Below are positions 1 to 64,000 of a stretch of DNA of 64,000 nucleotides, piece by piece. The notes under the pieces are model-generated. The model was not told the DNA's origin and searched no databases. It saw only the letters and a list, made by a program, of their open reading frames with translations. Each line of letters opens with the position of its first letter. Positions within the stretch are counted from its first letter, which is position 1. The DNA comes from an uncultured bacterium (GTDB lineage Bacteria; Chloroflexota; UBA5177; JANWHV01). The stretch is taken from NCBI GenBank assembly GCA_963827235.1, contig CAWHAE010000016.1, positions 1 through 64,000 on the forward strand. The letters are read 5' to 3'. Position numbers and translations under genes: made by a program.

Positions 1-15
1 GCTCCAGAGTAAGCC

Positions 16-54
16 AGCCCCGATCAGACCCCCAAAAGGGCCTGAATCGGGGCT
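16..54 (-). terminator. Hairpin downstream of the integrase (terminator-like or element end)
   Basis: Inverted repeat AGCCCCGAT...ATCGGGGCT, followed by the short palindrome GTAAC-TATAAA-GTTAC. Confidence 0.35.
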
Positions 55-73
55 TGTAACTATAAAGTTACTA

Positions 74-1218
74 TTACCCATTGGAAAGGGCTTCTGTGGG
101 GCTATCTTCAGGCTCTCCAAGCGTGTAGGTTAGCGCGTCCAGGGCTGCTCTGCGCTGCTTGCGGTTGATGTGCTGGTAGATATTGCGCGTGATCATGACG
201 TTGGCGTGGCCGGCGACTTCGCTCACAGCCTTGAGGTCCGCGCCGCTGGCGGCCATGAGCGTGATCGCGGTGTGCCGCAAATCGTAGAGTCTGATGTCTG
301 ACACCTTCGCGCGCTTCCGCAGCCGCTTGAACGACCGGGTCAGGTTGCTGTACTCGATGCAGTCTCCGTGGTCGTCCGTGCAGACGAGGTCGGTCTTCAC
401 CCACAACGTGTCCATCAGGCGCTCGCGGTCCGCTTGCGCGTCGTGGTGGGCTTGCAGCAGCCGGACGAGATCCGGCGCTAGCTCAAGAATGCGCCTGCCA
501 GCATCGCTCTTAGGCGGACCCTGAAAACTGGTCACGCCCACCGTGGGCCGCGCCTCGCGCACTTCAAGGGTTCCCCCGTCGAGGTCAATCGCGCCCCACT
601 TAAGCCCAGCAGCTCAGCTGGGCCGTAGCCCGAGGCGAAGCGCTAGCGTCCAGTACGGTTGATAGGGGTGTTCGGTGGCCGCGGCCAGGAACTGGCGTGC
701 TTCGTCGGTGCTCCACGCCTGCGCCGTGCTGGGCGGCTGCGATGGTGTTGTAACGCGCTCGGCAGGGTTGAGCATCAGCAGGTTCAGCCGGACTGCCTCT
801 TCAAGGATGTTGTGCAGGACATTGCGGCAGCGCCGGGCGATCTGGGGCGTTGCGAGGGTATCAATCCACGCTTGTACGGTGGCTGGGGTCAGCTCGCGTA
901 CAAGCATGCCGCCTAGCCCCTTCCTGATGTAGTGCTCGATCACGTACTTGTAGCCGTGCATGGTGGATGGGCGAACGCGGTTTGATGCCCTGGCTATCCA
1001 GGCGTCGAGATGCCGCCCATACGGACCTTCTTGGCGTCGATGGACAGCCCACGGTCGCGGTCCGTCTCCATGCTGCGAGAGGCTGCGTCGGCTTCGCGCC
1101 GGCTGTGATAGGTCCGCATCTGCTGGATCGACGTGCCGTCCGGCTTGTGGCCGGTCACCACGCGCACGCGGTAGGATGTGCCGCCGTCCTTCCTCTGTAC
1201 CTTCGCGATCGTCGCCAT
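74..1218 (-). pseudogene. Phage/ICE-type tyrosine integrase, split into three frames
   Basis: ORFs 994-1218 (arm-binding N-terminus), 614-961 (ending LGLRPS) and 74-562 (YDLRH, AGHAN, IYQH). The two frameshifts may be real or sequencing indels. Confidence 0.85.
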
Positions 1219-1219
1219 G

Positions 1220-1471
1220 TCACTCCCCCTTTCTGCTGCCCACGTTGCCGTCGGCCTTCCTGCTGCCTCGCGGCTTGCCCCGCGTGCTCAGTGTCGCCTG
1301 ATACTCCTCGAACCATTGCCGGCAGCTCAGCCAGTCGTGCCCCGGCTTGATCGCCCTCAGCCGGCCGTCCTTCGCCGCCTGTGCCAGCGTGTCGGGCGTC
1401 CGGTAGCCGTACTCCCTGGCAAGGTCCGGCAGACTGCGCAGGTCGTGAATGCTCGGTTCCTTCTTGCTCAT
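1220..1471 (-). CDS. Excisionase-like HTH DNA-binding protein
   Basis: GAGGAG RBS before ATG 1471; LPDLAREYG...TLAQAAKDGRLRAIKPGHDWL resembles HTH_17; lies immediately upstream of the integrase. Confidence 0.6.
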   Translation of the reverse strand: MSKKEPSIHDLRSLPDLAREYGYRTPDTLAQAAKDGRLRAIKPGHDWLSCRQWFEEYQATLSTRGKPRGSRKADGNVGSRKGE

Positions 1472-1626
1472 GCTCTCCTCACTAGTCGGCTCCAGCCGCC
1501 CGGACTCGCTCCGTGCTTCACCTCGCCACCCCGGCTCGTAGTAGTAGCCCTGGCGGGACCGCTTCAGGTGTTCCGCGGGATCGAGTCGGCGCAAGAGGTC
1601 CAGGTCCTTATCTAGCTGCCGCTCGC

Positions 1627-2211
1627 TCATGCCGAATCGCACGGCCAGACTGTGCCGGCTGTGACAGTCCGGCTCGGCATGAATGAGATCGCGATCGCAA
1701 TCACCCGCTGGACGCGCGGCACTGTGTGCATGTGGTTCGTCTCAGCCGACTCCCTCAGCCGTGGGACGCCCCCCCGCTTGCCCATGCTTCTCCACCCCAT
1801 CGGCCGGTTTAGCCGCCGGCCCCGGCGTTCTCGCTTAGCTAGCCGGCCCGTGTCGGCGCTGGCTCCGGCCCTAACTCCTCCAGGCAGACACCGCCGACGT
1901 TCAGGCTGTCGCGTCAGGGCCCGCGCCTTCGCCCGTGTCTCGGCCATGCGGATGGTGTGCAGGGCGACCATGCGCCCGACGTTCTGCGGGTTCGCGTCGC
2001 CGATGCCCGTGTAGGTTCCGGCCTCGGTCGTGACTTCGGCCCAGACAATCGCCGTCCAGCCGTTCGCCTCGGCCGGCGCCTGAAGCAGCTTCGTGCGATG
2101 CCCTTCAGGCCGCGTCCTGTGCGCGAGGTCGAGCAGGCCGGCGTACAGTACGGCGTCCTTGCCCTGGCGGTTGACGATGAATCGACGGTCGATAGCGGCG
2201 ATAGTGTTCAC
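1627..2211 (-). CDS. Phage-type protein, possibly Rad52/Sak-like ssDNA annealing; probably frameshifted
   Basis: GGAGG RBS; motifs GKDAVLYAGLLDLAH and GIGDA...RMAETRAKARAL; C-terminus looks out of frame. Confidence 0.4.
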   Translation of the reverse strand: MNTIAAIDRRFIVNRQGKDAVLYAGLLDLAHRTRPEGHRTKLLQAPAEANGWTAIVWAEVTTEAGTYTGIGDANPQNVGRMVALHTIRMAETRAKARALTRQPERRRCLPGGVRAGASADTGRLAKRERRGRRLNRPMGWRSMGKRGGVPRLRESAETNHMHTVPRVQRVIAIAISFMPSRTVTAGTVWPCDSA

Positions 2212-2236
2212 GGTCCCTCCTCCTTCCAGGGGCCGG

Positions 2237-2856
2237 TCAGGTTACCCGGCCGGCCCCGCTCATCGCCGTCTCAGGCGTCGCAGAAATACCTCGTGCATCG
2301 GGTCGTCGAGGCGCATAGCGCACACCCGGGCAGGTCGCCGGCTTGGCCACCGGGCTAAGGTGGTAGTTCCGGCAGTAGATAACCGGTACGGTGTGCTTGC
2401 ATACCAGGCCCCGGCTTCCGGCCTTGCAGTCGCACGCCACGTCGGTTGCGTGCGGGCCGGTCACGATCACGCGGTGGTCCTTGCAGGTCCACACCGCGCG
2501 GTCGGTGCCGGCCACGGGCAGGGCGTACAGCTTCTCAACGGTTGCGCGCTGGAACGCGCGGCGGAGGGCCTGGGCCTGGAGGGCGAGGGCGAGGGCGAGG
2601 GCTGAGGGCTGAGGGCTGAGGGCTGAGGGCTGAGGGCTGAGGGCTCGAGCTGGCTGAGGGCTGAGGGCTGAGGGCTGAGGGCTGAGGGCTGAGGGCTGAG
2701 GGCTGAGGGCTTCAGGCTGGGGCTGAGGGCTGAGGGCTGAAGGCGAGGGCTGAGGGCTGAGGGCTGAGGGCTGAGGGCTGAGGGCTGAGGGCTGAGGGCT
2801 GAGGGCTGAGGGCGAGGGCTGAGGTGAGGGCTGAGGGTCTCGGTTCCTGGTACCAT
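2237..2856 (-). CDS. SWIM zinc-finger protein; start codon out of frame across the repeat array
   Basis: CDC-x8-CKH motif; GGAGGT RBS at 2864-2869 and ATG at 2856 lie in a different frame from the SWIM domain. Confidence 0.55.
2601..2836. repeat. Heptamer tandem array (GCTGAGG)n, about 30 units with a few variant units
   Basis: Directly visible; preceded by (GGGCGA)3 at 2581-2598. Confidence 0.97.
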
Positions 2857-2951
2857 TCTGTGAACCTCCGGGTTCCCTAGAACGGCTCCTGTTTCCGGTC
2901 GGGGGGAGCCGTTCGGCGTCTCGTGAGAGGCAACCGTTCCCATCTGTACCT

Positions 2952-2979
2952 ATTATACTATATAGATAGGAATAGTCAA
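2952..2979 (-). promoter_or_regulatory. Sigma70-type promoter for the SWIM-to-integrase operon
   Basis: TTGACT-16 bp-TATAAT on the minus strand, within an AT-rich patch. Confidence 0.55.
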
Positions 2980-3415
2980 TAGGATAGACCGGCAATTTCA
3001 GAGGAAATTTCGGAAGCTTAGCGCGCGTATGGCGCTGTATAATGGCCACTCTCGCGGGTTCAGGCTCGTGCCAGGATGCCCAGGAAGGCCCCGAATCCGG
3101 CGCCTGGCGCATGGTTGCCAAGGCCTGGTGTCATTGCTCTACGGGGCCGGCTTTCGCCATCGCCGAATCCATATTAGAAAGATGACTCCGCACCGCCGCG
3201 GGCACGGCATCTTCGCCGCCGAAGTCTTCCAGCCGGTATTCTTGCCAAGAATCGCTCATGGCGAATGATAGCCTGGCTTAGGTGTCATTGCCTTCGGTGG
3301 TGCCTTCGTGTGTTCCGTGCCGCGGCGGGTTCTCTGCCGGACAGGGCTATTGCTCGGGAATTAGCGGGCGTATACTGTGGCCGTAGTAGGTGTTGCGATG
3401 AGGAAGGGGGGTTCG

Positions 3416-3768
3416 ATGCGTCGCGTACTTGTGACGCTCTTTGTGCTGCTCGCTTTCCTGCCGATCGGTAGATTTGCTGCCGCAGCGGGTCGGCTGCAGC
3501 TTGTCATCGAGCCAGACGATGGCGTGGTGCCGCTCGTCGCGTTCGTCAACTCGGCCCAGCACTCCATAGACGGCGAGGTCTACCTCGCATCGTCCAAGCC
3601 CGTGCTCAGCGCGCTCGAAGCGGCTGCGGCCCGGCACGTCACGGTACGGATCAACCTGGAGCAGCATCCCTACGGCACTGGTTCCGCTGCCGTGACGATC
3701 GTCTACCAGTCGCTGGCGGCGCACGGCGTGCAGGTACGCTGGACGAGCCGCGGCTTCACCTACACGCA
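3416..3768 (+). pseudogene. Secreted phospholipase D-family gene, 5' part (interrupted)
   Basis: Signal peptide and PLD N-lobe (EPDDG, AQHSIDGEVY); ends at FTYTH, the start of the HKD motif. Confidence 0.85.
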
Positions 3769-4179
3769 TTTTTTCGGGGCGGATGTCAAGTCACAGCGCT
3801 TCTAGCCCGGCACAGGAGAACAGGTCTAGCGTGCTGGTTAAAAGTGACGTCTGCCAACAGCACTCGTTGTGCGTGTTCAGCCGCATAGGCGCAGGTGCCC
3901 GGCTTCGGCCCTGTGTGGCACCTCGTGCTGAAACGGTCGGCGAGTTCATCCACCTGCTCTAGGGAGCCGTTGTCTCGCTGCCTCGCCTTGACCCTCGTGT
4001 CACGAGGAAGCCGCCATCGCTTTGATCGCTTGCAACCTCCCGGCTGACTCGCCCCAGGGCCTCGGTGCACCGCCTGCCGGCGCCGGGCCCTGGGGCGGTC
4101 TGTGAGTAGCGCCAGAAACACGCTGCTCAGCGGCGAACGGTCGTGTGGACGATTGATCGCGGGCCGGTTCCGTCGAAGG

Positions 4180-5412
4180 CTATATGTGAATGGGGGTAAC
4201 CGTGCCGTCGTCGTTATTGGCCACGTAGGCGGTCTTGCCGTCCGGCGTGATGGCGATGGCCGCAGGCGTGCTGCCAACCGTGATCGCGGGGCCGGCCGTG
4301 TTGGTGGCGGTGCTGATGGGGGTAACGGTACCCGAGTGTTCGTTGGCCACGTAGGCGGTCTTGCCGTTCGGCGTGATGGCGATGGGCTGAGGCGTGCTGC
4401 CAACGTTGATCGCCGGGCCGGCCGTGTTGGTGGCGGTGCTGATGGGGGTAACAGTACCCGCGGCGTTGTTGACCACGTAGGCGGTCTTGCCGTTCGGCGT
4501 GATGGCGATGGTCCAAGGCTGGTTGAGGTCGCCAACCTTGATCGCCGGGCCGGCCGTGTTGGTGGCCGTGCTGATGGGGGTAACCGTGCCCGAGTTCGAG
4601 TTGGCCACGTAGGCGGTCTTGCCGTTCGGCGTGATGGCGATGCAGCAAGGCGAGACGCCAACCTTGATCGCGGGGCCGGCCGTGTTGGTGGCGGTGCTGA
4701 TGGGGGTAACGGTACCCGAGTTAAAGTTGACCACGTAGGCGGTCTTGCCGTCCGGCGTGATGGCGATACGCACAGGGTAGGCGCCAACCTTGATCGCCGG
4801 GCCGGCCGTGTTGGTGGCGGTGCTGATGGGGCTAACCGTGCCCGAGATCGAGTTGGCCACGTAGGCGGTCTTGCCGTCCGGCGTGATGGCGATGGCCCCA
4901 GGGTAGACGCCAACCTTGATCGCCGGGCCGGCCATGTTGGTGGCGGTGCTGATGGGAGTAACGGTGTTGGACTTCGCGTTGGCCACGTAGGCGGTCTTGC
5001 CGTTCGGCGTGATGGCGATGGGAAAAGGCACGTTGCCAACCTTGATCGCGGGGCCGGCCATGTTGGTGGCGGTGCTGATGGGGGTAACGGTACCCGAGCC
5101 CGCGTTGACCACGTAGGCGGTCTTGCCGTTCGGCGTGATGGCGATGCCATCAGGCCCGTCGCCGACCTTGATTGCCGGGCCGGCCGTGTTGGCGGCGGCA
5201 TCGGCCACCCGACCGCTCGGCGCAGCGGACGCCACCGTAGCCGGGCCGACCAGCAACGTCGCGACGAGCACGCCCGCACCGGCGTATGGATGGGCCTGTG
5301 GCGGGAAAACGCGGGGATTGTCGTTGTGCGCCCGGGCGGCAGGGGCGGGTCCAAGGGCGAGGACGGCAAGCGTGACCACCAGCAACGCGACCAGCTTCCT
5401 CGTGCTTTTCAT
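4180..5412 (-). CDS. Secreted YVTN/YncE-type beta-propeller, 8 repeats
   Basis: Signal peptide; eight 42-aa IAITPxGKTAYV repeats; RBS before ATG 5412. Confidence 0.9.
   Translation of the reverse strand: MKSTRKLVALLVVTLAVLALGPAPAARAHNDNPRVFPPQAHPYAGAGVLVATLLVGPATVASAAPSGRVADAAANTAGPAIKVGDGPDGIAITPNGKTAYVVNAGSGTVTPISTATNMAGPAIKVGNVPFPIAITPNGKTAYVANAKSNTVTPISTATNMAGPAIKVGVYPGAIAITPDGKTAYVANSISGTVSPISTATNTAGPAIKVGAYPVRIAITPDGKTAYVVNFNSGTVTPISTATNTAGPAIKVGVSPCCIAITPNGKTAYVANSNSGTVTPISTATNTAGPAIKVGDLNQPWTIAITPNGKTAYVVNNAAGTVTPISTATNTAGPAINVGSTPQPIAITPNGKTAYVANEHSGTVTPISTATNTAGPAITVGSTPAAIAITPDGKTAYVANNDDGTVTPIHI
4190..5200 (-). repeat. About 126-bp near-identical intragenic tandem repeats
   Basis: Repeating CCACGTAGGCGGTCTTGCCGT block. 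Confidence 0.9.
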
Positions 5413-5735
5413 GTCTTTCTCCTTCCTGCACGGCGCCGGGCACAAGAAACCCGGCGCACGACCATGCCATCGTGGCCGGGTTCACCAGTTGCTCGCTGCA
5501 GTCCAGGGGTGACCAGACAAGAGCAGGCGTCAGCACAAGGGGAGCGGTCTCGCCGCTCGCGGTGCTTGAGGCGTCGGACCCTTTCTAGGGCTGCAGGTCA
5601 GCGCATCCACTCCGACTCGATCATAGACCTCGTGTCAAGCCACGGCTGTGTTGGCTTGTTCGCGACGTCAAGGCCGTCGCTGGCTCTTGCCGACGGCGTC
5701 AATCGAACACGCCGGCGACACCGTACCGGCAAGCG

Positions 5736-6248
5736 TCAGTCGGTTTCCTCTTGCCACAGCTTCTGCCGCAGGTGTTGCAGCTTGCTTTCGTAGCGACCGA
5801 CCTCAGCTTCAAGGCGCATGATCCTCTTGTCGGTTTCGGCGCGCTCCTCGACCACCTTGCTCATGCTTGCCTCCAGCGCTTCGCGCTTGGCCATCTCATC
5901 TCTTAGCCGCTGGACCAACTGCGCCTTCTTGTAGTTGAGCAAAGGGTCCCGCGGCGCCGACAATTCCCCTGAGTGGCGTCTGCGTTTGCGTCGTGCCGCC
6001 AGGAAGCTGCTGTTGTCCCTGAACAGCTTGAGTGCCTCAGGATTCCTTGAGATCGTCGCATAGTCGAGGCCTGTAACGTCCCGGATGCTGCGAGCACTGA
6101 TCGAGCGCTTCGGGCGAGCCTTGTTCAGCTCTTCAATGCCTTGTCGAAGGCGACCGACCGTAGCCAGTTTTTCCTCTTCCGCATGCCGACGAAGGCCTGC
6201 CAGGCGAGACTTAGAATAGTCGCCTGACTTGCACGCACGCTTAGCCAT
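5736..6248 (-). CDS. TnpC/DUF6262-like HTH and coiled-coil protein
   Basis: GGAGG RBS; start overlaps the tnpB stop; ISARSIRDVTGLDYATISRN HTH followed by a coiled coil. Confidence 0.7.
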   Translation of the reverse strand: MAKRACKSGDYSKSRLAGLRRHAEEEKLATVGRLRQGIEELNKARPKRSISARSIRDVTGLDYATISRNPEALKLFRDNSSFLAARRKRRRHSGELSAPRDPLLNYKKAQLVQRLRDEMAKREALEASMSKVVEERAETDKRIMRLEAEVGRYESKLQHLRQKLWQEETD

Positions 6249-8571
6249 GCAACTGCCTCCCACCATGCCCCGGTGATGGCAAGTCACGGAATACTGGCTT
6301 GAATCCCCTGTCCTCTTCTGCCTGCTTGTAGAGGCGCATCACGTTCAGAATGCCTGCCAACTCCTGGGCCTGTGCTTCCTGCTGCCGTGCGTCTCTGGTG
6401 TTGCCCGCGCTCCGCATTTGCGCTGCAAGCGATCGGTAAAGGCCCAGCCAGTGCTCGGCCAGCACGATCTTGTCAGGGTTGGGCACCAGGTGCGGGCAGC
6501 CAATGCACAGACCGCGATAGCTACCTCGAGGACAAAGACCGGGTCTCCCGCAGTACCCAAAGAACGTGGGACTGATGGTGCCCCAGCATTCAAAGTAGTT
6601 CTGTAGCTTCGTGTCCATGCGCGCTAGCGTGACGTCGTCAGGCACGGCGATCTCCAGCGCGTCATCGGCTTTGGCCTCCAGGCTAAGCTGGAACTGCATG
6701 GCATAGCGCTGCCTCTCTGATTCCGTCATGCCGCTGTAGTATTCGGTGGCTTCGCCCGCGACAAATCCACCCACGTCCGCTGCTGACCGCCCTGGCCGGT
6801 GGTGAAGAACCCAAGCCACCACCTCGGCAGGTACCTCGAACTCTTGGCGCATGGTCGCTGCCATCACGTGGCGCAACAAATGGGCGTTCACGGAGATGCG
6901 CTCACCGTCCATCGTGGTCATGTCGATCCCATGCAACACGAAGCGCATCAGTTTGTTCACGTCGGGTGGGTAGAGCACGCCAAGCCGCCCGTCTGGCGTC
7001 GCCGCCCACTGAAACACGTACCGTTCGGGTACGAGCTGCTCGACTTTGTGGCCGTTCGGCTTCACACGCGGAATCTCGCCCCTATGCGCTTGCAGCAACT
7101 CCTGGCAGATCTCGCCAACCAACTCGATTGCCTGGGGGCTCATGAGATAGAGCTTCCGGTCTGCCTCTGTCTTGCCACCTTTAGGCAGCAGATGCTGCAG
7201 ATGGATGGTCTCCTGCACCTGAACCTTCTGGCCACCCCGTTCGATTGTCGTCGTCTCGACGCGCTTCCGTCGCCGATCAAGGCTCACTTGAAGGATCTCG
7301 CTCATGCGTGCCCCGTTGGTGAAGATGATCGTTGCGAGCGCCGCACCATACAGGACTCCACGGTAAAGAGCCTCAGGTTCAAATAGCAGCGCTGCAGGAC
7401 GGGTGTTCCGAGTCAGCCACGTAGCTAGCTCTCGCCTCGGTACCAACAAACCGGGCCGGTTGGCGTTATACCCATACTTGGACCCTGCTTCGGCAGCGAG
7501 CGCCTTGCGCTCATCATCATTGCATGAGGTGAGCGAGGCTAACAGCCGATCGCGGATGAGGTCGCCAAACCAGAGAAGCTCTTCGACAGGTCCATGAAAC
7601 TCCACGAAGTACGCCTCCCGGGCGTGTCGATAGGGTCCGCGTTGGGTGCGCGCCTCCCACACCGTGTTGTGCGAAAAGTCTCCCTCGTGGCGCAGAACAT
7701 ACTGTCGCTGTGTCCATAGCGTGAAACGAAGAGTTACCGGGGTACGGCGGATTCGGACGTCAGCAAGCGAGAGGGCGTCCCTATTCGGAACTGCCAGGAA
7801 GTCGTCGTAGGCGAAATCGTACGGTACACTGAGAGCACCTTTGGAAGACTCGAGCCGACCAATCGCGTTCCTGAACTGTGCACACATGCGCTCCGCTGCC
7901 TGCTTCCGAAGCCGAACGAGAGCCACCAGCACGTGACTCAGCGGCACCAAGACGTCCGACTGCTCCTTCCGACGCGATCTCGCTCGCTCCGCCAGTGCGG
8001 GGCCATTCCCATACTTCTCCACGAAATTGGGCGGCGGCTCCGGCAATCGGTAAGCAGCCAGAGGAGATCGCTGTCCAGGCGTGAGATGCCTCCAATAGTC
8101 AGCCAGATACTTGCGAACCAGCACGTTGTAGATGCACAGTCGCCTGTACCAGACGTAGCTGTCATCGTTCATTTCGACGTACCGGTACCACGGACCGTCT
8201 GCCTCCAGGTCGGCGATTGTCTCTATGCAGGATGTCTCTCGGAGTCGAGCCAAGAAAGTCCACAGCGAAGCGGTGTAGTTCAGGCTGGAGTTCTGGTTCA
8301 GACCATCTATGGCCGATCCGATCGCCAGTGCCACACAGCCGAAATCCGGTGCCTTGCTGATCGTGCGGCAGAAGTAGCCCAGCGTGCTGCTTGGCAGCTT
8401 TTGCCATCGGATGCCGGGCGCCTCACGGAGTGCCTGCGGTAGACGATCGAGAAATGCCGCCAGGTGCGCCCCGTGATCGCCGTCGGAGAAGTTGAGACGC
8501 TTGCCTCTTTGAGTCGCGATGGCGTCGATCGTGGCCGTAGCCGACACAGTCTCGGTATCCCCTGGAATCAC
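6241..8571 (-). CDS. Large tyrosine recombinase (Tn554 TnpB-like)
   Basis: GARMSE, HLLRH, VLHH and EYY catalytic motifs; C-terminal GYC..C...CIGC zinc-binding motif. Confidence 0.85.
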   Translation of the reverse strand: MIPGDTETVSATATIDAIATQRGKRLNFSDGDHGAHLAAFLDRLPQALREAPGIRWQKLPSSTLGYFCRTISKAPDFGCVALAIGSAIDGLNQNSSLNYTASLWTFLARLRETSCIETIADLEADGPWYRYVEMNDDSYVWYRRLCIYNVLVRKYLADYWRHLTPGQRSPLAAYRLPEPPPNFVEKYGNGPALAERARSRRKEQSDVLVPLSHVLVALVRLRKQAAERMCAQFRNAIGRLESSKGALSVPYDFAYDDFLAVPNRDALSLADVRIRRTPVTLRFTLWTQRQYVLRHEGDFSHNTVWEARTQRGPYRHAREAYFVEFHGPVEELLWFGDLIRDRLLASLTSCNDDERKALAAEAGSKYGYNANRPGLLVPRRELATWLTRNTRPAALLFEPEALYRGVLYGAALATIIFTNGARMSEILQVSLDRRRKRVETTTIERGGQKVQVQETIHLQHLLPKGGKTEADRKLYLMSPQAIELVGEICQELLQAHRGEIPRVKPNGHKVEQLVPERYVFQWAATPDGRLGVLYPPDVNKLMRFVLHGIDMTTMDGERISVNAHLLRHVMAATMRQEFEVPAEVVAWVLHHRPGRSAADVGGFVAGEATEYYSGMTESERQRYAMQFQLSLEAKADDALEIAVPDDVTLARMDTKLQNYFECWGTISPTFFGYCGRPGLCPRGSYRGLCIGCPHLVPNPDKIVLAEHWLGLYRSLAAQMRSAGNTRDARQQEAQAQELAGILNVMRLYKQAEEDRGFKPVFRDLPSPGHGGRQLHG

Positions 8572-9980
8572 TCAATGCCCTCCCACAAAGCAGTGAACTT
8601 CGTTCGGGCTGTAGCGCCAAAGTCTTCAGGCACGGTAACCGTGATGAGGCCGGCACTTGCAGCGACTTCCTGCATGAGCGGTGCGCCGCTCGCAGTGAAC
8701 GGTAGCTCGATGCGCTGCTGAAACGCGTGAACAACACGCACAGCGTCCTGCATGGCGAATGTGTGGTTGTAGATAACTATCGTCCGGCCATTGCGCCAGC
8801 CCATGATGGTTTGCAGACCCCGTAGCAGGAACCTCTGACGCTCTGGATCGTTTGGCGCTTCCTCCTCCCTAATCCACTTCATAAACTCGGTCACGAACAG
8901 ATGCCTCACAGCGTGCGGAGTAAACCTCACACCGAACCGCTTGGCAGCAGCCCCCATGTTGCGGTTCCAGTGGTACCGGAAAGCCGAGTCCTGATACGCC
9001 TCGCGTTTCGGCGTGATGAAGATGCGTTCCTTGTCCCCGAGCTGCGAGATAGCTTTCCGCCCCGAGCCGTCGAGCTTGGACCGTTCACCGGCGACATACT
9101 CGCTCAGTTCAGCCTCAACCCTGTCGGAGAAGTACACCCGCTTGTCCTCGCAGCCCCGACTGCCCTTCCGCACCGTGAAGGCACTGCACGGGTCAATCGC
9201 CTTTCGATACCCTCCGGCGGAGAGTCCAAGTACCTCGTGAAGCCGGCCGCCCGTATGCTTCAAGAGCAACAGCACAACCTTGTCCCGTTGGCTCGGCGCA
9301 TGCCGGATCATGAACTCGAGCGCCGCCCACATCCGTTGACGGGTCTCATACGGCTCGAGTGCAATGGCCGGAACCCACTCTGCTCTCGACTGGTGGCGGA
9401 AGAAAGCGATAGGATACAGCATGCTCTCCTCCCAGCTCTCTCCTCGGATACCAGCGTGGTCAGGAGCACCCACATTCTCCACCTGCTTGAGGTGCTCGCG
9501 TCGCAGCGACTCCAGCAGTTCCGAGGTCATGGGATTGTGGTATGCGTAGTACTTATTCGCCCGCATGATGCGATAGAAGCTCCCAAGCGCTGCCAGCAGC
9601 ACACCCAAACCACTCTGGCTCAGCGGCGAGACCTCCGTCACCGCAACACGATAACCTTCGAGTTCTTCGCCGGGTTCGACCTGACACCCGACCCGGTCGA
9701 TCAAAAAGTCTTTGAGATACTGGCGCACGGCACCCGGTTCGCTGTTCCACGCCAGGTTGTTCTTCTGTAGGTGTCCCATGACCGGCATCAGCATGCCCAG
9801 GTAGGTATCTCTCGTCCGATTGGGCCCGGGTCGCTTGCACAATCTGTGCCATTCCATGAGAGCCGTGATGGGCTCGTACGAAGCGGTCACCACGTAGATC
9901 TCGTACGCGCTGCCTTCAGGCGGTCGCAGTCGTTGCAAGCCGCTCGTAGAAACGAAGCGTCCCGAAGCGCCACGCCGCAC
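8568..9980 (-). CDS. Tyrosine recombinase (Tn554 TnpA-like)
   Basis: AGGAGG RBS before GTG 9980; GGRLHE, HAVRH, MGW and IYNH motifs; 4-bp overlap with tnpB. Confidence 0.85.
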   Translation of the reverse strand: MRRGASGRFVSTSGLQRLRPPEGSAYEIYVVTASYEPITALMEWHRLCKRPGPNRTRDTYLGMLMPVMGHLQKNNLAWNSEPGAVRQYLKDFLIDRVGCQVEPGEELEGYRVAVTEVSPLSQSGLGVLLAALGSFYRIMRANKYYAYHNPMTSELLESLRREHLKQVENVGAPDHAGIRGESWEESMLYPIAFFRHQSRAEWVPAIALEPYETRQRMWAALEFMIRHAPSQRDKVVLLLLKHTGGRLHEVLGLSAGGYRKAIDPCSAFTVRKGSRGCEDKRVYFSDRVEAELSEYVAGERSKLDGSGRKAISQLGDKERIFITPKREAYQDSAFRYHWNRNMGAAAKRFGVRFTPHAVRHLFVTEFMKWIREEEAPNDPERQRFLLRGLQTIMGWRNGRTIVIYNHTFAMQDAVRVVHAFQQRIELPFTASGAPLMQEVAASAGLITVTVPEDFGATARTKFTALWEGIE

Positions 9981-10202
9981 CTGTCGACCTCCTAGCGGAC
10001 ATCCATTCAATGCCAATACATGCATACCCCCAATCGACCTCTGCTAGAGGCAGACGTTACGGATAACCCTGCATTTGTCCTGCCAGCAGAGACTCCGCAA
10101 CCTCACACAAGCCTTGCTTCTCTGGACGATTGCCGGCACAGGACTCTGCGGCGAGGCTCAGTGCTCTCGGCAGAGAGGGCACAGCGCCGCACTGCTACTA
10201 AC

Positions 10203-11134
10203 ATGCACGCCAAGTACCTGATCGTCGACTCCAGCCGAGCCTGGATCGGCACGCCCAATTGGACCACCTCAGCCTTCAAGGGCAACCGAGGGTTCGCCAT
10301 CGTCGACAGTAACCCGACTGTTGCGCGCGAGGCTGAGGCGGTGTTCACGGCCGACTGGGCGCACAAAACTACACCGGTGCGGACGACGCGCTGGTGCTCA
10401 GCCCGAACAACTCGCGGAGCCAGATCGAGAGGCTCATCACCCACGCCCAGAGCAGCCTCGACATCTATGCCGAGGAACTGAACGACCAGGCCGTGAGCCG
10501 GGACCTCGCGCAGGCCGTCCACCGCGGTGTGCGGTGCGCCTCGTGACGACGGTGGACGACAACATCGGTAGTCTCGCCGACGCCATCCCCACTGTGGTGA
10601 GGGACAAGTCGCTCTATATCCACGCGAAGATCGATCATCGCCGATGGCGCGACGATGTACCTGGGGAGCGAGAACTATACTGCGACGTCGCTCGACAAGA
10701 ACCGCGAGATGGGTCTCATCGTCACGGATCTCGCGATCATCGGCAGTGTGGAAACGACGTTTGCGCACGACGCGGGCGGTCGAGCATCGCGGTTCGCGCC
10801 TCTGGCTCTCGCGCCGCGGTGACCACGGCGGTCTCCACCAGCTCCAGCTTCAGCGTTACCGTCCAGGTGAGCCCGAACCCGATCCCATATGGCGCCTATC
10901 CGACCGTGACGATCCATACGGTGCCGGCTGCAGTGTGCGCGATCAGCGTGCGCTACGCCAGCGGCAAAGGGCCGACGAGCTATCCGGACCATAGCGCCAC
11001 GGCGAGCTCGCTGGTATATCGTGGAACAGGGCAAGTGGCACATGGAAAGCAAGAGCAGTGGCGGCACGGTATCGGCGAGCTGTTTGAGCGGTGGGAAGAC
11101 GGCGATGGGGAGTTTCAGCTTCCAGATTGGCTGA
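10203..11134 (+). pseudogene. Phospholipase D gene, 3' part (frameshifted)
   Basis: HAKYLIVD...IGTPNW; second motif YIHAK/IIAD...GSEN; C-terminal beta-rich domain; several indels. Confidence 0.85.
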
Positions 11135-11144
11135 GGAGGATGCC

Positions 11145-13100
11145 GTGGCCAACGCGGAGCACGTTGCGCTACTCAATCAGGGGACGGAGCGGTGGAACGC
11201 GTGGAGGCTCGAAAGTCCGCATCGGCCTGATCTGTGCAAGGCGAATCTGCGCGAGGCACACCTGAGGTGGGCGAACCTGGGCGGGTCGGACCTGAGCCAG
11301 GCGGACCTGAGCGAGGCGGACCTGGGCGAGGCGGACCTGGGCGGGGCCAACCTGAGTGAGGCAGACCTAGTCAAGGCGAACCTGAGCGGGGCCAACCTGA
11401 GTGGGGCGAACCTGAGCTGGGCGCGCCTGACCGGTGCCCACCTGAGCGGGACGAACCTGAGCGGGGCGAACCTGAGCATGGCCGGTCTGTTCAAGGCCGG
11501 CTTGAGCAATTCGCACCTGAGCGGTCACGACCTGAGCGGGGCGGACCTGAGCGAGGCGGACCTGAGAGGGGCGGACCTGAGAGGAGCGGACCTGAGCGAG
11601 GCGGACCTGAGCGGGGCGGACCTGAGCGAGGCGGACCTGAGCGGGGCGGACCTGAGCGAGGCAAACCTAGACAAGGCGAACCTGAGCTGGGCGAACCTGA
11701 GCGGGGCCAACCTGAGCTTGGCGCGCCTGAGGGGTGCCCAGCTGAATATGACGAACCAGCGCAAGGCGGACCTCAGAGGAGCGGACCTGAGCGAGGCGGA
11801 ACTGAGCCAGGCGGACCTCAGAGGGGCGGACCTGAGATGGGCGAACCTGAGCGAGGCGTACCTGAGGTGGGCAGACCTAGGCAAGGCAAACCTGAGCGAG
11901 GCCAACCTGAGCGGGGCCTACCTGAGCGAGGCAGACCTAGGCAAGGCGAACCTGAGCGGGGCGAACCTCAGTAAGTCGAATCTGAGCGAGGCAGACCTCC
12001 GTCGGGCAAACCTCAGTAAAGCAAGACTTAACCTTGCATACATGAGGAAAGCGAACCTTGAGGCGGCGAACATCAGCGATGCCTTTCTCACTGGCGCTGA
12101 CCTAAGAGACGCAGACCTTAAGCAGGCGATACTCAGCGGTGCTGACCTTGTCTCCGTCGATTTGAGCAATGCCAGCCTCAGCGGTGCAACACTTCTCGGC
12201 GCCGACTTGAGGCGAGCAGCCTTGGTCGAAACTGATCTTAGGAACGCCAACCTAGGTGACTGCTGGATCTACGGCATTTCTGCGTGGGGCCTACAGCGAG
12301 ACGAAGGAACAGTGCAGTCAAACCTGCGGATCAATCGGGACGGCGAACCGCTGATCACCGTGGACAATCTCGAGGTGGCACAGTTCATCTACTTGATGTT
12401 GCACAACGAGAAGATTCGTGACGTGATCGATACGATCGCCAAGAAGGCAGTGTTGATACTAGGACGATTCACGCCGGAGCGCAAGACCGTGCTCGATGCG
12501 CTCCGCAATGCTTTGAGAGAAAGCAACTATCTCCCAATGCTCTTCGATTTTCAAGGTCCTGAGAGCCGAAATCTCACTAGCACGATAACCATTCTGGCAC
12601 ACCTGGCGCGATTTGTAATCGTAGACATCACACACCCAGGAAGCGTCGGGCACGAACTTGCTAGTCTGGTTCCCTATCTCCCTGAAGTTCCTGTAGCACC
12701 GATCAAAGCGAAGGGCATGGCGACCTACGCGATGTTCAAGGACTGGGTGGGCCGAGAAACTGTACTACCCATTCACACCTACGATAGTGTTGACGGGCTC
12801 ATGCGGGCACTGGAGTCATCTGTAATCGCGTCGCTTGAGGACCGCCTAAGTGAGATTACGAAGCGGAGAGCAGCAGCACTTGCGACACTCGAGGCACAGA
12901 CCGCGAATGACGTCACTGAGGCCACACAGGCGGTGCTTGAAACGTTGCGGAAGGTTGCCGTAATGCAGGTCGGCGAGCGATTCGGCCTTGCAGATGACAC
13001 CGAGGCTCGCATTGCTAAGGCCAGCCGGCACCAGGTGGAATCGCTGCTGAAGCTTGTCCCGACAGCAACCAGTTTGGTCGACCTGCTCGCCGTCACTTGA
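11145..13100 (+). CDS. Pentapeptide-repeat protein with a TIR-like domain and DUF4351-like tail
   Basis: GAGGAG RBS before GTG; long A(D/N)Lxx tract; then VLILGRF...FVIVDIT...GHEL; tail RFG...RIAKAS..Q.E.L...ATSL.DLL. Confidence 0.85.
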   Translation: MANAEHVALLNQGTERWNAWRLESPHRPDLCKANLREAHLRWANLGGSDLSQADLSEADLGEADLGGANLSEADLVKANLSGANLSGANLSWARLTGAHLSGTNLSGANLSMAGLFKAGLSNSHLSGHDLSGADLSEADLRGADLRGADLSEADLSGADLSEADLSGADLSEANLDKANLSWANLSGANLSLARLRGAQLNMTNQRKADLRGADLSEAELSQADLRGADLRWANLSEAYLRWADLGKANLSEANLSGAYLSEADLGKANLSGANLSKSNLSEADLRRANLSKARLNLAYMRKANLEAANISDAFLTGADLRDADLKQAILSGADLVSVDLSNASLSGATLLGADLRRAALVETDLRNANLGDCWIYGISAWGLQRDEGTVQSNLRINRDGEPLITVDNLEVAQFIYLMLHNEKIRDVIDTIAKKAVLILGRFTPERKTVLDALRNALRESNYLPMLFDFQGPESRNLTSTITILAHLARFVIVDITHPGSVGHELASLVPYLPEVPVAPIKAKGMATYAMFKDWVGRETVLPIHTYDSVDGLMRALESSVIASLEDRLSEITKRRAAALATLEAQTANDVTEATQAVLETLRKVAVMQVGERFGLADDTEARIAKASRHQVESLLKLVPTATSLVDLLAVT

Positions 13101-13565
13101 TCGAGGATAGACACGAAGTTGCTGCTGATCGAACCCGTATCGATGGTAGGTGCCGTGAGCTTGCTGATGTCGGGTTGCGGAGGTCAGTCCCATGTGTCGT
13201 AGGCTCGACGGCCGCGACACCCCTCCTTCACTATCAGCTACCCGCGCGGCACCTGGAGAGAAACTCGTGTATGCATACCTCCGTCTGCCACCCATCTGGG
13301 AGCGCTGGACGGACGGCAACCTCGCCATGCGCCGTGCACTGGAGTGCGATAGCGCCGACCCAGTGACGCACGAGGAGCGGCGCAACATCCTATTCCATAC
13401 GCAGTGTCGGTTTCAGGGCCGCGGCGACTCGCCCGCGAACATGGCGGCGACTGATTTGGCTGCCTCACGCTACGATCCGTTCCCAGGCTCGAGCACGTCT
13501 GGCGGGCAATTGTGCTAACTTTACCGCAAGCGCTAGTTTTGACCTGAGAGAGGAGGCCACTTAGG

Positions 13566-14831
13566 TTGGCAGCAGAGCCAATATTGCGCCAAGCCGAACT
13601 TGTCGGGATGCAAGCATCCTTGCGGCGCGTCTTTTCACCGTCGACTCCGATGCGCAGCCGTGATCTGTTCGCCGGACGCATTGCTCAGATTGAACGTGTT
13701 CTTGAGGCGATCGCAACTGATGGTTGTCACGCTGTGATATACGGCGGTCGCGGAGTAGGCAAGACGTCGCTTGCGAATCTCATTCACGCCTTTTGGATTG
13801 ACAGGTACAGGGATCACGACATCTCCAGCGTGCGAATCACCTGCGAGTCGGCCGACAACTTCCAGTTCATCTGGTACAAGGTCATCCAGGAATTGGTAGA
13901 CCGTGCAGGCACGAGCGGAGTTCTGTTTTCGCATACTAAGGAAGAAATCGAGGGAAAGGCATCGTCGGTCCTTAGCGGGCAGGCTACGGCGTATACAATT
14001 GAGCGCTTCTTTAGCTGGTTTGGCGGTAGTCTGATTGTTATTCTGGACGAATTCGATCGTCTCAAGGATGACGATGAGACGGAGATTACCCAGTTCTCTG
14101 ACACTATCAAGATGCTGTCCGACCATGCAGTGGACGTCACGCTTGTAATCGTAGGTGTGGCTGACACTGTGGAGCAGCTGATTAAGGCGCACGAGTCGAT
14201 ACCGAGATCGTTGGTTCAGGTTCATATGCCGTACATGTCCACTGATGAGTTGCGCGAGATTGTCGAAAAGGGCTATCGGGCTGTGGGCATGGACATCCAT
14301 AGGGAGCCCCTCCGGCACATCGCGTTTATGTGTCAGGGCTTGCCGCACTACGCTCACCTGCTCGGGCTGCATGCTGCGGACCATGCGTTGCACGACTCGC
14401 GCACGCGCGTGACCAAGGTAGATCTGCCGTACGCCTTAGGCAAGGCGATCGAGGATACGCGCGAGAGTACTCAGACTACTTACGCCTTTGCCGTCCAAAG
14501 TCCTCGTAAGAACATCTTTCGAGAGGTCCTGCTGGCCTGCGCGCTCACCGCGCCTGATAGCCTCGGCTTCTTCGCCCCAAGTGACGTCGTACCGGTGCTG
14601 TCGAAGATTCGCGGTCAAGCTTGCCCTGTCCCTTCATTTGCTCGCCATCTTGTTGAATTCAGTGGGGCGCAGCGCGGCAGGGTACTTGAGGCTGTCGGGC
14701 AGCGGTACAGAAAGCGGTATCGATTCGCTGCACCCGTAATTAGGCCGTATATCGTTCAGAAGGGCCTGGCGGACGGCCTTATCGACATGTCTTGGTTCAC
14801 CAGGCGGAGCTCTAGGTCTGAGCAAGTCTAG
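13566..14831 (+). CDS. AAA+ ATPase (ORC1/Cdc6-like) with a C-terminal winged helix
   Basis: FAGR, Walker A GGRGVGKT, Walker B ILDEFD, QGLPHY. Confidence 0.85.
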   Translation: MAAEPILRQAELVGMQASLRRVFSPSTPMRSRDLFAGRIAQIERVLEAIATDGCHAVIYGGRGVGKTSLANLIHAFWIDRYRDHDISSVRITCESADNFQFIWYKVIQELVDRAGTSGVLFSHTKEEIEGKASSVLSGQATAYTIERFFSWFGGSLIVILDEFDRLKDDDETEITQFSDTIKMLSDHAVDVTLVIVGVADTVEQLIKAHESIPRSLVQVHMPYMSTDELREIVEKGYRAVGMDIHREPLRHIAFMCQGLPHYAHLLGLHAADHALHDSRTRVTKVDLPYALGKAIEDTRESTQTTYAFAVQSPRKNIFREVLLACALTAPDSLGFFAPSDVVPVLSKIRGQACPVPSFARHLVEFSGAQRGRVLEAVGQRYRKRYRFAAPVIRPYIVQKGLADGLIDMSWFTRRSSRSEQV

Positions 14832-15150
14832 CTCATCGTGCCTGCTCAGCCTTTCCGGGAATGTGTCTTTGCTGTTCCGAGTCCCATGCGATGATCGACA
14901 TAAGCCGAGCTTTGGTCCCGGCCATCGGCGGTGAGTCGTGATCTGTGTGTTTCACGACTCACCGTCTTCACGCATGACGATGAGGGACCGCTGCTCGTTC
15001 TGCGACCAGCTTGGAGTAGTGGCCGGTGCGCGCGTGCACGGCCAGGACTCCGTCACACCTTGCTTCCGAGCGGTTGCGGGTATAAAGTGGGTGCCGGTGG
15101 TTCTCAATGTAAGCAACCACGATCTCTCACCGAACAGCGAGGGAAATGCC

Positions 15151-15507
15151 ATGAACAGGATGGAGGAAAAGGATTTCGTTATCAACCTACTTGGTGCGGT
15201 TGAGGACTCGGGGGGAGTCGTGCCTACTGCGCCCGGCTACCGCCTCGTAATTGATCAGTATGGCATCACGTGCAGCCTGCCGACGTACATGGCAGCATTG
15301 CGAAAGCGTGTTGGCCCGTCGGTGCAGATTGCCCGTTGTGGCGACCCAGGATTCACTGACGCGTATCTCGCGGAGGCGAACCACCCGGTCTTGTTCGGAT
15401 TCTACAGGTCAGTCATTGATGGCAAACCCGTGCTCAAGATTGCCTACCAGTTCAATGCAGGGGTGTATGAGCTGGTGAACGAGTGGAATACCGGGCGGCC
15501 TCGCTAG
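15151..15507 (+). CDS. Hypothetical protein
   Basis: GAGGGA RBS and protein-like composition; the ORF could start further upstream (14938). Confidence 0.5.
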   Translation: MNRMEEKDFVINLLGAVEDSGGVVPTAPGYRLVIDQYGITCSLPTYMAALRKRVGPSVQIARCGDPGFTDAYLAEANHPVLFGFYRSVIDGKPVLKIAYQFNAGVYELVNEWNTGRPR

Positions 15508-15735
15508 GTTACGACACACCCGGGTAGATCAGCATGCGCTGGCTAACAGGGCCCCTCGTTCTTCGCCGAAATGCAGCGCCCGATATGCCCGAGTCCGCAT
15601 ATCCCCGCAGACCAACGCCCTCAACCGTGCGATGATAGAGGCACGCCTGGCGCGATGCCGGGCCGAACGCCCCGCCAGGCTGAGTCTGTTCCCTGGCGGG
15701 GCGCCTCGCGTCTGAGGCGCGAGAACGCAGAACAA

Positions 15736-16653
15736 TCAGTCTCCCACCGCGTCCTTGGCAGACACGACCTCTGCCGACACGGCGAGCCCACGACTAAGCC
15801 CCAAGGTCAGAGCAGGTGATGCTTGTCCGGAGCGCGAACGTCTCCTGGGAACTCGGAGCATGGTGCGTATATCGTGCATGCTGTTCATCGCACTGCCTGT
15901 TAGTTCACTGAACTGTCTCGCCTGTTCTTGGTCCAGAGGAAGCGTCGCCGCAAAGGCACCAATGTCAGTGATCCTGTCCTCCATAACAGCCAAAACCCGA
16001 TCCTCGGTGCGTTCGTCGCTAAACCGTGACCTCGGGATTGCAAGGCGCCACTCACTCTCAAGAGCAATGCGACCCCGTTGTTCTTCCCGCACTATTGCGA
16101 GGACTTCCTTGATCATGTCGGCCACATCGCGGTCTGCTGCTGCCGTCACAGTATCTACGTAAGCGTCAGTCGCGACCGGAAGTAGCTTGTCCAGACGTGC
16201 CTGAAGGTCGGGCCAACATCTCTCGAATGCTCTGGTGAGTCTTGATTCGGACAATGGAGACTCACATTTAGCATTGATGGTCTTTACGAGCGTCTCAACG
16301 TCGTCCTTGTCGAAACGCACCATCTGGAACTGCAGGAGTGGTGAGTTCTGGGGCAGAGCCTCCTTTTCCATCGCCAAGAGGAATGGCACCACGTGTGCGA
16401 TGTCTACTTGTTTGGCGAGCGATCCCGCCTCGAAATTCAGCCACGGTGCAGTGACAGCTTCACGTGTGATGCAGAGAATCCCGAAATTGGTCGATTTCAG
16501 TTCTTCCGACAACTCCTTACCCCAGGGTATGCCTTTCTCCATGCTCGACGAGAGATATGGTTGAACCTGCTGTATGACCTCTGGCAGCCACGCCTCGAAG
16601 GCTGCAGCAATCTTGTGACTCACTTCGCCTGAGAAACTTAAGAACACTTTCAC
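15736..16653 (-). CDS. TIR-domain protein
   Basis: KVFLSFSG...W..EL...GILCIT...WLNFEAG (catalytic-type Glu); GAAGGAAGG RBS before GTG. Confidence 0.85.
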   Translation of the reverse strand: MKVFLSFSGEVSHKIAAAFEAWLPEVIQQVQPYLSSSMEKGIPWGKELSEELKSTNFGILCITREAVTAPWLNFEAGSLAKQVDIAHVVPFLLAMEKEALPQNSPLLQFQMVRFDKDDVETLVKTINAKCESPLSESRLTRAFERCWPDLQARLDKLLPVATDAYVDTVTAAADRDVADMIKEVLAIVREEQRGRIALESEWRLAIPRSRFSDERTEDRVLAVMEDRITDIGAFAATLPLDQEQARQFSELTGSAMNSMHDIRTMLRVPRRRSRSGQASPALTLGLSRGLAVSAEVVSAKDAVGD

Positions 16654-16684
16654 ATTGCTGACCTTCCTTCCGTAAGCGCTCGCG

Positions 16685-17602
16685 CTAAACACAATCGCCG
16701 GGCGCCAACCTGCGATGCGACTCTCTCGCCCGCTCGTCTGCCACACTCGCCCCATAGCGGCCCAGCATCTCGCGCGACTTCCATCCGAACAGCCGCATGG
16801 CGTCCGTCTCGCTGCCGCCGCTGGCCAGCCATACATGGGCTGCCGTGTGCCGCAGCTGGTGGAGATGGATGTGCGGCAGATTGGCCTCCCGCGCCCGCCG
16901 CTCGACGAGCTGCTCGACGCCATAGACGGTGAGAGCGCCGTCGCGTCCCAGCCAGAAGGCGGGCAGTCGGGCATGCTTGTGCTGCGGCCGGATGCGGCGG
17001 TAGCGATCGAGCGCCTGCAGCGTCCTCGCCCCGACGGGACAGGCCCGCGGCCGCCGGCCTTTGCCGAGCACCACGATCACGGCCTGCTCGAAATCGACGT
17101 CGCTCACCTTGATCCCGGCGCACTCAGCCCGCCGCATGCCGGTGTCGATCAGCACACGGAGTATCGCGGTGTCGCGACGGTCGGCGAAGTCCTTGCCCGC
17201 GCAGGCCGCCAGCAGCGCTGTCAACTGCTCGTCCGTCACGATCGCCGGTGGCTCGAGCGGCACCGTGGGCGCCTTCATGCGCGCCATCGGCGAGACGCTG
17301 ATCTCGCCTTCCTCCAGGGCCCACCGGAAGAACTGCTGGAGCGAGCGGTAGTGATTGCTGGCGTAGGCCGGCCGGCGCCCCGCGGCCAGCATGCCTGCGA
17401 TGTAGGATTCGACGTGCTCCCGCTTGATGCCGGCGAGCGAGGTGGGCATGCCCTGCTGGCGCAGGTAGCGGTCGAGGAAGCGCAGCGCCTCCAGGTAGAC
17501 CTTGATCGTCTTGGGACTGCGGTTCGCAGCGCGCAAGGACAATCTCCAGGACTCGGCGAGCGTGCTCAGATCGGACTGCTGAACGGCTATCGATAGCGCC
17601 AT
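16685..17602 (-). CDS. Tyrosine integrase/recombinase (XerC-like)
   Basis: GMRRAE, GKG, HQLRH, FGW and RY motifs; AGGAGG RBS; starts 110 bp from the tRNA 3' end. Confidence 0.92.
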   Translation of the reverse strand: MALSIAVQQSDLSTLAESWRLSLRAANRSPKTIKVYLEALRFLDRYLRQQGMPTSLAGIKREHVESYIAGMLAAGRRPAYASNHYRSLQQFFRWALEEGEISVSPMARMKAPTVPLEPPAIVTDEQLTALLAACAGKDFADRRDTAILRVLIDTGMRRAECAGIKVSDVDFEQAVIVVLGKGRRPRACPVGARTLQALDRYRRIRPQHKHARLPAFWLGRDGALTVYGVEQLVERRAREANLPHIHLHQLRHTAAHVWLASGGSETDAMRLFGWKSREMLGRYGASVADERARESHRRLAPGDCV

Positions 17603-17712
17603 GCTCCAGACTCCTCCTGCTAGAAATCCTACCAGTCGGTTGGTGCTGGAGCGTTGTACTCATCCGGATAAGCCGCAAATGGCGAATCGGTTGGTGTTCG
17701 TCAGGAGAAGAG

Positions 17713-17785
17713 TGGGCCCTCTGGGGATCGAACCCAGGACCAACCGATTATGAGTCGGGAGCTCTAACCACTGAGCTAAGGGCCC
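17713..17785 (-). tRNA. tRNA-Ile2 (anticodon CAT, lysidine type); tRNA-Met less likely
   Basis: GGGCCCTTAGCTCAGTGGTTAGAGC...CTCATAA...GGTTCGATCC...AGGGCCCA cloverleaf, ileX-like. Confidence 0.9.
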
Positions 17786-17861
17786 GCGCGCAGCGCATGC
17801 TTCGAGTGTAGTTCAGCCTTTCTCGGCAGGCAAATCACTCTGTGATACATTGACAACACAC

Positions 17862-18105
17862 GCGTTGACGGAGATAAGCGCGGTTCGTACCCAGCACACA
17901 GAGAGCGAGCGCCATGGCTGCAAGCGCCCGCGGGGCGACAAACCGCGCCATTCACTCCCGAGCGGGCAACTGATCACGCCACGTGCTAGGTTGCCGCGGC
18001 GCCGGCCGTTACCCGGTTCAGAGACGACGATGCTCACCCGGGCTCGCCGTGAATCTGGGTGGTACCGCGGTGCAGCCGGCCTCGCCCCAGCGATTGGCCG
18101 GCTGT
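17862..18105 (+). promoter_or_regulatory. T-box riboswitch with Phe (UUC) specifier
   Basis: GCGTTGA start, AGAGA and GGCTG motifs, TTC at 17951, GCCGTTA, T-box AATCTGGGTGGTACCGCG, antiterminator CTGGG/CCCAG. Confidence 0.88.
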
Positions 18106-18142
18106 CGTGCTGTATAGCGCAGTATTCGGGACGGTGGTGCTC

Positions 18143-18952
18143 GTGGATGCCATAATATCCTTTCTCACGGATTTTGGCTTGAGCGATTCGTCGGTGGGCC
18201 AGTGTAAGGGCGTGATTGCCTCTATCAGCCCACGTACGATCGTGATCGACATCTCGCATAGCGTTCCGCACTTCGACGTCGAAACAGGATCCTGGATGCT
18301 GCGCTCGGTAGTGCGGCACTTTCCGCAATGCGTGCACGTGGCGGTCGTCGATCCCGGCGTCGGCACGCCGCGCCGGCCGATAGCCATCGCCGCCCGCCGC
18401 GGCGACGTCCTGGTCGGGCCGGACAACGGACTGTTGATCGCTGCCGCCGAGGTGCTGGGCGGCATCGACTCCGTGGTCGAGCTCGCAGCCGCCGATTTTC
18501 GTCACCAGCCTGTCTCGAATACCTTTCACGCCCGCGACATCTTTTGCCCGGCCGCGGCCCACCTCTCGCACGGTGTCTCGATGCATCTGCTTGGCCCGGT
18601 AGTAGACATTGCCACGCTCACCCACCTGCGCGAGCCGGTAAACACGATCGCCGATGGCGCTCTCCTCACCAGAGTGGTCGGCATCAACGAGTTCGGCAGC
18701 CTGTCGCTAGCGGCGTCCGGCGATCTTCTCACCGGCCTGGGCCCGATCGGGCGGGCCGTGGTCGAGCTCGGCGACCGCACGCTCGAGGTTCAGATGGCCC
18801 GCACGTTCAGCGACGTGCCCGAGGGCGCCGCGCTGCTCTTCGTCGATTCCTACGGCAGGCTTTGCCTGGCCCTCAACCAGGGCGATCTCGCCGAGCAGCT
18901 CGGCATGACCAGGTCCGACCGGCCGGACGTGCGTATCCGGCCCAAACAGTAG
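18143..18952 (+). CDS. DUF62 SAM hydrolase (SAM hydroxide adenosyltransferase)
   Basis: FLTDFG, VVDPGVG, GPDNGL and TFHARD motifs. Confidence 0.9.
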   Translation: MDAIISFLTDFGLSDSSVGQCKGVIASISPRTIVIDISHSVPHFDVETGSWMLRSVVRHFPQCVHVAVVDPGVGTPRRPIAIAARRGDVLVGPDNGLLIAAAEVLGGIDSVVELAAADFRHQPVSNTFHARDIFCPAAAHLSHGVSMHLLGPVVDIATLTHLREPVNTIADGALLTRVVGINEFGSLSLAASGDLLTGLGPIGRAVVELGDRTLEVQMARTFSDVPEGAALLFVDSYGRLCLALNQGDLAEQLGMTRSDRPDVRIRPKQ

Positions 18953-19052
18953 CACCGCGAGCGGGCGCCGTCACGAGCATCGTCTTTCTGCTCTGGCCGT
19001 GCGCCGCTCGAGCACACGCTGCTTGCGATTTGGAGAATGGAGACCAAGTACG

Positions 19053-20093
19053 GTGTACGATGCACCTAAGTTCGTCGCCCGGCTTCAGAGCCTGCGCGGC
19101 GAGGCCGAGGCGGCGCTGGGGGACCTGCAGGACTCGGCGGCGCTGGAGCTGTGGCGAATCAAGTATCTCGGCACGAGCGGGGAGCTGACCGCGCTCTTCA
19201 AAGGCCTGGGCGCTCTGCCGAAGGAGGATAGACCTCGGGCAGGACAGGCCGTCAATGAGGCCAAGAATGCGCTCGAGGCCGCTCATGCCGGAGCGCGGGA
19301 ACGCCTGCTGCGGGCGGCCTTGGAGCACAGCCTGGCGCATGAAGCCGTGGACATCAGTCTTCCCGGCAGAAGACCCGCACTGGGATTGCAACACCCCGTA
19401 CGCAACACCTTGCGCGACCTGATCCGGATCTTTGCCTCCATGGGATTCTCGGTTGCCGAGGGGCCGGAGGTGGAGCTGGACAGGTACAACTTCGAGCTGC
19501 TCAACATCCCGGCGGACCACCCGGCGCGGGACACCATGGACACCTTCTATGTCGACGTGCCGGGCGGCATCGTGCTGCGCACGCATACCTCGCCCGTGCA
19601 GGCTCGAGTGATGCTCAGCCAGCGCCCGCCCGTCCGCATCATCGCGCCCGGGCGCTGCTTCCGGCGCGACCAGGAAGATGCCTCACACCTGAGCTACTTC
19701 TGGCAATGCGAGGGCCTGGCGGTGGACCGCCACGTGACGTTCAGCGATCTCAAAGGAGTGCTCGCCAGCTTCGCCAAGCAGATACTGGGCTGCAACGTGC
19801 GATTCCGCCCGCACCACTTCCAGTTCACGGAGCCGAGCGCCGAGTTCGACTTTTCCTGCTTGGTGTGCGGCGGCGTGGGCTGCCGCACCTGCAAGTACGA
19901 AGGCTGGCTGGAGATCAGCGGCGCCGGCATGGTTCACCCGAAGGTTCTGCGAGACATGGATTACGATCCGCAGATCTACAGCGGATTTGCCTTCGGCATG
20001 GGCCCTGAGCGTATCACCATGATGCGCTACGGCATCAACGACATACGGCTCTTGAATGCAAACGATATGCGCTTCCTGCGCCAGTTTGCCTAG
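19053..20093 (+). CDS. pheS: Phenylalanine--tRNA ligase alpha subunit
   Basis: HPARD, LRTHTSPVQ, FQFTEPS, GFAFGMG. Confidence 0.97.
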   Translation: MYDAPKFVARLQSLRGEAEAALGDLQDSAALELWRIKYLGTSGELTALFKGLGALPKEDRPRAGQAVNEAKNALEAAHAGARERLLRAALEHSLAHEAVDISLPGRRPALGLQHPVRNTLRDLIRIFASMGFSVAEGPEVELDRYNFELLNIPADHPARDTMDTFYVDVPGGIVLRTHTSPVQARVMLSQRPPVRIIAPGRCFRRDQEDASHLSYFWQCEGLAVDRHVTFSDLKGVLASFAKQILGCNVRFRPHHFQFTEPSAEFDFSCLVCGGVGCRTCKYEGWLEISGAGMVHPKVLRDMDYDPQIYSGFAFGMGPERITMMRYGINDIRLLNANDMRFLRQFA

Positions 20094-20129
20094 CTCGAAG
20101 GGAGTTTGCGGCGGACGTCGCAATCCGGT

Positions 20130-22610
20130 ATGAAACTACCCCTCCATTGGCTCGGCTCGTACGTAGACGTCAGCCTGCCGCCGAAGCAGCTCGCGGAGAG
20201 ATTGACCATGAGCGGCACGCTGGTCGAGCGAATCGACAATACCGGCAGCCGTTTCGAAGACATTGTGGTGGCCAGGGTGCAGCGGCTGTCGCCGCATCCG
20301 AACGCCGATTCGCTGTCGCTTGCCACGCTCGACATCGGCGACAAAGTGCAGACGGTGGTCACCGGCGCGCCCAATCTGTTCGAGGGCGCGCTCGTACCCT
20401 TCATCGGAGTGGGCAAGACGCTGCCCGGGCAGGAGAAGCCGCTCGAAGGCAAGGTGCTGCGCGGCATCCGATCCGAGGGCATGGTTTGCTCGGCTCGCGA
20501 GCTGGGTCTTGGCGACGATCACAGCGGGATCTTGATCCTGGACGGCACGACTCTGCCGTTCGCGCCGGGCCGCCCGCCGGCGCCCGGTCAACCGCTCTCC
20601 GAGCTGTTCGGCGAATGGGTATTCGAGCTCGACATCACCCCTAATCGGCCGGACTGCCTGTCAATCTACGGCGTGGCGCGCGAGGTCGCGGCGGTGACCG
20701 GCGGCGCGCTGCAGCCGCTGCCGCAGCCGGACCTCACTACCGCGGCCGGCGCACCTGCGGTCACGCTCGCGATCGAGGATCCCGATCTCTGCAAGAGAAT
20801 CTCGGCGTGCGTGATCAGCGGCGTCACTGTGGCACCGTCGCCGCAATGGCTCGTCGACCGTTTGCGGTCGGCGGGAGTGCGGTCGATCAGCAACGTGGTG
20901 GACATCACCAACTTCGTCATGCTCGAGCTCGGGCAGCCGCTGCACGCCTACGACCTGGATACGCTTGCCGGACCGAGCTTGCGCGTCCGCCGAGCCCACC
21001 CAGGTGAACACATCGTTACGCTTGACGACGTCGACCGACCGCTCACCCGCGACATGCTGGTAATCGCCGACGACGCACGGAGCGTCGGCGTTGCAGGAGT
21101 CATGGGCGGACAGAACACGGAAGTGAGCGACTCCACGCGCAACATCCTCCTGGAGGCAGCCACGTTCGAGGCGCGCAACATTCGCAGGACGAGCGTCGCC
21201 CTAGGACTGCGCACCGAGGCGTCCACACGATTCGAGAAAGGCCTGCCGGCCGCTCTGGCCGGCAAGGCGGCCAGGCGAGCAGCCGCATTGATCGCCGAGC
21301 TGGGCGGTGGGCGCGTCGAGTCCGACGTGCTCTGGGTGGGAGAAGACGATCCGCCGGCGCAGGTTATCACTTTCCCGCTGGCGGAGGTGCGGCGGCTGCT
21401 GGGTGTGGACTGGCCCCCGACGCAGATCGTGGCCAACCTGCGGTCTCTCGGCTTCGGAACCGAAGACGCGGGCCCCGGTGTCGTGCGCGTCACGGTGCCC
21501 TGGTGGCGCGAGGACCTTGAGGAAGCCGCCGACGTGGTGGAAGAGGTGGCACGGGTGAGCGGCTTCGAGGCCATACCGGAGACCTTGCTCGAGGGCTCGG
21601 TGCCTCCGCGGCCGGAGTCTCCCGGTCTCCGCTACTACTGGCCGGCACGGGAAATCCTGCTTGGCTGCGGCCTCGACGAAGGGAGCAGCAGCGGGCTGAC
21701 AAGCATTCGATCCCTCGAGCTCCTGCGGCCCGCGGGCTCCGGCGAGTCCTGGTTGGCCGAGGTGCTGCCGAACTCGGGAGTGCTCACCCAGGAGCACAGC
21801 ACGTTCGCGCCGGTGCGGGTGGTCAATCCCCTGAGTCCCGAGCGAGAATACCTTCGACCCACGCTGCTCGCCGGACTGCTTGAAGCCCTGCGAGACAATC
21901 TCAGGCTCGGCGAGGAACGGGTCGCGTTCTTCGAGCTCGACGTCTGCTCGGTGATGAAAGAGGAGGGGCTGCCTATCGAGCGGCGCCTGCTGGCCGTCGC
22001 CTTGGCCGGTCTGCGTTCGAGCATGTCCTGGTCCAGCGGCCGCGAGAGCTTCGACGTGTTCGACGTCAAAGGAGTGATCGAGACGCTGCTCGAACGGCTC
22101 GGCGTGCGGCGTTGGTCGATAACGCCCCACGCTCACCCACTGCTGCATCCGGGAAGAGCGGCGCGTATCGAAGCCGGCGGCTCCGAGCTGGGTTTCGCCG
22201 GCGAGCTACACCCCACGATAGCTGAGAGATGGGATCTGCCGCCCAGGCGAGCCTACGTCGCCGAGCTCGACTTTGACGCGCTTGCCGCATGTGCTTCACC
22301 CGAGCGCACCTTCGTCGACTATCCGCGGCAGCCGGTGGCAAAGCGCGATCTCGCGGTGGTCGTGGACGCCGCTCGCTCGGCGGAGTCGGTGATCGAGGAG
22401 ATCCGCCGTTCGGGCAAGGGCCTGCTGGCCGGTGTCAGGCTCTTCGACGTCTACCAGGGCGACCCGCTGCCAGCCGGAAAGAAGAGCCTGGCCGTGGCAC
22501 TCGATTTCCAGGCCGCCGACCGCACGTTGAAGGACGACGAGCTGGAGAAGGCCATGGGACGCATTCGCCGTACCCTCGAACACCGCCTGGGGGCAGAGTT
22601 CAGGGCCTGA
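20130..22610 (+). CDS. pheT: Phenylalanine--tRNA ligase beta subunit
   Basis: HPNAD, TPNRPD, B3/4 and B5 domains, C-terminal FDX-ACB domain. Confidence 0.97.
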   Translation: MKLPLHWLGSYVDVSLPPKQLAERLTMSGTLVERIDNTGSRFEDIVVARVQRLSPHPNADSLSLATLDIGDKVQTVVTGAPNLFEGALVPFIGVGKTLPGQEKPLEGKVLRGIRSEGMVCSARELGLGDDHSGILILDGTTLPFAPGRPPAPGQPLSELFGEWVFELDITPNRPDCLSIYGVAREVAAVTGGALQPLPQPDLTTAAGAPAVTLAIEDPDLCKRISACVISGVTVAPSPQWLVDRLRSAGVRSISNVVDITNFVMLELGQPLHAYDLDTLAGPSLRVRRAHPGEHIVTLDDVDRPLTRDMLVIADDARSVGVAGVMGGQNTEVSDSTRNILLEAATFEARNIRRTSVALGLRTEASTRFEKGLPAALAGKAARRAAALIAELGGGRVESDVLWVGEDDPPAQVITFPLAEVRRLLGVDWPPTQIVANLRSLGFGTEDAGPGVVRVTVPWWREDLEEAADVVEEVARVSGFEAIPETLLEGSVPPRPESPGLRYYWPAREILLGCGLDEGSSSGLTSIRSLELLRPAGSGESWLAEVLPNSGVLTQEHSTFAPVRVVNPLSPEREYLRPTLLAGLLEALRDNLRLGEERVAFFELDVCSVMKEEGLPIERRLLAVALAGLRSSMSWSSGRESFDVFDVKGVIETLLERLGVRRWSITPHAHPLLHPGRAARIEAGGSELGFAGELHPTIAERWDLPPRRAYVAELDFDALAACASPERTFVDYPRQPVAKRDLAVVVDAARSAESVIEEIRRSGKGLLAGVRLFDVYQGDPLPAGKKSLAVALDFQAADRTLKDDELEKAMGRIRRTLEHRLGAEFRA

Positions 22611-22931
22611 GCTACTCACGACGCCGGGGCCCCTAGCCGGCCGTCCCGTTGTTGGGCGGCCGGCCGGCGGGCGGCTCGGGCGAAACATGTGGTTGAACCG
22701 TCGCACCCTATGGAGCGGGCGCCGGGAGCGCGCTGCAGCCCCGGTGGCTTGTGCTGTCGCCGGTCGGCCTGTAGCATAGGGGCAGGGAGCCCGGGGCAAT
22801 GGTGCTCCACTGTTTAGCTCCGATCAACAGTCGCCGGGCAATTGGAGGCAAATGACCAGTACTATGGCCAAGGATCGGGTGCTGCGGAGCCGGCTCTCTC
22901 CGGCGGTTGGGCTCAGAGGTGCGATCAACCT

Positions 22932-23324
22932 ATGACGATGCATTCTGAAGAGTCGCTTGCAGAAAGCAGCGTCCAGGTCGTGAGCGCGATCGAGACCGCT
23001 CGCAAGATGGTAGATGCCGCGTCCGACAAGAAGGCCCAAGACATCGTCCTGCTCGACGTGCGCAAGATTTCCAGCCTGGCCGACTACTTCGTAATTTGCT
23101 CGGCTGCCGTCGAACGGCAGATCCGTGCCATCGCCGAGGGAGTCGAGGAGGCGCTCGACGCGGTCGACGTACCGCCCTACAAGCGTGAAGGCACACCGGC
23201 GGATGGTTGGGTGCTGCTCGACTACGGAGACGTGATCCTGCACATTATGACCGCGGAGCAGCGGGCTTTTTACCGGCTCGAGCAGGTGTGGGAACAAGCA
23301 CAGATCGTCGTACGATTGCAGTAG
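22932..23324 (+). CDS. rsfS: Ribosome silencing factor
   Basis: DKKAQDI, DYFVICS, WVLLDYGDVILH, FYRLE..W. Confidence 0.95.
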   Translation: MTMHSEESLAESSVQVVSAIETARKMVDAASDKKAQDIVLLDVRKISSLADYFVICSAAVERQIRAIAEGVEEALDAVDVPPYKREGTPADGWVLLDYGDVILHIMTAEQRAFYRLEQVWEQAQIVVRLQ

Positions 23325-23349
23325 CGTTGCACGTGATTGGCTACGAATT

Positions 23350-23541
23350 GTGACCGAGCAAGCACCGTCAATACGAAAGCCGTTTCTCCTGGGCATGCTG
23401 CTGGGCATAGCGCTGGGGCTCGGCCTCGGTTCGACGCTGGCGGCCATATTCGGCGACGACGTGGCTGGTGTGACCGGCAAGGTGGTGAAGCGTCTCGCCG
23501 GTGAGCGCGAAGAACCGAACTTCGAGCTGCTCCTGCAGTAG
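23350..23541 (+). CDS. Small membrane protein
   Basis: One hydrophobic helix; directly follows rsfS. Confidence 0.6.
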   Translation: MTEQAPSIRKPFLLGMLLGIALGLGLGSTLAAIFGDDVAGVTGKVVKRLAGEREEPNFELLLQ

Positions 23542-23546
23542 CGGCG

Positions 23547-25952
23547 CTACACACCCAGGTTTGCGATCGTCACGCCCTCGCCGCCTTCTCGGGCTTCGGC
23601 GCCCTTGAACGAGCTGACCAGCGGGTTGGTGGCCAGTTCTTCCCGCACAACCTGTCGCAGAGCGCCCGTTCCTTTGCCGTGAATGATACGAACAAACGGC
23701 ATGTTGGACATGAAGGCGTCGTTCAGGTAGCGCTCCAGCTCAGGCACCACCTCGTCGGCTCGCCAGCCCCGCATATCGAACTCCAGCCCCGGCGCAGGGC
23801 TCTGGCTGCGCACGATGCGCGTTCCAGAGCTCCGCGAGTCGTCGGGCTCTGCCAGATCGCCGGCGTGGGCCACGAGCTTCACGTCTTTGAGCTTCGCCCG
23901 CATTTTGAAGGCGCCTATCTGAATCTCGATCTCGCTCCGTCCCGGCGGTATGGCGGTCACGATGCCTTCCTGGCCGGTGCGCAGCACCTGAATGTGGTCG
24001 CCCACGTCAATCGCTCGTGCCGGCTGCGTTTGCACGGACGAAGCCCGCTCGATCGCGGCAGGCTTCGGCGGCTCGGCGAGTAGCTTGGCCTGCTGGTCCG
24101 AGGCGCGGTCGACCCGCTCGCGCAGAGCGGAGAGCAAAGCCGGTTGCGCCGTTCCGTGCACGCGCATCTCCGCTTCGGCTCGATCGAGCTCGCGGCGCAG
24201 ATCGATCACGCTCGCTTCAGCCTCCGCGCGCGCGGAGCGCAGAATGTCATCTCTCTCGTGAAGCACCGCTTCGACCTCGCGCTCGAGCCGCGCCCGAAGC
24301 TCGGTGGCGCGGCGCTGCGCCTCGGATGCCGCGGCGTAGAGCTCGGCCGCAGCGGTGCGATCGCGTGCTATTTGGGCCAGCATCGCCTCGACTCGCGCTT
24401 CTTCCGAGCTGATGAACTGGCGCGAGCCCTCAATGATCTCTTTGGACAGCCCCAGCCTCGACGCGATAGCCAGCGCGTTGCTGCGTCCCGGGAGCCCAAT
24501 GCTCAGCCGAAAGGTCGGCGAAAGGGTCTCGACGTCGAACTCGACACTGGCGTTTTCCACGCCCTCGGTCGACGACGCGAAAGCCTTCAGCTCGCTGTAG
24601 TGAGTAGTAGCCATGACCAGTGCTGGCGTCGTGAGGAGGTGGGTGAGCAACGAGCGAGCCAACGCCGACCCCTCGGCAGGGTCCGTCCCGGCACCCAGCT
24701 CGTCCAGGAGCAGCAGGCTGCGCTCAGTCAGAGCAGCCAGAATACGGATGATGTTCGTCAGGTGACTGCTGAACGTGCTGAGGTTCTGGGCAATGCTCTG
24801 CTCGTCGCCGATGTCGGCGAAGACGCCGTCGAACACGGCAACTCGAGAGCCCGGCTCGGTTGGGATGGGCAAGCCCGACTGAGCCATCAGCGTGAGCAGT
24901 CCGACGGTCTTCAGCGCCACCGTCTTGCCGCCCGTATTCGGGCCGGTCACGATCAGCTGTCGAAACTCGTCCCCGAGTCGCACGCTGATTGGCACAACGT
25001 GGCCGGTGAGAAGCGGATGGCGAGCCTGCACGAGCTCGAGCTGCCCGTCACCCGCTACCGCGGGAATCGTGCCATGTACCGCGCCGCCGTATCGCGACTT
25101 GGCCAGCGTGACGTCGAGCTCGGCCAGAGAGTCCACGGTGGAGAGCATCGCCGGCGCATGGACGGCGATGCGATCGGCAATGAAGCGCAGGATGCGTTCG
25201 ATCTCCTCCTGCTCCTCGAGCTGCAGCTCTCGCCAGCGGTTATTCAGCTCGCTGGTCTGGAACGGCTCGACATAGAGCGTCGCCCCGCTGGCCGAGTGGT
25301 CGTGCACCGCGCCACGGATGACGCCGCGCATATCGGATCGCACGGGGATGACATATCTGCCGTTGCGCATGGTGATGATCGGTTCCTGGATCGCCGTGCG
25401 GTAGGTCTGCGAGTTGAGTATGCTCTGCAAGCGATCCATGAGGCGCTGGTAAGCAACACGCAGGTCGGCCCGCACCTTTGCCAGGCCCGGACTCGCCGAG
25501 TCCACGATCTCGCCCTGCTGATTCACCGTCTGCAGAATGAGCGCGGTTATCTCCCTGAACACGCCCATGCGACTACGGACCTGGACCAGCCAGGGATAGT
25601 CGTCCGCGGTGAGGCGGAGCAGAGCGCCGCGGATGCGCTCGGAGCACTCCAGGGTGCCCAAAATCAACAGGAGCTGCCCGGGATCGAGCAGACCGCCCAA
25701 TGCCGCGCGCGAAATCTCGGAACGGATGTCGCTCGCCCCGCCCAGCGAGACGTCGGCTCTTGAATCAAGCAAGCGCGTCGACTCGGCGACTCGAGCGTAG
25801 AGATCGCGCACGTCGTCGGGCTCGATCGCGGGCTGCAGCGCCAGAACCATCTCTTTGCTGAGCGAGAAGCTGGCATGTGCCGCTACCTTCTCGAGCACTC
25901 GATCGTATTCGAGCGTGCGTAATGTCTTTTCGGCGATCATCGTCCGGTTCAC
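23547..25952 (-). CDS. mutS2: Endonuclease MutS2
   Basis: TGPNTGGKT, DELGAGTDP, Smr domain IIHGKGTG. Confidence 0.96.
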   Translation of the reverse strand: MNRTMIAEKTLRTLEYDRVLEKVAAHASFSLSKEMVLALQPAIEPDDVRDLYARVAESTRLLDSRADVSLGGASDIRSEISRAALGGLLDPGQLLLILGTLECSERIRGALLRLTADDYPWLVQVRSRMGVFREITALILQTVNQQGEIVDSASPGLAKVRADLRVAYQRLMDRLQSILNSQTYRTAIQEPIITMRNGRYVIPVRSDMRGVIRGAVHDHSASGATLYVEPFQTSELNNRWRELQLEEQEEIERILRFIADRIAVHAPAMLSTVDSLAELDVTLAKSRYGGAVHGTIPAVAGDGQLELVQARHPLLTGHVVPISVRLGDEFRQLIVTGPNTGGKTVALKTVGLLTLMAQSGLPIPTEPGSRVAVFDGVFADIGDEQSIAQNLSTFSSHLTNIIRILAALTERSLLLLDELGAGTDPAEGSALARSLLTHLLTTPALVMATTHYSELKAFASSTEGVENASVEFDVETLSPTFRLSIGLPGRSNALAIASRLGLSKEIIEGSRQFISSEEARVEAMLAQIARDRTAAAELYAAASEAQRRATELRARLEREVEAVLHERDDILRSARAEAEASVIDLRRELDRAEAEMRVHGTAQPALLSALRERVDRASDQQAKLLAEPPKPAAIERASSVQTQPARAIDVGDHIQVLRTGQEGIVTAIPPGRSEIEIQIGAFKMRAKLKDVKLVAHAGDLAEPDDSRSSGTRIVRSQSPAPGLEFDMRGWRADEVVPELERYLNDAFMSNMPFVRIIHGKGTGALRQVVREELATNPLVSSFKGAEAREGGEGVTIANLGV

Positions 25953-26036
25953 TCATTCATGGAGGAAGTTGCGGGCCGCTGTCTAGGGTAGCACAGGCTA
26001 GGAGCGAGGAATGTATCGTCCGCTACACGCGGCGTT

Positions 26037-26815
26037 CTATCGCCACAGAGTCTCGAGCCAGTATGTCGTGAGCTCGCAGCTAATGGAGAAGCCAAGGCTG
26101 CGGTAGAGAGGGGACAGCTGGCGTTCGCACGACAGTACCGCGGTCGTCAAGCCGATCCGGCTGGCGTAACCGAGAGCATACAGCACGAGCCGGCGCGCAT
26201 AACCCTTACCGCGCGCAGCAGGGAGCACGCCGACGCTGTAGATGCCGGCGACCCCGGCGAACGGGCACAGGCATGCCGCAGCGACGCCAACCCCATACTC
26301 GCGTAGTATAAACGTATGCACTACTCGCGCCGGCGTGTAGAAGGCGAACACGTGGCTGGGCAGTCCGAAGACGATCCCCAGCACGTCGCGAGCCTCAGCC
26401 AGATCATCGCCTCCTTCGGCCAGCGTGATACGATCGTCGTCTCGCCGCTGGAATGCGGGCTGCGCCTCGAGCGTCATGCCGACTGACGGCCGCATCCCGC
26501 GCACAAAACCGCCTTCCTGCAGCGACGTGGCAAGCGGGCCGTCCTCCACTCCCGGGGGAGCTCAACCATGACGGACACCGGCTCGGCAGCCCACTCGTCA
26601 AGCAGCGAGCGAGTCCAGGCACGTTCGTCCCCTGGCTGCACGCGAGGATCCAGCACCATGTGCGGCACACGATGGGCGAACAAGGACTTGACAAGCAGCA
26701 TGTCTCGGCGGTCCTGCACCTCGAAGCTGGCGTTGCCGTCCGCGCAGCTTCCCACCGAGCGCCACATCTCGCACAGATTGCGGTATACGGCTTTGCCGGA
26801 ATCGATGTCAGTCAT
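26037..26815 (-). CDS. GNAT acetyltransferase with one frameshift near the G-run at about 26554
   Basis: VGVLPAARGKGYA and LYRSLGF motifs; N-terminal half lies in another frame. Confidence 0.7.
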
Positions 26816-27077
26816 ACGACCGCCGGAGTCGGCACCGCCCGGCCAACCGGGGACCGGACGGACGGAACAATGCCGGGCCTGCCGGCAAACCGTTACGGCC
26901 GCGACCGCAAGCACCGTCGCGTCCAGCTGAGCGCGCCGTTCGTTGGCACAGATCATTCAGCAAAGCAGGGAACCTCTCGGAAACGCATCCCGCTCAAGAA
27001 TACTACGACAAGGGTCAGCGCGCGCCGGTATGCGCGCTCCGTCGACCCGTTCATCCGAGTCTCGGCCCGGGCTGCGC

Positions 27078-27377
27078 TTAGCCGCTGCCATCTCGACGAG
27101 ATCTGAGGATCTTCACCCCGATCATTATGACAAGTAGCAGGATGCCCGGTATGAGAAACGGCCGGTCGGCCCGATGCAGGACGACGTTCGTAGCGAGTAA
27201 GGCCACGCCACCACCCAACGACTCCTGGCTCAGGAGATAGAGAGGATCCCCCAGTGGGTCCCGCTGGCCGGAACGAAGCTCCACTCCTTCCGGCAGACCG
27301 CGTGCAAAGGTGATCACGCCCGCGACCATCACCAGTACGCCGAGCAAGAGTCCGAGCGAGCCGATGAACATCGTCAT
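27078..27377 (-). CDS. Small membrane protein
   Basis: Three hydrophobic segments; directly follows tyrS. Confidence 0.55.
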   Translation of the reverse strand: MTMFIGSLGLLLGVLVMVAGVITFARGLPEGVELRSGQRDPLGDPLYLLSQESLGGGVALLATNVVLHRADRPFLIPGILLLVIMIGVKILRSRRDGSG

Positions 27378-27395
27378 GCGCGCACCACATTCGGG

Positions 27396-29498
27396 TTATT
27401 CCGGTAGCTGAAGCTGACGGTAATGCCGTCCCAGTTTGAGCACCATTCCGTGCCGCACGTCGAGCGATGCCTGCGGATCGCCGATCCGCACATCGTCGAC
27501 ATAGATCGCGCCCTCGGCGGCTTTGCGCCGAGCCTCGCCCTTTGACTTCGCCAAACCCGCCGCCACCACGATGTCTGCCAGAGGCCACGAGCCGCCACGG
27601 TCGAGGAGCACCACGGGCACCTCCGCGGGTCGCTCTCGGCGCTGCACCTCACGCTCGAACGCGGCCTGGGCCTCGGCGGTAGCCGACGCGGAGTGGTAGA
27701 GGCGCGTAATGTCATGTGCCAAGCGCTTCTTGGCGATCATGGGATTCTGACCGGATTCGAGGGCATCCGCGATCTCGTCCAGCTCCTCCAGAGGGAGTTC
27801 CGTGCACAGCTCGTAACAGGGCAGGATCTGCTCGTCGGGGAAGGACATTACCTTACCGTACATATCCTTCGCCGTGTCGTCCAGGGCAATGGAGTTCCCA
27901 AACGACTTGCTCATCTTACGGCCATCCGTGCCCAGCAGCAGCGAGCAGGTGAGCACGGCTTGCGGCGGCTGACCGAAGGCGCGTTGCAAGGTGCGGCCGG
28001 CGATGAGATTGAAGAGCTGTTCGGTGCCGCCGACCTCGACGTCGGCCTTGAGAGCGACCGAATCGTAGCCCTGCATGAGCGGGTAAAGCAGCTCTTGCAA
28101 GCCGATCGCTTGCCCAATCTCGAAGCGCTTGGCGAAGTTCTCTCGCTCCAGCATCTGCGCCAGGGTGAAGTTTGCGGCCAGACCGACCACATCCTTGAAG
28201 CGAAGCTGGCCCAACCAGTCGGTGTTGTAGCTCCACTCGACCTGTGACTCGTCGAGGATGCGCGAGATCTGCTTGCGATACGTGGTCAGGTTCTGGTAGA
28301 CCTCTTCCTCGGAGAGCATCTGGCGCATGGACGTCTTGTCCGACGCATCTCCGATCTGCGCCGTGAAATCACCGATCAGCAGGCACACGGTATGACCCAG
28401 GGCCTGGAAGGCCCGCAGCTTACGCAGAACGACCGCGTGGCCCAGATGTACGTAGGGGCTCGTCGGATCTATGCCGAATTTGACACGCAGCCGATCGCCA
28501 CGCCGCAGCCTGGCCTCTAGCTCCTCACGAATCACCACTTGCTCGGTCGCGCGATTGAGCAGGCTCGAAATGGCATCCAGCTTGCCCCACCGCAGCGGGC
28601 GCACGCGAGCCTGAGTGCTGCCGGCAGCTATTCCGGCGGGCACGGCAGCGGACACCATCGGGGTTTCGCGGGACGCCACGCCGGCCATGCGAAAACCTCC
28701 CTCTACCGGGACCGGCCGGTCCGTATGCGCGGCCGAGGCGGCGGATACCGCGCCCGCATCGCCCACGTCGTCGATTGTGGCGGCGGCATGGTCCCGGTCG
28801 AGGAAGTACGTCCGCACGCGAGCGCCGAGCAGAGACTGCAGCTCGTCTGCGAGCTGGGCCTGCGCGGCGCGCACCTCGGCGTCATTCATGCCTGTCCAGC
28901 CGTCGATGGGAAAGAGCACCGTGCGCGTGCGGGCGGTGACCTTCGAATGCTCGCTTTCGCGCCAGACCCAGCGGCGCGTACGGACCTCGAGGTCGTCGGC
29001 ATAGACGATCTCGTCCCGGTCGACGGTCTCGGCCTGGTCACTGCCCATGGGTACGAATCGAGCCCCCTCGCGGGCCGGCCCCACGACGATGTCGCCATGC
29101 AGGTGATCGATGTCGTGCGCGCCCAGCGGTAGAGAGTACTTCAATGAGATCGCGTTGGCAAGGTCGACCGCCGGATTGAGTTCGGGGAGCTGCGATCCCT
29201 TGAGCACGCGAAGGGTCAGCGCCTCGACGGAGATCTTGAAGCGATTAGCGCTCATGCCCAGCCTGCCGAACATCTCGTGCCAGACGGCAAAGGCCGGGTA
29301 TTCCTGGACGCCGGTGCCGGCGAAGCGATCGCGCGTCTGCGCCTCGGCTTGCCGCAGAAGATCGGTGATAGCCGGGTTTGGGCGGCTATTGTCAAGACCG
29401 CTCGCCACGACCAGACCAATACAGGCGTCCGGAAAGCGTTCGAGAAGCCTTGCATCAATTCGAAAGCGCATTTTACCCCTTGCGTCTGGCACTGTCAC
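27396..29498 (-). CDS. tyrS: Tyrosine--tRNA ligase with an N-terminal B3/4 domain
   Basis: GIDPT..HLGH, YPLMQGYD, KMSKS and S4 domain; first ~240 aa are B3/4-like (SVEAL..R, N..VDLANAISL...P.GAHD, RRWVWRE). Confidence 0.93.
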   Translation of the reverse strand: MTVPDARGKMRFRIDARLLERFPDACIGLVVASGLDNSRPNPAITDLLRQAEAQTRDRFAGTGVQEYPAFAVWHEMFGRLGMSANRFKISVEALTLRVLKGSQLPELNPAVDLANAISLKYSLPLGAHDIDHLHGDIVVGPAREGARFVPMGSDQAETVDRDEIVYADDLEVRTRRWVWRESEHSKVTARTRTVLFPIDGWTGMNDAEVRAAQAQLADELQSLLGARVRTYFLDRDHAAATIDDVGDAGAVSAASAAHTDRPVPVEGGFRMAGVASRETPMVSAAVPAGIAAGSTQARVRPLRWGKLDAISSLLNRATEQVVIREELEARLRRGDRLRVKFGIDPTSPYVHLGHAVVLRKLRAFQALGHTVCLLIGDFTAQIGDASDKTSMRQMLSEEEVYQNLTTYRKQISRILDESQVEWSYNTDWLGQLRFKDVVGLAANFTLAQMLERENFAKRFEIGQAIGLQELLYPLMQGYDSVALKADVEVGGTEQLFNLIAGRTLQRAFGQPPQAVLTCSLLLGTDGRKMSKSFGNSIALDDTAKDMYGKVMSFPDEQILPCYELCTELPLEELDEIADALESGQNPMIAKKRLAHDITRLYHSASATAEAQAAFEREVQRRERPAEVPVVLLDRGGSWPLADIVVAAGLAKSKGEARRKAAEGAIYVDDVRIGDPQASLDVRHGMVLKLGRHYRQLQLPE

Positions 29499-29517
29499 TC
29501 AAAGATTCTAGCACGGC

Positions 29518-31029
29518 TCAGGTCGTCGAGCCCCAGCGTGCTTCCAACGTACAACCGGCACAAAGCTTCGTGCCAGGAACCGCGACACCCGGTTGGGGCT
29601 TGCCGTTGATCATGAGCCGGAGGGCCGGCCCGGATCCGGCCACCGCGACGTGGATCGTACGGCCGTGAAACACGAGGTCGGCCGATGCTGGCCCGTCGGG
29701 CGCTGTGAGCCTGATCCCGGATTGAGCGATCGCCGCTCCAGCGGCCGAGTAGTCCTGAACGCCGAGATAGGCGGCGAACAGGGCGTCGACGAACATACGC
29801 GCCGACCACTGAAATGCGGGCGCGCCGGATCCCGTGCCTCCATGCGTATACCACTCTCTCGCGTCGCCGCTGCGCACCATGGCGGCGCCAAGCCGGGTGA
29901 GGATGGCGCGAGACTGAGCGGTATCGCCCGTGCGCGCAAATGCTATCGCGGCAAGCGACCCGACGGTCGGCCAATAGCCGTTCTGGTAGATGCCCGGCCC
30001 GAGCCGGCCGTGCTTCGAGGCGTAGTCTGCCGGCGCGTAGTCGCCATACAGCACTTTGGCCGGCACTCCGTCCAGGCCGTCGAGACCGAGCAGGTATCCG
30101 GCGTGTTGCCGGACAAAGGCCATGATGCTGCGCGACTGGCCCGGGCTCGCGATGCCGTACAGCACACAGAGCATGTTGCTGTCGAGCTCGAAATACTCTC
30201 GAGCGCCCAGCCAGGAGCGGTAGTGGCCGAAGGGCGGCACGGGCGCAGCATCATATGTATATGGCGATCCCGTGGTCCAGAGCAGGGTGTTGACGTCGGC
30301 GCGTATGTGGGCGGCAAAGGTGAGGTATGAGCGGGACTGGCGGGAGTGACCGAGCAATTGCTCCATGACGGCCATGCTCTGCGTGGCACGATACCAGAGC
30401 GCCTCGACCTGCGTGGCATAGCCGCGCCTGGCAACTTGATCCGCCCAGTCGGCGGCGATGTGAGGCGGGACGTTGGCGTAGAGCAGATACGCGCTCCCGA
30501 GCCGCGACCGCACGTAGCCCTTGAACAGCCACTGCCAACCGCGCTCGAGGCGAGGCAAGGCAGCTCGGACCGTGTCGAGATTGCCCGTGATCTCGTACGC
30601 GTCCAGCACGGCAGAGATCAGGATAGGCGTCTCGTCGAAGTAGCCCGACTTCGGCGCCGTCAGCCAGCCGCCGTAGGGCTGCTGTCTTGAGAGCCAATAG
30701 TCAAGCTCGGTCGTGCTGTACGAGGCAACGCTGCTGTCGCGCAGGGACGGCAGCATGCCCCAGGCGAAGCTGTCGCGGATCCAGGGGTTGACATAGTAGT
30801 CGGCGGCGGCGGCGTGTGCGGTGCCATCGAAGTCCGCCCCGAGCACGGCAAGCGCGTACCGCTCGGCGCCGTCCAGCACCGGGTCGTCCGTACGCACGAG
30901 CAGGGCGATACTGTCGAGGTCGTACGGCGAGCCTCCGCCCGCGGCGGCGTATCTGGTCGAGAACCCGCACGCACCCAGCACGACAATCAATGCCAGGCAC
31001 ATGCGGCCGATCAGCGACGTCACCTGCAT
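29518..31029 (-). CDS. Secreted (alpha/alpha)6-barrel glycoside hydrolase
   Basis: Signal peptide; WIRDS, DWAD, YQNGYWP, EWY and FQWSA motifs. Confidence 0.7.
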   Translation of the reverse strand: MQVTSLIGRMCLALIVVLGACGFSTRYAAAGGGSPYDLDSIALLVRTDDPVLDGAERYALAVLGADFDGTAHAAAADYYVNPWIRDSFAWGMLPSLRDSSVASYSTTELDYWLSRQQPYGGWLTAPKSGYFDETPILISAVLDAYEITGNLDTVRAALPRLERGWQWLFKGYVRSRLGSAYLLYANVPPHIAADWADQVARRGYATQVEALWYRATQSMAVMEQLLGHSRQSRSYLTFAAHIRADVNTLLWTTGSPYTYDAAPVPPFGHYRSWLGAREYFELDSNMLCVLYGIASPGQSRSIMAFVRQHAGYLLGLDGLDGVPAKVLYGDYAPADYASKHGRLGPGIYQNGYWPTVGSLAAIAFARTGDTAQSRAILTRLGAAMVRSGDAREWYTHGGTGSGAPAFQWSARMFVDALFAAYLGVQDYSAAGAAIAQSGIRLTAPDGPASADLVFHGRTIHVAVAGSGPALRLMINGKPQPGVAVPGTKLCAGCTLEARWGSTT

Positions 31030-31283
31030 CTATCGAGCGTACTGCCGCCGCGCGACCGCGCGCGACGTGGCGCTATCGAGAGCATCAGTTACCGGTCGCC
31101 GCGATCGACTCAACAGCCGGCCCGGCAGCATGTCGAAAGGCATGCGGTCGGGGTGACTTCGGCGGCACTAAATCCCGCATCAACACGCCCACATGAAGAT
31201 ACATTCTGGCTGAATCTCATGATACGGGATCGGCGCTGAGCCGCATTGACAAGCCACACGGCCACCGCTACCTTCGTAGCAGA

Positions 31284-31355
31284 TGGGGTGTCGCCAAGAG
31301 GTAAGGCACCGGTCTTTGGAACCGGCATTCCCAGGTTCGAATCCTGGCACCCCAG
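31284..31355 (+). tRNA. tRNA-Gln (TTG)
   Basis: TGGGGTG/CACCCCA acceptor stem; anticodon arm CCGGT-CTTTGGA-ACCGG; GGTTCGAATCC. Confidence 0.96.
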
Positions 31356-31855
31356 CCCCCGGTTTCCTCTGGTGGGTGGATAGGCTGAGGGCGCGCCTGA
31401 AGCTGGGCCTGGCCCGCGGGATGTCGCGCCTGAATGCCGACTCGACGCTCCCGATCAGCCACCATTGCCGGCCTTTCGCTGTGACGACCCGGACCCCGTG
31501 GGCGCCTCGGACCCGGGGACTGACCGCCGCCATCGTGTCGACGCGACGTCATGGCAAAGGCGTGGGATCCCATGCTCAGGCCGGTGAAACACGCAAGGGC
31601 AGAATGAGCTCCGCACTTGGCGGGCCGGGAGCAACCACGGGATGCTGCCCGGGACATCGTCGCGATGTGCAGATCTCGTCGTGGACCCGCTGTGGGGCAT
31701 GGGGTCAGACACGGGGACAGGTGCCGAGGATATACGTGCCGGCAGGGATCGTGTTTGCGGCGAGAGTGGAGGCATGACGCAAAATCACTTCGCGCGATCC
31801 GGGCGGCAGGTGCGGGCGGTGCCGCGCACCCGGGCGAGCGGCAGCAGGCGGCGGG

Positions 31856-32149
31856 CTAGCCGCCGATAGTCAGCTTCCTGTTGAAGCTCTTGGCCAAAAC
31901 AAGTGGGTTGAGCTTGTTGAAGAAGCCTTCGAACTCTTTCGGTGCCCAGAAGCCCATCTTGCCTGAGCCGTCCTTCCACACGAAGGCCACCTGCCCGCGC
32001 ATGCCCGAGGCCTTGGAGCTCTTGCCGGCCTCCTCTGCCAGGGTGCACTGCTGCTCGAACGTGAGATCGTGAAAGTAGGACGTGACGAACACGATGATCA
32101 GATTCGTGCCCTGCTGCTTCACATAGGCCACTTCAAAGGTGACCGGCAT
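31856..32149 (-). CDS. Hypothetical protein
   Basis: Protein-like composition with GC-biased codon usage. Confidence 0.65.
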   Translation of the reverse strand: MPVTFEVAYVKQQGTNLIIVFVTSYFHDLTFEQQCTLAEEAGKSSKASGMRGQVAFVWKDGSGKMGFWAPKEFEGFFNKLNPLVLAKSFNRKLTIGG

Positions 32150-32355
32150 CTACTGTTCTCTCGCTCCAACATTCCACCAAAGGTCCGCCCGGCGTCCGAA
32201 TACACGGTAACGCGCCACACCGCCGGCGTATACCACCGATTTTGGGGATGCCGCGGCGGCTTGCACCGATCGCGCAAGCTTGTGCGGAATATGCGCGAGG
32301 CGTAGTATCGATATATCGCTAGCAGTCGCCATAGATCGTCAAGGAGGGATCTGCA

Positions 32356-32928
32356 ATGGCAACTTCGATGTGTTGGGGTCCAAAAACATACTGGGGAGGG
32401 TTCTTCTGGATGAACGGTTTCGGACGACGGTTTGGCATGCGACCCGAGCGGCTCTTCGGACGGGGAGACATCAAGTTCCTGCTTCTCGACCTGCTCAAGG
32501 AACGGCCCATGCATGGATACGAGATGATCAAGGAGCTCGAGACCCGTTTCTCGGGCTTCTACTCGCCGAGTCCCGGATCCGTTTACCCAACGCTGCAGAT
32601 GCTCGAAGATCGCGGATATGTGGGATCGGTCAGCCAAGATGGCAAGCGCGTCTATTCGCTGACCGACGAAGGGCGCGCCTATCTGGAGGAGCGCACCAGA
32701 GACCAGCATGCGAGGCATTGGGGGCCACCAGAGTTCGGCACGTCGCCGGAGGTGCGAGCCTTCGGCAAGGAAGTGTTCGAGTTTGGCCGCGCCGTCGTGC
32801 AGGCAGCCAGGACATCTTCCGGCGACCCGGCCAAGCTGGCACGCTTGCGCGACGTCATCGACCGCGCCCGCCGAGAGATCTACGGCATTCTGGCCGAGCC
32901 TCCCGCGCCGCCGCCGACCGAAGTGTAA
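32356..32928 (+). CDS. PadR-family transcriptional regulator
   Basis: PMHGYEMI, PSPGSVYPTL, KRVYSLTDEG. Confidence 0.92.
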   Translation: MATSMCWGPKTYWGGFFWMNGFGRRFGMRPERLFGRGDIKFLLLDLLKERPMHGYEMIKELETRFSGFYSPSPGSVYPTLQMLEDRGYVGSVSQDGKRVYSLTDEGRAYLEERTRDQHARHWGPPEFGTSPEVRAFGKEVFEFGRAVVQAARTSSGDPAKLARLRDVIDRARREIYGILAEPPAPPPTEV

Positions 32929-33106
32929 CACCCTGGCCCTGCTCGCTCCCGGATGGTCCCCGGCGCCGGTGGCCATCCGGGAGCGCCTGCTCCGGTGCCT
33001 TGACCGCGGCTCTCCCGGGCACCGCTTCAAGCATGGACGCGTCCGTGCTACTATGCGACTGTGCCGTCGCCCAGGGCCGGCCTAGCGTGCATGGAAGGGG
33101 AAGTAC

Positions 33107-33706
33107 GTGGTCGAGGTTGCCAAATCCGCGGCCAGCTCTACCACCAACTGGCTCGATCCCGCCATTGTCGGCGTGATCGCCGTTTCGGGCATCTTTGGAC
33201 TCTTTCGCGGACTGCTACGCACCATTGCCGGCATCGCGGGAGTCGTTCTGGGAGCGCTGTTTGCCGGTCAACTGGCGGCCAAGGTCGACCCAGTGCTCAA
33301 GCAGGCCGGTATCCAGCACCCTGCTGTCAACGGACGGTGGGCCTTCCTGATCGCCTTTATCGCCATCGTAGTCGTGGTAGAGATCGCCGCCAATCTGCTG
33401 GTGTGGGTCGAGCGCTTCCTCATGCTCGGCTGGGTGGACCGAGTGGGAGGCCTGGTACTCGGGCTTGCACGGGGCGTTCTGCTGAGCATGATTCTACTTG
33501 CCGCCGTCGCACAGTTCGACTCGACCGAGTTCAACCAGCAGGCCCGCCAGTCGCAAATCGCCGAATGGATGTGGGACAACGCTCCATCTCTGGTCAACAT
33601 GCTGCCGGCAGGCATGCGCGAGAGCACGATCCGGCTGATCAAGGACAATGCTCCCTTCCTGGGCGAGCCAATCAGCATACCGCCGGCGCCGACGAAGCTT
33701 CCCTGA
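33107..33706 (+). CDS. CvpA-family membrane protein
   Basis: NWLD, GLFRG, DRVGG..LGLARG. Confidence 0.85.
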   Translation: MVEVAKSAASSTTNWLDPAIVGVIAVSGIFGLFRGLLRTIAGIAGVVLGALFAGQLAAKVDPVLKQAGIQHPAVNGRWAFLIAFIAIVVVVEIAANLLVWVERFLMLGWVDRVGGLVLGLARGVLLSMILLAAVAQFDSTEFNQQARQSQIAEWMWDNAPSLVNMLPAGMRESTIRLIKDNAPFLGEPISIPPAPTKLP

Positions 33707-34030
33707 TGGTGCTCCGAGCGTTCGGCAGGCCTGACGTCCCGGAGGCGGCCAGCGTTTGGACCGCGCCACGAGCCGTACTTGCAGCCGCAGGCAACATTGA
33801 CGCCTGCCGTCCGTGGCCACGCGAAACGTGAAGTATCACCGGACGACGATATCGGTGCCGGCACGGAACGGCCGTAGTAGTAATCCGAGTAATACAGTCA
33901 ATTTCATATAGATAAGCTCGGGGTGTGGTATCTTGAGTTAGCTGGGACCGCGATCGGGCCGGCCGCGAGCACGACGGCCTGCACCAGGAGCGGTTTTGCC
34001 TATCGCTCGAGCAGCCAAGGTGGTGTCGCC

Positions 34031-34252
34031 ATGGAAGACTTGATTCGGATCGCAACGGACGCTGCGCGGCTGGCGCTCGCCGGCTGGTCGCCCGAGGACC
34101 CGCGCGCGCTGGAGGACCTTGCTTCGGCGATCGGCCAAGCAGTCGCGGCCGGCATTCAGCGGCATGAGGAGTCAAATGCGCGGCACATTGCGCGCGCCAT
34201 GGCCGGCGTCGGAGATGACGACGACCCAGGCACTTTCGACTGGCAGGTGTAG
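34031..34252 (+). CDS. Hypothetical protein
   Basis: AAGGTGG RBS before ATG; predicted helical. Confidence 0.5.
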   Translation: MEDLIRIATDAARLALAGWSPEDPRALEDLASAIGQAVAAGIQRHEESNARHIARAMAGVGDDDDPGTFDWQV

Positions 34253-34457
34253 CCGCCGCGGCGTCTCGTTCGGGTACTGGCCGCGTCACCTGCTACACTG
34301 AATGCCGTAACCCGCTCCGCGGAAAGATAGGTGTCCGCCGCCGATGGGGGCGAACACATGCAGCGCCATATCCGTGTTCTTGCCGAGCGGTGACGCCGCT
34401 AGAAGTCGGACCGCCGTCAGGGGGGCTGACCGCGACGTCTCGTGGAGGTTCGACCGA

Positions 34458-35834
34458 ATGACAGTGGCCATCGTGCTGGCGGCCGGCAAGGGAACCCGTA
34501 TGAAGTCGGACTTGCCCAAGGTCGCGCACAAGGTGGCCGGGCTGCCCATGATCGCTCACTTGCAGCGCACTATTTCGTCGGTGCCCGATCTGGCGCCGCT
34601 GTATGTGCTCGGCCACGGGCACGAGATCGTCCGGGAACTGCTTCCAGCCGAGGTGCATGTAGTCTTGCAGGCTGAGCAACGCGGCACCGGCCACGCGGTG
34701 AGCATCGCCCTCGCCGCGCTCGATGCTTCCTGTTCCGAAGTGCTGATCCTCTACGGAGACATGCCGTTGGTCACGGCCGCGGCGTTGGCACGGCTCCGGG
34801 ATCTGCATCGAGAGTCCGGCGCCGCGGTGACTGTGCAGTCGGCCATCGTGCAGCGGCCGCAGGGTTACGGTCGCATTGTTCGCGACGCCGCTGGCGCGCC
34901 CACCGCCATCGTGGAAGATAAATGGCTGAGCGAGGACCAGCGAGCGATCGACGAGATTAACACCGGGCTCTACGTCATCGACGTGCCCTGGCTGCGGTCT
35001 GCGTTGCCGGCGCTGCCGCGGCACGGAGACGACGAAGTATATCTCACCGACGTCGCGGAGATGGCGGCCGTGTCCGGTCGCCTGACGGTCGCGCTGAGCG
35101 AGGCCGCCGACGACTTCATGGGGATCAACGACCGGGCCGGACTGGCGGCGGCGGAGGCAATCATGCGGCGGCGCGTGAACGAGGCGCTCATGGCTGCAGG
35201 CGTCACGCTCGTCGATCCCTGTACCGCCTACATCGCGGCAGATGCCACGATCGGCATGGATTCCGTGATCGAGCCGAACGTGATTCTCGAGGCCGGAGTG
35301 ACGATAGGGGAGCGATGTCTGATCGGCTCCCAGACGCGGATCGTCGGCTCCTCGATCGGCAGCGACAGCACGATCATGTCGTCGCACGTCGAGTTCTCGG
35401 AGTTGGGCCGGCACGTGCATGTTGGACCCTTTTCGCACCTGCGGCCGGGAACGACGCTGGCCGACCATGTCCACATGGGAAACTTCGCCGAGACCAAGAA
35501 CAGCTCTCTGGGCCCAGGGACCAAGATGGGCCACTTCAGCTACCTCGGCGACACCACCACCGGCAGCGACGTGAACGTCGGCGCCGGCACGATCACGGCC
35601 AATTACGATGGCACGACAAAACACAAAACAACTATCGGTGACCGTGTGTTCCTTGGCGTCGGCACCATGCTCCGAGCGCCGATCTCCGTCGGTCGGGGCG
35701 CCTACACCGGTGCCGGCAGCGTCGTGTTGCACGACGTGCCCGACAATGTCACCGTGGCCGGCACGCCTGCCCACCAACTGAGGTCTGGCCGAGCGACGGG
35801 CGAGCCGGCACAAGCAAAGCAGAGTGAGGAGTAA
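34458..35834 (+). CDS. glmU: Bifunctional UDP-GlcNAc pyrophosphorylase / GlcN-1-P acetyltransferase
   Basis: LAAGKGTRMKS, hexapeptide repeats, HFSYLGD, NYDG. Confidence 0.96.
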   Translation: MTVAIVLAAGKGTRMKSDLPKVAHKVAGLPMIAHLQRTISSVPDLAPLYVLGHGHEIVRELLPAEVHVVLQAEQRGTGHAVSIALAALDASCSEVLILYGDMPLVTAAALARLRDLHRESGAAVTVQSAIVQRPQGYGRIVRDAAGAPTAIVEDKWLSEDQRAIDEINTGLYVIDVPWLRSALPALPRHGDDEVYLTDVAEMAAVSGRLTVALSEAADDFMGINDRAGLAAAEAIMRRRVNEALMAAGVTLVDPCTAYIAADATIGMDSVIEPNVILEAGVTIGERCLIGSQTRIVGSSIGSDSTIMSSHVEFSELGRHVHVGPFSHLRPGTTLADHVHMGNFAETKNSSLGPGTKMGHFSYLGDTTTGSDVNVGAGTITANYDGTTKHKTTIGDRVFLGVGTMLRAPISVGRGAYTGAGSVVLHDVPDNVTVAGTPAHQLRSGRATGEPAQAKQSEE

Positions 35835-35839
35835 CCCGC

Positions 35840-36778
35840 ATGGAGGGCTCGCTGCAGGTATTCAGCGGCTCCGCGAACCCGGCACTGGCCGGCGAGATCA
35901 CTGAAATTCTGGGCATCCCGATCGGGCGCGCCTTCGTCGGCACGTTCAGAGACGAGGAGACCCGGGTACGCATTGAGGACAACGTCCGGGGAGCGGATGT
36001 CTTCGTCGTGCAGCCGACCTGCCGCCCGGTCGATCACCATATCATGGAGCTCCTGATCATGATCGAGGCCTTGCGGCGGGCCTCCGCGCGCCGCATCACG
36101 GCGGTCATTCCCTATTTCGGGTACTCACGACAGGAGAAGAAGAGCGTCGGTCGAGAGCCGATCACGGGCAGGCTGGTCGCCAACCTGATCACCGTGGCAG
36201 GTGCCAACCGGGTGCTCACGCTCGATTTGCACACGCCGGCAATCGAGGGATTCTTCGACATTCCCGTCGACCATTTGCGTTCGGCGAACGTCATGGTAGC
36301 GCACTGCAAGCAGATGAATCTCGACAACGTCGTCGTGGTCTCTCCGGATCCCGGTGGAGTTCTGCGGGCGAATGACTTTCGGGCTCGGCTCGGCGCCTCG
36401 CTGGCGATCATCGCCAAGCAACGGCCCGCTCCGGACGTGGCCGAGATCATCGAGATGGTCGGCGAAGTGCGGGATAGAAATGCCGTGATCGTCGACGACA
36501 TCATTTCTACCGGCGGCACGCTGATCGAGGCAGCCGATATGCTCATGGAGCGCGGTGCCCGTGCCGTCTATGCATTCGGTGTCCACGCGACCCTGGCCGG
36601 CCGCGCCGCCGAGCTGATCGCGGAGAGCTGCATCCGCCGCGTGGTAGTAACCAACTCGATCCCGGTTACAGAGGCTCAAAAGGGTGATAAGATCGAAGTA
36701 CTGACCATCGCGCCGCTGATCGCCGAGGCAATCAAGCGAATACACGAAGATGCCTCGGTGAGCGCTCTCTTCAGATAG
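35840..36778 (+). CDS. prs: Ribose-phosphate pyrophosphokinase
   Basis: PYFGYSRQ, DLH, VDDIISTGGT. Confidence 0.96.
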   Translation: MEGSLQVFSGSANPALAGEITEILGIPIGRAFVGTFRDEETRVRIEDNVRGADVFVVQPTCRPVDHHIMELLIMIEALRRASARRITAVIPYFGYSRQEKKSVGREPITGRLVANLITVAGANRVLTLDLHTPAIEGFFDIPVDHLRSANVMVAHCKQMNLDNVVVVSPDPGGVLRANDFRARLGASLAIIAKQRPAPDVAEIIEMVGEVRDRNAVIVDDIISTGGTLIEAADMLMERGARAVYAFGVHATLAGRAAELIAESCIRRVVVTNSIPVTEAQKGDKIEVLTIAPLIAEAIKRIHEDASVSALFR

Positions 36779-36808
36779 ACGCATGGCCGGCGACGGAGAA
36801 AGGCCTTA

Positions 36809-38209
36809 GTGGTCGCTGATCTTCTGGCTCACGCGGCCGGCTTGACCGCCGGCGGCGCGTTCGGCCAACCCGTGCTGGCGCTTGCCGGCCACGGCTGGGA
36901 CAGTGGTGACACCGCACAGGCCGTTGGGCTGCTGGCCTGTCTGATCATGTCGGCGCTGGCCAATGGCGCTGAGACCGCCCTCACGTCGATCAGCCGGCTG
37001 CGCACGCGACATCTGCTCGACCAGGGCGTCAAGGGCAGCGCTATCGTAGCCGACCTTACACGGGATCCCAACCAATTCCTCTCTGCCATACTGATCGTGA
37101 ACAGCGTGGCCATCATCGTGGCCTCTACGCTGGCAACGCTGATCCTGGTCGGGCTGTTGGGCGACAGCCTGGGCGCGGTGGCGGCGCCGATCATCACTTC
37201 CGCCGTGGTGCTCGTCTTCGTCGAGATCATTCCCAAAACGTTAGCAATCCACACCGCCGAGCCCACGGCGCTGCGATTTGCCCGGCCGGTAACCGCGCTC
37301 ACCACGTTCCTCAGGCCAATTATCAGTCTGCTCCGCTCCCTGACAAACCTGGTGATGCGTTTGCTGGGTATCAAGCCGCGCACCGGTCCGTTCGTCACCG
37401 AGGACGAGCTCATCTCGCTCGTGTCACTGAGCGAACAGCAGGGCGTGATCGAGGAAGACGAGAAAGAGATGATCCACGGCGTGATCGAGTTCGAGGAGAC
37501 GATGGCCCGCGAGGTCATGGTGCCGCGCGTGCGCATCACCGCCGTGCAGGCTGATCGAACGGTGAAGGAGGCGGTCGACATCGCCCTGGAGAACGGTCGC
37601 TCCCGTATTCCGGTCTACGCCGAGTCTATCGACAAGGTCACCGGCATCATTTATGTCAAGGACCTCTTGAAGGCGTTTCGCGACGGACAGCAGGACATGC
37701 AGGTGCGCGAGCTAGCTCGCAAGGCCTTCGAGGTGCCGGAGACCAAGCGGGTCGGCGATCTGTTTCGCGAGTTCCAGGCGATGAAGATACATATCGCCAT
37801 CGTGATCGACGAGTCGGGCGGCACAGCCGGGCTCGTGACCATCGAGGATCTCCTCGAGGAGATCGTCGGCGAGATCCAGGACGAGTACGATAAACCGGGC
37901 TCAGAGCCAACTATCGAGCGCACCGGCCCGGACGAGTTCGTCGTGGACGGGCGCATCAACCTCGAGGACCTTGACGACGAGATCGATCTGGAGCTGAAGT
38001 CCGAGGACTACGACACGCTCAACGGCTTCATCATCGACCGGCTCGAAGAACTGCCGACGGTCGGCGCCGAGATCCAGGTCGATGGGCAGGCGGTGATCAA
38101 GGTGCTGAGCGTGGCCAACCGGCACGCCGACAAGGTGCTGATCAAGAGACTGGCCAGGTCGACCGGCGACGTGGAGCAAGAGATCCCCGAGCGTACCTCC
38201 CGAGACTAG
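36809..38209 (+). CDS. CNNM/CorC-HlyC family protein (DUF21, CBS pair, CorC)
   Basis: AETAL, EIIPK, EVMVPR, SRIPVY, TIEDLLEEIVGEI. Confidence 0.92.
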   Translation: MVADLLAHAAGLTAGGAFGQPVLALAGHGWDSGDTAQAVGLLACLIMSALANGAETALTSISRLRTRHLLDQGVKGSAIVADLTRDPNQFLSAILIVNSVAIIVASTLATLILVGLLGDSLGAVAAPIITSAVVLVFVEIIPKTLAIHTAEPTALRFARPVTALTTFLRPIISLLRSLTNLVMRLLGIKPRTGPFVTEDELISLVSLSEQQGVIEEDEKEMIHGVIEFEETMAREVMVPRVRITAVQADRTVKEAVDIALENGRSRIPVYAESIDKVTGIIYVKDLLKAFRDGQQDMQVRELARKAFEVPETKRVGDLFREFQAMKIHIAIVIDESGGTAGLVTIEDLLEEIVGEIQDEYDKPGSEPTIERTGPDEFVVDGRINLEDLDDEIDLELKSEDYDTLNGFIIDRLEELPTVGAEIQVDGQAVIKVLSVANRHADKVLIKRLARSTGDVEQEIPERTSRD

Positions 38210-38388
38210 TCTGGGCCGGCGTGCCGAAATTCACTGCTTGCACTATTTGTGGCGCTCGCAGTCTGGACAGGCCGGCAAATTCCGAGTTGCAGGAGGCGTA
38301 ACAGCGGGTTGCGGCTAGGCTGAAGAGGTTATTGCGCAAGGGCTGAGCTGCATCTACACTGCCCGTAAGGGTTGTCGTGCCCACTTAG

Positions 38389-39759
38389 GTGATTGGCGGA
38401 GGGGTGAGCGTAGCTACAAAGCAAGATCTCGTCCTCAGGCTCCTTCCCGACGAAAGTGCGTTGCAGCTCCTGGTGCCCAAGAGGTCGACGAGCATGAGCA
38501 TGCTCGATCTCTACACACAGCTCTGCACCGAGTGCGAGCGCATGGGATTGATCAGTCCGCCGTCCTTCTCGCATATTGCCGCGGCCCTCGAACAGTCGAC
38601 ACCCGGCGAGTGGATGAGTGTTCTGGAGCAGGTTCCCCCCGTGCCGGCGACCGACGGCAGGCTCGAGCTGCTGATCGAGGTGCCGGTGATCGCTGCCGGC
38701 GACACATTCCGCATGAACCGGATGGCCGTGAGGGCCGGCACGCCACTGGCCAGGAAGCATTTCGGTCGTCCGGGCAAGCCAGGAAACGATCTTCGGCGCG
38801 GGCCCGTACAGCCGAGGGCTCCGAAGGACCCTCAGCTTCCGGCAGGAGCAAACACCAAGCTGGCCGAGGATCGGATGACGCTGGTGGCCGCGTGCGACGG
38901 CGAGGCTGTATTCCAGCACTTGAGAATCAGCGTGTATCCCTCGCTTGTGCATGAGGGCGACCTGGCACCGAATAGCAAGATCGAGTCGACCACGCTGCCT
39001 ATCTTCATCGGCGGCTCTGTCTCCGAGGGCGCACGCGTCACCGCCGACTCAGACATCTTCGTCCGGGGCAACGTCGTCGAAGCGCAATTGCTGAGCAAGG
39101 CGGCAGCGGTCACCGTGGCCGGTGTGGTGACCGGCACGCCCTTGAGGAAGGCAAGAGTGCGATCGGCAACCGCGGTCACGCTCGACCAGGCCCGTTTGGC
39201 CGCCGTCGACACCCGGGGCGACATCCACTTGCGCACGCAAGCGTGGCAGTGCGACCTGATAGCCGCCGGCGATCTCCACCTCTCCACGACCATGCAGAAC
39301 GGCCTGCATCACGTCGAGCTCGACGTGGCCGGTCACATCCGCCCTCTCCTGGAGCCTTCGCCTGCGGTGAACCGGAACGAGCGGCAGTACATTCGCGTGC
39401 CCTGCTCGCTGCCAGCCAAGATCAGCCTGCACGATCTCGCCAAAGCCGACTACATGAACTGCACCGCAGTGGACATCAGTCCGGGCGGTGTGCGCTGTCG
39501 CATTTCGCGGGACATCGCCAGGCCGGCCGATGGCGACTTGGTACAGCTCAAGCTTGCGCTGCCTGGATTGCCCCAACCGGCTCATCTGATCGGAAAGACG
39601 GTGTGGAGGGAGGAAGACATCATCGGCGTGCAGTTCCTGCAGTACACCCGCGAGGACCACGATCGTGTGAGCGCCTTCTGCAGGCAGTTGCTGGCCAAGA
39701 ATCCCACCGCGCGGTTCACGTCCTCGGCGCAGCGCCGGCAGATGCGCGACGACGCATAG
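38389..39759 (+). CDS. FapA/DUF342-like protein with a C-terminal PilZ domain
   Basis: G.NT...D...LVA..DG then a beta-helix (I.GSV..G..V.A..DI.V.GNV); PilZ motifs RQYIR and DISPGG. Confidence 0.75.
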   Translation: MIGGGVSVATKQDLVLRLLPDESALQLLVPKRSTSMSMLDLYTQLCTECERMGLISPPSFSHIAAALEQSTPGEWMSVLEQVPPVPATDGRLELLIEVPVIAAGDTFRMNRMAVRAGTPLARKHFGRPGKPGNDLRRGPVQPRAPKDPQLPAGANTKLAEDRMTLVAACDGEAVFQHLRISVYPSLVHEGDLAPNSKIESTTLPIFIGGSVSEGARVTADSDIFVRGNVVEAQLLSKAAAVTVAGVVTGTPLRKARVRSATAVTLDQARLAAVDTRGDIHLRTQAWQCDLIAAGDLHLSTTMQNGLHHVELDVAGHIRPLLEPSPAVNRNERQYIRVPCSLPAKISLHDLAKADYMNCTAVDISPGGVRCRISRDIARPADGDLVQLKLALPGLPQPAHLIGKTVWREEDIIGVQFLQYTREDHDRVSAFCRQLLAKNPTARFTSSAQRRQMRDDA

Positions 39760-39773
39760 GCTGATCGCCGCTT

Positions 39774-40541
39774 CTACGCGAGGTCCAGCAAGTCGAAGAC
39801 CAGGCCGTCGCGGCACAGCCTGCGAGGGCCGGCTCGCGTCTCGACAAAGCAGAGCCCGCAGGCTCCCACACCGCACACCACGTGACGCGGTACGAGGATG
39901 GCCTGCGCAAAGCCGCGAGGAAGTCGCAGCAGCCGGCGACGCAGCAGACTGGCAAGATCGAGCACAAGTCGGCGCCCCCCGGCGACGTAGAGGGCGTCCG
40001 GCCACGACGAGATCTGTTCGATCGATCGCAGCAGATCCTGTCCGCTTGAGCCCCGATCTCCGGCGAGCCGGAACTCGACTTCAGCCGGTAGCGCCGAAGC
40101 AGGCAGCGGTGAGGTAGACTCGCCAGGCGACGCAAGGTAGACGACCTCGATGCCCTTTCCGACCAGAAACCGCGCAAGCCAAAGCAGCGGGGCGCCGGAC
40201 GACCCCGCGTCTACGAGCAATGCCCTCCTGGCGCGGTTGTCGATCGTGAAGCCCTTGCCCAGCGGGCCTGTGACTATGAGGGGCAACGAACATCCGGCGA
40301 CGATTCGCCAGCGCGCGGCAGTGTCAGCGTCCTGTGCAACGCAGTCGATGGTCGATGCACCGGCGTCCAGCGCGACGGGCACGAAGGCGTCGGGAAGCAT
40401 CTGCGCGAACAGTGATCTCGTAGCGCAGAGGACATATTGCCCCGGCCGCAACTGCTGAAGGCCCGGCACCAGCAGCGTGAATCCGGTCACGCCGGGCCAG
40501 GGAGCGTGTACGCTGCTGACCGTTCCGGAGCGCACATTCAT
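39774..40541 (-). CDS. PyrK-like FAD/2Fe-2S electron transfer subunit
   Basis: RPGQY, GPLGKGF, CGVGACGLC...LC.DG.VF. Confidence 0.8.
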   Translation of the reverse strand: MNVRSGTVSSVHAPWPGVTGFTLLVPGLQQLRPGQYVLCATRSLFAQMLPDAFVPVALDAGASTIDCVAQDADTAARWRIVAGCSLPLIVTGPLGKGFTIDNRARRALLVDAGSSGAPLLWLARFLVGKGIEVVYLASPGESTSPLPASALPAEVEFRLAGDRGSSGQDLLRSIEQISSWPDALYVAGGRRLVLDLASLLRRRLLRLPRGFAQAILVPRHVVCGVGACGLCFVETRAGPRRLCRDGLVFDLLDLA

Positions 40542-40715
40542 GAACAGGTCGCGGGCCGGCTCACATATGAATCTCGAAGGCTCGCGCGGGGCGCTGGTAT
40601 AACCGCGCGCCGCCCGACCGGCGGGCAAGCCGCTTGCCGCCGTAATTGCCAAGCCGCGAGCACACCGGGGCTCGTACGCATGTGGCAGGCTGCCGGCCGC
40701 GCCGCCGGCGCTAGC

Positions 40716-41462
40716 TCACTCCCTGTCGACGCCGCCATTAGCCTGGGCGAGCGCCGCTTGGCGCTCGCGGATGATCCGTATGACCCGCGTCGTCGAGGCG
40801 CTCTGCGTCACGGACCAGACGGCGAAGAAGAAAAGCACGCCGCCGACCGGAATTGCGATGAGCAGCGCGCTCACCAGGAGCAATGCGACCAACATGATGA
40901 TCGTGCTGCCGGGAGCAAGGATGGCCATGGCAACCGCGTTACGGATTACCAACCGCACGTCGATATCGCGCACCAGGAGCGGCCAGGCATAGCACCCCGC
41001 CAGCGCCCAGAGGACTGTCAGCAACAGAATGACCATCTCGGCAGCGAACGCCAGGGTGCCCCCAGTGCTCGAATAGAACCTGATCGAGAGTGCCAGAATG
41101 CCGCCGCTGAGCACCTGCACGCTAAGGAGCAGCCAACTGCGGCGAGCGTACTTCCGCATACCGGCGACGTAGCGCGCGAGCGACGTGCTCTCGCCCTCCG
41201 CGAAAAGGGTCCAACCATAGTTGAAGATGCCGGCGAACGCCGGACCGGCGACGCCAACTACAATGACGGCCGCCAACGCGATGCCGACGATCGAGCGCGC
41301 GAAGAGGACGGCCCCGACCAGCAGGCCGAACGCCAGCCCGGCGGCCAGCTGCACGGTGACCAGGAGGTTGAGCAGAATCAGCGATCCGAGATGTTCGTAG
41401 AAGGCGCTGAAAAGCCGCTTGAAGTAGCCCATCTTGATGGGCTCCAGCTCGGTCTGCTCCAT
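40716..41462 (-). CDS. DUF624/YesL-like membrane protein
   Basis: LNLL...GPA.AG and multiple transmembrane helices. Confidence 0.6.
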   Translation of the reverse strand: MEQTELEPIKMGYFKRLFSAFYEHLGSLILLNLLVTVQLAAGLAFGLLVGAVLFARSIVGIALAAVIVVGVAGPAFAGIFNYGWTLFAEGESTSLARYVAGMRKYARRSWLLLSVQVLSGGILALSIRFYSSTGGTLAFAAEMVILLLTVLWALAGCYAWPLLVRDIDVRLVIRNAVAMAILAPGSTIIMLVALLLVSALLIAIPVGGVLFFFAVWSVTQSASTTRVIRIIRERQAALAQANGGVDRE

Positions 41463-41803
41463 GCGCACTTCGCGTGCCAGCATATCCCACACGGAGTCCG
41501 AACTCGATCCACCCTCGCCGCCTCCGCCCGAACCATGGCTGTCGTCGAGCGGAGTAGCGGCACCCCAGCCCCGTGCGTCTCTCTCCTGCCGGTCTCGGCG
41601 AAGCCTCGCCATCTCTGCCCCATCTGCAACGAGCGCTCGCCTGCGCACCACCTGCAACGCCCCGGCGCCCTATCGTGCCCCTTCATTCTACTTCGCGCGC
41701 CCAGCCGCGCACAGGGCGGTGCGAGGGCAGTGCAGACGAGCGTCCCACAGGGCAGACAGATTGGCGGTCCGCCGGCGGGTCCTTTGGGACAGTCGGTGGG
41801 CAC

Positions 41804-44026
41804 TCAGGCTGCCTCGACCTTGGCTTCGCCCGACTCAGATCCTGCCGGAGCGACCGCCGCCGTGATACCGCGCGGGAACCAGGACCAGTCGCCGATCAGC
41901 ACGACCAGCGCCGGCACCGCCATGGTGCGCAGGATCACGGCGTCGAAGAGCACGCCGAAGGCGACGGCGAATCCGAGCTCGCGCAGGCCGGTCACGCTTG
42001 CCAGCATGAGCGTGCCAAAGGAGCCGGCCAGCACCAGGCCGCACGTGGTAATGATGCCGCCCGTGCGCTCCACCGCGTGCGCTACCGCCGCGCGATAGCT
42101 CGACGATCTGCCGAGCTCCTCGCGCACACGGCTAATCAGCAGGATGTTGTAGTCAGTCGCCAGGCCGATGAGCATGGTGAGAATCAGGAACGGCACCCAG
42201 AAGACCAGCCCGCTCTGACCGCCGAGTCCCTGGAAGACGATCGTGGTAGCCCCTACCGTCGTGCCCAGACTAAGGACGACAGTCACCAGCAGGTAGACCG
42301 GCGCCACCAGGGCCCGGACGAGCAGGGTCAGCACGACCAGGATACCGCCGAGCACGAAGAGCAGGATGCGGCCGAAGTCGCTTGAAATAACATCCTGGAG
42401 GTCGATGATCTGGGCGGTGGCACCATCCGTGTAGACATTGGCGCCTGGGAAGGCCGCTTGAGCGTCGGCGCGGATTGTCTTGACCAGCGACTTCGCCTGG
42501 CTACCGTACGGATCGTACGAGGTCGTGATCGTGAAGTGTGCCACCCTGCCGTCCCGGCTGAGGTTCTGATCCAGCGCGGCTGCGACCGCCTTGTTGGTGG
42601 CGAATGCCGCGTACGGCAAGGGCGCTCCCGCCGGCCGCGTGGGACCCTGGACCCCGCTGATGCCAGGCCTTGCCGCGATCGAGGCGTCCAGCCTGTCGAG
42701 CTTTGCCAGCAGAGGGCCGGTGCGCAGATTGCCCTGCGCCTGGATCACCAACCCACTGGGGAGGGCGTTGCCGGCCCCATAGTGCTGCTCGACCGCGTTG
42801 AACCCGCTGTGCGCCTCCACGTTCCGGCCAAGGTCCGACAGGAAGTTGAAGTCCTGGCCGACCCGCAGCAAGCCGAGGTTCAAAGGCACCATGAGCACCA
42901 GTACCACCGCGAGCGCCGCCAGTGGGCGAGCGGACACGGTTTGGCCAACTCGTTGCCAGAATGCCGAGGGCCGCGAGGCGTCCAGGCGGGCCGGCCAGAA
43001 GGCGCGCCTGCCGAGCAGGCGCAGAATCGACGGCGTGAGGGTCAGAGCGGCCAGGAGCGTGATTGCCACGCCGACCGCGACCGCCGGGCCGGTGGTGTTG
43101 AAGAGGCCGAAGCTGGCGAATGCCATCGCGCCCATACCGACAATGACCGCGGCCCCGCTCGACGCTATCGCCTCGCCGACGTGCGTCATCGTCTCGATCA
43201 CGGCGTCCTCGGGATCGCGGCCGGCAAGCAGCTCCTCCTTATACCGGCTCGCCAGGAACAAACAGTAATCGGTCCCGGCGCCGGCCAGAAGCACGATGAG
43301 GAAGATGGGCGTCTCCGACGACACGGTGAGCCAGTGCTTGCCGAGGAAGGCGACGACTCCGTTGGCGATGGTCAGGGCAACGCCAATCGTGCCGAGCGGC
43401 ACGATGAGCAGGGCAAGCGATCGGAAGACCGCGAGCAGAATCAAGAGCACAAGAGCCACGGTGGCAAATGTGGTGATCTGCGAGCTCTTGTCAACCTGCG
43501 TCTGGTAGTCCGCGTTGATCGCCACGTCGCCGGTGACCTGGGTGGAGACACCGTGATACGGATGCGATGCGATGTAGGCGCGCAGATGCTTGAGCGATTG
43601 CGCGGGTAGCGAGCTCGAATCGAGCTGTTGCCAGCCGACGCTGATCAGCGTGGCGCGACCGTCTTTGCTATCCAGAGTGCTCGCCAGCTGAGGGGTCAAC
43701 GAGTCGGAGACCACGCTCAGTGGCCGAGGTGCCAGCTTCGTGGCGGCGAAGCGCGAGTAATCGGCGACTGCCTGGCGGCGCGCCGCGGCAGGTCCGGCGG
43801 TCACGATCACGGCGCTCGATCGAGAGTAACTGTCGGGGAAGGCCTGCTGAAGGATTGCCGCGGCCTTCTGTGAGTTGTACGATTTCGGCAGGTAGCCGGC
43901 CTGGCTGGAATTGACCACGTCGCTCAGCTTGGGACCGAGTGCGGTGACGGCGATCAGCACGGCCAGCCAGGCGGCGATCACGGCGAAGGGAGCACGTGCG
44001 GCCAGAACTCCGAGACGGCGAAACAT
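41804..44026 (-). CDS. MMPL-family transporter
   Basis: GAGTDYCLFL..RY.EE, GLATDYNILL.SRVREE. Confidence 0.93.
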   Translation of the reverse strand: MFRRLGVLAARAPFAVIAAWLAVLIAVTALGPKLSDVVNSSQAGYLPKSYNSQKAAAILQQAFPDSYSRSSAVIVTAGPAAARRQAVADYSRFAATKLAPRPLSVVSDSLTPQLASTLDSKDGRATLISVGWQQLDSSSLPAQSLKHLRAYIASHPYHGVSTQVTGDVAINADYQTQVDKSSQITTFATVALVLLILLAVFRSLALLIVPLGTIGVALTIANGVVAFLGKHWLTVSSETPIFLIVLLAGAGTDYCLFLASRYKEELLAGRDPEDAVIETMTHVGEAIASSGAAVIVGMGAMAFASFGLFNTTGPAVAVGVAITLLAALTLTPSILRLLGRRAFWPARLDASRPSAFWQRVGQTVSARPLAALAVVLVLMVPLNLGLLRVGQDFNFLSDLGRNVEAHSGFNAVEQHYGAGNALPSGLVIQAQGNLRTGPLLAKLDRLDASIAARPGISGVQGPTRPAGAPLPYAAFATNKAVAAALDQNLSRDGRVAHFTITTSYDPYGSQAKSLVKTIRADAQAAFPGANVYTDGATAQIIDLQDVISSDFGRILLFVLGGILVVLTLLVRALVAPVYLLVTVVLSLGTTVGATTIVFQGLGGQSGLVFWVPFLILTMLIGLATDYNILLISRVREELGRSSSYRAAVAHAVERTGGIITTCGLVLAGSFGTLMLASVTGLRELGFAVAFGVLFDAVILRTMAVPALVVLIGDWSWFPRGITAAVAPAGSESGEAKVEAA

Positions 44027-44063
44027 TGAACGCTCCAGTTCCAGTGATATAATGTCAGCAGGC

Positions 44064-44108
44064 GAGTAATTACTCACATTTCTACAATATGAGTTTATGC
44101 TCACATTT
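44064..44108. promoter_or_regulatory. Tandem operator sites between the divergent MMPL and TetR genes
   Basis: GAGTAATTACTCACATTT and GAGTTTATGCTCACATTT, each with a palindromic core. Confidence 0.6.
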
Positions 44109-44125
44109 GTCAATAGGGTAGCAAG

Positions 44126-44782
44126 ATGATCGACACGTCGATGCGGCGGGTTCCCAGGCAGGGCCGGGCGCAGAAGAGGATCGAAGCTATCGTCGATGCC
44201 GCAGAAGAGGTGCTCCTATCGTCCGGCTACAGCGGCTTGACGACCAACGCGATCGCCGCGCGCGCCGGCGCCTCAATCGGTACGCTGTACCAGTTCTTTC
44301 CCAATAAGGACGCCATCGTGGCGGCGCTGGCTGAGCGCTACCTTGATTGCATGCGCCGGGCACTGGAGCTGCTGCAAGCACCGGTAGCGGTCGACATGAG
44401 CCCGTCCGAGTGGATCGACCAGGCAGTGGACGGCCTCATCCGCATCCATCTCGACCGGCCCGGTTTCGACATCCTCTTCTGCGACTCCGGCATCTCACCC
44501 GATCTCGCGGAGGCCGACAAAGCCCTGCAGCGGGAAACGTTCGAGCGCGTGGTGGAGGTACTGTCCTGCTGGGCGCCGTGGCTGCCGGCGGCGGTGCACG
44601 TGCGCCATGCCATGGTCGGCATTGCCGTCGTGAAGGCAGTCCTGCCGCTGGCCCAGAACCCGGACTATGCGCCAGGCGTGATCGACGATGTGAAGACGCT
44701 GCTCAACACCTATCTGGAGCCGCACTACGGGCTGAGCGCTCGCGGCTCGGCTCGCGATACGTTCGCCCCTGCCACCGGCTGA
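44126..44782 (+). CDS. TetR-family regulator
   Basis: TTNAIAARAGASIGTLYQFFPNK. Confidence 0.93.
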   Translation: MIDTSMRRVPRQGRAQKRIEAIVDAAEEVLLSSGYSGLTTNAIAARAGASIGTLYQFFPNKDAIVAALAERYLDCMRRALELLQAPVAVDMSPSEWIDQAVDGLIRIHLDRPGFDILFCDSGISPDLAEADKALQRETFERVVEVLSCWAPWLPAAVHVRHAMVGIAVVKAVLPLAQNPDYAPGVIDDVKTLLNTYLEPHYGLSARGSARDTFAPATG

Positions 44783-44928
44783 GGCGCGTTCGCCGGCATC
44801 CGGCTGCTCAGCCCACGCCGGCTCCGCTCGCGGCGCTTCGGCGTGGCTCGCTCCAGCCCGGCAAACATGATGTGACGGCAGTCGGCCTCAGCGCTGACCC
44901 GCCACAATGGGCGACGCGGGCAAGCCGA

Positions 44929-46563
44929 TTACGGCGCCGGCAGCCGGTAGAGCGCCAGCGCACCGTATGTCGGATCTTTGAACGCAAACAGCAAGGTTCC
45001 GTGCGATCCCAGCCAGTTATAGAGCGCGGGCGTCCCCACATCGTAGCCTTCCGAGATCAGGGTAGAGCTCACAATGGCGAACTGATCGCGGCGCTGTTCG
45101 ACCTGCTGAAGCGTGCCCAGATAGTCGTCCTGATAGCCCTGATTGAGCAACAGCGCATTGGCCGGCAGATTCGTCGCGGCGATGCGGCTGCCCTGCGGCA
45201 CGTGCTCCTGCATGTATGCCAGGAGCCGCTGAAAGCCGTTGTCAAGTGTGGTATGGCGGTCCACCCAGCGGTAGCCTGCCCATCCGAGAAAGAGCACCAA
45301 CGCTACCGAGGCTGCCACGGTGGCCCAGCGATGCCACGCCTCGGGAAGCGAGCGCGAGCGAAGTACCTGCGCCGCCGCGGTCACGTCCGCCACGAGCGCC
45401 GGTGCTACGACGTAGTAGTAGTACTGCTCCTCGTTGGTGCCGAACTTGACGCTATACGCCTGCAACGCGTACGCGCAAAGGGTCCAGACCGCCAGTGCTC
45501 GTGCCGCGCCATCGGTCTGCAACAGCAAGTAGACGACTGCCACCGCGCCGAGGCCCAGCACCACGTACGTCGTCGCGTACTGATCGAGATTTGTCATAAG
45601 GGCATGCGTAAAGCTGGGCGACTGGCTCACGCCGCCGTTCGCTCCGCCTCCGGCGGTTGCCGCCGTGCCTCCAGCACGGGAAGAATAGCCGTACCCGGAG
45701 ATGCGCAGCGCGCCGAACAGACGACGTACACCGTCGGTCTTGGCTTGCCAAAACACGGTCCACTGGCCGGCCGCCGCCATGATGACGGCGAACATGCCAT
45801 AGAGCAGGCACGGAACGAGTCCGATCAGCACTGCCTGGCGGCGGGCTATCGACCAGCCCAGCACGAAGAGGATCGCCAGAGGCAGGAGCGTGTGAAACGC
45901 CGTCTGCTCGTCGGTCAGCAGCGCGGCGCTGAAGGCCAGACCCACCGCGCAGACCCGCCAGCCGGAGAGCGAGCTGCGTTGTTCGGTGAAGAGCGCAGCG
46001 TAGCCTGCCAGCACCCAGAGCAAGGCCGACGGCTGCAGCAGGTCCCGGCTGCCGATTGTGATCAAGAAGGGATCCAGAGCGAAGATCGCCGCCGCGGCGA
46101 TTCCGGCCCACCAGCCTGCCACGCGTCGCGCGATCAGAAACAGCATGCTCGCCGACAGGCCTGCCATTACCACGTTGAAATAGCGAGCGTCGAGCACGAG
46201 CTGGACCGGGCTGCCAGTGTGAGAGAACAGTCGCAGGTAGGCGCCCTCAAGGACGAACATCAGCGGAGGGTGGACGTAGGCGGTACTGCTCGCAAATTCA
46301 ATCTTGAAAGTCTGCGCAAAGCCCTCGGAAATCTGACTGTATACGACCTCGTCGTAGTATACGTCGAAGGCATGCGCAAGGTTGACGGCGCGCAGCGCGA
46401 AGGCGAGCAAAGCAACGGCAACCGCGATCACGAGCAGCGCCACACGAGACCGTGTCCGGCCGGTCTCGATGCCGGCGGACCGTAGACCTGCTGAATGCTC
46501 CGAGGTGAACGGCGCCCTGTCGGCGGTGCGCGGAAGCGCGAGCCCTTTTCCTGTATAGTCCAT
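44929..46563 (-). CDS. ArnT/GT39-like membrane glycosyltransferase
   Basis: DE..Y and HPPL motifs; many transmembrane helices. Confidence 0.8.
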   Translation of the reverse strand: MDYTGKGLALPRTADRAPFTSEHSAGLRSAGIETGRTRSRVALLVIAVAVALLAFALRAVNLAHAFDVYYDEVVYSQISEGFAQTFKIEFASSTAYVHPPLMFVLEGAYLRLFSHTGSPVQLVLDARYFNVVMAGLSASMLFLIARRVAGWWAGIAAAAIFALDPFLITIGSRDLLQPSALLWVLAGYAALFTEQRSSLSGWRVCAVGLAFSAALLTDEQTAFHTLLPLAILFVLGWSIARRQAVLIGLVPCLLYGMFAVIMAAAGQWTVFWQAKTDGVRRLFGALRISGYGYSSRAGGTAATAGGGANGGVSQSPSFTHALMTNLDQYATTYVVLGLGAVAVVYLLLQTDGAARALAVWTLCAYALQAYSVKFGTNEEQYYYYVVAPALVADVTAAAQVLRSRSLPEAWHRWATVAASVALVLFLGWAGYRWVDRHTTLDNGFQRLLAYMQEHVPQGSRIAATNLPANALLLNQGYQDDYLGTLQQVEQRRDQFAIVSSTLISEGYDVGTPALYNWLGSHGTLLFAFKDPTYGALALYRLPAP

Positions 46564-47296
46564 GGACACTCGTCTCCTTGTCGCGATAACAAGACATCGA
46601 GCTGAGCAGGGGACCGTCCGCATGTCCAGGCATGGCCAGCCGACAAGAGGCGGTCGCTGGGGGTGGTAAGAGGTCAGGCCCAGCCAAGCAAGAATCATGC
46701 TTCGACCTTGCGACCGGGACCGCGTGCTACTGACGCACGATCCGTGCGTTTGACCAGGGACGTGAGCTCAGCCCGCCGGGCCGGCGGAAGTCGTCAGATT
46801 GACGGCTACAACATTACTGCATGTCTCTGCGCTTGCTTCTACCGCGCTGCCGCATTGGCAGCCGCCCAGGCAAGAGACCGCATCCCGTGCACCGTCGCCG
46901 GAGTCGCAAGCTAACTCCCGGCAGCCCCATCGCCTGCAAACGCCGGGAAGCCCTCGGCATGCTTCGATCGGCGAATAGGCGGCAGCTCCATCGCCGCCGC
47001 GGCACGAGGCTGATCATAGCATATCTACAGGCATCACTTGTAAAACTGCCGCCCGAGGAGCCCACTAGGTAATGCGATGCTCGCGGCCGGCCCCCAAAAA
47101 GCTACCGCCGGCGATGATGCCGGAGCTAGTCTGCCGATGGCACCGCGCTGGCGGTGCCATCGGAATCCGGATCGGCCGCAGCATGCGCGGAGACCGTCCG
47201 TCGCACCGGCCCGCCCACCCTCTCATTTACGTGAGATAGTCTCCGGCGGACCAGGCGAGGTGCGGGCTGCCTATCCGGCCAGCGGCTAACGGAAGA

Positions 47297-48421
47297 CTAC
47301 CAGCGGAATCGGTACACCGTCGTTGAATCGAACGATTCGCCGGGCCTCAGCAGCGTGCTGGGGAAATGGGGGTGATGCGGAGAGTCCGGGAAGTGTTGCG
47401 TCTCCAGACAGAATCCGTCGCCCTGTCGCGCGGACTTGCCACATGCCAGCAGTGCGCTCCCGTCCAGGAAGTTCCCGCTGTACACCTGGATACCCGGCTC
47501 GGTGGTCAGGCATTCCAGGGTTCGACCGCTCCTGGGCTCGTGCACGGTCGCAGCCGGAGCAAGAGAGCCGTCGGGCACGCCCGCGCGGTCGAGTACGAAG
47601 TTGTGGTCGATGCCATGAGCGAGCATCAGCTGCTCGAATTTGTCGCGGATGGTAGAGCCGATCGGCCTGGGAGATGTGAAGTCGAGCGCCGTGCCGGCCA
47701 CCGGCTCGACGGCCCCCGTCGGAACGAGATTCTGGTCGACCGGCGTATACCTGTTCGCGCTCAGCCTCATTACATGGTCGTAGACCGACCCGCTCCCCTG
47801 ACCGGCCAGATTGAAGTAGGTGTGGTTCGTCAAGTTAAGCACTGTAGCTTTGTCGGTGACGGCGCGATAGTGGATTTCCAGCGAGTTGTCGTTCGTGAGC
47901 GTGTATGTCACCTCGACAGAAAGGGAGCCGGGATAACCTTCCTCACCGTCCGGGCTCACACGCGTCAGACGCAGGCCCGAATTGCCGTCCGCGGCAAACG
48001 GCGCGGCGGTCCACACCTTGCTGTTGAATCCATGTGCGCCCCCGTGCAGAGAGTTCGCTCCATCGTTGAGCGCCGCCTTGTAGCCTACACCGTCGACGCT
48101 GTACGCTCCGCCGGCGATCCTGTTTCCGTAGCGCCCGATGATGGCACCAAAGTAGGCATGGTCATGGAGGTAGCCGGACGCGCCTGCATAGCCGAGCACC
48201 ACGTTGGCCACGGTACCGAAGGCGTCAGGCACCTCGATCGACTGGACGATGCCGCCAAGGTCGAGAATTCGCACTTTCATGCCCCGGGCGTTGGCCAGCG
48301 TATATCGTTGTACTTGCCGACCGTCGAACTCTCCGAAGGACTCGCTGGATACGTCGCCGGCTCGCCCCGCATTACCCGCAGCTGGACTGCCGTGCGAACC
48401 GGGCTCGATGCGCTCGCTCAT
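47297..48421 (-). CDS. galM: Aldose 1-epimerase
   Basis: GRYGNRI, LHGG, NLTNHTYFNL, CLETQ.FPD. Confidence 0.94.
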   Translation of the reverse strand: MSERIEPGSHGSPAAGNAGRAGDVSSESFGEFDGRQVQRYTLANARGMKVRILDLGGIVQSIEVPDAFGTVANVVLGYAGASGYLHDHAYFGAIIGRYGNRIAGGAYSVDGVGYKAALNDGANSLHGGAHGFNSKVWTAAPFAADGNSGLRLTRVSPDGEEGYPGSLSVEVTYTLTNDNSLEIHYRAVTDKATVLNLTNHTYFNLAGQGSGSVYDHVMRLSANRYTPVDQNLVPTGAVEPVAGTALDFTSPRPIGSTIRDKFEQLMLAHGIDHNFVLDRAGVPDGSLAPAATVHEPRSGRTLECLTTEPGIQVYSGNFLDGSALLACGKSARQGDGFCLETQHFPDSPHHPHFPSTLLRPGESFDSTTVYRFRW

Positions 48422-48430
48422 GCTGGCTCC

Positions 48431-48649
48431 TGTCGTCACTCCGGCAGAATCCACGTTGCAGGGAGACCTGCCTGCCGAACATGTCCTCCCCTTCCGGGGT
48501 TCATCCTAACAGTTTGGCCGGGTCGCCGGGGCCAGGCGCCGCGGTGCACACGGTCAAGCACGCAGAGCGGCCCCGGCCGCGCGAGAACCGTCTATTGCCG
48601 GGCCAAGGTGGAACCCTCAGGAGCAACGTGAGCTCCGCGCCTGGCGGCA
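48431..48649 (+). ncRNA. Candidate 6S-like rod-shaped RNA
   Basis: Nested inverted repeats with internal bubbles; G-U pairs favour the + strand. Confidence 0.3.
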
Positions 48650-48752
48650 CCCGCACGCGGGTCCCCAGAAACTCTCCACTATGGGTCGTGGGCCATCGTA
48701 TACCCACGCCGCCGAGGCAGCGCCCGGCTTGACTCCAGACCGCCGGCAGAGT

Positions 48753-49757
48753 TCAGGGCTCGCGGCGCGACCGCAGCCTGGTTGCCACGGCGTGAGGCAT
48801 GAGCCGGACAGCCCGCACGAGGTCTACGGCCATTTCTATCCCGTTCCCGCTCGTCAGGGGCCAGCGCAGAGCGGCTGCCAGGCACCGCACCCGGTCCGCG
48901 AGGCTCAGCCGCACTTCGAACACCGACTTCACCAGCTCGACCAGGATACGCCAGGCAGGAAACGTGATCCTGCCCTGCCTCGAGGGGTTGAACCACCACA
49001 TGCGATCGAACCGGCTGGACCGGACCGACTGCGCAGCGTGGCTGCGGGAGTAGAACAGATACTCGGGTACCTCACGGAACTCACCCATGAGACCAAGCCT
49101 GGCTAGAAGCACGCGGTCTGAGCCGGCATAGGGCGCGATGAGCGGCGTCTTGCGCAGCACCGCGAGGCGGATGAGGCCGGATCCTTCGTAGCAACCGTGC
49201 GGGCCGATAGCAAGATCACTAAAGCGCACGGCGGGAGACGGCGCGTCCGTGCGCAGGCGCAGCGTGATCCGCGCGCTTTCTCGCCCTTGCTCGTCGATCT
49301 TGAGCGTGCGCGGGCTTGCAAGCACCGCGCCGGGCGCCCGGTCGAGCGCCTCCACACAGGCCTCGAGGAACCGCGGCGCGAGCACGTCGTCGTGGGAGGC
49401 CCACTTGAGGTACTCGCCGCGAGCAAGCTCCACGGTGTGGTTGAAATTCCAGGATCCGCCGCGGTTCCGCGCGTGACGGTAGTAGCGGATGCGGGGATCC
49501 CGATCGGCGTACTCCTTGCAGATCTCTTCCGTCTGGTCGGTCGACGCGTTGTCGGAGATGATCAGCTCGAAATCGGAGAAGGTTTGCGCCAGGATCGAAT
49601 CGATAGCCACACGCAAGTACTTGCCGCCGTTATAGACGGGCAGACAGACGCTCACCCGCGGTGCGCCGCAACCCGTGGCTTCCTGGTTTTCTGCCAGGCC
49701 GGTATCCGCCGGCTTCTCGACCGGTTCCGGTACCGTGTGACGTGTTCGTGTGATCAT
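48753..49757 (-). CDS. GT2 glycosyltransferase
   Basis: LPVYNG, SDNASTD, SHDD. Confidence 0.92.
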   Translation of the reverse strand: MITRTRHTVPEPVEKPADTGLAENQEATGCGAPRVSVCLPVYNGGKYLRVAIDSILAQTFSDFELIISDNASTDQTEEICKEYADRDPRIRYYRHARNRGGSWNFNHTVELARGEYLKWASHDDVLAPRFLEACVEALDRAPGAVLASPRTLKIDEQGRESARITLRLRTDAPSPAVRFSDLAIGPHGCYEGSGLIRLAVLRKTPLIAPYAGSDRVLLARLGLMGEFREVPEYLFYSRSHAAQSVRSSRFDRMWWFNPSRQGRITFPAWRILVELVKSVFEVRLSLADRVRCLAAALRWPLTSGNGIEMAVDLVRAVRLMPHAVATRLRSRREP

Positions 49758-49818
49758 GGTCGCTCATTTCGGCGCAGTCGTGCACCCGCACATGCCAACT
49801 CGGTCAATCATTCCTATC

Positions 49819-51097
49819 CTAGAATATTCTTTCACCCATCGCAACCCGAAGAACGGGCCTGGCAAGGACGGCTGCCTCGATGCAGGTGGCCACGAACACG
49901 CCTATGCTCAGGCCCTGCAGTCCATCCATCGTGGCCCCCTTCGTAGCCAGAAGCAGCTTCAGGGCGCTACCGGCGAGCACGTAGGGAGCAGCTCCCGCCG
50001 GGCGGCCGCGGAGGCGCTGGATGGCGGCAAAATGCTCGCGAATTGTCAGGGGAACGGCGCCCAGCGAGAACATCACCAGCGGCACGGCGGCGTTTCGCGC
50101 GTAGCTCAGGCCGAATACGTCGAGGATCGGCACCGCCGCCGGCACCAAGACCAGGCTCGCAAGAGTCGTGCAGGCCAGGGACACGGCAAGGGTGAAGCGC
50201 AGACGCGCCACGATCGCCGACGGATCCGAGGCACCGACCGCGTACAGCACGGTGGCCAGGGCCGTGGGCACCACGTACACGAGCGCGCTGATCAGGGCCG
50301 CGATACTGTAGTAGGCGTTGGTCGTCGTGGAGAGTATTGCTGCAACGACAAGCGGCATGGAGAGACTGTAGATCTGCAGCGTCGTGTTGAGCACATGGTG
50401 GCTGAGAGCCTGCCAACCGAGGCTGCGAATGATGGTGAGGCTGGGCGGGCGGACGTGCCGAGCCGCGCCCGTCTGAGCCGCCATCGCAACAAGGCAGACT
50501 ACCAGGCCGAACACCCAGGTAGCGAAGATCGTGAGTCCGCTGTGTGCCGCCAACGCCGACGCGACAATCAGCGCCGCCAGCTTGGAGGCGCCGAACACCG
50601 AGTTTCTCCATATCTGCAGCGATGAGCCGCAGGAGACCAACCACAGCCTGGTCGAGCACCAGAGTCACCGACGTCAGAGCCACGCCCAGCGCAAAGAGCG
50701 AGATGGTAGCCGGGTTCTCGGAGAGCTCGCGAAGGCCGCTCGATATGTGCGAGGCGGCCATGGCCATCCCTATGCCAAGCACCGCTCCCGCAGCGGCAGC
50801 CACGAGCAGTGCGGTGCCGAGGAGCTGCGCACGTTGTTCCGGACGGCGCGGCAGCTCACCGATCAGCAAGGTGCCGAGCCCGAGCATGCCGAGGGTTCCC
50901 ATCAAGCTCATGCCGGCGTTCGCAGCCGAGGCGAATCCAACCGCCGAAGGCTGAAACCATCTGGCAGCCACCCACCAGAACGGCACGCCCAGCACCATGT
51001 TGACCGCATTGGTGGTCAGAATCGAGCCAGCATTGCTCAGGACCGTCCAGTGGAAGCTCTTCAGCGCTGGGATGCGCGCAATGCGCGGACTAACCAC
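49819..51097 (-). CDS. Wzx-like polysaccharide flippase with one frameshift at about 50625
   Basis: Two overlapping transmembrane-rich ORFs (49967-51097 and 49819-50640). Confidence 0.75.
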
Positions 51098-52238
51098 GCT
51101 GCAGTACCTTCAGCAAGCGGTTGAAACGCGGTCTTGCCTGGGGAAAGACCATGTACCGGGCGAGCCGCCAGGCCAGCGGCCGCGGACCCAGGGCCATGGC
51201 AATCAGCCAGAGCATGTATGCGGGGACCATGGCGCGAGAGACGTCGAATCGTTCCACCGAGGCGCGCAGACCGAGCGCAACCAGCTTCCAGGTGGAGTCT
51301 TCCGGGATCGGGTGGCGGGACGGCTGCAGCTTTAGTGACATCATCCGGTTGAGGACGTAGGAAGCGGAGAGAATATCGCGCGGTTGCTTGAGCAGCCCGA
51401 GCTCCAGCGCGCGCCTCACGATCTGAGCGTGAGTCTGCCGGGAATGAGTGACGTTCCGCCTGATGCGCGCAAGATTCAGGCGGGCCTCGTCGAGCTCGTA
51501 TGAGTTCCTGCCGTGCACGCGGTAGAGGGCACACACGGTCGGCACGTAGCGCACCCGGCCGTACAGGGGTGTGAGGTGTGTGAGATAGGTGTCCGCGCCA
51601 CCGCGGTAGGCGGTCTCATCGATAGGCAGTACCAGGCCTAGAACCGCTGCGGAAAACGCGTTTCCGCTGGTCGGCAGCCGCCAGACGTCGTCGGGAAAGG
51701 TGAGATAATGCTCGCGCAGGTCGCCATCAGCCATGTGGGCGTGGTCGGGCGGCTTCGTGGCACCCGTGGCTCGCCCGCAAGCATCGACGACCGACATGCG
51801 GAAGTGTACCTTGGCCAAGGTGGGGTCGCGGCGAAATTCCTGGACGACCATCAAGGCCGCGTCGGGCAGCAGCACGTCGTCGGCGTCAAGAAATATCGCG
51901 ATCGCACCTCGGCTGCGGGCGAATCCCGCGTTGAAGGCCGCTGCCTGGCCGGCGTTATCCTGCAAAACAACGGTGACTCGCCCGGCAAACGTCCCGATCT
52001 CCGACCGCGAATCGTCCGTCGATCCGTCGTCGACTACCAGGACTTCGACGTAGGGATAGGACTGCGAGAGGGCGCTCTCGATCGCGGCCGGCAGGAACTC
52101 GGCGTAGTTGTAGTTGTCGATGATGATGGAGACCAGAGGATCCGGCGATTCCAGCGGGTGCGAATCGAGGTACAGAGGAGGAAACCCCTGTGCGCCTGTG
52201 TGCTTGAGTGCCATCACCCGTTCCATCACTCGACTCAC
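51090..52238 (-). CDS. GT2 glycosyltransferase
   Basis: NYNY, VDDGSTD, FLDADD. Confidence 0.92.
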   Translation of the reverse strand: MSRVMERVMALKHTGAQGFPPLYLDSHPLESPDPLVSIIIDNYNYAEFLPAAIESALSQSYPYVEVLVVDDGSTDDSRSEIGTFAGRVTVVLQDNAGQAAAFNAGFARSRGAIAIFLDADDVLLPDAALMVVQEFRRDPTLAKVHFRMSVVDACGRATGATKPPDHAHMADGDLREHYLTFPDDVWRLPTSGNAFSAAVLGLVLPIDETAYRGGADTYLTHLTPLYGRVRYVPTVCALYRVHGRNSYELDEARLNLARIRRNVTHSRQTHAQIVRRALELGLLKQPRDILSASYVLNRMMSLKLQPSRHPIPEDSTWKLVALGLRASVERFDVSRAMVPAYMLWLIAMALGPRPLAWRLARYMVFPQARPRFNRLLKVLQRG

Positions 52239-52323
52239 CGTACGCTTCAGTGTGCCTGAGGCACCGCCGGCAGGTCGCTTGGCAGGCTAGAATGCCGCGC
52301 GCGACACGGATCTGCAGTTCGAG

Positions 52324-53529
52324 TCACAAGGGAATCGGCGAAGGCGGAGCTCCCCAACGAAACGAGGAGTGCCTGTCAATGGGCCGCCGAGCCAGGGTTC
52401 GTGGTGACCGCCCTACCTGGACCGGCGGCATCGCCGCCTGCGTGTACGGCTCATCCGGCGCGTAGGGATCGAACTGAGCCTGGAAGGTCGGCGAGGCAAC
52501 CACCTGGCGAAAAGCAGACAGCGATGCAGGTGAGGAATCCACCCTCCAGTCTGCGCCGTCCACCGCGTCAAACCATAGCACGGCTCGAACGCGCGGCATA
52601 GCGGCAGGCAAGGCGTTGAGCAAGCCTTCAGTGATCCAGTCTGCCTTGTCACCACCGGTCTCGGCGCTGGCCACTTCCGAGATCATCAGCGGCCGAGCGC
52701 TCAACCGGCCGATAGCGTCATAGGTAGGGCCAAAGACCTCCACCAGACTCCGCCACGATCCGTTCGGCGGCGTGGTGCCAAAGTTGTAACCGTCCATCGC
52801 CACCCAATCTACGTAGGCATCGCCAGGGTAATCCTGGGCAATCGGCGTGGATCTGGGCAGCTCAGTGTTTACACACCACACCCAGAGCGCATTCGTGGCG
52901 CCGACCTCCGTGAACAGATCGTGCACGTGTCGCCACGCGGCGATGTAGTCGTCCGGGCTGTTCCCATTGGGATTGCCCGCGCCCGTACTCCACGAGTACC
53001 AGGTGGCATTCATCTCGTGTGCGAAACGCAGCAGGAACGGGTAGCCCCAGCTCTTGGCCTCGCCGGCGAATCGCCTTATGTAGTCGTCGTAGGCACCGGA
53101 GGCGATCGCCGTCAGCTTGAAAGCAGGCTGGTTGCCAGGCAAATTGTAATTGTCCGGCAGCCATGTCCACATGGGGACGGCACCCCGAGAGCGTATGGCC
53201 TCCATGACGGAGCTGTTGAAGTCAGGAAAGTGCACCCAGTCGCTGCCGACGTTGACGACGGCCGGCATTCTGCCCACGAGCGAGGCGTAGTAGTCAAGCA
53301 GGCCGGCTCTGCTGAACACGGTCTGATTACCCAGCGTGATGGTAGCTCCAAGCGCTATCCCGCCCTGGCTCGGGTCGCGGGCGGTTCCGGCCACAGCCGT
53401 TCCGAGAGACAGAAGCAGAAGGCAGATCGAAGTCAGGAGCATGCACATCGACCGCAGGCGGCAGTACGGCCGCAGCACACGATCGGTGCGAACTCCATGT
53501 AAGGACGCCGCACGAAGGATGATGTTCAT
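52324..53529 (-). CDS. GH26 glycoside hydrolase (start uncertain)
   Basis: RFAHEMN..WY.W, YPGDAYVD....DGYN, PLMISE. Confidence 0.88.
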   Translation of the reverse strand: MNIILRAASLHGVRTDRVLRPYCRLRSMCMLLTSICLLLLSLGTAVAGTARDPSQGGIALGATITLGNQTVFSRAGLLDYYASLVGRMPAVVNVGSDWVHFPDFNSSVMEAIRSRGAVPMWTWLPDNYNLPGNQPAFKLTAIASGAYDDYIRRFAGEAKSWGYPFLLRFAHEMNATWYSWSTGAGNPNGNSPDDYIAAWRHVHDLFTEVGATNALWVWCVNTELPRSTPIAQDYPGDAYVDWVAMDGYNFGTTPPNGSWRSLVEVFGPTYDAIGRLSARPLMISEVASAETGGDKADWITEGLLNALPAAMPRVRAVLWFDAVDGADWRVDSSPASLSAFRQVVASPTFQAQFDPYAPDEPYTQAAMPPVQVGRSPRTLARRPIDRHSSFRWGAPPSPIPL

Positions 53530-54119
53530 GGGGCTCGTTTCATTCAGGACCGGTACAGTGCAGCGGTCAGGTGCTGAGCACGTATCGCTAGAGGAAATGC
53601 TAAAGGTCAGCGCCGTAACATTCCAGCCCGTTGTCCTGTGTAGGTGCCACGTGCCTGCTACGAAGCATGCGGCAGGCGACCGTCGTGTGGCGAATAGGAG
53701 CGTTCCAACAGTATTGACTACACATAGGCTTCTATCTATCCTGGCATTAGGAACGCTTGTAGCCAATCGTAAACGGAGCCATGCTGCAAAGTGGAATGCG
53801 GTGAACCGCCTGGGCCGGAACCGGTCGTTTGCAGTACCGGCGGAGATATCCGATCGGCACAACTGCTCGGTCGCCTCGACGTCGCGGCGATGGGGCCGAA
53901 GGCAGCGAGCTACACCGGTCGAATCGGGGCGAGGCCATGCGAACGCCGGCCCGCTCGGCCGTATTCCAGGTAACTGGGCCGTGTAGCTCGCGCCGATCAG
54001 GGGTGCCTGCTCAAGAGTTAGCAGGCAGAGCGAGTAGCCACGACTAGACGTGCGCTCCGGGCACGTTAGCCGGCTACTGAGTAATGGTACGAGGCAGTTC
54101 GGGAGAGGAGCATGGTGCG

Positions 54120-54914
54120 ATGAAGGTGGTTCTGTTCTGCGGCGGCCTCGGCATGCGGCTTAGAGAGTTCTCAGAAAACGTGCCAAAGCCCATGGTGCCG
54201 ATCGGCAACCATCCAATACTCTGGCATGTGATGAAGTACTACGCGCATTACGGCCACACCGACTTCATCCTGTGCCTGGGCTATCGGGCGCACGTGATCA
54301 AAGAGTACTTCTTGAACTACAACGAGGCTGTGTCCAACGACTTCACGCTATCGGACGGCGGCCGCAGCCTTCAACTGCTCAGCAGCGACATCCACGACTG
54401 GCGAGTGACCTTCATCGATACCGGGCTGACGTCGAACATCGGGCAGCGGCTGAAAGCTGTGGAGCCGTATCTCGATGGAGAGAAGGTCTTCCTGGCCAAC
54501 TACACGGACGGCCTGACGGACCTGCCGCTGCCCACTCTCGTGGATCACTTCACCGCCTCGGACAAGGTCGGCTGCTTCGTGGCAGTGCGGCCGACCCAGA
54601 CCTTTCACCGCGTCACCATCGAGCCGGACGGGGCAGTACGCAGTATCCGCGACGCGCGCGATGCCGATTTTCGCATCAACGGCGGCTTCTTCGTGTTCAA
54701 GCACGAGATCTTCGACTACATCCGGCCCGGTGAGGAGCTCGTGCACGAGCCGTTCCAGCGCCTGATCGCCGAGAAGCAGCTTACCGCGTACAAGCACGAT
54801 GGCTTCTGGTCGTGCATGGATACTTTCAAGGAGAAACAGCAGTTCGACGACATGTACGCACGAGGCGAGGTGCCCTGGGAAGTGTGGCATAAGCCGGTCA
54901 TGCGAGTGAGCTAG
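54120..54914 (+). CDS. rfbF: Glucose-1-phosphate cytidylyltransferase-like protein
   Basis: CGGLGMRL, PKPMV, INGGFF, FW.CMDT. Confidence 0.88.
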   Translation: MKVVLFCGGLGMRLREFSENVPKPMVPIGNHPILWHVMKYYAHYGHTDFILCLGYRAHVIKEYFLNYNEAVSNDFTLSDGGRSLQLLSSDIHDWRVTFIDTGLTSNIGQRLKAVEPYLDGEKVFLANYTDGLTDLPLPTLVDHFTASDKVGCFVAVRPTQTFHRVTIEPDGAVRSIRDARDADFRINGGFFVFKHEIFDYIRPGEELVHEPFQRLIAEKQLTAYKHDGFWSCMDTFKEKQQFDDMYARGEVPWEVWHKPVMRVS

Positions 54915-54931
54915 GAGGATTCCTCGAAGGC

Positions 54932-55576
54932 ATGCAGACACTCTCATTCACCAGCCCGCCGCGGCGAATCCTCTGTCTGGGCGCACACAGCGACGACCTG
55001 GAAATCGGTTGCGGCGGCACCTTGTTGCGCCTGCTCCACTCCTTTCCCGGCGTAGAGGTATGCTGGATGGTCTTCGGCGCCCGCGAACAGCGAGCCGAGG
55101 AAGCGCGTCGAAGCGCCGAGGCGTTCCTGGCGCGGTCTGCGACGCCCGCGATCGACGTCCGCGGCTTCAGGGACGGCTTCTTTCCTTACCTGGGTGATGA
55201 GATCAAGGTCTGTTTCGAAGAGCTGAAATCGCGATTCGCTCCGGACCTCATCTTCACCCATCAGGGCCGGGACGCGCATCAGGATCACAGGCTGCTCAAC
55301 GAGCTCACGTGGAATACCTTCCGAAATCACCTCATTCTGGAGTACGAGATTCCGAAATATGACGGCGACTTCGGCTCGCCCAACGTGTTCGTCTACCTGG
55401 ACGAACAGACCGTGCACGCGAAGGTCGACCACTTGATGACATACTTCGCCACGCAGCGCGACAAGCATTGGTTCACTCGGGACCTCTTCATGTCTGTGCT
55501 GCGTATCCGCGGGATGGAGTCCGCGTCGCCTTCGGGGTTTGCCGAGGCATTCTACTCCAGAAAAGTCGCATTCTGA
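54932..55576 (+). CDS. PIG-L family deacetylase
   Basis: GAHSDD, HQDH. Confidence 0.88.
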   Translation: MQTLSFTSPPRRILCLGAHSDDLEIGCGGTLLRLLHSFPGVEVCWMVFGAREQRAEEARRSAEAFLARSATPAIDVRGFRDGFFPYLGDEIKVCFEELKSRFAPDLIFTHQGRDAHQDHRLLNELTWNTFRNHLILEYEIPKYDGDFGSPNVFVYLDEQTVHAKVDHLMTYFATQRDKHWFTRDLFMSVLRIRGMESASPSGFAEAFYSRKVAF

Positions 55577-55606
55577 GCCAGACGCTTTGGTGGGGAGTGA
55601 TAGCAG

Positions 55607-56656
55607 ATGAAGGTATTGGTAACCGGAACCGACGGGTATATCGGGTCACAGCTCGCTCCTTACCTCCGAGCAAGGGGCCACGAGGTGGTCGGGCTGGACG
55701 CGGGCTTCTACCGGGACGGCCTGCTTTACGGGGAGGATAATCCCGGGGGCACCACGATACGAAAGGACATCCGCCACATCGAGCTGGAAGACGTGCAGGG
55801 CTTCGACGCGGTGGTGCACCTGGCGGAGCTGTCAAACGACCCCCTGGGTCAGCACAATCGACAACTCACCTTCGACATCAACCATCTGGGAAGCGTCCGG
55901 CTGGCCAGGCTGTGCCGGGAAGCCGGTGTGCGCCGCTTCGTCTACACCTCGTCCTGCAGCGTGTACGGCATCGGCACCGACGAGATCATGACGGAGGAGA
56001 GCGCTCCCAACCCGCAGACTGCCTACGCCGAGTGCAAGGTCCTGGTCGAGCGCGACGTGCGTAGCCTGGCCGGCGACTACTTTTCGCCGACGTTCCTGCG
56101 CAATGCGACGGCTTTCGGCCCGTCGCCACGCATGCGGTTCGACATCGTGTTGAACAACCTGGCCGGGCTCGCCTGGACGACGAACACGATCGCCATGACC
56201 AGTGACGGCACACCGTGGCGGCCCCTGGTTCACGTCCTCGACATTTGCGAGGCGATCGCCTGTACTCTCGCGGCGCCGCCCGAAGCCGTGCACAACCAGA
56301 TCTTCAACGTGGGCGATTCGCGCTTCAACTACCGCGTCAAAGAGATCGCCAACGTGGTCGCGGATGCATTCCCGGGGTGCAAGGTTACGTTTGGCAAGCC
56401 GGACAAGGATAATCGCAGCTACCGCGTGTCCTTTGCCAAGATCTCGGCGCACCTGCCCTCGTTTGCCTGCTCGCGCGATGCCGCTACGGGTGCACGAGAG
56501 CTCTACGAGATCTTCAGCTCCATTGAGATGCCCGCAGACAGGTTCAAGTTCAGAGCGTTCACCCGCCTGGATCAGATCCGCTACCTGCTGGAGACTGGAC
56601 AGATCGACGACCGCCTCTACTGGCGAGCAGCCGCTCCGGCGTTCGCCGCAAACTGA
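55607..56656 (+). CDS. NAD-dependent epimerase/dehydratase
   Basis: GTDGYIG, SSCSVYG, YAECK. Confidence 0.9.
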   Translation: MKVLVTGTDGYIGSQLAPYLRARGHEVVGLDAGFYRDGLLYGEDNPGGTTIRKDIRHIELEDVQGFDAVVHLAELSNDPLGQHNRQLTFDINHLGSVRLARLCREAGVRRFVYTSSCSVYGIGTDEIMTEESAPNPQTAYAECKVLVERDVRSLAGDYFSPTFLRNATAFGPSPRMRFDIVLNNLAGLAWTTNTIAMTSDGTPWRPLVHVLDICEAIACTLAAPPEAVHNQIFNVGDSRFNYRVKEIANVVADAFPGCKVTFGKPDKDNRSYRVSFAKISAHLPSFACSRDAATGARELYEIFSSIEMPADRFKFRAFTRLDQIRYLLETGQIDDRLYWRAAAPAFAAN

Positions 56657-56731
56657 GGGCTCGGTGTGCCGCCCAGCCGGCGGCGCGACCGTCTCGTTCC
56701 CGGCGGCACTCAGCAGTGACCGCCGGGAACA

Positions 56732-57301
56732 CTAGCTCTCGAGGGCCTCGATGCGAGGACCCAGGCTGTCGATCATGGCGTGCAGCCGCTCGTGCGTACC
56801 CTTCCCCATTACCTCTTCTTCGAAGCGATCGAACGACGCTACCAGAGCGGCTTCCTCCGCATCGTCTGTGACGGCACCGGCCCGCTTCAGAACGTCGTCG
56901 TTCTCGCGCTGAATGTGACCGCGCAGGAACTGCGCATAAGCCCGCGCCGCCCGTGCCACATCCGGCACCGCCGAGGCACCGTCCACCGCGTACTTCCGCA
57001 CTGCCTCTGCCAGGTCATCGACCAGGCGGCCGCCTTCGACGTGCTCGGCTTCGAGGCGCAAGACGTGGCCCGCCAACGCCGAATCCCGGCGCAGTACTGG
57101 GAACACGATCTGCTCCTCTTTGCCATGGTGGCATGCGCCGACAAACAGGCTGAAGAACTGCGCGAGATCCTCGAACACCAGCACATCGACCGGCCGGCCG
57201 CTTTCTACTGCCACGACGGCCCTATCCTGTAGTTCGAGAACGCCAAGAATGGCCGAATGCTCCTGCATCAGAATATCACAGCTCGATCGTGCAGCATTCA
57301 T
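56732..57301 (-). CDS. Hemerythrin-like protein
   Basis: EH, HHGKEE..VFP, EH, HIQREN. Confidence 0.85.
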   Translation of the reverse strand: MNAARSSCDILMQEHSAILGVLELQDRAVVAVESGRPVDVLVFEDLAQFFSLFVGACHHGKEEQIVFPVLRRDSALAGHVLRLEAEHVEGGRLVDDLAEAVRKYAVDGASAVPDVARAARAYAQFLRGHIQRENDDVLKRAGAVTDDAEEAALVASFDRFEEEVMGKGTHERLHAMIDSLGPRIEALES

Positions 57302-57527
57302 ATGGTTTGATTCCTTCTCTTGCACGGCCAATCGCCGGGAGAGCCGGCCCGCCGGCGCCAGGCCGTCTCTCCGGGCCTTCACGTCGATTCTAGGCCCTAA
57401 GGCGTGGCCGGTCTGTGACCACAGTCACACATAGCGCAGAGCCGATCCCGTAGCCCGTCAGAGCGCTCAACACTCAGGGTAGTGCCGATGGGTTGAGTAG
57501 CCCGGCAAACTCGGCAACCGAACCGGC

Positions 57528-59123
57528 TCAGGAGAGGTCGCTCTCCCCGGCTATGGCCGCCAGCTCCTCATCGCTTTTCCGCGCGGCGAAGTCACTGAAC
57601 GACTGCCCGTCCGCGCGCTCGCGGAGGTAGGCGCCGACGAAGTTATCCACGCATTGCGGCACCGAATCGGCAGGCACGCAGCGGATGACGGCGTGACCCA
57701 GGGCCATCGGCGCGTCGCGCCGGCCACCCAGGTAGATCGTGTAGACATCCCGCCGGTCACCCTGTTCGTTGACGCGCACCCGTGCTGCCTGCAGGCCAAT
57801 ATCGGCAATCCAGTGCTGGGCGCACGAGCGGGGGCAAGCGTCCACGCTGAGCGAGAGCATGCCGGCCACGCTTCCGTAGCGCCCCTGCAGACGATCGACG
57901 ATGCGGCGCAGCATGGGTTTTGACGGTGCCACGGCGAACGGGCAGAACGGCTGGCCGCTGCAGGCTGTGCCGAGAGCACCGGCGGCCGAACCGGGAACGG
58001 CCAGACCGGCGCGGGCAAGCGCGTCGCGGACGGACTCGACGTCACCGCTCGCAATATGCGCCACTATGAGGTTTTGCTGCGTCGTCAGCCGAATGTCGGC
58101 GCCGCAGGATTCCGCCAGGCGCGCCACGGCCAACGACTGCTCGGTCGTGATCTGCCCGTCGACCAGGCGGATACCTAGATAGTATCTGCCGTCCTTCTGC
58201 CGGATGATTGCCATATGATCAGTGGCCGGGCTTCGATCCGCCGGAATATCAAGCCGCTCGAGCTGCCGATCAAGAAGCGCGTCCAGTCGCCGTGCAATGT
58301 CGTCGACGCCGTACGCGTCGACCATCCACTTCAGGCGCGCTCTGGCGACTGAGTGCTGCCTGGGCGCGAACTCCATCCACATGGCGATAAGGGCACGAGC
58401 TACCGGTATCACATCGGCCCGCGTCACGAGAACTCCGAGGGATCGTCCAAGACGAGGACTGGCGCCCAGGCCACCGCCGACTCGCACGTCGAAGGCCTCA
58501 GTGCCCGCACCATGCGCTATCGGCACACGGATAGCGGAGAAGCTGATGCAGTTTAGCTCGGGCACGCAGCAGCGGCCGGCGCAGGACGTCACGCTGAGCT
58601 TCAGCTTGCGCGGCAATGCGCCGAGCCCGACGTCGCGCCTGAGCTCAACCGAGAGATCATCGTAGACGCCGCGGCAGTCGAACAGCTCGTCCGGGTCCAG
58701 ACCCGAGACAGGACAACCAGTCATGTTGACGAGCGTGCTGCCGCCCGCACCGAGCGAGGTGAGGCCGGCCGCGTCGAGATCAGCATAGACAGCCGGCAGA
58801 CTCGACAGCGCGATACCATGTAGCTGGATGCACTGCCGGGTCGTGAGCTCAGCCATGCCGTTGCCGTGCCTGTCGACAAGCCTGCTTATGGTCTCTAGCT
58901 GAGCAGCGCTCAGACGGCCACCGGGCGTACGAACGCGCAGCATGAGGTGCTCTGGGTGGTCGGCGTCCCGGTAGACGCCGCAGCGGCGCGCGGCCGCTAC
59001 ATCCTCACTGGTGGCCTTGTCGAGGTCGCCTGCGAAAGACGGAGCGAGCCCGACGAATATCTGCCAGGTCGAGATCGCCTGCGGTCGTGGCGTGAGACTG
59101 TCGATCATGGTCGTCCCGTGCAC
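57528..59123 (-). CDS. Ferredoxin nitrite/sulfite reductase family protein
   Basis: TTRQCIQ, LPRKLK; siroheme/4Fe-4S ligands ACSG..FC and ACPRSC. Confidence 0.88.
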   Translation of the reverse strand: MHGTTMIDSLTPRPQAISTWQIFVGLAPSFAGDLDKATSEDVAAARRCGVYRDADHPEHLMLRVRTPGGRLSAAQLETISRLVDRHGNGMAELTTRQCIQLHGIALSSLPAVYADLDAAGLTSLGAGGSTLVNMTGCPVSGLDPDELFDCRGVYDDLSVELRRDVGLGALPRKLKLSVTSCAGRCCVPELNCISFSAIRVPIAHGAGTEAFDVRVGGGLGASPRLGRSLGVLVTRADVIPVARALIAMWMEFAPRQHSVARARLKWMVDAYGVDDIARRLDALLDRQLERLDIPADRSPATDHMAIIRQKDGRYYLGIRLVDGQITTEQSLAVARLAESCGADIRLTTQQNLIVAHIASGDVESVRDALARAGLAVPGSAAGALGTACSGQPFCPFAVAPSKPMLRRIVDRLQGRYGSVAGMLSLSVDACPRSCAQHWIADIGLQAARVRVNEQGDRRDVYTIYLGGRRDAPMALGHAVIRCVPADSVPQCVDNFVGAYLRERADGQSFSDFAARKSDEELAAIAGESDLS

Positions 59124-59260
59124 CGAATGATCACGGTAGCCGCGCTGCGCGCCGGAGCCGGCTACGCCGGCACTTGCCCGCTGTTAGCATACGTCACCTG
59201 TCAAGTACCTGCTGCGACGTGGGTCACGCAGGTGCAACCGCGGATCGGGAACCAGATCAC

Positions 59261-59288
59261 GGTGCCTGGTGCCCGGTGCCCGGTGCCG
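59261..59288. repeat. Short heptamer repeat (GGTGCCN)4
   Basis: Directly visible. Confidence 0.7.
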
Positions 59289-59351
59289 CGAGTATCCTGG
59301 CCGCTCGCCAGCCACCTGGAGGACAGCGGGACGAGCGCGAGTCAAGAATGT

Positions 59352-59516
59352 GGGCGTCCCGGTGCCGTGAGCTTCCCTCACAGAAGGACCGTACGGCTCG
59401 CAAAGCCGAGACCGCGGGCGTGTTGCCCGCATCGACCCCGTGCTGCCTTCACTGTCGCGGGCGGTATTGCCGACCGGCTTCAAAGGCCTATGGTCCCGTT
59501 CACCCGCTGGACGTCC
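59352..59516 (+). ncRNA. Candidate multibranched structured RNA upstream of the VIT1 gene
   Basis: Two 8-bp long-range stems enclosing several hairpins. Confidence 0.35.
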
Positions 59517-59636
59517 GGGCGGTGGACATCGCCGCACTCGCGCTGTTCTGGCAGGATAGCATAGGAGAAACGGGGTGGGCAGCATGGGCAGGCATGCCCG
59601 CAGGCCGAAAGGAAACGTGAGGCAGAGAGTCGCAGC

Positions 59637-60821
59637 ATGAATCAGCAAACTAGCGGCGGTACATCAGCCGCGGCGGTTGCAAGATTGCTCGCCGCCTGGC
59701 GAGGCGAGATCGAGGCACGCTATGTCTACGACATCATCGCCATGCGCGAGCCCGACGAACGCAGGTCCGCCATCCTGCGCAAGATAGCCGAGGGCGAGAG
59801 CAAGCACCGGAAAATGCTCGAGGCGCGTCTGACGGAGCTGGGAGTTGAGATACCCGATCCGGCGAGCGTGCACATCTCACCATGGGTCCGCATGCAGGCG
59901 AGGCTGGCCCCGATCGAGCAGCTCCTGCGGGCCCGTGAAGCCGCTGAAGACGAAGAGGTCCTCAACCAATACGGCACGCCCACGGGCGACGCCGGTACCG
60001 ACGCCGTCCTGGGAGAGATACGGCGCGATGAGCGATCGCACTCACTAACCGTCAACAGCATGCTCGGCGAGGACGTTTCTCCGGCGCCTTCCGAAGCCAG
60101 GACGGCGATTCAGGAGCGGCTCGACCGCATGCTCAGCACTGAGCGCCATCGCACAGGATCGGGCTGGGTCTCGGACGCCATCTACGGCGCGAACGACGGG
60201 CTTGCCGCCGTGTTCGGCGTGGTGGCGGGCGTCTCGGGAGCCACCGGGGCGACCAGGATCAGCGTGCTCACCGCCGGCCTGGCGGGGGCGATTGCCTCAG
60301 CCCTATCCATGGGCGTGGGCGCCTGGCTGGCTGCGCGGTCGTCCAACGAGATCGCCGAGGCGACCATTGCCCAGGAGCGCAAGGAGCTGGAGATCGACCC
60401 GGCCGAGGAGGTCGAGGAGCTCTCCTTGTTCTACCAGCTCAAGGGCTTGAGCCAGGCGGAGGCCGACGACTTCGTGGCGAAGCTGGCGCGCAGCCAAGAG
60501 GCCATGCTGGAGGCGCTGACGGCAGAGGAGTTCGGCGGGCTGGAACAGGGGAAGAACCCGTGGAATGCCGGGCTTGCCGGACTGACGAGCACGGCTATCG
60601 GCGCCATCGTGCCGGTGATACCGTTCTTCTTCCTGGGGGGAGTGGCCGGGCTGGTCACCGCCTTCGCCGTGTCGCTACTGGCGCACTTCGGCGTAGGAGC
60701 CGCGAAGTCGCTCTTCACGCTGCGCAGCTGGTGGTTTTCCGGCCTAGAGATGACCTTGGCAGGAGTCATCGTCGGCGGTGGGACCTTTGTGCTCGGCCTG
60801 CTGGTCGGCGTCGCCACCTGA
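59637..60821 (+). CDS. Ferritin-like domain fused to a VIT1/CCC1 metal transporter
   Basis: ExxH motifs (ESKH, ERSH); IYGANDG and ALSMG.G. Confidence 0.88.
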   Translation: MNQQTSGGTSAAAVARLLAAWRGEIEARYVYDIIAMREPDERRSAILRKIAEGESKHRKMLEARLTELGVEIPDPASVHISPWVRMQARLAPIEQLLRAREAAEDEEVLNQYGTPTGDAGTDAVLGEIRRDERSHSLTVNSMLGEDVSPAPSEARTAIQERLDRMLSTERHRTGSGWVSDAIYGANDGLAAVFGVVAGVSGATGATRISVLTAGLAGAIASALSMGVGAWLAARSSNEIAEATIAQERKELEIDPAEEVEELSLFYQLKGLSQAEADDFVAKLARSQEAMLEALTAEEFGGLEQGKNPWNAGLAGLTSTAIGAIVPVIPFFFLGGVAGLVTAFAVSLLAHFGVGAAKSLFTLRSWWFSGLEMTLAGVIVGGGTFVLGLLVGVAT

Positions 60822-61033
60822 GGTAGCGGCTCGCTGCCGCCAAGCGTCGCGCCCGGGAAGCCAATGGCCGGGCCGAGGTGGAAGCCACTCACGCCACTAT
60901 ACCTGACGAGCACCACTGGAAGAGTGCCGCCCGCCAGCAGAAGCGGACGGCCGGCTCACGGCGCCGGCCGAACAAGGGCGGTGCGAGGAGCAGAGCCGCC
61001 TCGTGGGAGCCTGCTCCTCGCGCCGGGCACTTA

Positions 61034-62326
61034 TCACTCGGAGAGCTGGCCTCGCGCGGCGCCCTTTAGAAAGTCAGGCGACGTATGCACGTTGACATAG
61101 AAGCTGCTCGGCTGCTGCAAGATCATGGCAGTCAGACTGCCGGAGATCACCATGCAGCCGTTGGAGGCGCCGAGAGTCGGGGCCATGAACTGAACGACCA
61201 CGCTACCCGACTGATGCGCAGCTCCCTGGTGGATGTGCGCCATCATCGGCGTGCCCGGCAGCCCTCCCACGGCAATCGAGTAGCACAGGCGGTGCGTGCG
61301 CGCGTCGAGCAGCAGCTCGGCCGTGCCGCCGCCGGCAGCTGCACCCGGGCCCGGCACCTCGTTGGCGCCCTTCAGCTGAGCGTAAAGGGCGATGTCGTCG
61401 CCGTCGGTCGGCGAAGCCAGGAAGCCCACGGTGTTGCCTGCCACGTCGGTGAAAAAGCCGACGAACCGGCCGCTATCGTTGATCCCGTTGATCACCGTCG
61501 ATGTTGAGCCGGGCACGTCGATACTTTCGAACTTGCCTTTCTGATAGAGGAAGCCGTGGGTATTTCCGGCGGCATCGTTATAGGTGCCGACGATCTGGCC
61601 GTGGTTGTTCTCGCCGAACGGCTGCGTGAACGTCGATCCGGGATAGTCCAGAGTGGACTCATGCCCGTTCTGCCAGAGGAACCCATTGGACGTGGTGGAG
61701 ATCGGCTGCGTGAAGCCGATGACGGCTCCGGAGTCGTCGATCCCGGTGGCGGTGCTGTTGGCTATTGGCAGGACCAAGAACGAGCCATCAGACTCGTACA
61801 CGTAGGCATGCGACGTCCCGCCGGCGTCCTGGTAGAAGCCGGCCGCCTGGCCGCGGTTGTTCAGGCCAAGAATCTGGTTGAAGGTCGTGCCGGGCAGATC
61901 GACGGTGCTGAACATCCCACCGGCATTGACGAAGCCGTGTGTCGCCTTGGCCCTATCGACATAGAATCCTGCCGTCGCGCCCTGATTGTTGATTGCGATG
62001 ACCTGCGTTTGGGTGGAGTCCGGGTAGTTTTCATCGGCGAATCTGCTTGGCGGATTGAGCGTGAAGCCCTTGTTCGGATGAAGGGTGCCGTTGACGGCCT
62101 CTCCGCTGCCGAAGTATCCGGCGATGGCCAGGCGCTGATTAATGCCAAGCAACTGCGTGAAGGTCGTGTCCTCCGGGCTGGCGACGAGCAAGAAGCTGTA
62201 CTTGGCGGGCGCCATGCCTGCCTGCTGCCCTTCGTGCGCAGCCACGCTGCCAGCCTGGCCGGCAAGAATGCCGGCCGCGAGGGCGAGCGCGCCCAGCGGC
62301 GTTCCAATTGAGCCGAGGTTGAACAT
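61034..62326 (-). CDS. Secreted HAF-like repeat protein with a C-terminal CHRD domain
   Basis: GIN..G...G.Y.D...HGF repeats; AHIH.G, YVNVHT, RGQL. Confidence 0.8.
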   Translation of the reverse strand: MFNLGSIGTPLGALALAAGILAGQAGSVAAHEGQQAGMAPAKYSFLLVASPEDTTFTQLLGINQRLAIAGYFGSGEAVNGTLHPNKGFTLNPPSRFADENYPDSTQTQVIAINNQGATAGFYVDRAKATHGFVNAGGMFSTVDLPGTTFNQILGLNNRGQAAGFYQDAGGTSHAYVYESDGSFLVLPIANSTATGIDDSGAVIGFTQPISTTSNGFLWQNGHESTLDYPGSTFTQPFGENNHGQIVGTYNDAAGNTHGFLYQKGKFESIDVPGSTSTVINGINDSGRFVGFFTDVAGNTVGFLASPTDGDDIALYAQLKGANEVPGPGAAAGGGTAELLLDARTHRLCYSIAVGGLPGTPMMAHIHQGAAHQSGSVVVQFMAPTLGASNGCMVISGSLTAMILQQPSSFYVNVHTSPDFLKGAARGQLSE

Positions 62327-62668
62327 CTGTCTGTGACTCCCTTGCCCTGTTGGGCTCTGTCCCCGCAACTTTGCTCCGGGGTTACGTGTGACAGGCCGCG
62401 CGACCTGTCATGTTTCCAAGTATGGATGCGCCCGCCACGATACTCCACGCACAGCACCCTGACAACACCCGTACAATGTCCAAGTCACGTGAGTTCGCAG
62501 CACTACACGGTCCCGGCGTTCCGACCTGAGCCGGGACCGTGTCTATGTTGGATCCCGCTGTCGATCTATCCTTTCTGGGATGGATCACATGAGGATCGCC
62601 GCGCGGCAGGCCCTCTGTGAGCAGGCCTGCGGACGCGGGGTCCTGCCGATCTCAGACTCGGGAGGGAA

Positions 62669-63820
62669 GTGATGGCGGCACGCGACATCGTGGCGGCGAG
62701 TGGACCACGGAAGCTTCTGGCAATCGACGGCGGAGGGATTCGCGGCGTCCTGAGCGTCGAAGTGCTCATGGAAATCGAGAAGGTCGCGCGCCGGGCCTAC
62801 GGCAAGTCCGATCTTGTACTCTCGGACTGCTTCGACTACTTTGCCGGGACGAGCACGGGAGCGATCATCGCAACGGCCCTGGCAATCGGTATGCCCGTGG
62901 ACGAGATCCGCAGCCTGTACGAGGAGAGCGGGCCGCTGATGTTCAGCCCGGCTCGTATTCGGGACCGGCTGCGCTTTCAGTACGACGACGAACCGCTGGC
63001 TGCCATCCTCAAGCGCAGGCTGGGTGCGGAGACCACACTGGGCAGCGACAACGTGCGCACGCTGCTGCTGCTCATGCTGCGCGACGCCACAACCGACTCG
63101 CCCTGGCCGGTGTCGAACAACCCCGCGGCCAGGTTCAACGACCCCAGCGTGCCGTCATGCAACCTCCGATTCCCCCTGTGGCAGCTTGTCCGCGCCAGCA
63201 CCGCTGCACCGCTCTTCTTCCCGCCGGAGCAGATCACCGTGGACGGGCACGACCACGTTTTCGTGGACGGCAGCCTTACTCCATACGCGAATCCCGCCTT
63301 CCAACTATTCCTCATGGCAACGGTCGACGCCTACCGGCTGAGCTGGCCGTGCGGCGAGGATGAGATGCTTCTCGTCTCAGTGGGCACCGGCATGCCGTCG
63401 CGAGCCGAGCCGGATCTCGTGCCAGAACACATGACGCTGCTCTACCACGCGACGAGCGTGCCTCAGGCCATGCTCGCGGCCACCATCGTGCAGCAGGACA
63501 TGCTGTGCAGGGTGTTTGGCCGCTGCAAAGCCGGCTACCCGATTGACGCCGAGATCGACGATCTGGCTCGCAGCCGTGGACCAGTCGAGCCCAAGCTGTT
63601 TACGTACCTGCGGTACGACATCGAGATGTCACGCGAGATACTGGACAGCTTCGGCCTGCACCACGTACGGGATCTGGAGCGACTGCGTCATCCCAACGCG
63701 GTGCACGCAATTGCCGACCTGCAAGCAATCGGGAAGGCACTGGCTAGCACGGTGGTCCCCGAGCACTTCGCCGGTTTCTTTCCAGACTGCACGCGGGTAG
63801 CGTCGACTTGTATACCATAG
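62669..63820 (+). CDS. Patatin-like phospholipase
   Basis: DGGGIRG, GTSTG, ASTAAP, VDG. Confidence 0.9.
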   Translation: MMAARDIVAASGPRKLLAIDGGGIRGVLSVEVLMEIEKVARRAYGKSDLVLSDCFDYFAGTSTGAIIATALAIGMPVDEIRSLYEESGPLMFSPARIRDRLRFQYDDEPLAAILKRRLGAETTLGSDNVRTLLLLMLRDATTDSPWPVSNNPAARFNDPSVPSCNLRFPLWQLVRASTAAPLFFPPEQITVDGHDHVFVDGSLTPYANPAFQLFLMATVDAYRLSWPCGEDEMLLVSVGTGMPSRAEPDLVPEHMTLLYHATSVPQAMLAATIVQQDMLCRVFGRCKAGYPIDAEIDDLARSRGPVEPKLFTYLRYDIEMSREILDSFGLHHVRDLERLRHPNAVHAIADLQAIGKALASTVVPEHFAGFFPDCTRVASTCIP

Positions 63821-63883
63821 CAGGGTATGGTACGCTGAGGTACACCCGATCACCGATACTCCACTGAACGCGAGGGTCAACCA

Positions 63884-64000
63884 ATGAGTGAACACGTTAT
63901 CTCCACCGACGACCAGGGATTCGAGAAGGCCGTGCTGCAGTCGACCTTGCCGGTGCTCGTCGACTTCTGGGCACCGTGGTGCGGGCCGTGCCGAATGGTA
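63884..64000 (+). CDS. trxA: Thioredoxin (partial, runs off the window)
   Basis: [15 protein letters not shown]. Confidence 0.92.

What the first reader, a model, noticed from the sequence alone, without database searches (positions are those of the whole stretch)
27396..29498. TyrRS fused to an N-terminal B3/4 (PheRS-type editing) domain
Seen: one 700-aa ORF with a ~240-aa free-standing-type B3/4 domain, an Ala-rich linker of about 65 aa, and a complete TyrRS with S4 domain. Established: TyrRS normally has no editing domain; the PheT B3/4 domain hydrolyses Tyr-tRNA(Phe), and stand-alone B3/4 proteins (e.g. CtdA) are trans-editing deacylases. Inference: this may be a naturally proofreading TyrRS acting on Phe, m-Tyr, DOPA or other analogues, or a tethered trans-editing factor. 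A PheT-like specificity would destroy its own product, so the specificity must differ.
Basis: partly seen in the sequence, partly recalled or inferred. Interest (0 to 1): 0.75.

Follow-up and report, generated by a model that had tools for sequence, protein, structure and literature searches.

The report
TyrRS fused to CtdA-like deacylase domain
The only tyrosyl-tRNA synthetase of this Chloroflexota genome carries, at its front end, a domain related to enzymes that strip wrong amino acids off tRNA, which suggests a proofreading step for an enzyme long thought to need none.

Summary
Window 27396-29498 (-) is one open frame of 700 aa, probably starting at the ATG at 29471 (691 aa). It has a ~230-aa B3/4 domain, a 65-aa Ala-rich linker and a complete TyrRS with HIGH, KMSKS and an S4-like tail. 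It is the only TyrRS over the family cut-off in the genome. It is not an assembly artefact: 113 of the 120 best full-length homologues and 25 of 401 sampled Chloroflexota genomes (10 of 82 families) have the same fusion.

The N-domain is not PheT-like. It belongs to the free-standing CtdA (canavanyl-tRNA deacylase) family, in a separate clade that also holds about 160 stand-alone proteins, mostly from Bacillota. This clade keeps the catalytic Asn and the Arg/Trp rim. Its pocket floor is remodelled relative to CtdA: Y104 to a small residue, E118 to His, C166 to Thr, N170 to Val/Ile. Relatives fused to ArgRS or LysRS keep the acidic CtdA-type floor.

Best reading (about 0.5): the domain proofreads tRNATyr charged with a tyrosine analogue. 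The substrate is unknown and no activity was tested. One same-genus relative has deleted the domain. I found no paper describing the fusion. The structure tools were off and no sequencing runs were listed.

The parts
27396..29498 (-). Whole ORF (700 aa from the GTG, stop at 27396-27398): the fused deacylase-like domain plus TyrRS.
29471..29473 (-). Probable true start, ATG at Met10, preceded by AAGGGG. This gives a 691-aa protein identical to P0002.
28779..29471 (-). N-terminal CtdA-family (free-standing type) B3/4 domain, residues 10-240.
   Evidence: Pfam B3_4. PDB CtdA 9f7e at E 9e-20 and 9mkl at 4e-17. Falls in clade II of the domain tree.
29154..29156 (-). Asn115, the equivalent of the catalytic CtdA N105. 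It is N in 136 of 139 TyrRS-fused domains.
29112..29129 (-). PLGAHD motif. G126 corresponds to CtdA G116 (PheT H265). [quoted passage not shown]
28956..28985 (-). VRTRRWVWRE motif. T174 replaces CtdA C166, R175/R176/R180 are the positive rim, W177 corresponds to W169, V178 replaces N170, and E181 is at the Q173 position.
28899..28913 (-). FPIDG motif. P197 is at the CtdA I189 position and D199 at the E191 position, so the second pocket-floor acid is kept as Asp.
28584..28778 (-). Linker of 65 aa, rich in Ala, Val and Gly. In 138 fused relatives the linker is 5-74 aa, median 23.
27639..28583 (-). TyrRS catalytic (Rossmann) and helical part, residues 306-620, with HLGH at 28437-28448 and KMSKS at 27903-27917.
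27399..27623 (-). C-terminal S4-like tRNA-binding domain of TyrRS, residues 626-700.
   Evidence: (SYY_C-terminal, S4)

Best explanation
The gene encodes the cell's only tyrosyl-tRNA synthetase, of the type whose closest solved relatives are 6bqy and 1h3e. Its N-terminus is joined to a domain of the CtdA family of aminoacyl-tRNA deacylases. Shown: the fusion is real, it is conserved in part of the Chloroflexota, and the domain belongs to a distinct CtdA-family clade with a conserved but remodelled pocket. Inferred: the domain is a hydrolytic proofreading site that works in cis. After the synthetic site charges tRNATyr, the flexible 3' end can swing into the B3/4 pocket. There the Arg rim (R175, R176, R180) would hold the CCA backbone, Asn115 would help position the attacking water, and the pocket floor (His128, Thr174, Val178, Asp199, with a small residue at 114) would read the side chain. 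Tyr-tRNATyr would be rejected. A tyrosine look-alike that TyrRS cannot exclude would be cleaved; candidates are ring-modified analogues such as L-DOPA or a natural tyrosine antimetabolite. The stand-alone proteins of the same clade would do the same job in trans.
For: (1) The fusion is real and conserved. 113 of the 120 best full-length hits carry PF03483 and PF00579, as do 120 of 120 listed 'longer' hits. 25 of 401 sampled Chloroflexota genomes in 10 of 82 families carry it. It is the sole TyrRS over the cut-off in this genome.
(2) The domain is in the family of proven deacylases: CtdA structures match at E 9e-20 and 4e-17.
(3) Residues needed for hydrolysis or 3'-end binding are under selection. 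In 139 TyrRS-fused domains, N115 is kept in 136, G126 in 136, R175 in 138, W177 in 138 and R180 in 136. N105D or N105A kills CtdA.
(4) The pocket floor tracks the partner synthetase. ArgRS-fused domains have Y114 in 18 of 18, E128 in 18 of 18, N178 in 17 of 18 and E/D199 in 17 of 18. TyrRS-fused domains have H128 in 134 of 139, T174 in 138, V/I178 in 138, and A, V or G at 114 in 124. In CtdA, E118 and E191 hold the guanidinium group.
(5) The fusion recurs. All 43 TyrRS-fused leaves lie in one clade (support 0.99) but at four or more places in it. Genome G061 has two fusions to a different TyrRS, about 25-27% identical to this one. P0352 adds a YbaK-like editing domain in front.
(6) The synthetic site looks ordinary: HIGH, KMSKS and the Y472/Q476/D479 motif are invariant in fused and unfused forms. 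E. coli TyrRS has one active site, accepts ring-substituted tyrosines and puts DOPA at Tyr positions (passages of PMC9050441). So an unmet fidelity problem exists.
(7) The genome also has a canonical CtdA-type stand-alone protein (E 7e-49 to 9f7e), so the fused domain is not the cell's canavanine enzyme.
Against: No activity, structure or expression data were obtained. CtdA's Y104, whose Y104F mutant is inactive, is a small residue here, so the catalytic centre differs from the only characterised members and could be weak or dead. A same-genus genome (G127, 83% complete) keeps the gene order but has deleted about 666 nt of the domain. Some fused-length relatives have a degenerate N-domain (P0042) or none that was detected (G306). 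So the domain is dispensable in some lineages. Only about 6% of sampled Chloroflexota have the fusion. None of the 76 stand-alone loci outside Chloroflexota, and none of 14 inside it, lies near tyrS, and their neighbours are not conserved. The link to tRNATyr therefore rests on the fusion alone. Fused-clade TyrRS differs from 18 unfused ones at F378/W, D387/G, N425/Q and L415/V, but this is confounded by phylogeny. The sequence sets behind the tree and the counts were gathered by similarity to this protein and are redundant.
Confidence: 0.5

Rival explanations
1. Tethered trans-editing factor. The domain hydrolyses a mischarged tRNA other than tRNATyr, for example Tyr-, m-Tyr- or DOPA-tRNAPhe, and the fusion only co-localises or co-regulates it with TyrRS.
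For: Most members of the same clade are stand-alone proteins that must act in trans. Linkers of up to 74 aa would allow free movement. The family's characterised members are trans-acting.
Against: 53 of 138 fused relatives have linkers under 10 aa, which holds the domain against TyrRS. The pocket floor tracks the partner synthetase in the ArgRS and LysRS fusions, which argues for cis logic. This genome's own PheT keeps its B3/4 domain, with the His at the H265 position (translation).
Confidence: 0.15
2. Non-catalytic appendage. The domain has lost hydrolysis and serves as an extra tRNA acceptor-end binding, dimerisation or regulatory module.
For: The CtdA Y104 position is a small residue. The domain has been lost or has degenerated in some lineages. 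CtdA is a dimer (PMC12449066 section 24), as TyrRS is (recalled), so the domain could simply add dimer contacts.
Against: Near-invariance of N115, H128, D129, T174 and D199 across 139 fused and 160 stand-alone proteins is hard to explain for a mere binding handle. The stand-alone relatives have no synthetase to assist.
Confidence: 0.15
3. Chiral proofreading: the domain removes D-Tyr from tRNATyr.
For: From recalled knowledge, D-Tyr is the classic TyrRS error.
Against: A canonical D-aminoacyl-tRNA deacylase (PF02580) is present in this genome and in 5 of 5 other fusion-bearing genomes tested, so there is no gap to fill.
Confidence: 0.07
4. A canavanyl-tRNAArg deacylase like CtdA that happens to be fused to TyrRS.
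For: Its closest solved relatives are the two CtdA structures.
Against: E118, one of the two acidic residues needed for canavanine binding, is His. C166 is Thr and Y104 is Ala. The genome has a separate canonical CtdA-type protein with all of these residues. ArgRS-fused relatives keep the CtdA signature, while TyrRS-fused ones do not.
Confidence: 0.04
5. Assembly or annotation artefact: two genes joined by a sequencing error in the linker.
For: This genome's linker is longer than the median of relatives, and reads could not be inspected.
Against: The same architecture occurs in independent assemblies, including complete chromosomes (for example G282 and G258, one contig each), and in four close homologues at 73-76% identity and 681-693 aa.
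Confidence: 0.01

Closest known systems
CtdA, canavanyl-tRNA(Arg) deacylase (stand-alone B3/B4 protein; PDB 9f7e, 9mkl)
   Same: Same family by sequence (E 9e-20 and 4e-17) and same length (~230 aa). It shares the catalytic Asn (N105 = N115), G116 = G126, the RRW.WR rim and the second floor acid (E191 = D199).
   Different: The domain here is fused to a synthetase. Y104 becomes Ala, E118 His, C166 Thr, N170 Val and I189 Pro. It lies in a separate clade (support 0.99), so a substrate other than canavanine is expected.
'CtdA-2' clade of PMC12449066 (Chloroflexi, Bacillota and archaea; uncharacterised)
   Same: The taxon range (Chloroflexota plus Bacillota) matches. So does the paper's statement that C166 is missing in bacterial CtdA-2 while N105 and G116 are kept (section 29).
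   Different: The paper quotes ~20% identity between its clades, whereas this domain is 33% identical to this genome's CtdA-1-type paralogue. The paper's tree kept only proteins of 180-260 aa (section 7), which excludes fusions.
PheRS beta-subunit B3/B4 editing domain
   Same: Same Pfam family (PF03483), same conserved Asn (N254), and the same idea of a hydrolytic site next to a synthetase.
   Different: Only weak similarity (E about 1e-4). The PheT H265 position is Gly here. It has the CtdA-type inserts rather than the PheT-type ones (family assignment; the inserts are described in PMC12449066 section 24).
Cis-editing domains of other synthetases (Ile/Leu/Val CP1; Ala/Thr; ProRS INS)
   Same: The proposed logic is the same: a second hydrolytic site on the synthetase that clears mischarged tRNA.
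   Different: The fold is different. TyrRS is not listed among families with an editing domain, and AARS Online's table of domains shared between families lists no B3/B4 domain (Table 2 passage).
Ordinary bacterial TyrRS (closest solved: 6bqy, 1h3e)
   Same: The C-terminal 400 aa match at E 4e-88 and 2e-82. HIGH, KMSKS and the Y/Q/D tyrosine-site motif are kept.
   Different: An extra 300 aa at the N-terminus. The fused clade differs from 18 unfused Chloroflexota TyrRS at F378, D387, L415 and N425.

Membership tests
Tyrosine--tRNA ligase (TIGR00234 / PF00579) | Whole-protein score above the curated cut-off | tested here: met
   330.6 bits against 113.8. PF00579 at E 4e-70.
Tyrosine--tRNA ligase (TIGR00234 / PF00579) | Class I signature motifs HIGH and KMSKS | tested here: met
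   HLGH at 28437-28448 and KMSKS at 27903-27917. Both are conserved in 51 fused relatives.
Tyrosine--tRNA ligase (TIGR00234 / PF00579) | Tyrosine-site Y..Q..D motif. The Asp is taken as the equivalent of E. coli D182, which binds the p-OH; this equivalence is inferred from the motif spacing. | tested here: met
   Y472, Q476 and D479 are at least 95% conserved in both the fused and the unfused sets. The role of D182 comes from a passage of PMC9050441.
Tyrosine--tRNA ligase (TIGR00234 / PF00579) | Tyrosylation of tRNATyr | not testable with these tools
   It is the only TyrRS over the cut-off in a 95.9%-complete genome, so activity is expected.
B3_4 domain (PF03483) | Score above Pfam's gathering cut-off | tested here: met
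   93.2 bits against 29.3.
CtdA (canavanyl-tRNAArg deacylase) | Sequence kinship with the solved CtdA proteins and stand-alone-type length | tested here: met
   9f7e at E 9e-20 and 9mkl at 4e-17, covering residues 68-224.
CtdA (canavanyl-tRNAArg deacylase) | Catalytic N105 and pocket G116 | tested here: met
   N115 and G126, each kept in 136 of 139 fused domains.
CtdA (canavanyl-tRNAArg deacylase) | Acidic pocket floor E118 plus E191, which binds the guanidinium group | tested here: not met
   E118 is His128 (134 of 139). E191 is Asp199.
CtdA (canavanyl-tRNAArg deacylase) | Strictly conserved C166 and Y104 | tested here: not met
   Thr174 in 138 of 139. Ala, Val or Gly at position 114 in 124 of 139.
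CtdA (canavanyl-tRNAArg deacylase) | Hydrolysis of canavanyl-tRNAArg | not testable with these tools
   Needs an enzyme assay.
PheRS beta B3/B4 editing domain | Editing-site residues H265, G318 and E334 (E. coli numbering, from PMC12449066 section 25) | tested here: not met
   The H265 position is Gly126. The G318 position, which corresponds to CtdA Q173, is Glu181 here and Gln in most relatives. PheT chains match only at about 1e-4.
CtdA-2 clade (PMC12449066) | Membership in the published clade | tested here: inconclusive
   Taxon range and the loss of C166 fit. The published sequences are in closed supplements, so no joint tree could be made.

The most novel reading that the evidence does not exclude
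A whole, widespread subfamily of B3/4 deacylases is dedicated to proofreading tRNATyr against a natural tyrosine look-alike. It is mostly stand-alone in Bacillota and fused to TyrRS in Chloroflexota. On this reading TyrRS, the textbook synthetase without editing, does have an editing system in many bacteria. More broadly, the CtdA-type module would be a portable editing cassette recruited independently by TyrRS, ArgRS, class I LysRS and a class II Asp/Asn/Lys-type synthetase, with its pocket floor retuned to each partner's amino acid.
Probability: 0.35. Interest if true: 0.85.

Novelty: new variant of a known kind. Interest (0 to 1): 0.68.

Why it matters
TyrRS is a standard example of a synthetase that relies on its synthetic site alone, with errors on D-Tyr left to a separate enzyme. 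A conserved natural TyrRS carrying a deacylase-family domain would add a new editing system. It would point to a tyrosine analogue that matters in nature. It would also give the first functional lead for a large uncharacterised clade of stand-alone B3/4 proteins, which the CtdA literature explicitly leaves open. Pocket residues track the fused partner: an acidic floor with ArgRS and LysRS, and His/Thr/Val with TyrRS. That gives a simple, testable rule for predicting substrates in this family. The test is ordinary biochemistry: express the enzyme, mischarge tRNATyr and measure deacylation. The enzyme may also interest people who engineer TyrRS/tRNATyr pairs for non-canonical amino acids.

Tried and rejected
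DTD replacement: rejected as the leading idea. PF02580 is present in this genome and in 5 of 5 other fusion-bearing genomes tested.

Split-gene or operon link for the stand-alone relatives: not found. None of 14 Chloroflexota stand-alone loci (±5 kb) and none of 76 stand-alone loci from named genomes (flanks up to 4 kb) has a TyrRS nearby.

Neighbourhood hints: the commonest neighbour is a MerR-like regulator, in 11 of the 80 fetched loci, and a YbaK-like protein occurs in 4. The rest are rarer. I recognised these two by eye from their sequences; no family search was run on them.

Raw reads and expression: none was listed.

Structure: structure prediction was not accepting jobs and was later switched off. 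No model, fold search or pocket geometry was obtained, so all residue mapping rests on the HMMER alignments to 9f7e and 9mkl and on the residue roles given in the two CtdA papers.

Complex prediction (N-domain against the TyrRS part) was not available, and nothing was folded.

ESM Atlas: this exact sequence is not held. A stored homologue, P0099, returned only ordinary TyrRS clusters at score 0.85 and no structure.

Names for unnamed proteins: two cluster look-ups gave none beyond 'tyrosyl-tRNA synthetase'.

Literature: searches for 'B3 4 domain' with TyrRS (0 papers) and 'B3 B4 domain' with TyrRS (0 papers) found nothing. TyrRS with 'editing domain' and Chloroflexi found 2 records, 1 listed, the CtdA paper, which uses TyrRS only as a control protein. 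The words 'fused' and 'fusion' occur 0 times in the main texts of PMC12449066, bioRxiv 2024.11.30.626143 and PMC10018355. Supplements, which hold the CtdA sequence lists and alignments, are closed and may name such proteins. Subscription journals are not covered.

The first linker-length computation was wrong because it mixed fragmented alignments. It was redone. A position-mapping slip was corrected. Positions 96 and 99 were not the residues I intended and are not used.

Papers seen:
- PMC12449066: outline and sections 7, 24, 25, 27, 28, 29, 30.
- bioRxiv 2024.11.30.626143: passages only.
- PMC10018355: term counts only.
- PMC9050441: passages.
- PMC11580382: passages, including Table 2.

Recalled, not from any call: that 1h3e is the T. 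thermophilus TyrRS-tRNATyr complex, that TyrRS is a homodimer binding tRNA across subunits, that D-Tyr is a TyrRS error cleared by DTD, and that azatyrosine is a natural tyrosine analogue.
Full report
OBSERVATION

The window holds one open frame on the minus strand, 27396-29498, of 700 codons from a GTG. Pfam finds:
- a B3_4 domain at residues 73-204 (E 1.9e-26);
- the class I Trp/Tyr catalytic domain at 335-616 (E 4e-70);
- the TyrRS C-terminal and S4 domains at 626-680.

NCBIfam's tyrS model scores 330.6 bits against a cut-off of 113.8. HLGH and KMSKS are present. Between the two parts lie 65 residues rich in Ala, Val and Gly.

Homologues, and an identical database protein of 691 aa (P0002), begin at Met10. 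That ATG (29471) follows an AAGGGG run, so it is the likelier start. GC content is even across the gene.

IS THE FUSION REAL?

In the genome that holds the window (7.98 Mb, 21 contigs, 95.9% complete, 9% contamination), this is the only TyrRS above the family cut-off. The two other weak hits are far below it.

Of the 120 best full-length database hits, 113 carry both PF03483 and PF00579. The named ones are called tyrosine--tRNA ligase of Chloroflexota, Dehalococcoidales or Chloroflexia. Searching the N-domain alone against longer proteins gave 120 of 120 listed hits with the same two families.

I searched 401 evenly sampled genomes of the phylum with the N-domain and with the TyrRS part, and inspected doubtful cases. 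Twenty-five genomes in 10 of 82 families carry a B3/4-TyrRS fusion. Several are single-contig chromosomes. One of the 25 (G226) is unpublished. In one search each fusion-bearing genome shows one TyrRS match.

An assembly artefact is therefore excluded for practical purposes, although reads could not be inspected.

WHAT THE N-DOMAIN IS

Against solved structures it matches the two CtdA (canavanyl-tRNAArg deacylase) entries at E 9e-20 and 4e-17. PheRS beta chains match only at about 1e-4. So it is a member of the free-standing B3/4 family, not a copy of the PheT editing domain.

The genome also has its normal PheT, inside this window. In addition it has a 256-aa stand-alone B3/4 protein on another contig. 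That protein matches CtdA at E 7e-49 and carries the full CtdA signature.

I built a tree of 193 domains (under 65% identity to one another), taken from the searches, plus this genome's PheT domain as outgroup. It shows two well-supported clades:
- Clade I (46 leaves, support 0.94) holds the CtdA-type sequences. These include this genome's paralogue, 12 ArgRS fusions, 2 class I LysRS fusions and 1 class II (Asp/Asn/Lys-type) fusion.
- Clade II (135 leaves, support 0.99) holds all 43 TyrRS fusions, 84 stand-alone proteins and a small ArgRS-fused subclade.

These sets were gathered by similarity to the query, so the proportions are not population estimates.

THE POCKET

I used the printed alignments to 9f7e and 9mkl and the residue roles reported for CtdA. 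Those roles are:
- pocket residues N105, G116, E118, C166, Q173 and I189 (PMC12449066 section 24);
- E118 and E191 as the acidic deep end that holds the guanidinium group, with E118Q, E191V, Y104F and N105D all inactive (passages of bioRxiv 2024.11.30.626143).

The correspondences to this protein are Y104=A114, N105=N115, G116=G126, E118=H128, C166=T174, N170=V178, Q173=E181, I189=P197 and E191=D199.

Counts at these positions:
- 139 TyrRS-fused domains: N115 in 136, G126 in 136, H128 in 134, T174 in 138, V or I at 178 in 138, D199 in 138, and the rim R175/W177/R180 in 138/138/136. Position 114 is A, V or G in 124.
- 160 of 206 stand-alone proteins share this His/Thr signature.
- 18 ArgRS-fused domains: Tyr at 114 in 18, Glu at 128 in 18, Cys at 174 in 12, Asn at 178 in 17, and Glu or Asp at 199 in 17.
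- The LysRS and class II fusions: Tyr, Asp, Cys, Asn, Glu at these positions.

So the parts that bind the tRNA end and place the water are kept, while the side-chain-reading floor changes with the partner. It is acidic where the partner handles a basic amino acid. It is His/Thr/Val, with a small residue at the 104 position, where the partner is TyrRS. This is the main argument that the domain reads an amino acid related to its partner's substrate.

RECURRENCE AND LOSS

TyrRS fusions sit at four or more places inside clade II. Genome G061 has an unfused TyrRS of the type seen here. It also has two fusions of a B3/4 domain (with Asp/Cys/Val at the key positions) to a TyrRS only about 25-27% identical to this one. 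One metagenomic protein, P0352, carries a YbaK-like editing domain, then the B3/4 domain, then TyrRS.

Against essentiality, the same-genus genome G127 keeps the upstream glycoside-hydrolase-like gene and a 75%-identical TyrRS. It lacks about 666 nt, leaving only the last residues of the domain and the linker in frame. This is database protein P0029. Some fused-length proteins have a degenerate N-domain (P0042) or none that was detected (G306).

Linkers in 138 fused proteins range from 5 to 74 aa, median 23. Fifty-three are under 10 aa, so in many relatives the domain is held close to the synthetase.

THE SYNTHETASE PART

Its closest solved relatives are 6bqy and 1h3e (E 4e-88 and 2e-82), well ahead of the 2ts1 and E. 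coli-type entries. I compared 51 fused TyrRS parts with 18 unfused Chloroflexota TyrRS. The class I motifs and the Y472/Q476/D479 motif are invariant in both sets. The fused clade differs consistently at F378 (Trp in 18 of 18 unfused), D387 (Gly in 18 of 18), N425 (Gln in 18 of 18) and L415.

D387 lies in the GD.S.K loop next to the tyrosine site; that placement is recalled from the B. stearothermophilus enzyme. Because the fused enzymes are largely one lineage, these differences may be phylogenetic only. I record them as unexplained.

WHICH SUBSTRATE?

D-Tyr is unlikely, because DTD is present in this genome and in 5 of 5 other fusion genomes tested. Canavanine is unlikely, because one floor acid, C166 and Y104 are gone and a canonical CtdA-type protein exists elsewhere in the genome.

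E. coli TyrRS has a single active site, does not activate Phe, accepts ring-substituted tyrosines and places DOPA at Tyr positions (passages of PMC9050441). I therefore favour a ring-modified tyrosine analogue recognised positively by the His/Asp/Thr floor, with Tyr itself rejected. This step is inference only.

Genome context gives no help. The stand-alone relatives are not near tyrS (0 of 14; 0 of 76), and their neighbours are not conserved. The gene here sits 19-46 nt downstream of a glycoside-hydrolase-like gene and upstream of a small membrane-like ORF, a GNAT gene and mutS2. No T-box or other Rfam element is nearby, only a tRNA-Gln.

COMPARISON WITH WHAT IS KNOWN, AND NOVELTY

CtdA was described in 2023 as the first stand-alone B3/B4 editing protein. 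PMC12449066 (2025) defined an uncharacterised CtdA-2 clade in Chloroflexi, Bacillota and archaea and suggested that it has another substrate (sections 29 and 30). Its tree kept only proteins of 180-260 aa (section 7), which removes fusions.

None of the three CtdA papers uses the words 'fused' or 'fusion' in its main text. Three targeted literature searches found no description of a B3/4-TyrRS fusion. AARS Online's table of domains shared between synthetase families lists no B3/B4 domain. Supplements are closed and subscription journals are not covered, so 'not in print' is limited to these searches. Database annotation simply calls these proteins tyrosine--tRNA ligase.

I rate this as a new variant of a known kind: a known deacylase family in a new, conserved fusion with a synthetase that is not known to edit.

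VERDICT

- The fusion is real (confidence above 0.97).
- The domain belongs to a distinct CtdA-family clade (about 0.9).
- It is probably a cis-acting proofreading site for non-tyrosine aminoacyl-tRNATyr (about 0.5). The substrate is unknown.

Noticed in passing
Database proteins P0247, P0292, P0293, P0303, P0308, P0327, P0331, P0332, P0334, P0366, P0371, P0373, P0380 (not in the window): Thirteen of 20 long relatives scanned are a CtdA-type B3/4 domain fused to the N-terminus of a complete ArgRS (Arg_tRNA_synt_N + tRNA-synt_1d + DALR). They keep the canavanine-type pocket: Tyr at 114 and Glu at 128 in 18 of 18 (the 18 ArgRS-labelled proteins). ArgRS is also regarded as lacking an editing domain, so these look like built-in canavanine proofreaders. 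P0247 has two B3/4 domains in tandem. Their taxa are unknown.
   Followed up: partly
Database proteins P0344, P0297, P0319, P0356, P0352: The same module occurs in other fusions: at the N- or C-terminus of class I LysRS (P0344, P0297), N-terminal to a class II Asp/Asn/Lys-type synthetase (P0319), C-terminal to a GNAT acetyltransferase (P0356), and in a triple fusion of a YbaK-like domain, B3/4 and TyrRS (P0352).
   Followed up: partly
L034 (G127:C604:3500-7800), same genus as the window: Gene order is kept (a 507-aa glycoside-hydrolase-like gene, then TyrRS), but about 666 nt of the B3/4 domain are deleted. Its last residues and the linker remain in frame ahead of a 75%-identical TyrRS, which is database protein P0029.
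   Followed up: yes
L040 and L041 (G061), plus G061:C72: One Chloroflexota genome has an unfused TyrRS of the type seen here plus two B3/4-TyrRS fusions (734 and 698 aa). Their TyrRS part is only about 25-27% identical to the window's, and their domain has Asp/Cys/Val at the key pocket positions.
   Followed up: partly
G000:C9:89543-90313 (L006:1270-2040, +), outside the window: The same genome encodes a 256-aa stand-alone protein with the full CtdA signature (E 7e-49 to PDB 9f7e). It is probably a canavanyl-tRNAArg deacylase in a Chloroflexota genome.
   Followed up: yes
families f1-f3: Within the window's class, only its own genus (f1) has this fused TyrRS type. Sampled genomes of the other two families (f2, f3) match the TyrRS part only at E 1e-30 to 1e-40, whereas distant families of the phylum match at about 1e-120. 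This suggests the fused gene entered this genus by transfer within the phylum. No tree was made.
   Followed up: no
window 28355-28369, 28340-28342, 28226-28228 (residues F378, D387, N425): The fused-clade TyrRS differs from 18 unfused Chloroflexota TyrRS at F378 (Trp), D387 (Gly, in the GD.S.K loop), L415 (Val) and N425 (Gln). Whether this reflects altered amino-acid selection or only shared ancestry is unexplained.
   Followed up: partly
L036 (G306), L037 (G227); also G371: Other Chloroflexota TyrRS genes have N-terminal extensions of about 280-350 aa with no detectable B3_4 domain (666 and 727 aa; 728 aa in G371). These are either degenerate remnants or different appendages.
   Followed up: partly
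window 20790-21308 (+), 23547-25952 (-), 31284-31357 (+), 17712-17785 (-): The window also holds pheT, with its own B3/4 editing domain (an 838-aa frame), about 6 kb from the fused tyrS. It also holds mutS2 (MutS_V + Smr), a tRNA-Gln(TTG) and a tRNA-Met(CAT).
   Followed up: partly
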